Positions 1 through 64,000 of a stretch of DNA of 64,000 nt are shown here, one piece after another; within the stretch, counting starts at the first letter, position 1, and each line of letters begins with the position of its first letter. The stretch lies in the NCBI RefSeq assembly GCF_009914755.1, contig NC_060947.1. One strand, given 5' to 3'. This DNA comes from the human T2T-CHM13v2.0 reference genome, Homo sapiens. The position numbers and the translations under genes were made by a program. A model generated the notes under the pieces. The model saw only the letters and a list, made by a program, of their open reading frames with translations. It did not search any database and was not told the DNA's origin.

Positions 1-325
1 TGACCATTAAATCTAAAGTTGGTCCCCACCCCAGCTACACATCGCCTGCTCTCTTGCATGGCTCTGTTCTTTACCACAGTTTATAAAAATATGTTTGCAT
101 TCATGTTTGTGTGTATCCTCTAGACTGTAAACTGTCTAGTACATCTGTGCATAGCAGAGGGCCTTTCACATAGTAAGTGCTTAATGAATATCTTTGAATG
201 AACTTGTTTTAAGTGATACGGATGTGCATTTGACATTTACGAACAATGGTATATTACATTCTCTTATTTTTGCTGTATGATAGTAAAAATTAAGGAGGAT
301 TGAAACAAACTAACACAATTCAGAC

Positions 326-430
326 TTTTTTTTCCTTTTTCAACTTTTATGTACGAATCGGGGGGTACATGTGCAGGTTTGTCTCAAAGTTATATTGTGT
401 GATGCTGAGGTCTGGGTATGACTGAACCTT
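326..430 (-). mobile_element. L1 3' end fragment (L1PA/PB-like)
   Basis: T-run followed by ggggtacatgtgcaggtttgt...gatgctgagg, typical antisense L1 3' UTR. Confidence 0.7.
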
Positions 431-919
431 TTTGAAAATTTCTTAAGAAACTTCCAAATCATAATACATCCTGTCTCATTTAAGCACTAGCCCTTTATTA
501 TACAACAGATTCAGAGCAAGGTCTAGATTTTGAGTGCTTATTGATTAAAGGGGCTATACTCAGACTATACTCAGTCTCCTTTCATCAAACATTTTATCAT
601 TTGTAGCTTAGTTGATTAAGATAATTTTACAAATCAGGGGATTAGTTAATAACATCACTGATCCATACAGGAGGCATATACTCATATAATCAAGTTCACA
701 TAAATATATTTTCCTCCTTTTCAAAATACTTGGTAATGAGATATATTTAGCCTAGTAGTCACCGTAATAGAGTTAAATGTTTGACCAAAGTGACTTGCTC
801 CATATTCAATTGGATTTTACTTAAAGAGATCCTTTCATGGTTTTTAATCTTTGTCATTGTGGCCTAGGAAGGATGTGTGGTTAAAAAAAAACAATCACAA
901 GAGGGCAGGATTCGGTGGC

Positions 920-1132
920 TAGAACAGCATAGGCAACATAATGAGACCCCCCCCCATCTCTACAAAAAAATAAAAAATTAGCCAGGTGTGGTGGCATGTG
1001 CCTGTGATCCCAGCTACTCAGGAGGCTGAGATGGGAGGATCACTTGAGCCCAGAGGGTTGAGGCCGTACTAAGCCATCATCACGCCATTCCACCCCAGAG
1101 CAAGACCCTGTCTCAAAGAAAAACCAAACAAA
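920..1132 (+). mobile_element. Truncated old Alu (AluJ-like)
   Basis: ctctacaaaaaaataaaaaattagccaggtgtggtggca...gagcccag...agcaagaccctgtctc plus A-rich tail. Confidence 0.85.
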
Positions 1133-1856
1133 CACGAGTTTATTTTAATTATTTCAGTAATATTGTAGCTTTAATATGATTTGTAGTATAATTTTCTATA
1201 AGCAGCAATTTCATGTAAAGATTGATTTTATAAAAATCTTTAAATTTTAGTTGGATAAAATCAGATCAAGCATGTAATGTGTTTACCACAATGCTTGGCA
1301 CATTAGGAGTGTTCAACAAAAATTAGTTTCTCTCTCTTCCTCTGGTGACACAAGTAGTGATACAGCCAACTCTCATTTATTATAGTCCAATAAACTCCAA
1401 TTTTGTACTGCACAGTTGCTTTTTTTAAGCTGAGACTCATCTGATTTATTTCAGCTGACTGTTTTGCTACTTCATATTTTTAAAAATTTCCTTCATATCT
1501 TTTTTTCATGTATCCAAATCAGTTTCTTTCTTTCAAAAGAATCGCAACACATTTATTCTTACAAAATTGCCATTATTTAATCCTTTTTGAATCTTGATTT
1601 TTCCAGTTCTCTTGCATACCCTTGGGTGAAAGGAGCCCTTTGTTTTACTTGCTAGAATCTTGAGAAACAAAGCAACCTACTGTAAACATTTTAAAGATAA
1701 TTTCAATAAAAATATCAATTAATAAATTGAACAATCTTGAGGTTGTCCAGAAATTGACTCTATTATAGTATTATTTTAACTCTGGATTTGACCAATATAG
1801 CTAGAAAATAATTATTTTGGTGTTCCTAAAAGTAAGACAGTTGCCAATAATAATAA

Positions 1857-2260
1857 TGTGATGGTTAATACTGAGTGTCAACTTGATTGGATTGAGGGAT
1901 ACAAATTATTAATCCTGGGTGTGTCTCTGTGGGTGTTGCCAAAAGAGATTAACATTTGAGTTAGTGGGCTGGGAAAGGCAGACCCACCCTTAATCTGGTA
2001 GGCACAATCTAATCAGCTGCCATCCAATATAAAGCAGGCAGAAAAATGTGAAAAGGAGAGAGTGGCCTAGCCTCCCTCCCAGCCTACATCTTTCTCCCAT
2101 GCTGGATACTTCCTGCCTTCAAACATCAGACTCCAAGTTCTTCAGTTTTGGGACTCGGACTGGCTCTCCTTGCTCCTCAGCTTGCAGACATCCTATTGTG
2201 GGACCTTGTGATTGTGTAAGTTAATACTTAATAAACTCCCCTATATATATATATATATAG
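1857..2260 (+). mobile_element. ERVL LTR, MLT2A-like (partial)
   Basis: Starts tgtgatggttaatactgagtgtcaacttgattggattgag; ends gtaagttaatacttaataaactccc-(TA)n, matching recalled MLT2A consensus. Confidence 0.85.
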
Positions 2261-3664
2261 GTTAGGTTTTGGCAACTTCTTAAGAACATAAACATCCACA
2301 AAGTGGAGATTATAAGTGGGTTTTATAACTTGAAACTTTTCATCTTTGTTCAAAGACATTTACTATAATAATAAAGAAAAAAGTATACAGAAAGTTTTGA
2401 TGAATGATGGAAAATTAAAGAAATAAATCTAAAGTCACCTCAAGGATTCTGCAATGTGCTGTGTTTAAAAGATTAAGAAGAAACATTTATGATTTATCAT
2501 CCTTTCAAAGTTATATTACTTTATATTTTAATGCATATGCCATTATTGAAGGTTCTTCATTAAAGGATAGGTCAGCATAGTGTAGAGCAGCACAGAACAG
2601 GCATCAGGAGGGTTGGAGTCAAGCCTTAGCTCTGCTATTACCAGTATAATCTTGAAAAAAAAAAAAACTATTGATTTGAGCTTCTGCTTATTGTCCATAA
2701 AATAAAAATAATGGGTTCCATAGGTTTTTTTTTGTTAAATCTTTTGAAATTTCACAAACCATTAATCAACGCATGAATAAGACAAATCAGCTATTGTTGG
2801 GATAGAATAGGAACTATGTTTTATTTATCTTTGTAATCCCAACAGGCCTAGGTATCCCATTAAGTACCTAGTAATTTAATTATTTTTTGTTCAATAAACA
2901 TTATCGAGTATCATCTAGGTTCCAGGAATAGCACTAAATGCTGGGAATTTAGAGCTGTTTTAAATATGGTCTCCATCTTTTAAGATTTTACAATACAAAA
3001 GAGGAGAAAAGTATACAGGTGATTTAAACATCAAGAATTATGACAGAGGTAGGCAAAGAGTGCTACTGGTGGCACAAAATGGGCACAATCTTAAAAGGGG
3101 TGGAGAAAGGCTTCCTGGAGTAAATTACACCTCTGATGAATCTTGAAGGAATAGTTAGCCACATTGATGAGGCGGCAGAGGTTAATAGCAAGAGCAATAA
3201 CAAAGAAATGTAAAGATTATAAATAAATGAATATGTGATACATTCATTCCAAATTCCTTCTAAATGTTTAAAATAAAACATATCCTGTTATATAAAATGG
3301 GTATGAAACCACCTTTATCATATAATAACTTATGCTACTTTATTTTCCATATTTCCTTTAGATTCTAAGAAATAGCCACATGTTTATATTATCTGGGTAA
3401 GGGTATATATTTCTTTAGAAGAAATGGAAAACCTGGGTTTTATATTTATATTAATAACATTTTATCAAAACAAACTTAGGGAAGATTGAATGTCACTTCT
3501 GCATAACAATTATTCCCATGCAACTTTCACGATAGTAACACATACCAGTTTTGATCAGGGTTACACCTGAAAGTAAAATATCATTATGGACAGGTAGGGC
3601 ACTGAAAATTGCCAGGGACTTCCCATAAAGCACACAATTTCTGAAATATTTATATTAATAACAT

Positions 3665-3999
<335 letters not shown>

Positions 4000-4149
4000 T
4001 GAGTATCTTTTTTGATCTAACAACTATTTCCAACATCTCTTTTTATAAGGTCAAATAATGAATCTCTGTGATTTTCCAAAGGCCCTCTGAGAAATTTCAG
4101 TGGTTTTAGGTTAAAAGTTTTAGTTTTAGGTATAAAATATATCCTAAAG

Positions 4150-4442
<293 letters not shown>

Positions 4443-4443
<1 letters not shown>

Positions 4444-4448
4444 TACAT

Positions 4449-4481
<33 letters not shown>

Positions 4482-4588
4482 ATACACATTATATATATAT
4501 ACATTATATATATATATACATTATATATATATACATTATATATATATATACATTATATATATATACATTATATATATATATATATATA
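4443..4588. repeat. Interrupted (TA)n / TACAT(TA)n microsatellite at the Alu tail
   Basis: Repeated acattatatatatat blocks. Confidence 0.95.
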
Positions 4589-5258
4589 CCACCTGAAATG
4601 TTTATTTTATTTGATCAAATTTAGAAACTGATTTTGGGAGGGCAAAATTAAGAGTTGTGGAGTTGATTAGGTGAGATCATAAGAGTCTAAGAAATAATAC
4701 TTCTTTACCTATTTAATCAAAGTAAAAATAAAGCATTTGGAAAAAACACAGAAGGTAACACTATTGTAAAAATGTTCATTATTTCATAAGTAAAAACCAT
4801 ATGCTCTATGGGATTTTTTTCCCATAGATAAGGACACAATAAAGACAATTTAATCATAGAACATTTTTCTTGAAAGGCACAGAATCTCTTCTATTTACAC
4901 AGATTACACAGAAGATAAAGATTAACTTTTTACATTGCAAGTGGAAGCATTAATTTCTAAATAAAGGAAGCAAACCCAACTAAACTGAGGGACCATTGTA
5001 AATTTTATCTTACTATATTTAATAGCTTCTTTTCAGACTCAGGTATTATAAATCAAGGCAAATAAAATGCACTTTCCAAGTTTTGTTTTTCTTTCTGCTC
5101 TTTCATATTTGTTTTAGAGGATCTGTGAGGTCAAAACAATTTTCGTAATAATGAGATGTCATCTGCCCTTTTGACTCTCATTCTCTCATGAGTATACAGT
5201 GTTGTTTTCCATAGGTTACTTAATATGTGATATTGTAAAGGATTAAAAGTAGAAGCTA

Positions 5259-5574
<316 letters not shown>

Positions 5575-6071
5575 TTAACTCAATGTAATGTCAGTCCATG
5601 ATTTTGAGTTGCTTAAAGATCTTGGAAATAATCTTCAATCTGGCCTACTTCAAAGCATAATAGCTGTTGATATAAAATTTGTCAGAGTAATGATTTCATT
5701 TTCTTGAATACAACTTTACCTCTTTTATAATCAAAAACATTTTTTGGAATAATGTTAACTTATTTGATCAGTAAACCTATGCAAGTTTAGGAAAAAGAAA
5801 TCCAAGTAAAATACAATATATCCTTGTATTTTACTTTACACTAATCAATCAGAAAAAACCATAATTGTCAAAATAATGCTAATTATGTAATCTTGGTTTC
5901 TGAATTAGTTTCTGTAAGAGATGTTTTGTTAAAGTCTAGTACATTTAAAGTATTATAAGTCAATTTGTTTGTTTTCTGGGAACTTAACATAAGTACTTTA
6001 TGTACTTATGTTCTCTAATCAGAACAGTGCTCCTTTATTTTTTTATTTTTAATATACAAAAAAATTTTTTT

Positions 6072-6192
6072 AAGCCAACAGCAGCTTATATTCCCAGGAA
6101 GTCTCCCATCCAAGTACTAACTAGGCCCCACCCTGCTTGGCTTCACGAGATCAGATGAGATCAAGCACATTCAGGGTGGTATGGCCATAGAC
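6072..6192 (-). pseudogene. 5S rRNA pseudogene (RNA5SP family)
   Basis: Reverse complement GTCTATGGCCATACCACCCTGAATGTGCTTGATCTCATCTGATCTC...TAGTACTTGGATGGGAGACTTCCTGGGAATA...GCTGTTGGCTT follows human 5S end to end with CpG decay. Confidence 0.95.
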
Positions 6193-6729
6193 TAATTTAA
6201 TATCTTATAGGAAAAAGTTTCACAGATTCAATGAGACGTAAAGGTCTTTCTGAATTACAGCCACACAGATTCACAGAGAACTTATAACTTCAGATCTACA
6301 ACTTCAGCCACAGATCAAGATTAAACACAGAAACACAAATATTTGCCAATCCTGATATCAAAAAGCTATTCTTCTTCCTGATGGCATAAATTTTTAATTG
6401 ACTTGAAGACAAAATTGGCAGACAAACAAAACTCATAAGGGAATTCTGTTTTCTCTTGCCTAACAGGAAATACTCCTTTATAATACATTGCTATTAATCT
6501 ATATAACCTATTAATGCAGAGATTGAATAATCATGCGATGATATCAGATTCCCAGCTATTGCTGCACCAAATGGGAATAACTTAATGGTCATGTATAAAT
6601 TAGAAATAAAATAATAACCCCCAAAATAATCCAGGAAGGAGAATAACAAATGAAACAGAGTGTACAAAGTTAAAGTTCATTGGTTGCTTTGATTTACCTC
6701 TGGGAGGCAAGAAAAGACCTGCCCAGGCT

Positions 6730-7200
6730 TAAGCAGCTCAAGAGCTGGACTTCTTCAGTAAGTTGCTTCCTAGCCATGTGATCTCGAGCAAACAGCTTAA
6801 CTTCTCCCATTCTGTTACTCCATAGGGAAGCTGTGTGATTAAAATATGATGATGAACATGAAGACATTTAATAAAACTGTAAAGTGCCATACAAATGTTA
6901 TTTATAAATATAAGAATCAATATGATCAGTACAAGATATGACATTAACATTAAATATGGATTTATATTATGTATTAAGAATTTTACTTTTTCCTTTGTTA
7001 TCAAACAGCAGAATATTTGCTCTTAGAGTCACAGAGTGTATAGTTGAAAGACCTAATCTGAATCTGTTATTTTCATTATAAGTGAGAAAACTGAGGCTCA
7101 AGAGAGGTTAAATGATTTCTTGGAGGTCATATAGCTAGAGTAGCGGCGTGGTGTAATATGTAGGACACATTGGTCTATTCTGCTTCTATTCTAATGTATC
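6730..7200. mobile_element. Two MIR fragments
   Basis: ctagccatgtgatctcgagcaaacagcttaacttctc and gagaaaactgaggctcaagagaggttaaatgattt MIR cores. Confidence 0.6.
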
Positions 7201-7432
7201 AGCTAGAAGTTGTTTTGTAAACTATTTTTAGAGTTTTATTTTAATAGTTAATGTATTTCTTTATTAGCCCACATATAAGAAATGGTTTCTGTAGCTTATT
7301 GTGCTTTGTGGTATAATTCATAGCAAATAAGGCATTATAGTCTCTGATTCATGTGTAGAAATCTTAAGTCCTAGAATTTTTTTTTTAGGATAGGTAATAC
7401 GTTTGAATATTTTTGTCTTTATATTTCACTAA

Positions 7433-8268
<836 letters not shown>

Positions 8269-11200
8269 TGTCAAAAAAAATGTCTAAAATACAGAGAATT
8301 CCCAAAGCTATGACAATCAAGGCAGAAATAAAGTAAATGTAAGGGCTGAGCATATTACTCATACAGTCCTGGTCTGGTGTCCTGGGTTAGCTGTCAACCT
8401 TAGATGTTGTCTTCTTGGCCTGGAGATGGGGTTTTAGTAATCTGAATTTGGTATTAAACACTGGCATTTATGTCCAAGATTCTCCAGGAGTTGGTGCCAT
8501 TTTTAGGTGAGATATATGTATCCAAGAGTCAATACACTGTAACTTGGCAGCACAGAGATTGATTAACAGTACCTGAAAAGAGTGCTTCTTCCAACAAGGC
8601 TGAAGGTAATCTTTCAATTGATGTCTCTACCAACGTACATAATCACTAGGCTGGAGGCTGCGATGCCAGAGGTCACTATCTGATTTGGGCCTGTAAAAGG
8701 ATTCCACAACCTTGTGGCGGTTAGTCTTTAAAGCTTTGACAAGGCATTGGTAGTAGGTTAGGAAGTCTCCCTGTAACCGAGCAGGGAAAACGTTTCTTCA
8801 ACCAGGTGCATGAGCAGACCGGCAACGATCTCAAAAGGGGAGAGACAGTGTTTCCTACTAGGTGTGGATTGTAAAACTAGCAATGCCAATGGGAGGGCCT
8901 TATGCCAGGGCAGGTTAAAAGTACTTGGGATCTTCACAAATTGGGTTTTTATAACCCCATTTATCTATTTAACCAGCCCAAAAGACTGGAGTGGTATGCA
9001 TAATGAAAATGCTGCAGAATGGGCTAAATGTTCCAAATTTTTGCTAATACTTGGCCAGTTAAATGAGTTCCTTGGTTACTATATAGCTCAGTTGGAATTC
9101 CCCAAGAGGAATGATCTTTTCAAGGAGTACTTTGGCTACTGACATGGCCGTAGTCTGTCTGCAGGAGAAAGCTTCAACGCAATGGAAATACATGTCAACC
9201 ATTATAAGGACATTTTTGTATCCATGAGATGGGGGTAATTGGATGAAGTCAAGCTGCCATTCTGCAAAAAGGCCATTGGGAAGTGATACTTGGCCTGAAG
9301 GACATTTTAGGGGTTCACCTGGAGTATATTGGGGACAGAGGCTACAAAGTTTGTATACCTAAAAAGCAACTGTTGGGGAAATTTCTCCGAAGTATTGTCT
9401 GACCCATTTATTCACTGTATCCAGATTGTAGTGAATTAGGTTATGTATAAAGGTCTGTTTGTGTCTGTAGACTGCTAGGGAGGATTGGATGTCTATTTGT
9501 CCCTTCTCATAATCTTGTTTGGGAGTTAAATGTGCAACTTTGTTTCATCCATTTCCCCCTTTCAAGATATGAAACTGCTTTCTGAGATGTGAAAAGTCTA
9601 GAAAAATGGTAATCAAATGGGCAAGCATGGGGGCTGAGGATTGAATGAGCATGATCAAGGGAGTTACTTGTAGGGCTGTAGCTTCAGCAGCTGCATCAGC
9701 AAGATGATTGCCCTTACTGTCTTCAGAGTTTTCAGGGGAGTATCCTTGGATCTTGATAATAGCAAGAGATAATAGAGCCTGAATAGCTTTTAGAAGTGTC
9801 AAAACAAAAATCTTTATTTTTAATAGGTTGTCTGGAGGAGGTCAAAAAACCTCATTGTTTCCAGGGCATACGAAATTATGTGCAACACCAAAGACGAATC
9901 TACCATCTGTATAAAATGTTAGTTGTTTTGCCTCCAGCCAGCAAACAGGCTCATGTGAAGGCATGCAATTCTGCTTGTTAAGCTGACCAGACCGTGGGAA
10001 GGGGGTCCTATTCAATAGTCTCTGCTGGGGAAACTATGGCGTATCTTGCGAGGTAAGAGCCAGCAGGGCTCTTGAGAGAAGACCCATCAGTGTACTAGAC
10101 AAAGTCCAGATTGGGCAGAGGCATTTCCTTTGGGTATATGCTGGGTAAAAGGAGGGTATCTGTAAAACTGACACAGTCACAGGATGTCTTCCACTGGAGA
10201 TGATAAAAGGGTTTTAATAGATTGCAGTGGGCAATGGCTAAATTGGGAGAAAAAGAAAATAGTATCTCATAGGTCAATCGGCTGGCTGAAAGATGTTGGG
10301 TATGATGAAAAGTGAGGAGGCTTTCAATGGAATGAGGGGCATACATAGTGAGAGGGGACTGTATGACTATTTTTTAGTGGCCTTTATAAGCATAGAAGTA
10401 ATAGCAACAGTTCTCAGATAGGGGGGCAATACTTGTGCCACAGGGTACTGCTATTGGCTATAATAGCCAGTCAGTTGATCGTTGCCCTCAAGGGGCTAAG
10501 GCAAACCCCCTAATGTGTTACCCTCTCCTTCATGCACAAAAAGGGAAAATCATAATAATTTGGATGTCATAGGTAGGGGTAGTGGACAATTGAGTTTTTT
10601 AAACTTGGAAAGCTTGTTCACCATCAGTAATCCAGACAAGGAAATGGGGAAAAGAGGCTTTAGGTAAGGAATATAAGGGTTGTACCATCAGAGAGAAATT
10701 AGGTTCCATATTCTGCAATAATCCACAGGCCCTAAAAATACTCTGAGCTGCCTTTTTGTAGCAAGTAAGGGGAAGAAAAAGATAACTTGAATGTGAGAGG
10801 GATCAAGGCTTAGCCTTGAGGAAGTTAATACATATCCAAGGAATTTAATTGAATCTTGACCAAATTGTAATTTTTCTTTAGAGACATTATGACATTTATT
10901 GAGGGTCAGTTGGCAGAAAAAAAATGAAGAGTGTCAGCAGGGTAAGTGTTTTGAGAGGGAGAACATAAAAGCATATCATCAATATATTGTAAAAGGGTTG
11001 AACCTTATAAAAAGGTTATCTTTTTCAGGTCTGCTCAAAGAATCTGGAAAAAATAGATAGGGCTCTCAGTATATCCCTGAGGAAGCACTGTCCATGTATA
11101 CTGTTGGCCTCTCCACATGAAGGTGAAAAGAAACTTTCAGGTAAACAGGGATGCTGAAAAAGGCAATGCAGAGGTCAAGAGTAGAGACATATTGGGTGTC

Positions 11201-11552
11201 AGAAGGCATATTATGTAAGAGTGTAGGTGGATCAGGCACAATGGGGTGTCAAGAATAACAATATTGGTTACGGCTCTAAGTTGTTGAACAAACCTCCATC
11301 CTCTCCTGTTATGTTTCTGCACGAGTAAAATTGAGGTATTGCATGGGCTAGCACAGGGGACAATGAGTCCCTCAGAAATAAAATAATCAATGATCGGTTC
11401 CATGCCTGCTAATGCCTCAGAATTGAGGGGGTATTGTTTCACATTTAGAAGAGAATTGTTAGGATCTATCTGAATGAAAATAGGTGGTGCTGAGTGAAAA
11501 AGACAGATATTGGTATTCGTTTTTGCCCATAGGGTCTCAGATAATTCCCTTA

Positions 11553-11913
<361 letters not shown>

Positions 11914-12626
11914 AGTAGAGGTCTCAGGTGAGCTTATTCTTAAAATAACACATTTCCCTTATGGGTAAAAGATGTTGGCTTGACTCTTTTCAAGGAAGGC
12001 CCTTGCTAATAAATGTATGGGAAGAGAGGGGAGGAGAAAGCTATGGTATCCAATGATGGGCCCTATCTGATAAGGAATTGGATTTCACCTGACTATCATT
12101 GGCTGGCTGGGGATCCCTACCATTTGGGTGGTTTGACTACTCTAGGGAAGGCGATCTGAAAAAAAGAGTTGGAGTTTAGCACTGAGAGTGTGGCACCAGT
12201 ATCTATCCACGCCTGGACCAATTTGTTATTTATTTGCAAACCAACCTTCTTCAGCTGGTTCACAGAAGGAAGAAGATTGCCTTTATCTCCCTGAAGCACC
12301 CCAATCTTGTAATGAAGAAAAAGCTTGCATTTTTCTTAGCTTTATCTGGGTTCTTCTGAAGCCATCATTTGTATATTTCATAATCTCTTTTGTAGTGATA
12401 AAAGCCCTTGCGAAAGAAATAGATCCTGTTTCCCAGACTCTTGAGAACATTTTGGTTCTGTGATTGTTTTTTAAATTGCTGAATATGTAGGGCCATGAAC
12501 GTGGTGGTCTTTTCCTGATAATCAAGTGTCTTATTTATTCTTTCTTTGTCTCTTTACAAAGTTTTAGAGAGATAGTTTGCCAAGGAGGCAATTTCGTGGG
12601 GTTTCTTAAAGGTCCAATTGAGGTAA

Positions 12627-13042
<416 letters not shown>

Positions 13043-14149
13043 TGGAAAGCCTTTTTGAACCAGTCAAAATAATCTAAGCAGACTCATCTTTTTTTTGAGT
13101 GAATCGTTGAATGGCTTTCCAATTAATTTGCCAGAGAAAAAGCACTGGAATGACCTTTAACAAATCACAGGTTATTTTCTTTGCTTTTGTTATGGCCATG
13201 TCCCTTTTGAAATGGCAGTCCTCTGGAGGTTTTATCCATTTAGTTAGGCATATACATGTTTGAGCCACAAAAATGACCCCCAGCATGTGAATTAATTGAT
13301 AGATTTTGGTGAGTCTGGGCTAGTATGCGCTTACGATTAAATGAAAGTGGCATTCAAATTCAAGGAAGTCAGTTTTAGGACAATCGCCAAGAGTTCAGAT
13401 TTAGACTAAGGAATGTAAGAAATGGTTTGACCTCCCTCTACATTTTCACTTATTTTAAATGGGGCAATAAGAGGAGTTGAGGGGTTATGGGTAGTGTGCC
13501 TGGGATAGACAGTGAGGAGAAAAAAGGAGGTTCAGAAAGTGAAGAAGGTAGTGGCAGAGGAGAATAAAGTAGAGGTAGTGCAGAGGGAGTGAAAGGAAGA
13601 GGAACAAAGGGTTTGAGTCCTTCTTGGGAACAGAATCTGGGCTAGGAGGATTTTCAAGTTTTTGGAGGCACTGAGTTCGGAATTAGTTTCTCTCAAGAAG
13701 GCAGTCTGAAATTCTTGATTCCATTTGGAGTTTTCATAGTACCTATTAAGGAAAGCCTTATATTGTCTTTGAGAGGCCTAGATTCGTCTTTGTTCTAATT
13801 GCAGGCATAAATAAATTTGATTAGGGATACAGAAAGCTCCCCAATGTAGCCAAAGAAGTTTTAAATCCAAAAGTTTCATCCAGAGCCTTAAATAGGCACA
13901 AGAATTTTCTCCATAGGTTTTTAAATATAAAAGTCATCAGTGCACCATAAGGTGGCTGGTTGGAGACCATTACCTTAGAACATGGGTTACCCATGGCACT
14001 ATAACAAAGGCATCCCTTTGAGTACAACAGAAACATGAGTGTCCCCACAAAACTTGAAATGTGAGCATACTCCACCAAGCACAAGTACATTGCAAAATGC
14101 AAAAGTACTCCACGAAGTGTGAGTGTACCCCACAGGGCCCATAGAGGCA

Positions 14150-14608
14150 AGTGAACATGCTCCCTGGAGAAAACAAAGTCTCGGAGACCTCAGCCTAAGA
14201 GCCCGAGATCTGCAGATGGGGGAACACAGCCTCCAATGTAAACTAAGTGCTCCGAAGAACAAAGAGTGGGTCTGGCTTAAATAGGGAAAGTTCTCCTCCC
14301 AGCCCTTAATCAAGTTTGTGTATGCAAATAAACAACTCAAAAGTAGTCCCCATTAGTTGAAAACAGCTGAGTCCTGATTGGGTAGTTTCCAAGTCCCAAC
14401 CAGAAGTCTCTGTTGGATGTCACTTTCAGAAAGGCAGCTGGTGAGTTTTCCTGCCATTGTGCATGCTACTCTTCAAAAGGACAACTGCCTAAGCTACAAG
14501 ATTTAAAGGAAACATCCTGTAGAAATAGGCCCAAGGGTCTTCTCAGGCTATGTTCTAGGCCCAATTTACCTCCAATCCTTTTCCTCCTTAAAATAATTTC
14601 TTCTCACA
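14150..14608 (-). mobile_element. 5' LTR of ERV1-class provirus
   Basis: Homologous to 7548-8268; on the - strand CCAAT (14377-14381), octamer (14322-14329) and TATTTAA (14277-14283) occur in promoter order. Confidence 0.65.
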
Positions 14609-14984
14609 GCCTCTCTTCTGTATATATCCAGGCAGGGCAAAGCACAAATATGAGCTAAGGTGATATTTTAAATAGGGAATACACAAAACATTAGAAGGAG
14701 ATAGAGTGAGCAATTATCTTAACAATGGTTATGATGGTGGTAGGAGAAAAAAGGAGAGTTTTGAGAAATAACCTCTCCTATATGTGCCTGCCTAAGTGTA
14801 ATTTATCTGTGGTACTTTATCGTCCTAATGTGTAATGTTATATTTAAATGGTTCACTGGAATAATTCAATAGATTGTAGATCAATGCTTCAGGCTTTATC
14901 ACCTCTATTTTACAAGTCATGCTTGCTAATGGAGGTTAACTGTTTGCAGCTTCCAGGGGACCCTAGAGGGCCCTGGTTTTCTGA

Positions 14985-15315
<331 letters not shown>

Positions 15316-15393
15316 GTTAGAGTGATTTTCTAAAAGCCACTTTTGATGCACCTGTAGTCCCAGCTACTTGGGAGGTGGAGGCGGAGGCGGGAG

Positions 15394-16361
<968 letters not shown>

Positions 16362-16438
16362 GGAGGACTGCTTGAGCCCAGGAGTTAGAATCAAGCCTGG
16401 GCAACAGAGCAAGACCCCATACCTTATAAGATGCCTTT

Positions 16439-16995
16439 TATTTTTAGTTTTTTTATTTTTTCGAGACGGGGTCTCACTGTCGTCCAGGCTGCAGTGCAGT
16501 GGTGTGATCATGGCTCACTGCAGCCTCAGCCTTCTGACTAGCTAGGAACACAGGTGGGTGCTCCCACCCCCGGCTAATTAAATTTTTTTTGTTTGTTTGA
16601 GACAGGGTCTCATTCTGTGTCACCCAGGCTGGAGTGCAATGGCAGGATCTTGGGCTCACTGAAACCTCTGTCTCCTGGGCTCAAGCAATTGTCGTGCCTC
16701 ACCCTCCTGAGTAGCTGGGATTACAGGAGCCTGCCACCACGCCCGGCTAATTTTTGTATTTTTAGGAGAGACAGGATTTCACCATGTTGCCCAGGCTGGT
16801 CTGGAACTTCTGACCTCAATAATATACCTGCCTTGGCCTCCCAAAGTGCTGGGATTACATACTTGAGCGATGGCACCTGGCCTAAAAAATAATATTTTTA
16901 GAGACAAGGGTTTTGCTATGTTGCCCAGGCTAGTCTTAACTCCTGGGCTCAAGTGATTCTTCCCAGTAGCTTGGGATTACAGCCACTGTGCCTGG
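16439..16995 (-). mobile_element. Alu nested in an older Alu
   Basis: Inner Alu at about 16585-16883 splits an AluJ-like element. Confidence 0.85.
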
Positions 16996-17289
16996 TAAGG
17001 CACTTTTATTTTTCATATCCCCTTAGCCAACTCGAAGTAAAACCATCTCTCAAATGTATCTTGACAAAACCTGGCAGCAAACAAAAAAATCTCAAACTTG
17101 TCTGTCATTAAAAGATTGTGGTACCCACGCAACGACACCAACTCAATGCTTAGGGTATGATGTTTTTTTTTTTTACCCATCAGTTTTGAAAAAGTTAATT
17201 ACATTTGGCAATTCCCCATTCCCTTATAGTGAGGGGTCTCAAGAGCTGGCTCCTACACATAAAGGGCTTAGAACAGTGGCTGGTACCTA

Positions 17290-18300
17290 GGCCACCAATA
17301 GTCTTTTGCCCCACCCAACCGGTGACACAGCCCGGGGCCCCGCCGCCCCCTGGCGGCCATTACGGATTTCCGCCTCCCTCACAGAAGGCAGTCACTGCAA
17401 CGTGCGTGGCCTCAGTTGCGTCATATCCGGCCCTTGCGATCAGGGCTTGAGGAACCCGCGCCATGAAGTGCGTGTTTGTTACCGTAGGGACCACCAGCTT
17501 TGACGACCTCATTGCGTGTGTGTCGGCGCCCGACAGTCTGCAAGTGAGTGAGGGAGGCGAGCAGGCGGCGGCTTGGCTCGCCACCCGCCATCTCCGGCCA
17601 TACTGCCAGCCGCGTTAGCCTTGCCTGACCGTCGCGCTCGGAAAGAAACCCCCGCAACTCTACCACAGGTGCCGCTGCCCCTTAGCTGGCTTCTGCCCAC
17701 GCCCGGCGGGGCCCTTCTCCGGCTACCCGGCCACTCGGGGTTGCCTGTTTCCTCTTCCCATTATTCCGGCCGCTCCTCTCCCTCATTTCTTCAGCTCCTT
17801 TTCCGGTCTGCCCCCGCGCTCTATTCTCCGCCTCCGCGTCCTCCGCCCCTCCTTCCAACGGCTCCGCCCCTCCGAGCTCGGGTTTTCCACCGGGCTCGGC
17901 AGTTTTTCCTCAGGCCCCCCTGTGGACCGCACGTCGGCGCCGGCGTCTGAGCCAGCCGAGCTCGCCTCAGAGCCCGGCTCCTTCCCCTCAGCACTTGGCC
18001 GGAGCCCGCGCGGTTCCTCTCCTCAGCGCGCGTCGTCCCCTCAGGGCTCCCGGTTCTCGCAGTTGATCAAGTGAGGCAGAACGGGTAGTGCCTGGGTTCC
18101 CCCCGAGTTTGCGACTCCTTTTCCAAAGTCTTTTCCTGCTGTGGCTTTCGCGGGACTCTGCGAGCTGGGTCGCTTAGATTCATGAGTGCTTGGGAGGTTC
18201 CTCGTCGGGCCCCGGACCAGAAAATAGTTTTGAAAACTAAGTGAAATCGGCCACAGATAGGCTTTTTGGCGGCCGTGCTCCGATGTTAACGTCAAACTTT
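17290..18300 (+). promoter_or_regulatory. ALG13: CpG-island promoter of ALG13
   Basis: GC/CpG-rich; CCAAT at 17295-17299, YY1-like GGCGGCCATT at about 17352, TTGCGTCA at 17416-17423; no TATA seen. Confidence 0.9.
17463..17543 (+). CDS. ALG13: ALG13 exon 1 (MKCVFVTVGTTSFDDLIACVSAPDSLQ)
   Basis: gccATG; VTVGTT GT28 motif; donor GTGAGT; 81 nt. Confidence 0.98.
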
Positions 18301-18375
18301 AGTAGTGGTGGTGGTTCCTGCTCTGTTTTACATAGCCAGTTTAAAAGGCCCTCACATTCTGATTTCCTCTTTCAG

Positions 18376-18538
18376 AAAATCGAGAGCCTTGGTTACAACC
18401 GACTTATCCTGCAAATTGGTAGAGGAACGGTGGTACCTGAACCCTTCAGTACTGAGTCGTTTACTCTGGATGTTTACAGGTACAAGGATTCCTTGAAAGA
18501 AGACATTCAGAAAGCAGATCTTGTTATTAGTCACGCAG
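18376..18538 (+). CDS. ALG13: ALG13 exon 2 ([17 protein letters not shown]...DLVISHAG)
   Basis: ctctttcag acceptor, GTAAAG donor; 163 nt; in frame. Confidence 0.98.
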
Positions 18539-18569
18539 GTAAAGGTGCCTAAGAATCTCAGGGTTGGGT

Positions 18570-18720
18570 CTTTTAATTTTAATTTTTTTTAAGTTCTGGG
18601 GTATTCTGGGGGTACATGTGCAGGATGTGCGGGCTTGTTACAAAGGTAAACGTGTGCCATGCATCACCTAGGTATTAAGCCCAGCATCCATTAGCTTTTT
18701 ATCCTGATGCTCTCCCTCCA
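18570..18720 (-). mobile_element. L1PA 3' end fragment
   Basis: ggggtacatgtgcaggatgtgc...ggtaaacgtgtgccatg. Confidence 0.85.
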
Positions 18721-19511
18721 ATAAGGAACTGACACTTGAACCTTTTCGAGGTAAAATAAAATCGCTAGCTGAACTCACTGTAGCCCTTTTTGAATACACA
18801 ACTTATTTGAATATGACAATTGAGAACTTTACTGGAGAGAACTTAGTATTTTGGGGTGAGAGAAGAATGGGAAATTAACCACTGTAGTCCACCTTTACAA
18901 TAAAAAACCCTAAACACAGAGGAGCAAAATAATTTACCCGGGGAAGTGTAATAAATTGTCAACTTGACATTAGTACTTGGGCTTAGATCTAAAGGAGTGT
19001 TCTGCCTGCTGATTGGTTGGATTGGTCATGGAGAAATTGGAATTGTAAGATTGTTTACATTTCTGTTGAATGTGAGTGAAATGAATCCAGTCAAAAATAA
19101 TAACAGCTACATACTGTGTAAATTGTTTCCTCTTCAGAGGACCGCCCTGATGGTCTAGTTAATTAGACTTCTAGTGCATTCAGAAGAACTGCTTTTGGGG
19201 AGCAATGCAGTTTTGACTGTTGTGAAGAAAGGTGTTTCGTTTTTTCCTTTCTTTTTTTTTTTTAAAGTCTAGTTTGAGGAGAGAAAAGTCTTTAGAAATA
19301 GACATTACCAACAGATTCGTGATTAAAAATGTATCTCCTAGGAGGTAACAGAGCCTTTGGCACTGCTCTGAATGCTTTGTGTATATTAACTTTACTTTTT
19401 TAAACAATCCTGTGAACTAAGTACTGTTAGTATCTCCATTTTACACATGAGGAAACTGAGACACAAGAGTGGTTAAGTAATTTGTCCAGCCGGGAAGTGG
19501 TGGACAGATAA

Positions 19512-19973
<462 letters not shown>

Positions 19974-20243
19974 TAGTTAGATGATTTTACATTTCAAAAT
20001 TGAATTGATCCTAATATTCTATATTTGCATATTCATGGAGATCTATCCTTGACTATTTCTGGGATAGCACCTCACATGTAAACCCATAAGAAGTGGTCAG
20101 GGTTTTTCATTATTGATGCCTGTCTGTCTCTATTGTAGGCTTGCTTTTCTACTTGGGGTTGAATAGAAATGAAGTATAGTTTCACATACAGTATGTCAAA
20201 CCTGGATCTTATTTGGATTCAAGGCCATGCCCAAAGCATACTC

Positions 20244-20938
<695 letters not shown>

Positions 20939-21195
20939 TACTAGAGAGCAAGTAGCATAGCACTGAATCATAGGCCATAATGTCATCATCAGTGATAAAG
21001 TAATGTATTTTTCAAATAAAGTTTCTAGCACTTTTTATTAGAGAGCAACTGATAACTATACTCTTGTCATTTTGAATGTATAATTGAAAGACCTAGTTTG
21101 TAGTTCTGTCAACTTAAGTTTTTTAACTTTTGATTTCTAGCTATAAAGCTTCGTGGGGACCTTAACTTATTTCAAATTGTGTTGAACAAATTTGA

Positions 21196-21360
<165 letters not shown>

Positions 21361-21754
21361 TGATTATTATTATCTCTTGCCTTAATTCGTCCCTTGCACT
21401 TCCTCTTATCCACCTACCTAACCCATCTGTCTCTTCTGCCTCTTACCTTCTCCCAGTTACCAAACCTTTTGATTTTCTCAGCTGTAAAATCCTCCCATTT
21501 GTTTGTCTCCCATTTTGCAATCTCTGTGTTGTATTTCTATGTGTATCTGTGGCTGTTTCTTTGCATATGTGAATATCTGAGAGAGTGTGTGTATGTGTGT
21601 TTATTTAGGCGTGCATGTCTCCAAGACACTAATTTTGGAGTTCTAAATTTTGAGTTCATTATTTAGATTTTCATTATTCAAGGAAGACAATTTGCTCATT
21701 TTAGTTAAAAGTTTTGCCTATAGTAAATCCACTAAAATCCCTAAATTATATTTA

Positions 21755-22290
21755 CTCTTTCATTTATTCAGTTACACCCAATATATAAAAGGCACTGTTT
21801 TAGGTGCTGTGGATACAGTAGTAAACATGAGATAAAGTCCCTGTTCTTATGGTGCTTACATTCTAGTGGTGGAAAATTGATAATAAGTTCACAAATAAAT
21901 GATCAAGGTATTTCATGTGGTGAAATGTACTATGAAGAAAGTAAGACAGGGTGATGTGGTAGCTGGGGTGAAGACTGATTAGAATTGTCAGAGAAGGCTT
22001 GGCAGAGTACCTAACATTTTGATCTGAGACCCGAAATACAAGGAAGAGCCAGTCATGTGAAGATTTGGAGGCAGAAGGAACAGCAAGTGTAAAAGCCTAA
22101 GTAAGGAATGAACTTGGAGCTTGGTGTGTTTGAGGAACAGAGGGAAGATTAGTGTTGCAGGAGCATAGTGAGCAAGGGAATATAATAGAAGATGAAGTTG
22201 GGTGGGGGTAGCTTATGTAAGAGTTCTGATTTTATTCATGTTTATTGAGAAGCCATTGAAGTATTTTAAGCAGAGAAATTATGGTAAGGA
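21755..22290 (+). mobile_element. L2 fragment
   Basis: ttcatttattcag...ggcactgttttaggtgctgtggatacag...gagaagccattgaagtattttaagcag; strand approximate. Confidence 0.65.
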
Positions 22291-23201
22291 GTATTATTTT
22301 CTACAAGTATATTAGAATTCAACAGGAACTGATCATCGTAATAGAAGGATGAAGAAAATTACTTGTTTGTTTTCTATTAGTTCTTCCTTGAGACACTAGA
22401 AGCTTGCCAAAGGGCCAGGTCAGTAATTCCCACTTGTTTGACTTTAAAACCTATCCTAGTTTGATGTTGCAAGAAGTAAATGCCTCATAGAATTACTATA
22501 TATGTGTATATATATATTTATTTACATTATAGTAAAATGAAATTAATTTTAAAATAAAAAACCTGAGAAGAAACTGGCTGGAGCATAATTTTTCTTTTAG
22601 TTTTACTGCTTCTGTCTCTTAGGCACTCAGTAAATACTTATTCATTCATTAAATATTTATTGAGTACCTTCTATGTGCCAGGCATTGTTCTAGGCACTTG
22701 GTATACATCAGTGAACAAAACAAAGACTCCTGTTCTTAACTGAGAGGAGGCAGATTCATTGATTATTTCAGGAGTGAAATTGTTGGTGTCCTTATCACTA
22801 TAATGTTGGAGAAGAGGGAATGTCAGGGTGGCTGTGTAACATAGAAGCCAGTCTTGAACTATTTAGTGAGTCAGGAGAGAAGCTAGATTAAAGAGGAATA
22901 AACTTATCTTCCTAACTGCTTTATGCAAGTCAATTTTTTCCAGATACTTTTAATTAGTATTTTCATTCTAAATGTTAAATCAGCTTTGATTTTGTGTTAG
23001 TACATTAAAAGGAAAACACTGATTTCATAAACATATCCTGACTTTTTACTCATGCTGAAAAGGAAAGAAACTGTACAAGTCTCCAATTTATTTTATTTTT
23101 ATTTTTTTACAGTTTTAAATGTCTTTTTTTCTATATTAATTTCAAGAAAGTCACATAAAAGCAGTAAGCAGTGAGAAAGAATCAGTAATTGATTGGTTAT
23201 A

Positions 23202-23488
<287 letters not shown>

Positions 23489-24130
23489 AATAATTGGTTA
23501 TATTTTCATTTTAGGTAAATCATTTATTTTCCCCAGACCTAGGCTGGGGGGTAGTATGTTTGTTCTAATTTAAGCGATTGGTTTAAATAAATTTCCGATG
23601 TAATGGTTCTATGTTTAAAACCTTATTTCCAGCATACATGGTGGTGTGGTATATTGTTTAATTGTATATGAAGTTATGATAGTAAATTACTGGCAAAGAT
23701 TATTTCACAGTCTTCATGCATGGTCTAGTAGTTTCCCCAGCTTATTATCTTGTCTGGCAGCTATTACTTTTGGTTTCAATTTTTAAATTCTGTTTTCATG
23801 AATGAATTGTGCTTCAGTTTAAATATGCCCAGTCCTGAGAAGTATTACAAAGCCATGTGAAGACATTTTTCATGAAATATCATTTCTGAAATATATCAGT
23901 TGACATAGGAGATAAGGTATCTGCTGAATTTATATTGACATTTTATAGTACTCTTTGTATTGCTTTAATAATCCTAGTATGTATACTTATTAAAATATAT
24001 AAAAATTCACATGTGCAGTTTTTAGAAGTACCACTATATTCTTGGAAGTTAGATTCAGTCATCAGTGGGCAGCAGATGAAGTATGGAATTTTCTCCCATG
24101 TTACCTAATATTTTTCTTCTTTTGTTTTAG

Positions 24131-24245
24131 CACGCTTCCTGGGCTGTTACAGTCAATGGACTTATCAACACTGAAATGTTATCCTCCTGGCCAGCCAGAA
24201 AAATTTTCTGCATTTTTGGATAAAGTTGTTGGATTACAAAAATAA
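24131..24245 (+). CDS. ALG13: ALG13 short-isoform terminal exon ([12 protein letters not shown]...[10 protein letters not shown])
   Basis: ttttgttttag acceptor; 81+163+139+115=498 nt = 165 aa + stop. Confidence 0.97.
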
Positions 24246-25022
24246 ACACTAAACTCTCAACACTTTAAAAGCAACCCCCAAATTCAACCTATGTAATGTG
24301 ATTAAATCAAATTAAATACATAATATATATTTACAAAATAATATAATTAATAAACTTCCTACATCTATAGAATGTATAGGAAATTTTATGTTGTGCACAT
24401 TTGCATTGGGTCCAAATCCTAATTGCAGTTTAGTGAAATTACTAGATTTTTTTCTAATCTTCAGTATGTAGTGAGCATTCACAGGTTTTCTCCTAGAATC
24501 TCAAGTGGAATTGGAATCATAAAAATGAATGAGATTTGAAAACTTTCACAAAGATTATAAATGTAGTTAGTTTGATACTCCTTAGAATAAAAAAATGAAA
24601 CAGTAACAACTTTTATGTAAAAAAATTTTACATAAGAGTTAGCATCTTTAGCTTTATAATCTAAGGAACCAAATTTAAAAAATGATGGATTATGCTCTGT
24701 GAAATGAAAAGTTCAATCATTGCCTAAAAAAGATGATCAAGTTAGTTGATCTCTTGTACTTGGAAAAGCTACTTTTTTCCTAAAGAACAGAGTGGAGTGG
24801 ATATATTCACTTTTTTTTTCTAAAACATACAAAGTGATAAAATAATCGTGCCTAATGTCAAAACTTTACTGGTTTGAGAAGAATAATCAAAAAGGACTTA
24901 TACCAATAGGACTTACTATTGTTTTTTAAGGATCTCCTCTCACAGTGGTAATGAAACATTAACTGTAACAGAAATTTACAATTTATGTGCTTATAAAATT
25001 AGTTTTATGAATGAACAATAAA
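24241..25022 (+). terminator. ALG13: Candidate poly(A) signals of the short isoform
   Basis: AATAAA at 24241 (overlapping the stop) and at about 24349, 24586 and 25017. Confidence 0.6.
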
Positions 25023-26844
25023 CTGATGCATATAATGGCTTAAATATATGGTTTTAAAATTGACTTAACTTGAGCAAGATACATTATGAAGTTCTTTCTG
25101 ATTAGAGTGTGTGGTCTCAAGACCTTTACAGTAGATTATCCTTAAGTGTCCATAGCTCTCTGGTACAATGTTTAGATATAGTTTATCTATCAAAATAGAA
25201 CATTCACTATAAAGACCTCTCTTCCATTCCAATCATATTATCCCAACATGCTAAATGTTCCAAACATTTTATTTGGAATGCATTTTATCATGTTTTTATA
25301 GGTTTATTTTTCTGATTGTGTTTTATTTAGGCTAATATTAAAAAAATGCTTACTAGTGGTAGAAGGTGGTGACAAAGAAATACTCTGGGTAGCAGGAGGA
25401 AGCCAACTTGGATTAAAATTTTGCTGAGAATAATCTAAAAAGTGAGTAATCTGGTTGAGAATTCACAGCACCATAATCATAATTGTATATCAATGTTATG
25501 TTTTAGGAAAGGTCCTATTCAAATCCAGGGAGAGAATCTTTAGTGTTTTCTGGGCCCTCATAAATACGTTTTTCTCATTTGAGAAAATTGTGACTTTATG
25601 TTGGTCACTTAGTTTTTATAGTTTATGATGAAGAATTAAAGAGAAACAAATGAAAGGCAAGGTCTACTCAAATATCAGACAACTAAAAGGCTATACAGCC
25701 CCTAAATCCTTTGCTATCTACTTCCCCAGAATAATGCATAACCTAAATTCCATTATTTCATTTAGCAGAGGTTTAAGCCGTTGTTGTCAATTGTGTGCAG
25801 TAACGCCTCTGACTTCCCTTTTGTGGAATTTTGTATCGATTTTGGATTTTTAAGTCAAAGGAGACTTTAAAATCATTTTGATTTGGCACGGATTCTTGAG
25901 ATTATCTAGTCCAATTCCATCATATTCAGATTTTACCATTTGCTTAAAGTATAGCTTTTGGCAGAACTGCCCCTAGGAGCAGCTCCTTGATTCCCAGTCC
26001 CCTGCTCTTTCTACCCTGCATAATATATGTTGTAAGCTTTTTGTTTCTTTATAGTTGTTTGCCTAGTGTTCATTTTAGTTACTCGAATTCCTTGCAAGGT
26101 AGGTTTTGTTTGTTTATTTATGGAAGTTATTTAGTAGGAATTTCACACTTAACTGGGTTTTCCTTTGGCGTATGACAACCTTACCTAGGACTTAGAAATC
26201 TGTGATTTCTGAGTTTTTGGAATTTAGGAAAATGCTCTGGGTAGGATTGATAGTAGATTGAATAAATTAAGACTTTAAGACAGAATTGTAGACTTTTGGA
26301 GTTGGGAGATAATTTAAAGAATATTTTAAACCACCAGTTTTACAGATGAGGAAACATGCTAAATTAATCACCACATTTACATCTTATTAGTCCTTATTAA
26401 AGAATGGTAACCAAAAGTCTGTTTGAAATGTTTGCTCTATTTGTTTGGTTTCATTACATGACAGAGCTGCAGGTTCTTGATATTAATGAGTAAGTGGAAT
26501 GCAGTTTATTTAGCAGTGTTCTATTAGAGGTACTGAAATTTTCAGGGATAAGGAAATGAAAGAGAGTTTAGCATTGGGAAATTTGCACCATGGATAGATT
26601 AAGAGGTAGACAGTTAATAGAACATTTACGGGTTGGAGTAGATGAAAAGAGATGTGATGTTTTGGGATGACCTTGGGAATTAAGGATTTTAGATACTTAT
26701 AATTTGGGAGGAAAGAAAGCTCAAAGGATTTGTTGGTAAGATAGTATAACCAATGAATTTGACATAGGGTTCTGGAACATTTAAAAGTAGTCATTATCTG
26801 CAAGTACCATCAAGTATCTGATTTTGGACACCTTAGACCTCTAC

Positions 26845-26996
26845 TTTTTAATTTTAATTTTTTTTTTTTTGTATTTTAGTAGGGACGGGGTTTCACCGTG
26901 TTGCCCAGGCTGGTCGTGAACTCCTGAGCTCAGGCAATCCGCCCGCCTCGGCCTCCCAAAGTGCTGGTTTTACAGGCGTGAGCCACTGCACCCGGC
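26845..26996 (-). mobile_element. Alu left arm
   Basis: Single-arm antisense Alu. Confidence 0.9.
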
Positions 26997-27306
26997 TCTA
27001 CTTTGTATTCTTTTAAAGGCAAGTCATATATAGGCACAAAAGAGTACAAAAAGGTTGTTTGCCACTTTAATATTTAGTTTGAGGAAGTTTTTCAAGACTA
27101 AGTAATGACTAGCAGTAATATAAATATTCTTCCTGGCCCTTTATTGTGGTATAAGCACGTAATTCCTCTGATTTGTTCATAAATGTAAAATTTGTGGAGA
27201 TGACCAAAACACTTCATATAGTCTGAGAAATGACACATGGACAGATCATTTGAAATTAATTTTGGGGAAAGATTTGGAAAGGGTCATCATGATAGCCATG
27301 TGGTGA

Positions 27307-27705
<399 letters not shown>

Positions 27706-29045
27706 TTAGTATGTATCAGGTACTATTCAGAGCACTTTACACATATATACTCATTTAATCTTTAAATATTCCTGTGCAATAATTGGTATTGTCCATTCTA
27801 CAAATAACATAATGTGAAAAAAGTTGTATTTCATTTTAGGGTCCAAGAGATGTTGTGGAAATTGTAATTTGAACACTGAATTCCAGTATACTTCCATCCT
27901 TTATGGGGACAGTAGGAGAGAATATTTGAAATCAGAGGATTTTCCTAAGAAATTTAGATTGTATGTTAGCCACAGGCGTAACGGTATGCTAGCCATAGGT
28001 GTATAACCTTTTTGAATTTTTACATTGCTACTTAAAAAACCACAGTGATGGCTACTCATAGAATCCATGTGTAGAATCCATGTGGAGAAACTCTTTCAAT
28101 TGGTTTACCTGATTGCAAGTTATTTACAAATCTTTTTCTTTTTTCTTAGTTGTATTTTAAAGTTTCATTTTGGTCCTTGCTTTATTTCTTTTCTTGGAAT
28201 TTTCAGCATTCCCACAGCTTCTACTGTTGACTCCTTTATCTGTATCTCCCAACTCTGATTTGGGCTCCTAAATGATATTTCCAATTGCCTTTGGCCCTGT
28301 CTGTCTGTTAATTCTGTAAGCACCTCAAACTCAAGGTGTGCCCCAAACTGAAATCATATTTCTTTTCATTCTTCTGAGGTGCTTATCTTTATTAATGGTA
28401 TCATCATTTAGTCATTCTTCTAGCCTTTAACTCTGTCTCCAACCCCTTATATCTAATTGGTTTCCAAGCACTCACAGCTTTATTTCCTAAGTACCTCAAG
28501 CTTATGTATTCATCATTCAGGCTTTTAATATAAATGCATAATGAGAATCTACCTTTTGTATCAGCAGGATCCAAGACATGATTCCTGCTCTGAAGGACCT
28601 ATGTCTTACTCATTTTTGAGTCCTTTGCCTGAAACACAGTAGGCTTTCCATAAATGATGAATGCACTTCTGTAACCTAGTACTCTTTTTTGATTGTCTTG
28701 ATTAGGATTAGGTATTGTTCTAGGAAACACTGTCATCTTGTACACATTTATTTCATACTGACTTTGATTTGACAGCGAAGTATCTAGTAAGTCTCTTGTT
28801 CAGAAGATGTGACCATCATATTGTATGGTAAGTTTGTAGGATCAAGCACATATAAGAATAGCATCCCAAATATAACAGTGCTGATTCTATGCAGTATCTT
28901 AATGGTATTTAAGGGTCTGTCAAATAATGGTACCTGTCAGGGATTTGTGGCAAAACATGATGTTAAAAATCAGGTATATGAAAAGCACTATAGTGTTTTC
29001 TAGTAAAAGCTTACATAGAGAAAGGTTTAGGATATTACCAAACAA

Positions 29046-29337
<292 letters not shown>

Positions 29338-29499
29338 TAATTACTTATTAAGTGGCTAATGGCTAATTCCCTACGTGAATGCTCTATTTATTATACAGTT
29401 TTTAATTCTTTTTTTTTTTTTTTTTTTTTTGGTAGGCGGCTAAACAAAAGGTAGACAAATCTGGCTAGGTTCAAACAGGAATGTAGAATACATGATGCT

Positions 29500-29789
<290 letters not shown>

Positions 29790-30233
29790 AGAATACATGC
29801 TTCTTAATGTTGATACTGATTCTTGAAAAATATTTTGACAGGCTTTTAATACCATTATATACCATCTATGTTGGTATTTCTATATCTTCATTGTCTTATA
29901 AATTTTTTACCATATTCTGGCCAAAATTACTTATTTTGATTGACACTTGTATCATAGCTTTGAACATGATTTTATTTTGGTGGCTGCAGTCCTGTTCTCT
30001 GAGGCAGTGGTTCTTAAGCTTCTTTCAGCCATGGAACTCTTTAATTTAAAACTGTGGCTTTTCTTCTCTATATACATGATTTTGCAGTGACTTTCAGAAA
30101 GTTTGCAGGACCTCATGGCCCCGGGTTAAGAATCCCTAGGCTGAGGCGAACTTCAGTAACTTCATTTCTTGGTCATTGTTTATTACTATTTTGGTCTTAA
30201 TTCCTAGACTCATTTGTAATTAAACCCTTTTGA

Positions 30234-30588
<355 letters not shown>

Positions 30589-31486
30589 AGTAATTCCCAG
30601 TTTTTATAATGTAACACAAATTCAATACTTTTTTTGTTTAAAGCATACTAGCCAATACATTTTTGAAACTAACCTTAATATTCTTATGCTATTAACTCAG
30701 TATCTGTAACCCATAATGTCATATAGTGTCTTTTCTAATAGATAATAAGGACTAAATGGAATTTTTTATTTGTAGTAATTATTTTAGAATATCCTATAAT
30801 AGACTGGTGAAGAAATCCAGTAAGGCAATACAATATGGTGTTTACTCATGGTTAAGTGTGCTACTAAAGTACTTGGTTGCAGGACCCTGATAGTCACTGT
30901 TGGAATGATGTCTATGAGACGCATATAGTACATCTTTTTGAATGATCATTTCTCCTTTTGTGCAGCATTACATACTGGTCAATTCTCCACTGCCAGTGTG
31001 AAGTGAGGGGATAATACACTCCCCATATTTAGTAATGAAAAACATTCCTAAGTCCTTAGCCTAAATTAGTAGTTTTCTGGATCTCAGTTTTCCTGTTTGT
31101 GAATTAATAAAACTAACTTCTCGGGTGATTTCTAAGACATAAACCTAGTTGTGTGGCATGTTTTAAAAATTAAAAATGCTGTTGAAATAACACATTTTCT
31201 CTTGGTTAGTTTTTGTTTTGAGAAGTAGGACTAAGATCTATTTTTAGAATTCACAGAATATAGTCCTAAATGATACGGAAAGCAGATTTTTCATTGAATT
31301 TCATGTTTAAACTCATACTCAGTTTCTAATTGGGGTTATAGTTAGATAATTTAAGTTTATTTAGAAGTTTAATTGAATGAGTCTTTCCAGTGCTTCAAAT
31401 GTTCTGGGTTTTTTCCCTCCTTCTGCTAATCCTGTCTCTAGACTGATCAGACACTGCAGGTATCTTAAGTCAAAAAACAACCTTCT

Positions 31487-31789
<303 letters not shown>

Positions 31790-33389
31790 TCAGTGTTTCT
31801 GTGCCAGTGTGGTATATTTTAAAGCAAAGTAATATTTTCCTTTAAAAAAAAATCTGTATTGTCATGCTATCAGGTGGAAATGGGGAAGAGAAGAAAATGA
31901 AAGCAAGTGGTTCTTGATAATATTTTATTTTGCAATTCCGAAGAAGGATTACTTCTTTGGGAAATCCATTCTTTGTCTTGCCTTTATTTCTCCTTCCTAA
32001 AACTTGAGGAGGAGGTTGAACAGGGCTGCCAGGCCATGCTTTGTTTTAGAACCATTGTGTTCCCTTCCTTCATAAATCTTGCTTTGCTAATTCTGCTTGA
32101 ATGTTCACCCTGAAAAGTTGATAGGCTCTAGTTCCAGGGTGCTGTTAAAATACATTTTTAAAACACATTACCATTATATTTTCAGTAATGAAAGACCCTA
32201 AAAAGAGGTTCTGTAGAGTTATTTCCCTTAATTTGCTTCATGTTATTTGGTACTAAAAATAATTGAAGTAAGTTATTTAGGGCTAATTTTTAAAATACTG
32301 GCTTTTCAGTAGGTTCTGTTACAAGTTGTTATATGTTAATACATGGGTTTGTTATCTTTAAAAATCTAGGTCTGTTTATGTGGTAATGTCAGATTTATTC
32401 ATTTTTATGTGGGCCAGTCATCCCCACTTTTTGCCAAGATAATAGGCTAACACCCAAAAGCTATTTTTAATATTGATCACAAATTTGACCACTTAAAGGA
32501 AGGTGTTATCAATATTTTAATATTGATTACAAATTTTACCACCTAAAGTCTGTTATCCACTGTTGAATCACAGAGTAATTCCCTACATTTGGAAGAGTGC
32601 TTAGAGATTATGCAGCCCATCTACTTATTTTACAGATGAGGAAACTGAGACTTAAAGTGGTACAGCCAAGTTCATAACATTCTTTTCATGATACCATATT
32701 GCCTCTCAGAAACTAATAACTCATAGCATTTTGTCATACACATTTACAACTATACCTTGTATGTCACAGGTAATGTATGCTTTAAAAAAATAATTCCGGA
32801 CATACCTCATTTAATTGGTTGAAACGTGAAGTGTTATTTTAGAATTAAAATCATTAGTATTTATATGTCACACTACAGTTTCCTTGTTTATCAGTGAAGA
32901 AATAAATATAGCAATTAAAAGGGCAAATTACGTATTCTAGCTAAATTTCAGTATAAAAAGTAGTCATTGCAAAATTAAAGCCCATCAGTTTCATGACAAG
33001 TAAACTATGTTATTTAAAGTTACTTTAATGTTTTTTCAACTTATTTTAATCTGTACCCAGAGATACAGTGCTTAAAACTTAAAATGTCTTTTTTAAGACA
33101 TTTTCTTTCCATTATACTTAGATGTCAAAGGGAATAATTCCATTAGGGATGGGGAAACAGGATATGGACCCATATTAGAACTTTGATTTCCAGTAGAATT
33201 TCAGTGAAATTGCTCTGGTTCTTACCTTTTTTTTTTTTTTTTTTTTTGGACCAAAGAATGATTGCTTGCTGAATGTTTTGTCAGGTAGCAGCTAACAGCC
33301 ATCCATATTTAAGCACGAACGTGCTAAACACTGAATATACAGTGTCTTTTGTATTATTCTAACAACCTTAGGTTTAAGTCACAAAAATT

Positions 33390-33775
33390 TCTAGAGCAGT
33401 GTTTCTCAAACTTTGAAACATTAATAGGTGATCTATGGAGGGAAGAAGGTGTTTGATAAAGGCTAGGTCAAAAATGTGAAGCATTTACTATAAGCATTCC
33501 TTAGGACCTTTAATGTTGCTAATGGGCACTGTGAATCTCAAGGATAGGATTATAATATGCAAAGTTTGCTGAAATTTTGGCCTTGAAATTCTCTTTTTAG
33601 GAATATGTTGTTCTAGAGCAGTGGTTTTCAAAGTGTATTCCCTGGACCAGCATCATCATCACCTGGGAACTTGTTAGAAATGCAAATTCTTGGGATTCAT
33701 CCCAGACCTGCCTCAGAATCCCTTGGGCAAGAGGCAATCTTTTAACAAGCCCTCCACTTGAGAACCACTGTTCTG
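33390..33775. mobile_element. hAT-Charlie MER5-type elements (two adjacent)
   Basis: ctagagcagtgtttctcaaac and ctagagcagtggttttcaaag...ttgagaaccactg termini. Confidence 0.75.
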
Positions 33776-34469
33776 GAAGTTTTTCAGGACTAAAGTAGTT
33801 TGCTGTGGAGAAAGCCAATTGGGATTTCAAGTGCGATATTTCAAAGGACAGTATTAAATACCTTGAAGTGGCTTTTTATTATATGCAAGACAAAGTCTAG
33901 AATCGACCCACAGTTCTCTTTAAAATATCCTATTGTACTAATCTGCAGAATGGAACCTCTGCTTTACCACTTCTGGGCTTTTGTTCATGTTTTTTCTGCC
34001 TTGGTATGTAATTCCTCTTTATGGTAATTGTGCAAACATCAGGAGATTTTATATAGTTTTAGTTTCAGTACTGTTACTGATTGGATGTGAAAACTTAGGT
34101 AGGTCTTAAAACTATTTCAGACCTGTTTCTTCATCTGTAAAGTAAGAGATCCCTTGGAGCTGTAAAATTCCAATTACTTGTTTTCCCAGTTTATGATGCT
34201 ATTGTTTCTTGCTCACTAATGATAAAATGTTTAAATTTGCTTTCTAAAATTAAGGTAATACATGTGAATAGTTAAAAATGTTAATTGATTATACAAGGCT
34301 TACAACAAGAAACAGCAGTTGTATGTCCTATTCCTCCGCATCTCTGTTCCTGCTTCTTATAGATGACCGTATTACTTTATGTTTTATAAATAATATGCTT
34401 AAACTGGTTTTGTTTTGTTTTTTAAATTTGAATATCATTGTAACCTTCCTACATGGAAGAGGAGACTTT

Positions 34470-38515
<4,046 letters not shown>

Positions 38516-39429
38516 GATCCCAAAGAGGAGACTTTTTCTTTTTTCTCTTCCCCATTTTCCTTCCTATCCTCCTAATTTAGTTTTATCAGTTCTGTGAGAT
38601 TCATTTTCAATGTTGACATTATTATGACTGCTTAACTACGGTATTATTCACATCTGAGCCATGTAGTGTTCAATGATTTTATTTCCTTTCCTGTAAAACT
38701 TTGTTTTATCTCATTTTGTTATTTCATCATTTTCCCACTTTTTGATAGTAACATCTCCAAACTTTCCAACAGAAGTGTACATCTCTCATTATATTCAAAC
38801 ACATCGGGTTATCTAAACCTTTATTATCTTTTTTGAGATATCCACACTGGAGTTCTCTGTCCTATTTTTGGAAATGCTTATTTTCTAGTCCTTCTGAGTG
38901 TCTATCTTCCTGCGATTTCCCCTTCATCCTTATCCTGTAATTTCTCTTTGCTTTTCTCTTGTGTTGAATCTCCTATTTCCAAGATTGCTCCCTTCCACCC
39001 CCAGACTTTAAAAAAAAAATTCTTTATTTTGGTTTCACATATCTTCAGTAGCTTTTCTGAGAAAGGGTGGCAACATTTTTGAATCTTTTTTTTTTTCTAA
39101 AAACACCTTGTTTTACTCTTTCATTTGATAGCTTGCAATAGAAATAAAGGTTGGAAATAACTTCCCCTCTAATCTAGAGCTTCATTGTTTTCCGAATCCT
39201 AGTTTTTCTTTTGAGAAGTATATTGTGTTCTTATTTGTGTTCTTTTGTGTATAAACTGTTCTTCTTCTGTGAAAGCTTTAGGATCTTCTCTTTATCCCCT
39301 GACTTCAGAAACTTTATTGTTATGTCCAGGGATGATCTTTTTTGCTTTCATTGTTGTGGCTGCTTCATGGGCCCTTTCAGTCTCAATATGGATACTCATG
39401 TTCTACAGTGCTAGAATTTTTTTATATTG

Positions 39430-39460
<31 letters not shown>

Positions 39461-39466
39461 TATCAT
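39430..39466. repeat. (CAT)n microsatellite
   Basis: About 10 perfect CAT units. Confidence 0.95.
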
Positions 39467-39639
39467 TTCTTTCCCTCTGCTTTCCTCATTTCACTTCGGG
39501 CTTCCTGTTGGTTAGATGTTGGCTTTCCTAGATTAATAATCTAATTTTCTTATTTTTTCTTCCCAATATTGTTGACTATTCTGTGAGCTCCTCAACTCTG
39601 TTATTTCTTCTGCTTTTTTGTTTTACTTAACTGTTAAAT

Positions 39640-42010
39640 TTAAATACAGTAAAATTGGCCTGTTTTCTTATATAGTTCTATAATTTTGACAAACGCGTAA
39701 TCATGTAACCACTACCACAGTCGAGATGCAGAACAGTTCCAGTGCCCCCATTTATCCTTTCTCTTTGTAGTCAGCCCTTCAACCCTAACTACTGGCAAAA
39801 ACTAATCTGTTTTCCTTTCCTATAGTTTGGCCTTTTTCAATGTCATATAAATGCAGGCATACAGTGTGTAGCCTTTTGACTCATGTCTTTTTTTGCTTCG
39901 CATGTTACATTTGAGATACGTGTTCTTTTATGTATCAATATTTCATTATTTTCTATTCCTAGGAAGTATTCTATTGTTTGAATGTACCACAGTTTTTGTC
40001 CATTCACCAGCTGAAAAATGTTTAGATTGTTTCCAGTTTTGAGAGCTCATGATTATGGATAAAGCTACTATAAACATTCACATAGAGGTTTTGGTGTTAC
40101 CATTTCTCTTATGTAGTTACCTAGAAGTGGGATTGCTTGATCATATGGTAATTCTGTTCAATTTTATAAGAAACTGTTAAACTATTTTCCACAGTGGTTG
40201 TACTATTTTACATTCCCACTAGCAACGTATGAGAGTTCCAGTTCTATATCCTTTTCAACACTTGGTATTGTCAGTTAAAAAAATTATTTTAGTTAGTATG
40301 CAGTAGTATCTCATTAAAGACACACAAATGGCCAATAAGCAGATGAAAAGATGCTCAATATCATTAGCCACTGGGGAAATGCAAATCAAAACCACAGTGA
40401 GATACCACTTCACACCCACCAGGTTTACTATAATCAAAAGATGGAAAATAACAAGTGTTGATAAGAATCTAGAGAAAATGGAACCCTCATACACTATTGG
40501 TAAGAATGTAAAATGGTGCAGTTGCTCTGAAAAACAGTTCCTAACATTAGGTTAAATAGAGTTACCATATGATCCAGTAACTCCACTCCTAGGTATATAC
40601 CTAAGATAATTGAAAACATAAGTCCAAACAAAAACTTGCATGTGAATATTTATGGAAATATTATTCATAATAGCCCAAAAGTGGAAACAACCCAAATTTC
40701 TATCAACTAATGAATGGATAAACAAATTTTGGTTTATGCAGGGGATTGAACTATGTAGTGATGCACCATGCTCCAACATGGGTGGACTTTGAAAACCTTA
40801 TGCTAAGTAAAAGAAGCGAGTGACACAAGACCACATACTTTATGATCCCATTTGTTTGAAATGTTCAGAATATGGAAATCTATAGATTCAGGAAGTAGAT
40901 TAGTGGTTGTCTGGGGTTGGTGGGGATAGAGGGATTAGAGGTTGACAGCTACAGGATGCAGAGTTTTATTTTGGGATAAAGAGAATGTTCTAAAGTTGAT
41001 TATGGTGATGGATGCACAACTCTATACAACAAACCATTGAATTGTATACTTTAAGTGGGTGAATTATATGGTATGTGACATATCTGAAAGCTGTTAAATT
41101 TACCAGTTTTAAGAGTACAATTTAATTTTTAGTGAATATACAGAATTGTGCACATATCACCACAAAATAGTTTTAGAAGATTTTTATTATTCCAGAAAGA
41201 TTCTTTGTGCTTATTTGTAGTCAATGCCTATTTCCACTCCAGCCCCGGGCAACCACTTCATCTGCTTTCTGTCTCTAGATTTACCCTTTTGGCATATTTC
41301 ATATAAATGGAATCATATTCCTTTTGAAATCATACAGTTTTTGCTTCCATCTTCTTAGGACCAGTTTCTCCAATCCTTGTTAATGCTTGTTACTGTCTGT
41401 ATTGTTTATTACAGCTATCCTGGTAGGTATGTAATGATGTCTTATTGTGGTTCTAATTTTCATTTTCCTAAAGATCAATGATTTTGAATATCTTTTTATG
41501 TGCTCATTAGTCATTCTTATATCTTTGGTGAAATGTGTATTCAAATCTTTTGTCTATTTAAGAAATTGGATTTTTTTTATTGTTGACTTTTCAGAGTTCT
41601 TTATATATTTTGGTACAAAGTTTTTCTGGTTAGATATGTGATGTAAAAATATTTTATTCCAGTCTATGGCTTGTATTTTCATTCTCCTAACAATGTCATT
41701 TGCAGAGCAAAAGTTTTTAATTTTGATAAAATCGAGTTAATTTTTTTTTCTATTATGTATCTGAGAACTCACTGCCTAACCCAGGATCTTAAAGATTTTC
41801 TCCTATGTTTTATTTTTTAAAATTTTGAAGTTTTATTTTACATTTATACCACTTTGAGTTAATTATAGTACAAGGTGTGAGGTATAGGTTGAGGATCCTT
41901 TTTTTTGCATGTGGATGGTCAATTGTTCTGGCACCACTTGATGAAAATGCTATCTTTTTTCTATTCAACTGATTTTGCACCTTTGTCAAAAATCAATGGA
42001 CCATATTTGT
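39640..42010 (-). mobile_element. Old L1M fragments with an oppositely oriented L1 3' end nested at about 40315-41100
   Basis: ORF 40328-40555 MANKQMKRCSISLATGEMQIKTTVRYHFTP (+) lies within antisense L1 3' sequence. Confidence 0.8.
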
Positions 42011-42303
42011 GTGGATCTACTTCTGTGTGCTTCCCTGTGTGTTAACTTTTCTCTTGCTCTGTCTCCTTTTGTCTTCCTGTCCCTACTTGTGTTTTTTTTT
42101 CAGTTTTCTATTACTTTTCTGATTCTCTCCCTCCTTCTCCTGATTTTCCCTTCCCCCATTCCCTTCCTCAAAATGAAGCATTTAGATTGCATTGTTTTAT
42201 ATATCATACTTATTTTTAGTTTAAAAAGCAGATGTGAAGCATTTGTGTTTTTCTTTACAAGTACAATATGCTGGAAACAAATTAACTTTTAAATTATAAT
42301 CCC

Positions 42304-42572
42304 TTTTTTTTTTTTTGAGACGGAGTCTCGCTCTGTTGCCCAGGCTGGAGTGCAGTGGTGTGATCTCGGCTCATGCCATTCTCCTGCCTCAGCCTCCCAA
42401 GTAGCTGGGACTACAGGCGCCCACCACCACGCCCAGCTAATTTTTTGTATTTTTAGTAGAGATGGGGTTTCACCGTGTTAGGCAGGATAGTCTCGATCTC
42501 CTGACCTCGTGATCTGCCTGCCTTGGCCTCCCAAAGGGCTGGGATCACAGGCGTGAGCCATTGTGCCTGACC
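42304..42572 (-). mobile_element. AluY-like with internal deletion
   Basis: TSD aaattataa(t/c)cc. Confidence 0.95.
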
Positions 42573-42718
42573 AAATTATAACCCTTAATTAATTTTTCTC
42601 AGTGAATTAGTGACCTTAACGAAAGATGGCAATCTCTCTTCCCAAACTGTGTGTTTCAGAACTTCTGCAAAAGGCATCACTTCTCCAGTGTTACAGTTTC
42701 TTTAAAAAAGAAATTAGT

Positions 42719-43020
42719 GGCTGGACATGGTGGCTCATGCCTCTAATTCCAGCACATTGTGAAGCTGAGGTGGGAGGATAGCTTTAACCCAGGAGTTCGA
42801 GACCAGCTGGGCAATGTGGCAAGACCCCATCTCTACAGAAAATAGAAAAATTAGCTGGGTGTGGTGGTGGCATGCACCTGTGGTCTTAGCTACTTGGGAG
42901 GCTGAGGCAGGAGGATTGTTTGAGCCCAGGAGGTTGAGGCTGCAGTCAGCTGTGTTCACACCACTGCACTTGCACTTCAGCCTGGGTGACAGAGTGAGAC
43001 ACTTTAAAAAAATAAAAAGA
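42719..43020 (+). mobile_element. AluJ-like
   Basis: Sense Alu. Confidence 0.9.
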
Positions 43021-44220
43021 AATTAAGGTAATTTCAAATTGGCATGCAAAGGAAGTCAAGATTTATTCCTTTTTTACCATGTCAAACATTATTTCATTCC
43101 CAAATTATAAAATATTGCTGCTTTTCCTAGAGGGAGCAGTCATGATTACTACTGGATCCACAGATACAAAAAAAAAAAAAAAAGGAAAAAACAATTTTGA
43201 AAGCAGCTTAATGTTGTGCCTTCTCTAAAGCCAGCTTTTGACCTATTTATTTTTAATACTTAAAAAATGTAAGAAAGGAATTGGATTTTTGCATTTAAAT
43301 AAAAATAAAAGACACTAGATAGTATAGATAATAGGAACAAATAAAACAAGCAATTGGGCCTGCCTTTGGCACTTAGTATTTTCTTTGGTTTTCTCAGAAT
43401 CCAGAGTAATGTGTCTGGAAAAGTACACTAGTAAAACATTGAAACACATCTCTCATTGTCCAACTCATCTCATACTCTACCATACCATTTCAAATGTAGT
43501 CTATCCATTTGTGGATATTTTCATGCTGCTTCCATTTAAATTTTTATTTCCATTTTTAAAGAAACACACTTTTTTGCATTTTTCTTTTTTATTGGTGCCA
43601 TATAGTAGTTTGGAGGCATTAGTCAAGAATTGTATAAAGTTTCCCTAGCATGGCTAATAAGATTTAGTTTCTGTGATCCTGGCAGAGATTATTATCTAGA
43701 ATTAAATGAGAAGATTACTTCAACCCTATATCTGAAATATCCAGGTAATAGCCTTGGCACTTAGCTTGAACTGTGCCCTCTGCCGCTATAGATTAAGGGA
43801 AGTTCCTTCTCCTTTTTTGTGTTTATTAAAAAGGTATTAATGCAAATGCTTACTGGTTAACTAGGTTCATGAAGATTCTGTCCCTCCATGTTTCCCTGAA
43901 ACTATGAAAGGAGCAGGGAATTTGGGGAGAGACTGTAGTTGAAAATTCAGCTAGAGATCTTAAAGCAATTCTTCAAGCAATGTAATGTGGACCAGGCTGC
44001 ATCCTACACACCTGAGCCTTATTGTAGTCCCTTTTCAGCCTCGTGCAGCAGTTGCCCCGAGTTAAGCTGCAAAGTCAGTTTCCTTCTAGACCCAAAGCTC
44101 AGCTGCTTATGCATACTTTTCTCAACCTTGGTCTGATTGGGTTAGATTGGGTTAATTCCACTCTTTCCCAAGGAGGTAACTCTAAGTACTTTCTCCCTCC
44201 CTCCCATGTCTCCTGCTTAG

Positions 44221-44700
<480 letters not shown>

Positions 44701-45208
44701 TAGTTTGCCAGAAGAAACAAAAAAATTCCCCTGCTTTCTAGTGAAAACATCGGGCCTGTCAAGGTCCTAGAGAGAAGCTGCCTGCTCTTATTAGCTTGGT
44801 GCATGCCTTTGCTGAATAGTCTATATTGCTGAACCTTTGCTATCTTTTCTGTTTTTTTAAATGCCAGTTTGTAATGTAGGAGGGGTAAGATAAGGAGGCT
44901 AAAGACAACTTTGAAATATATCTTGATCCTTTGTAAGCATCCCCTGCTTCCTCTAATTTTAATGCCTAAGAAAAAAATTATAGGCTGTGCACATAAGGAG
45001 TAGAAAAGGGGATGGGGCATGACAGTCATCCTTCCCCCATTTCGTTGAAGATGATATTAAAAAAACTTTTAGTAAGATGATTTAATTTCCCAATTTCCTA
45101 CATATGTTCTGAATAAGGAAGCCTTAAGTGTCCAGTTCATAGTCTTGATTTAGAAGTGCCTATTTTAAATGACTACTGACAGTGGGCTGGTCTTTCTCTT
45201 CTTTTTAG

Positions 45209-45397
<189 letters not shown>

Positions 45398-46169
45398 TAG
45401 CAAATATATAATTCCCAACTGGCTCCCTTCCCAGTAGCTAACATGCTTCTTGAGCCTCTGCTAGAATTAGGTTGTTTAGGACTCTAATTAAAAATCAAGA
45501 ATAATCTACATTTTCCCACTACTTACCTCGTCCTACGCCAAGAACTCCAGACCCTAAAAAGTTATGTTTTGATTGCTGTTTTATATTATCCATACAGTTT
45601 TATTGAACAATTAATAATAGTTCATGAAAGGTTTGGCTCTGTTAATATTTTGCAATGCATATTTTAAAATACGTAAAAATGGGAACCCCCTCTATTTTCT
45701 TGCTTAATCCTGTGTACAATAATCTTCAGCCAGTCAATTTGAGGAATCTTGTAAAACTTAATTGTAAGGGAACAAATGAGTCTAAGTATCTAGTCTTTCC
45801 ATGTCACAAATTGTATAATTAGAGCTCTGCCACTAATGATTAACTTTAGGTAAAACAACTTACAGAAGACATATTTGTACACCTTCATGTATTTGAATTC
45901 TTGTTAATGAAATTGGAGGCTTCCTTTTCTTTTTTTTTTTTTTAAACACTTCTGGCCCTTGCAGTGCTATTTGTTTCTTCTGTTTATTGTGGGTATTCGC
46001 CTGCTGTTCGAGTTTTACTCCTAATTTTCTCAACTGGTTTCAGTGAATTTTAAAACTATGTGAAGACTTCTTGACTTAAAAGCTTGTTACCTTGAAGTTC
46101 ATTGTAGTCTTCTCTACACCTGGGGAAAGGATTATTAGTAACATTACTTCAAATGCAAGGCCATAGTGT

Positions 46170-46635
<466 letters not shown>

Positions 46636-46851
46636 TTTGAGTAACAAAGATGTGTGTAAAATTTTAAAACTACGTAAATGAATCTCAATTCAGTACTGAG
46701 TGATAGAAACCAGACCCCATGCAAAGTTTATACTGTTTGATTTCCCTTATATAAAACTCTAGAAAAAATACAAGCCAATCTGTAGTGACAGAAAGCAGAT
46801 CAGTGGTTATATGTCAGTTATAGAGGGGCACAAGGGTACTTACGGAAGTGA

Positions 46852-47240
<389 letters not shown>

Positions 47241-47918
47241 TGTATGTCATTTATATCTCAAAACTTTTTAAAAGGAAAATTTAAATGATTTTTTAAAAGT
47301 CTAGTGATATGTATCCATGGAACTAGAAATAAATCTATTACAGTCCCTGAGTTTAATTTCATTTTTATTGAGGCATATTTTACATTCAATAAAACTCGTC
47401 ATTTTAAGTTTACCATTTTTAGTTTTGGAGATGATATGCAATCATGGAACTACCACTGCAGTCAAGATATAGAATGTTTCCGTCACCCCTAAAAGGTTCG
47501 CTTGTCCCATGGTCTTTTTAGAAACTAATGAAATTCTCTTTAAAGTTCCTCAGTTTAATTTTGTAAATGCATGTTTTGTCAAATTTGAAATCCTTAGAAA
47601 TACTGGTCTTGCTTGATTTATGAAAATTGTCATTACTTAAATTGGCATTTCAAATGAAACTCGAAAGCATACCATTTGATGAAATGCACTGGTATGTGGA
47701 TATGCCAGGACCAATTCCTAAGATACTTTTATACTCCAGCTTTTCTCCACTCATGACTTTTGTGTATGTGCAAATCTTCTTGAGGTGCTGTGCAAAGTAG
47801 ATACTTACACCATAATTGTTGAGCTGAGCAAAAAACGCATTGCAGGATAATGTAGAATATAATCAGATTTCAGTAATGCTGTGTATTTGGTTAAGTTGAG
47901 TTTGTTTTATTTTTGAAG

Positions 47919-47969
47919 TATGTGGAGGGATCTTTTGAGAAATACCTGGAACGGTTGGGAGATCCCAAG
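47919..47969 (+). CDS. ALG13: ALG13 exon 6 (YVEGSFEKYLERLGDPK)
   Basis: 51 nt, AG/GTAAGA. Confidence 0.96.
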
Positions 47970-48727
47970 GTAAGATCAAATATGGGGGTTTAATCTTTTC
48001 AGAGTTATTTGGAATAGTAATGTAAATTTATTCATTCAACTGTATTATTTTAGCCAGACCCCAAATATTTTATTTAGTAGCCAGCTGTGTTGAATCCAAT
48101 AGTTCTCACATAAGTTTAGAGGCTGGCAATTGACCAATTGTTTTGTGTTGAATATTGATAATTGTGTGTTAATCCCATCAACCATAGACTAGCAAAAGAG
48201 TATACACTACTTGGAAACAGGACAAGCTTAAGCCTTTTCACTTTAACGGGGGAGGAGGGTGGTAATGAATTTTACCAAGAGGTCATTATTTTGTTATTAA
48301 ACAATTCCCCTGATTTGTAGTTGTCTTCCTCTTATGTGGGAGTAAAATTCATAAATTCATGCTTTATTTAGAAATAATTTTTATGTGATAAAGTTAATTC
48401 CATAGTTCTGGACTTAAAAAAGCACATTTACTAAATCCCTACTGCCTTTTTATTATACTAGTTCCATTTTTATTGTGTTTTTAAAATCTCTCCTATTAAC
48501 TGTCCTTATTACTTAATGGCTAAGTAGGGCTTTAGATCCTTCTTTCAGGATAAGTTTATGTTAATAAGTAGCTATCACAGTATTCCAAGCCTTAAAACAG
48601 GTTATAGTGTGTTCTACAAATTCTTCATCTAAAACAGTGCTAAGCAGCTAAAAATTTGTTGTGCTTGAAAAAACTACCTCCTAGCTACAGAATGTTTTTT
48701 AAAACTCAATACACTATTTATGTTTAG

Positions 48728-48774
48728 GAAAGTGCTGGCCAGCTGGAAATAAGAGCTCTTTCTCTAATTTATAA
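48728..48774 (+). CDS. ALG13: ALG13 exon 7 (ESAGQLEIRALSLIY)
   Basis: 47 nt, AG/GTAAGT. Confidence 0.96.
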
Positions 48775-48894
48775 GTAAGTTATATCCTCTTTTCTTTGAG
48801 AGTGGGTATGTGCATGCATGTGTGTATAAGATCTCAACGGTCTCTTCAGGATTGGGGAAATTTGAGATTTGATGTATTGATACCTAGAATGAAG

Positions 48895-49150
48895 AAAGCT
48901 AAGAAAAAGTGTTAAAATATTTTAAATGGTTGAAAAGTCAAAAGAAGAATGTTTCATGGGATGGAAAAATTATATAAAATTCAGATTTCAGTGTCTGTAA
49001 AGCTTTGTTGGAACACAGTTATGCTCATTCACTTACGCATTGTCTGTGGCTGCTTTCATGCTACCAAAGCAAAGTTGAATAAACCATATAGTCTGCAAAA
49101 GCTGAAATGCCTATTTTCTAGCCTTTTGCCAAAAAAATTGCCAACCTCTG
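48895..49150. mobile_element. MER58B-like DNA transposon
   Basis: aaaattatataaaattcagatttcagtgtc...ggaacacag...ttgccaacctctg. Confidence 0.7.
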
Positions 49151-49328
49151 CTTTAAATAAAGGAGAGCACCATCCCCCAACTCACAGACATACATACAAT
49201 TGATAATTGGTTGTCTTTACCCCTTCTCCTCCCAAATTAAGATACATAAAAAAAAATCCATAGGACTTTAGGGGCAATTAGCTGTCTACCTTGAATTAAC
49301 ATCATTTAGCCCTTTTGGGTTATTTTAA

Positions 49329-49550
<222 letters not shown>

Positions 49551-51672
49551 TGAGTGAATGTTGACTTATATAAAAGAAGTTGAATGATGCTTCTGGCTTG
49601 CCTGGATATTAAATCATTTTTAACCTAATTAATGAAAAGCATAGTCTGAATGACAGGTTTCTCTGTTACTAGCATTTTCCTCTCTAGTCAGTTAATCTCA
49701 GTGTTGTTAGCCCTCTAAACAGACCTGATCGTCATTTCTCTGTGATAGGAAAAAAGCCACCCCAAACCCTAATTGGCTTCTCAATGACTAAAAAGGATAA
49801 GGTTCAAACTTTGAAGCTAGGCATTCAGCATCCTGAAAGGTCCCAAACCAGCTTCATTTTCTTCCATCCTTATTATGCCATGCTTCCAGGTATTCTGCTT
49901 TTCATACTTTGTGTCTTTGTATTTGAAACTTTCCCAATGCCCCTGGAGTCATTTTCTCACTTTGTGCTCCCTTAGCAGCTCCCAAGTAATTGTAGTGTTT
50001 ATTATATTGTGTTTGTTTTCATATGTATTTCTTTCATTATCTGAAAGTTTCTTGAGGGAAGTGACAGTGTCTACTACTGCCTGGTAAAGTACTTGATTGT
50101 TAGTTGAGAATACTCAGCAGATAAATTGTTTGTCAGCATACAGCTTCTCCAAAAAGTTTATAAAAGAAAAGCCCTTTATCCTGATTATTTTATTAGTGAA
50201 ATATAGACTACACAATGTTTGAGTTCTATATGTCTTATTTCACAACATGGAACACAATTTAGACACAATTCTAATGATGGCATGACAAGACTGGAGACCA
50301 GGAGAACTGTTAGGATGCTGTTACGATAATCGAGGGTGAATACCTGAACTAAGGAGAAGTAGCATTAGGAATAGAGAAGACTGAATAGGAGATAACTTAG
50401 AAGATAAGTATGAACGGGGTACGTTAATTATCTCTTTTCTGAGCTTTGGGGACACCAAAATGAATACAGTGAAATCCTTGCCCTCCAAGAGCTTAAGGGA
50501 CAATGAAGACAGACCTGCAAAGGGTTAATTACAGCAAAGTGGTAAGTTTTATAATAAAAAAAATTGTGCTAAAAGCATAAGGGAAAAAGCCCTTCTTTCT
50601 GCTTGAGGGAGTTTAGAAAGCTTCATGGTGGTAGTGACATTTAAGTGGAGTATAAAAGAGTCCATCAAATATGAAGAGCAGTCTATTCAGAGGAAACACT
50701 ATATACAGAGGCATAGAAGCAAGAGACCCTTTGGGAGTTAAGTAGTTGGATGTGAGGAGGATGATGCTGGAAAGATAGTCTAGAGTTACATAGTAAGAGG
50801 TAGAGCAGGCCATGCCAAATAATTTGTCTTTTCATTGTACAGAATAGTCATTTGAAACTTTTTCCCAACGTTTTATTATGATGTTCAAACATACAGAAAA
50901 GTTAAAAGAATTTTACAGTGAGCATCCATATACCTACCCACCACCTAGAGTCTGCTGTTAACATCTTAGTATTCTTATCACATATCTATTCCTCGATCCA
51001 TTCATCTGTCCATCTTTCTTTTTTGATATATTTTAAAGTAAATTTCAGACACCAGAAAACTTGACCCTAAATGCTAATGGAAAGTTTTTAGGCAAAGGTG
51101 TGACATAATCTGAATTGTTTGAGGAAGAGGAGTGTTAACTTTTGTATCTAAGCAGTTGTACATAGCATTGCTTGAGATGAAATTTGGATCTTTACCAGGG
51201 ATCTTTAAACTCCCAGTTCAGTTTTTCCTCAACATTGTATTCTGAAATTTTTCATACAGAGAGAAGTATGAAGACTCATGCAGTAAACATTCATGTACCC
51301 ACCACTTAGTTCCTACAATTACACAGTTCCATTTATAAATGTCTTGTGTATCTTACAGAGAGATTATTTAGCTAATTTAGGGGGAACGTTACCCATTGGG
51401 AACCATGAGAATACAAAAATTTCAGACCTTTTGAGTGTGTACAACCTACAAATATCCATACATGTATACAGAGCTAATACTTACCAGCACTTGGGTATTT
51501 TCATGTACAGGATAGTGCATATATATGTCTGATTTGGGAATTTATGAAGTGGGAGTGTGTGTTTATATTGAAAAGCCAGGTGCTTTTATTTTGTGATGCT
51601 TTGCTTTGCCTAAAACTTTGTTGCTTTATCTCAGTTCACACTCCTAAGATTGGCATCAGGATTGAATTTTTA

Positions 51673-52059
<387 letters not shown>

Positions 52060-53173
52060 CTAATATTCACTTTGGCATCTTTCATCTTGTGTGTTGACTT
52101 AATTCTGCATTCTACATAGTTATCTTCAGTTTCTTAAGTGTATTCAGCTGAAATCGAGCCATCTTCACTCAGCTCATTTGCTCTATCTAGATAGAAGTAC
52201 ATACTTACATTAAAAAGAAAATAAAATTAAGTCTTGAAATGTAGAGTAAGAAAGTCCCCACTCATCCTCTTCAATTTTATGCCCTTCAAAGTAACAAGTA
52301 TTGGTTCTCATGCACTTCAAAGTAACAAACTATTAAGTATTGGTGAGTATCTTTCTGTATCATTTTATTTGTGTTTGTCTTTTAAATGTAAATGGGCCCA
52401 TATTTAACATTGTTACTTGTTCTTTTTAAATATCCTTCTTAGTAATATAGATCTACCCCATTTTTTCACTAGTTTACTGCCATTAATTACATCCCATCTG
52501 CCCACTCCCAACCACCCACAAGTATGTATGAATTACTTTCATGTTGGGAAAGCCATCATGCCTTGTTTTGCCTCTTCCAGTCAAAATGGAAATTCTTGCC
52601 ACTTGAATAGAGAAATTATATAGTTGTCTGTCTTCTTTCTATAAGAACTGCTTATTCATCACTCTGGTTAACTGGATTCCTTTATTCCTTAACAACTGCC
52701 TCTAAGTTATTAATATTTCTTAGAGTTCCCAGTTCTTGTAGCCCAAAGTACAAAGGATTTCTCTGCTCAAAATCTGCTCACTGTTCTTATGGGTTAATAA
52801 ACTCTTAAATGCAAATACCCCTTGTGGTGGGAGAAACTTATAACTTAAACTTTACTGTGAGTTACTTAAGCTTGACACTTGACTTCAGTACTTTGAAATG
52901 GATTATTACTGAAATAGAATTGTGATTTCCAAAAAGACAAGTGAAGAATAATAGACCTGGGATCAAATAACTGGATTATTGGGAGAAGTTAGCCCAGGGA
53001 AGAGTAGGAAGACAGAAAAAAAGAATGCTTAGGATAATTTTTTTTTCTGCCAAGGAGGCTTGGTGGCAACATCTTTCCACAGATTGCAGAATCATTTTGA
53101 GTAACTCAGGTTGCTGATACCTTCAAAATGGAAGAACCTTAATCACTAGGGATTATATCCCTTATATAAGACA

Positions 53174-53344
53174 TTTTTTTTTGTTTTTTTTTTAAGAGAT
53201 GGGGATCTCACTATGTTGCCTAGGCTGGAGTGTGGTGGCTATTCACAGGTGAGATCATAGCACACTATAGCTTCAAACCCCTGGGCTCAAGTGACCCTCC
53301 TGCTGTAGTAGCTGAGACTATAGGCACACACCATCCCACCTGGT
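53174..53344 (-). mobile_element. Alu monomer (FAM/FLAM-like)
   Basis: ggagtgtggtggctattcacagg 7SL-like segment. Confidence 0.8.
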
Positions 53345-54089
53345 GAAGACAGATTTTTTCAACAAAAATTCAGAAAGGTTTTGGAACAGTTATATAAACA
53401 AATTTCATCACATGCAACATTTTGACTGAAAAAATTTTGCTTAACAAGCATGGCCTTTGAATTGTTTTGGGAAAAAAAAACCTCTAGGGATTCAGGGAAT
53501 CAGCTCAGACGTTAAACTGTCATTTTTGTAGCCTGAGATGTGCCTTAATTCATTGAGGAAGTCTCTCTAGCAGTATTGGTGCTATATAGTGTATTGATAT
53601 ATTGCTATTCAGTTAAATGGATAACTTTCGAAATAATTGAATAAAATCCCTTTCCTCCCTTAGTCTGAGTTTGGAGTATTTGGGTATTTGACCTAATTTT
53701 TCCAGTCATTCTTGGAAGTTAGCTGGGTCTTTTGGCATCTGTTAGGCTTTCTGTTATGTTCAATAACTCAATTTCTAAGTGTTCCTTTTTTTTTTTTTTT
53801 TTTTAGCAAATTTGTAAATCAGGACTTGTTTGGTATATTAATGTGATTGAGGCTCACAGTGTAACCTTAGTAGTGATTTTAATCTTGGCATTTAAAAGTC
53901 ACTGCCAAGAAAATCTCTATGAGGTACAGGTTGCATTTCCTTATATTTAGATTTTAAAAATCACTTTAAAAAAATTCAGTTAGTTATCAGTTACTGACTA
54001 CTGACTCAATTTCAAGTTAATTATCATCTTAATTTCATGGTTTTAAGATGTGTAACATTCACTTAATTGTTCTGTGTGTTTTTCTTTAG

Positions 54090-54171
54090 ATTCTACTCTG
54101 CTACTCAAGTAGTGGTCACTATGATTCTGTGTACTCAAAACAATTTCAGTCAAGTGCAGCTGTTTGTCAGG
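54090..54171 (+). CDS. ALG13: ALG13 exon 9 (ILLCYSSSGHYDSVY...VCQ)
   Basis: 82 nt; OTU His box GHYD, His345 at 54117-54119. Confidence 0.96.
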
Positions 54172-54213
54172 GTATGTGAAGGCTTTATAAATTGTGGGTG
54201 TGATTTCAGATGA

Positions 54214-54519
<306 letters not shown>

Positions 54520-55202
54520 TAATAAAGGGAAAGGGGATATCATGATAATTATGTTTCATACTTCTGTGCATAATCATTTGAAAGTGGAAGGGGCCTGGCA
54601 AGCTTATGAGTTAGGTTACATATTCACACGTACACATATGTTAGGATATATATTTTTAATGGGGGGAGAGTTTTACCAAAGAGATGTGTCGTGAGATGCC
54701 CAGACTTGGGGGTTTTGTTCAGGTCCGTTTTGTATTGCTAGAAGAAACTTCAGAACTATCTAATTACATGATTCTCAAACTTTAGTTGTATAAGAATTAT
54801 AGTGCTTGTTAGAAAGGCAGGTTCCTGGGCCTACTGTCACAAAATTTGAGGTCAGGATGGGACCAGGAATCTGTTTTTTAAACAAGTGTGCCTAAGCATT
54901 CTGATGTAGGTAGGCTGTGGATCATACTTTGAGAAAATACTGATTCTAAAGTAGCACCATCATTTTCTAGGTAATAACTGAGGTTAGTTGACACATCCAG
55001 CCAGTAGAAAATTTCTCAGTGTAAGTTTTGGGAGTGTTTTAGTGTCTGCCTTTGGTATGCACTGTGAGTGTGCCTCTGAGGAAACAACTGTTGAACAGCT
55101 CTAGTTGAACACTTTGGGTTTGAAATAATAAAGTACATGTCTTATATTTCTTCCTAATTCCTAGTTCTGCCTGCAAATTCAGATAGGTTTGGTGCTAGGT
55201 AA

Positions 55203-55567
<365 letters not shown>

Positions 55568-55704
55568 AGAAGAGGGTTTTTAAAGCTTATTTGGGACTGC
55601 CAGGAGTGGCAACCATGTATTAGGGTAAAGGTTGCTTCACTCTTCACTGATCACTTGTCTTAAGGACTTCAGGCTTACGGAAACTACAGTAGTCGGAAAG
55701 CAAG

Positions 55705-56130
55705 GTGTATTAGTTATGTTTTGCTGTGTAGCAATGTTACTACAAACTTGCCAGCTTAAAACAGCACATTTTTCTCACAATTTATGTGGATTAGGAATCT
55801 GGACACGGCTTAGCTAGATCTTCTGCTGAGTGTCTCATAAGACTGTAATGAGGATGTTGGTCAGGACTGAGTTCTTATCTGGAGCTTTGACTGGAGAAAA
55901 GTCTACTTCCCCACTCATGGTTCTTGGCAGCATTCAGTTCCTTCGAGCTATAGGACTGAGAGCTTCAAGTTTTTGCTGTCAGTTGGCAGAAGTAACCCTC
56001 AGCTCTGCTACATTGCAGTGGTGAATATGGCTGTTTGCTTCCTTATAGGCAGCAGAGGAGAGAGAGAGACCAGTAAAATGAATGAGGCAGGGATCATAGG
56101 GATCACCCTAAGAGTGTGTTCTCACAGGAG
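55705..56130. mobile_element. MLT1 (MaLR) LTR
   Basis: tgtattagtt...gcttaaaacagcacatt...ttggcagcattcagttcctt. Confidence 0.75.
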
Positions 56131-56338
56131 TTGTAAAATATAGGAGGTAATCTGCTAAGTATATTGTAGCACATACTTATAAAAACGAAGCATAAATGCA
56201 AATGTTGGAATGAAAAAGCATTTGCCTTATTTTTAGAACTGAGTTAATTTACCACTAGGTGGTGGTGTAGTCATTAGGCTTAACATAAGTAAATTCTTCA
56301 TTTATAAAAAGCTCTTTGCTCTAAATCTTTTGAATTAG

Positions 56339-56414
56339 GATGGAAGAGTGGGGCGCCTGCTACAATGCTGAAAATATACCAGAGGGCTACAATAAAGGAA
56401 CAGAAGAAACAAAG
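56339..56414 (+). CDS. ALG13: ALG13 exon 11 (MEEWGACYNAENIPEGYNKGTEETK)
   Basis: 76 nt; weak donor AAG/GTTTGA. Confidence 0.93.
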
Positions 56415-57315
56415 GTTTGATATTTTCTAAGGCAAAGAATTTTCATAGTCTTGGCTTGCAGCATCATGACTTAAACTAGTTAAAGTCAGATATTATATTC
56501 TAGTTATATGGGTTGAGGGAGGAGTTGGTCATTTTCCTTTGTGAAAGTCTTACCTATCTTTAAACTTCAAATGCATACTTAATGTTCTTTGAATTCTTAT
56601 TTTTACAGAATTTTAGATTTTTCAGAACAAACTGAACACTTCAGAAATTTCAAGAGCAATATGTTTTTAAGTTAAATATTACAAACCCAATATTTAGTTT
56701 GTAATCAGTCTTCTGACGCTAAGGTTTTTTTCATTAAGGAATACAATGCCTATCTTTATTTTATTCAAACTAGGTGATAATCATGGTTTAAAGTTAGAGA
56801 AACAGAAATTTCACCATCCGTATAGGACTAAAATCAAATAGGCCTTCAGTTTGAGGCTAGCTAAATAAGTCAAATACTATTATAGCAATCTCTGTGTATA
56901 CCTGAGGTGCTTATAATTTTGGAATAGTATTGAATATGGTGAAATTCTAGGAAAGCAGAAGAAAAATGGTAGTTCCTTTGGAAATTTTAACAGGATTTGA
57001 CCATAATGAAGTAACCTTCAGATATTTCCAGGTGATTGTAGAGTACAGAAATATTGCACCTCCATGTGTATATCATGATAACACTTCCTGAATAGCTCTG
57101 AATTTTTAATCCTGGTTTGTGTTGCATTGGTTTATATGGGATGTGTCCTGAGTCATTGCCAGGTTTAGACATTATTTCCCTTCTGCCATCTAAAACCTTT
57201 TAGATTACTTGCATTTTGCTACTTTAGTCTCCTGATTTTTAAAATATATGGCAAAATTTATTGTGCGATTTATTTCTTGTTTTAATAAAGAACGACGTGG
57301 TTTTTTTTTTTTTTA

Positions 57316-57901
57316 AGAAGGAAGAAACTTAATTCTTCCTTCTTCATAGAAGGAAGAAACTTAATTCTTCCTTCTTCATAGAAGGAAGAAACTTAATTCT
57401 TCCTTCTTCATAGAAGGAAGAAACTTAATTCTTCCTTCTTCATAGAAGGAAGAAACTTAATTCTTCCTTCTTCATAGAAGGAAGAAACTTAATTCTTCCT
57501 TCTTCATAGAAGGAAGAAACTTAATTCTTCCTTCTTCATAGAAGGAAGAAACTTAATTCTTCCTTCTTCATAGAAGGAAGAAACTTAATTCTTCCTTCTT
57601 CATAGAAGGAAGAAACTTAATTCTTCCTTCTTCATAGAAGGAAGAAACTTAATTCTTCCTTCTTCATAGAAGGAAGAAACTTAATTCTTCCTTCTTCATA
57701 GAAGGAAGAAACTTAATTCTTCCTTCTTCATAGAAGGAAGAAACTTAATTCTTCCTTCTTCATAGAAGGAAGAAACTTAATTCTTCCTTCTTCATAGAAG
57801 GAAGAAACTTAATTCTTCCTTCTTCATAGAAGGAAGAAACTTAATTCTTCCTTCTTCATAGAAGGAAGAAACTTAATTCTTCCTTCTTCATAGAAGGAAG
57901 A
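57316..57901. repeat. Perfect 32-bp palindromic minisatellite, 18 copies + 10 nt
   Basis: Unit AGAAGGAAGAAACTTAATTCTTCCTTCTTCAT; starts at 57316, 57348 ... 57892. Confidence 0.98.
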
Positions 57902-57942
57902 CTAAGGATTGTGAGTTTGTAGCATGATTATTTTTGTTTTAG

Positions 57943-58077
<135 letters not shown>

Positions 58078-58374
58078 TGAATCCTGACAAATCCAGGAGT
58101 ATAATTTTGCAAATTATGGTGAACATCTCTTATAAGAAATACTGTTATAAAAAATAGCCTGATGCTTTTTATCTTACTTTATATATGATTTAAATCCAAA
58201 GGAGGGAACATAGCTTTAGAAGTGGGAGGGATCTTTTAAAGCCTGATGTTTGCCTGGGACTTCAACTTTGCAAAGACTGTGTGGAGACAATTTTTAGATA
58301 GCATTAAGAAACTTAGTGACTGAAAACAAGCTCATCTTAAATTCCAGGTGTTAAGACCACCTTCCTTGATAAAT

Positions 58375-58628
58375 GAGTAGGTTAGGCCTGTGGGTCAAAT
58401 CTGACACACCAACTGTTTTTATGTGGTCTATGAGCTAAGAATGGTCTTTAATTCTTAAATGGCAGAAAAAATTAAAAGAATAATATATCGTGACACATGA
58501 AAATTATATAATTCAAATTTCAGTGTTCATAACATTTTACAGCAGAGTTTGAGTAGTTCTGAGAGTCTTATGGCCCAAGAAACTGAAAATACTATCTGGC
58601 TCTTTATGGAAAAAGTTTACCAACCCTT
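58375..58628. mobile_element. MER58B-like DNA transposon
   Basis: ggcctgtgggtcaaatctg...gagctaagaatgg...aaaagtttaccaaccc. Confidence 0.7.
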
Positions 58629-59101
58629 GAAAATAGGTCATTGTTTCTCTCCTTATAAGATAACTAAAGTGATCAACCTAGGCCTTAAAGTTTTGCCTTC
58701 AAGATAAGCCTTTAGTATTTCACATTCAACTCCTTGAACCCTGGTAAACCTAGCTGTAGTTAACAATCTAGAATGAGGTTAAGACCTTGGGAAACACAGT
58801 AAGTTGTTAAAAAAATAATAGGTTGATTTGAGAAGCTGAATAATGTTACTTTCAAATTGTACCTCGTTAGTGTTTGACTATCTCTGATTACAAACTCCCA
58901 ATTTCCACCTATTTGTTTTTTAAAGCACAAAATTATTCTGGCACGTCTTTTTAAATTGACTGCAGAAATAACTCATCCAGAATGATAGAATCGCCCTTTG
59001 GGACTTTACCCCTATTTTCACTTATAGTGGTAGCGTTGTCAAAGGCACTACGGTAAAAGTAAATGAGGAAATTAAATGATATAGGAAAGGAACCAGTTTA
59101 G

Positions 59102-59221
<120 letters not shown>

Positions 59222-59292
59222 TAATTTTTTTAAGAATGTGCTTTTTGTCATGATATGAGTTGAACAAGACTTATTTACAAAGTACTAGAAAC

Positions 59293-59909
59293 TTTTTATT
59301 TATATTTTTAAAGAGATAGGGTCTAGCTCTGTTGCCTAGGCTGGAGTGTAGTGGCATGATCCTGGCTCACTGCAGCCTCGAACTCCTGGGCTCAAGTGAT
59401 CCTCCTTTCCTCAGCCTCTCTAGTGGCTGGGACTACAGGCACATACCACCATGCCTGGCTAATTTTTTTTATTTTTATTTATTTATTTATTTATTTTTAT
59501 TTTTTTTTTGAGACGGAGTCTTGCTCTGTCTCCCAGGCTCTGGAGTGCAGTGGCATGATCTCTGCTCACTGCAAGCTCTGCCTCCCGGGTTCATGCCTCA
59601 GCCTCCCAAGTAGCTGGGACTACAGGCGCCTGCCACCATGCCTAATTTTTTGTATTTTTAGTAGAGACGTGGTTCCACCGTGTTAGCCAGGATGGTCTTG
59701 ATCTCCTGACCTCGTGATCCACCCATCTCAGCCTCCCAAAGTGCTGGGATTACAGGTGTGAGCCAGTGCACCTGGACTATTTTTATTTTCTTTTATAGAA
59801 ACAGGGTCTTACTATGTTGCCCAGGCTGGTCTCATTCCTGGCCTCAAGTGATCCTCCCACCTTGGCCTCCCAATGTTGGGATTACAGGCATGAGCCACCA
59901 CACCCAGCC
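59293..59909 (-). mobile_element. AluY-like nested in an AluJ-like element
   Basis: Inner Alu at about 59470-59777 in the linker of the older Alu. Confidence 0.9.
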
Positions 59910-60092
59910 GAAAAAAAAAATGTTTCTTTAATGTCTGTGTTAAATTTTAATTACAAATTTAGTGATTAGATGTAAGGTTCTTTCAGTATGTGCTGTCTCC
60001 ATTGATCCAGACTGGCAGTGTTGATACGAATTACTTTAAAAAGTAGACACTGAACTCCATTTGGGGAAAAGTGGTATTTTGTTTGGCATTAG

Positions 60093-60239
<147 letters not shown>

Positions 60240-60569
60240 TAGGAATATGATAATTTGTTGAATTACTGAAATCTTTGGTTCCTGGTTCCATTTCGTAATA
60301 TTAAATTGAGAATTACCAGGATGCTAGTAAGAGAACCAGAATTGTATCTACTGTTGGCCTAGGATGACTTATCTTGAATTATAAAAGCATGTGCTGAAGT
60401 ATGAATCAATATAGATATTAGATATGTATAAAAGTTTTCAAATCTTAAGACACTAGCCTACTTATTAGAAATATTAAGTACAACAGAATTCTGATACAAA
60501 ACTGTTCATAGTAATTGCAAAGTTGAATTAATAACTGAGCCTCTGCCAGCATGAAGATAAGCTAATCTA

Positions 60570-61060
60570 GTCTTTCTCAAACTTTACCATGCACCAGAAT
60601 TACCTGGAGGGCTTGTGAAAACACAAGATTAGTGAGCCCAGTCTCTAAAGTTTCTGATTCAGTAAGTCTGAGGTGGGGCCCATGAATTTTAATTTTGGAC
60701 AAGTTTCCAGGTGATGATAATGCTGCTGGTCCACTTTGAGAACCATTAAATGAGGCTGTGCTGCTCTAACAACCAAAACATTTCAGCAGCTTAAAACAGT
60801 AAGGTCCTTCCTCCTTCATTTAGCATGTCCATAGTGGGTCAGCAAATGGGATCCGGTTCAACAGAGATTCTATTTTAACACGTGCATCCATGATCATAGG
60901 GAATAAAATGAGAACAAACCACTTGCTGAATCTTAAAATGTCTCATACTTTATTAACCAGAGTGGTTTACATTCCCAAGCCTCATGTCAATGGGGTGGGG
61001 AAATTTAATCCTCCAAGGAGGCACAGCAAATATTTGTGAACTAATACAGTCTACCACAGT
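60570..61060. mobile_element. MER5A-like element followed by an MLT1-like fragment
   Basis: tttctcaaactt...ttacctggagggcttgtgaaaacac...ctttgagaacca; then MLT1-like sequence ending ctaccaca. Confidence 0.65.
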
Positions 61061-61265
61061 CTTTCTTCTGAAATGTCATCGGTACTAGAAACAGCAGTGA
61101 AATTGTACAAACTACTCTTAAGTTTTCTAAACTAATAAAAAATTAAACAAGGAAACTGGTGTCAACCAGGTTTTAATAGAATACACTTGAAGTATAAGGG
61201 GTGGGATACGTGTATTGAATGAAAGTTAAGTCTGTGTTGCAGTATCTTCATGGTGATACCTTTAA

Positions 61266-61502
<237 letters not shown>

Positions 61503-61504
61503 TA

Positions 61505-61700
61505 GGGTAGGGTTTCTCAACTTTAGCATTACTGATAATGGAATGGATACTACTTCACTGTCGGGGGTTTGTCCTGTGCATTGTAGGGTGCTTCATAGCA
61601 TCCCTGGCTTCTATCCACTAGAAACAAAAATGTTTCCAGACATTGCCAAATATTCCCTAGAGGAGGGAGAGGCACAGTTGTCCCTGGTTGAGAACCATGG
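61505..61700. mobile_element. MER20-like DNA transposon
   Basis: gggtttctcaac...tgtcctgtgcattgtagg...ccagacattgccaaat...ggttgagaacca. Confidence 0.85.
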
Positions 61701-61729
61701 TTCTTAAGGGACTTTGTGTAAACTTAAGC

Positions 61730-62100
61730 ACTCATATTTGAGAGCTAAAAAGAAAAAAATGATCTTGTGGAGATGAGTAGAATGATGGTTACCAGAGGCT
61801 CAGAAGGGTATTGGGGGTGGGGGATAAAGAGGGATTAGTTAATGGGTACAAAAATAGGTAGTAGGATTAAGATCTAGTATTTGGTAGCATAATAGGGTGA
61901 CTGTAGTTAACAATTGCATATTTCAAAAAAACTAGAGGACTGGATTTGGAATGTTCCCAACATAAAGAATTTGTAAATGTTTGAGGTGATAGATATCCCA
62001 GTTACCTTGATTTGATCATTATACATTGTATGCTTGTATCAAAATAGTGCATGTACCCCATAAATACGTACTGTTCTACACCTATAAAAATTAATTTAAA
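61730..62100 (+). mobile_element. L1MA 3' end
   Basis: agtagaatgatggttaccagaggct...ttgatttgatcattatacattgtatg; TSD aaacttaagc. Confidence 0.9.
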
Positions 62101-62124
62101 AAACTTAAGCTGACATGGATCTTA

Positions 62125-62870
<746 letters not shown>

Positions 62871-63084
62871 CATGGATGACTCAGTGTTTTGATGACCTAT
62901 ACTAACCTGCCCATGCTGGGGATAGTGCCGAGATATACCCATTGATACAGAAATTACCTGCTGGTTTTGTCCTTCCAAATAAAAGATCTAGTATATCCTT
63001 CAAAAATACAAAAATTCCCTCCCTATGTTTATTTGGTTTGTTCCTAGGGGAAGCATTGGAAAGTTTAAGGCAGTGTGGTGGTGA

Positions 63085-63396
<312 letters not shown>

Positions 63397-63639
63397 TAAG
63401 ACATTGACAGATTTGTATTTTCATGGTCTAGGGAAATATGAAGCAATTGAAGAGATCCAAGAAGATAGAATGCCATCAAGATGAGGGTCTCTGTGACATA
63501 CAGACTGTATTTCATTAATAATAGTTAGCCCTAATGCCAGTATTGCAGAGAGCAGAGCTCTTTCTAGTTGAATGTTTTTAGAAAGACAGATTAGTTCTAT
63601 TTAACTACAGAGACTGACTACTTAGGTATTAGTGAATAG

Positions 63640-63786
<147 letters not shown>

Positions 63787-64000
63787 TAAGTATTGTGTTG
63801 AAAGTCAGAGAAAATTGGTAAGTCTGATTTCATTGCTGAACATTAATGTTTTAAAAAGTGTCAACTTTGAGATATTTGAACTGTTATTTAGAAATTAGGA
63901 ACAAGTTACTATATTTCATCATTTTTACTTTTTTATTATTTGAACCACTTAAGTTCATTTAGACGTAGTCACCGCCAGATGAGTTGTGTGAATAAGGAGT

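What the first reader, a model, noticed from the sequence alone, without database searches (positions are those of the whole stretch)
57316..57942. Minisatellite built from 18 tandem decoy 3' splice sites just upstream of ALG13 exon 12
Seen: each 32-nt unit in the pre-mRNA reads ACTTAAT (6/7 match to branch consensus YNYTRAY, A at -18), then pyrimidine tract TCTTCCTTCTTC, then ATAG, then AAGGAAGAA (purine-rich, enhancer-like). The AGs lie at 57348-49 and every 32 nt to 57892-93; a T14-AAG acceptor precedes the array. The true acceptor is only 49 nt past the last decoy, and the intron 11 donor is weak (GTTTGA). Splicing exon 11 to any decoy hits a stop at once (AAG GAA GAA ACT TAA, or AAG GAA GAC TAA for the last). 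A GTGAGT donor at 57911 could close a 17+32n-nt pseudo-exon. Inference: copy number may tune unproductive, nonsense-mediated-decay (NMD) splicing of the long OTU-Tudor isoform without affecting the glycosyltransferase isoform.
Basis: partly seen in the sequence, partly recalled or inferred. Interest (0 to 1): 0.8.

Follow-up and report, generated by a model that had tools for sequence, protein, structure and literature searches.

The report
Hairpin-unit minisatellite before ALG13 exon 12
A perfect 18-copy, 32-base repeat sits just upstream of ALG13 exon 12 and each copy looks like a splice acceptor, but each copy is also predicted to fold into a hairpin hiding that signal, so it is most likely an ordinary young intronic repeat whose effect on splicing is untested.

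Summary
Tandem Repeats Finder reports 57316-57901, period 32, 18.3 copies, 100% identity. AGs lie at 57316+32n for n=0..18, exon 11 ends in phase 0, and a stop follows each decoy within 5 codons.

An 11-bp purine/pyrimidine stem forms in two registers, at -14.4 and -15.1 kcal/mol.

On a matrix built from 20 annotated acceptors in the window, the decoy scores 6.09. That is near the real median of 6.29 but below exon 12 at 9.43. Of 2684 other intronic AGs, 124 score as well, and the antisense strand of the array scores 6.89. The acceptor look is therefore a by-product of composition.

Opening a decoy pyrimidine tract costs 10-15 kcal/mol, against 1.5-9.7 for 19 real acceptors. A local-window estimate did not separate them. 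Modelled copy number from 0 to 27 leaves the true acceptor's accessibility unchanged.

The unit is unique in the genome. I found no paper or held supplement that mentions it.

Most likely this is a young, near-neutral variable-number tandem repeat. A splicing or decay-tuning role is possible but untested.

The parts
56339..56414 (+). ALG13 exon 11 (NM_001099922.3), which ends in phase 0. Its donor is AAG|GTTTGA at 56415-56420.
   Evidence: Annotation table supplied with the finding. Donor matrix score is 7.37 against a median of 7.38.
57284..57289 (+). AATAAA hexamer 11 nt upstream of the T14 run. It is a candidate intronic polyadenylation signal, seen in passing.
   Evidence: Of 41 intronic AATAAA hexamers in the window, it is the only one with a run of 8 or more T within 40 nt downstream.
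57301..57317 (+). T14 run followed by AAG. This is the strongest acceptor-like site and lies in phase with the array (n=0).
   Evidence: Matrix score is 11.91, and 10 of 2684 other intronic AGs score as well. Opening cost is 6.59 kcal/mol.
57316..57901 (.). Minisatellite with a 32-bp unit, 18.3 copies and 100% identity. It makes up 38% of the 1528-nt intron 11.
   Evidence: The unit is unique in the genome: all 18 whole-genome matches lie in this array.
57348..57375 (+). One example of the unit hairpin. Stem AGAAGGAAGAA (57348-58) pairs with TTCTTCCTTCT (57365-75), with loop ACTTAA. The alternative register pairs 57333-43 with 57348-58 around loop TCAT. The pattern repeats every 32 nt.
   Evidence: As RNA the two registers give -14.4 and -15.1 kcal/mol, with 0 of 200 shuffles as stable. 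As DNA they give -9.4 and -10.2 on both strands. The whole array folds at -309.5 kcal/mol, z = -21.
57348..57893 (+). Eighteen unit AGs (TCATAG|AAGG) at 57348+32n. Each is followed by AAG GAA GAA ACT TAA in the exon 11 frame.
   Evidence: Matrix score is 6.09. Opening costs of the tracts were 9.99-14.89 kcal/mol for the 5 of 18 that were tested.
57911..57916 (+). GTGAGT, the only GT-type donor motif between the array and exon 12. It lies 32 nt upstream of the true acceptor. There is no GT inside the array.
   Evidence: Possible pseudo-exon lengths are 17+32n.
57943..58051 (+). ALG13 exon 12 (109 nt). Its acceptor is TTATTTTTGTTTTAG at 57928-57942.
   Evidence: Annotation table. Leave-one-out matrix score is 9.43. 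Opening cost is 1.54 and 3.3-4.2.

Best explanation
This is a locus-unique, young minisatellite of the variable-number tandem repeat kind in ALG13 intron 11. Each 32-bp unit is a quasi-palindrome: a purine arm AGAAGGAAGAA, a short loop, and a pyrimidine arm TTCTTCCTTCT.

Inferred: single-stranded DNA of either strand can fold into hairpins in two registers. That favours slipped-strand replication or repair, which would explain how the array grew and why it stays homogeneous.

The look of a 3' splice site follows from the architecture. A pyrimidine arm is followed by a purine arm that begins with AG.

Inferred: in the pre-mRNA each pyrimidine tract pairs with a neighbouring purine arm as soon as it is made. 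The unit acceptors would then be largely hidden from U2AF. The stronger and more open true acceptor 49 nt downstream would win, and the array would have little or no effect on ALG13 output.

Shown here: the anatomy, the hairpin energetics, the matrix ranks, and genome uniqueness. Inferred: the growth mechanism, masking in vivo, and near-neutrality.
For: 1. The array is perfect: 18.3 copies at 100% identity.
2. The unit folds as an 11-bp stem in two registers. RNA gives -14.4 and -15.1 kcal/mol with 0 of 200 shuffles as stable. DNA gives -9.4 and -10.2 on both strands. The array as a whole is about 70% self-complementary and folds at -309.5 kcal/mol, z = -21.
3. The decoy matrix score is 6.09. 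Real acceptors have a leave-one-out median of 6.29, and 10 of 20 fall below the decoy. Exon 12 scores 9.43. 124 of 2684 other intronic AGs score at least 6.09. The antisense strand of the array carries 17 sites scoring 6.89.
4. Opening a 13-nt pyrimidine tract costs 9.99-14.89 kcal/mol for the 5 of 18 unit decoys tested. The 19 real acceptors have a median of 4.71 and a range of 1.54-9.72. Exon 12 is the lowest.
5. Modelled alleles of 0, 1, 2, 4, 9, 18 and 27 units leave the true tract at 3.3-4.2 kcal/mol and the last decoy tract at 11.0-12.4.
6. The unit 26-mer, allowing up to 2 mismatches, occurs 18 of 18 times in this array across the 3.1-Gb genome. The left flank is single-copy. The array is therefore not a dispersed element.
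7. No exon listed in the supplied annotation table lies in the array.
8. The unit has no CpG. Assuming a recalled rate of 1.2e-8 per bp per generation, the chance of no substitution in 586 bp falls to 0.06 at 400,000 generations. That fits recent growth or ongoing homogenisation.
Against: 1. The folding results are thermodynamic predictions without proteins. An A/U-rich 11-bp stem can be opened by helicases and RNA-binding proteins.
2. The local-window calculation gave a joint open probability of 0.033 for the 13-nt tract of decoys n=5-14. That lies inside the real range of 0.0018-0.21. I attribute it to window-edge effects, but that is inference.
3. Opening costs depend on context. The last decoy gives 9.99, 8.29 as a nascent transcript, and 11.81. 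The first two overlap or nearly touch the real maximum of 9.72.
4. At motif level the decoys match half of the real acceptors. T14-AAG is strong (11.91) and only moderately masked (6.59).
5. The splice matrices rest on 17-20 sites.
6. Precedents exist for intronic repeats that alter splicing of the next exon, namely the ABCA7 repeat and the CFTR TG repeat.
7. The decoy-exon paper says multiple competing splice sites may be critical for decoy function.
8. X-linked repeats were not assessed in the tandem-repeat splicing catalogue.
9. Population polymorphism and age were not measured. Only one haplotype was available.
Confidence: 0.55

Rival explanations
1. The units and T14-AAG act as genuine alternative 3' splice sites for exon 11. 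The products are either an upstream-extended exon 12 or a pseudo-exon of 17+32n nt closed by GTGAGT at 57911. Both carry an immediate stop and are degraded by nonsense-mediated decay, so copy number would set the yield of the long ALG13 isoform.
For: 1. The motifs and the frame are as described. The stop falls at codon 5 in the exon 11 frame, and stops occur in all three frames.
2. The decoy matrix score equals the median of real acceptors, and T14-AAG is in the top 10 of 2684.
3. There is no GT inside the array, so one donor would serve all acceptors.
4. The purine arms would be exonic and resemble GAA-type enhancers. That resemblance is recalled, not tested.
5. The short 165-aa isoform ends upstream.
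Against: 1. The pyrimidine tracts and the AGs are predicted to be paired.
2. The true acceptor is stronger (9.43 against 6.09) and more open.
3. GTGAGT in its ATT context scores 0.74 on the local matrix, and 780 of 2570 intronic GTs do as well.
4. GTGAGT lies 32 nt from the exon 12 acceptor. By recalled minimum intron size that is too short to splice, so using it would force exon 12 skipping.
5. No listed annotated exon lies in the array.
6. I found no report in print.
Confidence: 0.15
2. The array acts as a decoy exon and is rarely spliced. Under this model U2AF and U2 at T14-AAG or the units, together with U1 at GTGAGT, engage the ends of intron 11 non-productively. That would favour retention or nuclear detention of the 1528-nt intron, with strength depending on copy number.
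For: 1. The decoy-exon model needs both a 3' and a 5' splice site and is seen mainly in introns longer than 1 kb. Its authors note that multiple competing splice sites may be critical (PMC6097662, passages read).
2. Intron 11 is 1528 nt.
3. It carries 19 in-phase AGs and one GTGAGT.
Against: 1. The same hairpin masking applies.
2. The SF3B1 decoy exons in that paper are highly conserved. A perfect 18-copy array is probably young (inference).
3. Retention of intron 11 and U2AF binding could not be examined here.
Confidence: 0.08
3. The array acts as a protein-binding platform or structural element that changes inclusion of the 109-nt exon 12, whose skipping would shift the frame. Possible routes are UCUU-rich arms binding PTBP1, GAA-rich arms binding SR or TRA2 proteins, or a structured rod and DNA hairpins slowing RNA polymerase II. 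A pause could also favour use of the AATAAA-T14 signal at 57284.
For: 1. There are precedents for intronic repeats upstream of an exon that alter its inclusion. ABCA7 repeat length correlates with exon 19 skipping (review PMC6660495, passages read). The CFTR TG repeat acts through TDP-43, and distance effects are described in PMC10078293 (passages read).
2. The array ends 41 nt before exon 12.
3. The AATAAA at 57284 is the only 1 of 41 intronic hexamers with a downstream T run.
Against: 1. The same arms are predicted to be paired with each other.
2. Modelled copy number does not change accessibility of the exon 12 acceptor, the tail region or GTGAGT.
3. The protein motifs are recalled, not tested.
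4. No transcript ending at this site appears in the exon list supplied.
Confidence: 0.1
4. The array encodes a structured RNA, such as a cluster of microRNA or snoRNA precursors, or it is part of a mobile element.
For: The hairpin content is very high. A permissive Rfam scan returns 206 sub-threshold matches to hairpin-like families on both strands.
Against: 1. None of the 206 Rfam matches reaches its gathering score, for example 44.9 against 100. They come from unrelated taxa and tile the repeat.
2. Stems of 11 bp are too short for Drosha or Dicer substrates (recalled).
3. The unit and the left flank are unique in the genome.
Confidence: 0.02

Closest known systems
Intronic variable-number tandem repeats that affect splicing of a flanking exon, such as the ABCA7 intron 18 25-bp repeat (De Roeck 2018, seen only as cited in PMC6660495 and PMC10078293)
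   Same: It is a minisatellite in the intron directly upstream of a coding exon. The unit is rich in motifs that splice factors could bind. A copy-number-dependent effect on the next exon is conceivable.
   Different: For ABCA7, length was measured in people and correlated with exon 19 skipping. Here no genotype or transcript data exist. The ALG13 unit is a hairpin and the array is perfectly homogeneous.
[quoted passage not shown] 2018, PMC6097662; Parra et al. 2020, PMC7373989, abstract only)
   Same: There are cryptic acceptor and donor motifs inside an intron longer than 1 kb. Inclusion would introduce a stop. There are multiple competing acceptors.
   Different: Known decoys are single cassettes, bound by U2AF and with the SF3B1 examples conserved. 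They are not arrays of identical units. Binding, retention and conservation are all untested here, and masking by structure is predicted.
Tandem repeats associated with splicing variation (spl-TRs; Hamanaka et al. 2023, PMC10078293)
   Same: It is a tandem repeat close to a 3' splice site. The mechanisms described there are protein binding and branch-to-acceptor spacing.
   Different: That catalogue kept 40,598 sites on autosomes only. ALG13 is absent from its 10 searched supplementary files. This array lies upstream of the likely branch region and not between branch and acceptor.
Hairpin-forming or quasi-palindromic repeats prone to slipped-strand instability (general class, recalled)
   Same: It has perfect 11-bp inverted arms with 4- and 6-nt spacers on both strands. 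The whole array is about 70% self-complementary.
   Different: Instability at this locus was not measured. The same 10-bp arm pair with a 3-9-nt spacer occurs at 3 other genomic places, each listed once. The hairpin alone therefore does not guarantee expansion.

Membership tests
Minisatellite / variable-number tandem repeat | Head-to-tail tandem copies of a 10-100 bp unit | tested here: met
   Period 32, 18.3 copies, 100% identity. 18 of 18 window matches to the 26-mer lie in the array.
Minisatellite / variable-number tandem repeat | Copy number varies among individuals | not testable with these tools
   Only one haplotype (the window's assembly) is held. ALG13 is absent from the held supplements of five repeat surveys, and some of their files were not searchable.
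Minisatellite / variable-number tandem repeat | Locus-specific rather than part of a dispersed repeat family | tested here: met
   All 18 of 18 whole-genome matches lie in this array. The left flank has one match, itself.
Decoy exon (Parra et al. 2018) | Cryptic exon bounded by functional 3' and 5' splice sites | tested here: inconclusive
   Only the motifs could be assessed. The acceptor scores 6.09, near the median of real sites, and T14-AAG scores 11.91. The donor ATT|GTGAGT scores 0.74 on a 17-site matrix. Function was not tested.
Decoy exon (Parra et al. 2018) | U2AF1/U2AF2 binding at the decoy acceptor | not testable with these tools
   No CLIP data were available. Predicted opening costs of 10-15 kcal/mol argue against easy binding.
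Decoy exon (Parra et al. 2018) | Lies in a retained intron, typically longer than 1 kb | tested here: inconclusive
   Intron 11 is 1528 nt. Retention could not be examined.
Poison exon / splicing coupled to nonsense-mediated decay | Inclusion introduces a premature stop upstream of later exon junctions | tested here: met
   The stop falls at codon 5 in the exon 11 frame, and stops occur in all three frames. At least 6 coding exons follow within the window.
Poison exon / splicing coupled to nonsense-mediated decay | The exon or alternative site is actually used in transcripts | not testable with these tools
   No RNA-seq was available. No exon listed in the supplied annotation lies in the array, and two exons of other transcripts are not shown.
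Tandem repeat associated with splicing (spl-TR) | Statistical association between repeat length and use of a nearby intron | not testable with these tools
   The catalogue covers autosomes only. ALG13 is not in its searched supplements.
Rfam structured RNA families | Match at or above the family's gathering score | tested here: not met
   0 of 206 matches reach the gathering score.

The most novel reading that the evidence does not exclude
The array is a copy-number-variable decoy module. T14-AAG, 18 unit acceptors and the single GTGAGT donor transiently recruit U2AF, U2 and U1. Hairpin breathing would set how often this happens. The outcome would be stop-containing products or retention of intron 11. 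Array length, which is hemizygous in males, would then quantitatively set the output of the long ALG13 isoform without touching the 165-aa glycosyltransferase isoform. It would be an X-linked splicing-dosage polymorphism missed by autosome-only repeat catalogues.
Probability: 0.13. Interest if true: 0.7.

Novelty: new member of a known kind. Interest (0 to 1): 0.33.

Why it matters
ALG13 is an X-linked disease gene (recalled). A length-variable element 41 nt from a coding exon could act as a hidden modifier of the long isoform in hemizygous males. The repeat-splicing catalogue I checked excluded the X chromosome, so the question is open and cheap to test with long-read assemblies plus RNA-seq. 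If the hairpin-masking reading is right, the locus is mainly a clean natural example of RNA structure neutralising a dense run of cryptic acceptors. As it stands it is an ordinary intronic minisatellite with an unusual unit architecture.

Tried and rejected
2. Mobile-element origin is rejected. The unit and the left flank are unique in the genome.
3. A structured-RNA gene is rejected. 0 of 206 Rfam matches reach the gathering score.
4. There was no hit at curated cut-offs, only a sub-threshold KIF2A-like match of 16.2 bits against a cut-off of 27. The domains span several exons that could not be submitted joined, so the domain names rest on recall.
5. Literature searches found nothing on this array:
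   - ALG13 + VNTR returned 2 irrelevant papers.
   - ALG13 + tandem repeat returned 24 papers, 20 listed, none on this array by title or abstract.
   - ALG13 + alternative splicing + nonsense-mediated returned 3 papers, none relevant.
   - A 16-mer of the unit returned 0 papers.
   - ALG13 was absent from the held supplements of six repeat papers. One file each of PMC10078293, PMC10234305 and PMC8327921 was not searchable.
6. The local-window accessibility estimate did not separate decoys from real sites on the joint 13-nt measure. I kept it as evidence against my reading and added a global constrained calculation.
7. MaxEntScan, SpliceAI, a branch-point predictor, RNA-seq, eCLIP, other human haplotypes and primate genomes were not available.
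8. The idea that the same hairpin is generally expansion-prone is not supported. Three other loci carry the arm pair and each is listed once.

Full report
**Observation.**
- Tandem Repeats Finder reports one array at 57316-57901 with period 32, 18.3 copies, 100% matches and no indels, score 1172. It is by far the strongest tandem array in the 64-kb window; the next scores 226.
- All 19 positions 57316+32n (n=0..18) carry AG. The first follows a T14 run (57301-57314). The other 18 read TTCTTCCTTCTTCATAG|AAGGAAGAAACTTAA.
- ACTTAAT lies at -23..-17, with its A at -18.
- The exon 12 acceptor AG (57941-42) is 49 nt past the last unit AG. GTGAGT sits at 57911-16.
- Coding length through exon 11 is 1326 nt, so exon 11 ends in phase 0. 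A decoy junction would read AAG GAA GAA ACT TAA. The array has stops in all three frames.
- Exons 1-3 joined to the alternative exon 24131-26416 give a 165-aa ORF. The short isoform therefore ends upstream of the array.

**Qualifications.**
- The intron 11 donor AAG|GTTTGA matches 6 of 9 positions of the recalled consensus. On a matrix of this window's 17 donors it scores 7.37, equal to the median of 7.38.
- ATT|GTGAGT scores only 0.74 there, and 780 of 2570 intronic GTs do as well. A 17-site matrix is crude, and GTGAGT matches the intronic consensus fully.
- There is no GT inside the array. Any pseudo-exon would have to end at 57910, giving lengths of 17+32n. Alternatively the decoys would act as upstream alternative acceptors of exon 12.

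Each unit is a quasi-palindrome.
- The purine arm AGAAGGAAGAA is the exact reverse complement of the pyrimidine arm TTCTTCCTTCT. Each pyrimidine arm can pair with the purine arm on either side.
- With loop ACUUAA the RNA hairpin gives -14.4 kcal/mol. With loop UCAU it gives -15.1. In both cases 0 of 200 shuffles fold as well.
- The whole array is about 70% self-complementary. It folds at -309.5 kcal/mol against -164.8 for shuffles, z = -21.
- As DNA, both strands form the same hairpins at -9.4 and -10.2 kcal/mol.
- In either register the pyrimidine tract is in a stem and the decoy AG forms the first two pairs of the next stem. In the ACUUAA register the branch-like motif sits in the loop.

**Is the splice-site look more than chance?** For one unit it is not.
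- I built a matrix from the 20 annotated acceptors in the window. The unit AG scores 6.09.
- Real acceptors, scored leave-one-out, have a median of 6.29 and range from -0.94 to 10.24. Ten of 20 fall below the decoy. Exon 12 scores 9.43.
- 124 of 2684 other intronic AGs score at least 6.09. That is about one per 350 nt, or about 0.09 expected per 32-nt unit.
- The antisense strand of the array carries 17 sites scoring 6.89. Any pyrimidine arm followed by an AG-rich purine arm looks like an acceptor.
- The 18 copies are one event amplified, not 18 independent events.
- T14-AAG is a stronger site at 11.91, matched by only 10 of 2684.

**Accessibility.**
- A global constrained partition function gives the cost of opening the 13-nt tract at -17..-5. 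For unit decoys n=1, 2, 9, 17 and 18 (5 of 18 tested) the costs are 14.89, 13.90, 13.57, 11.32 and 9.99 kcal/mol. T14 costs 6.59.
- The 19 real acceptors have a median of 4.71 and range from 1.54 to 9.72. Exon 12 is the lowest.
- With the transcript cut 12 nt past the AG, decoys n=1, 9 and 18 cost 15.90, 13.18 and 8.29. The last value is inside the real range.
- A local-window method disagreed in part. Mean per-base unpaired probability in decoy tracts was 0.23, with the core near 0.07, against 0.23-0.67 for real sites. The joint probability that all 13 nt are open was 0.033 for n=5-14, which lies inside the real range of 0.0018-0.21. I think this reflects windows that cut off a partner arm, but that is inference.
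- Modelled alleles with 0, 1, 2, 4, 9, 18 and 27 units gave nearly constant costs. The true tract stayed at 3.3-4.2, the 57900-57930 zone at 9.1-9.7, GTGAGT at 2.7-3.05, and the last decoy tract at 11.0-12.4. The array is thus predicted to be structurally self-contained.
- The different values for the same site show a context dependence of about 2-3 kcal/mol.

**Origin.**
- The 26-mer core of the unit, allowing up to 2 mismatches, matches 18 times in the 3.1-Gb assembly, all in this array.
- The 481-nt left flank matches only itself. The array is therefore not part of a dispersed element.
- The same 10-bp arm pair with a 3-9-nt spacer occurs at three other places, on contigs 2, 4 and 9, each listed once. 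The hairpin alone does not force expansion.
- The unit has no CpG. Assuming a recalled mutation rate of 1.2e-8 per bp per generation, the chance of no substitution in 586 bp is 0.50, 0.25 and 0.06 after 100,000, 200,000 and 400,000 generations. Perfect identity therefore suggests recent growth or continuing homogenisation. This is inference.
- A permissive Rfam scan gave 206 sub-threshold matches, and none reached its gathering score.

**Literature.**
- Full-text searches found nothing on this array. ALG13 with VNTR returned 2 irrelevant papers. ALG13 with tandem repeat returned 24 papers, 20 listed. ALG13 with alternative splicing and nonsense-mediated returned 3. A 16-mer of the unit returned 0.
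- ALG13 does not occur in the held supplements of PMC10078293, PMC8024321, PMC11701250, PMC10234305, PMC8327921 or PMC8096271. One file in each of three of these could not be searched.
- The tandem-repeat splicing catalogue kept sites on autosomes only (passage read).
- For comparison I read passages of the decoy-exon paper PMC6097662, the ABCA7 review PMC6660495 and PMC10078293. PMC7373989 was seen as an abstract only.

**Verdict.**
- Most likely (0.55) this is a young, locus-unique, hairpin-unit minisatellite. Its acceptor-like motifs are a by-product of its architecture and are largely masked in the pre-mRNA, with little effect on ALG13.
None could be tested here.
- The supplied annotation table lists no exon in the array but leaves two exons of other transcripts unnamed.

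Noticed in passing
window 57284-57314: AATAAA at 57284-57289 is followed 11 nt later by the T14 run. Of 41 AATAAA hexamers in the ALG13 introns of the window, it is the only one with a run of 8 or more T within 40 nt downstream. It could be an intronic polyadenylation site. Reading through the exon 11 donor gives GTT TGA, so such a transcript would encode residues 1-442 plus one residue.
   Followed up: partly
window 57350-57353 and every 32 nt: Each unit has a TAG|AAG tandem acceptor pair 3 nt apart. The matrix scores are 6.09 and 5.36.
   Followed up: partly
window 57894-57942: The 49 nt between the last unit AG and the exon 12 acceptor hold five more AGs. The nearest ends at 57922, leaving only about 19 nt free of AG before the acceptor. 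CTAAG at 57902-57906 in the truncated last unit is a possible branch site for exon 12, judged by eye only.
   Followed up: no
window 62125-62181: A perfect two-copy tandem duplication of a 28-bp unit lies in ALG13 intron 15.
   Followed up: no
window 4442-4588: A compound TA-rich microsatellite has overlapping periods of 2, 15, 17 and 32, upstream of ALG13.
   Followed up: no
L010 (G000 contig 2, 197021158-197021185), L011 (contig 4, 36357202-36357226), and contig 9, 119052604-119052632: Three other genomic places carry the same 10-bp purine/pyrimidine arm pair with a 5-9-nt spacer. Each is listed once.
   Followed up: no
window 57316-57901: The array, at 586 bp, does not appear among the longest masked stretches listed in the supplied annotation note, although it would rank second by length. 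It is apparently not soft-masked in the source file. The window file itself is all upper case.
   Followed up: partly
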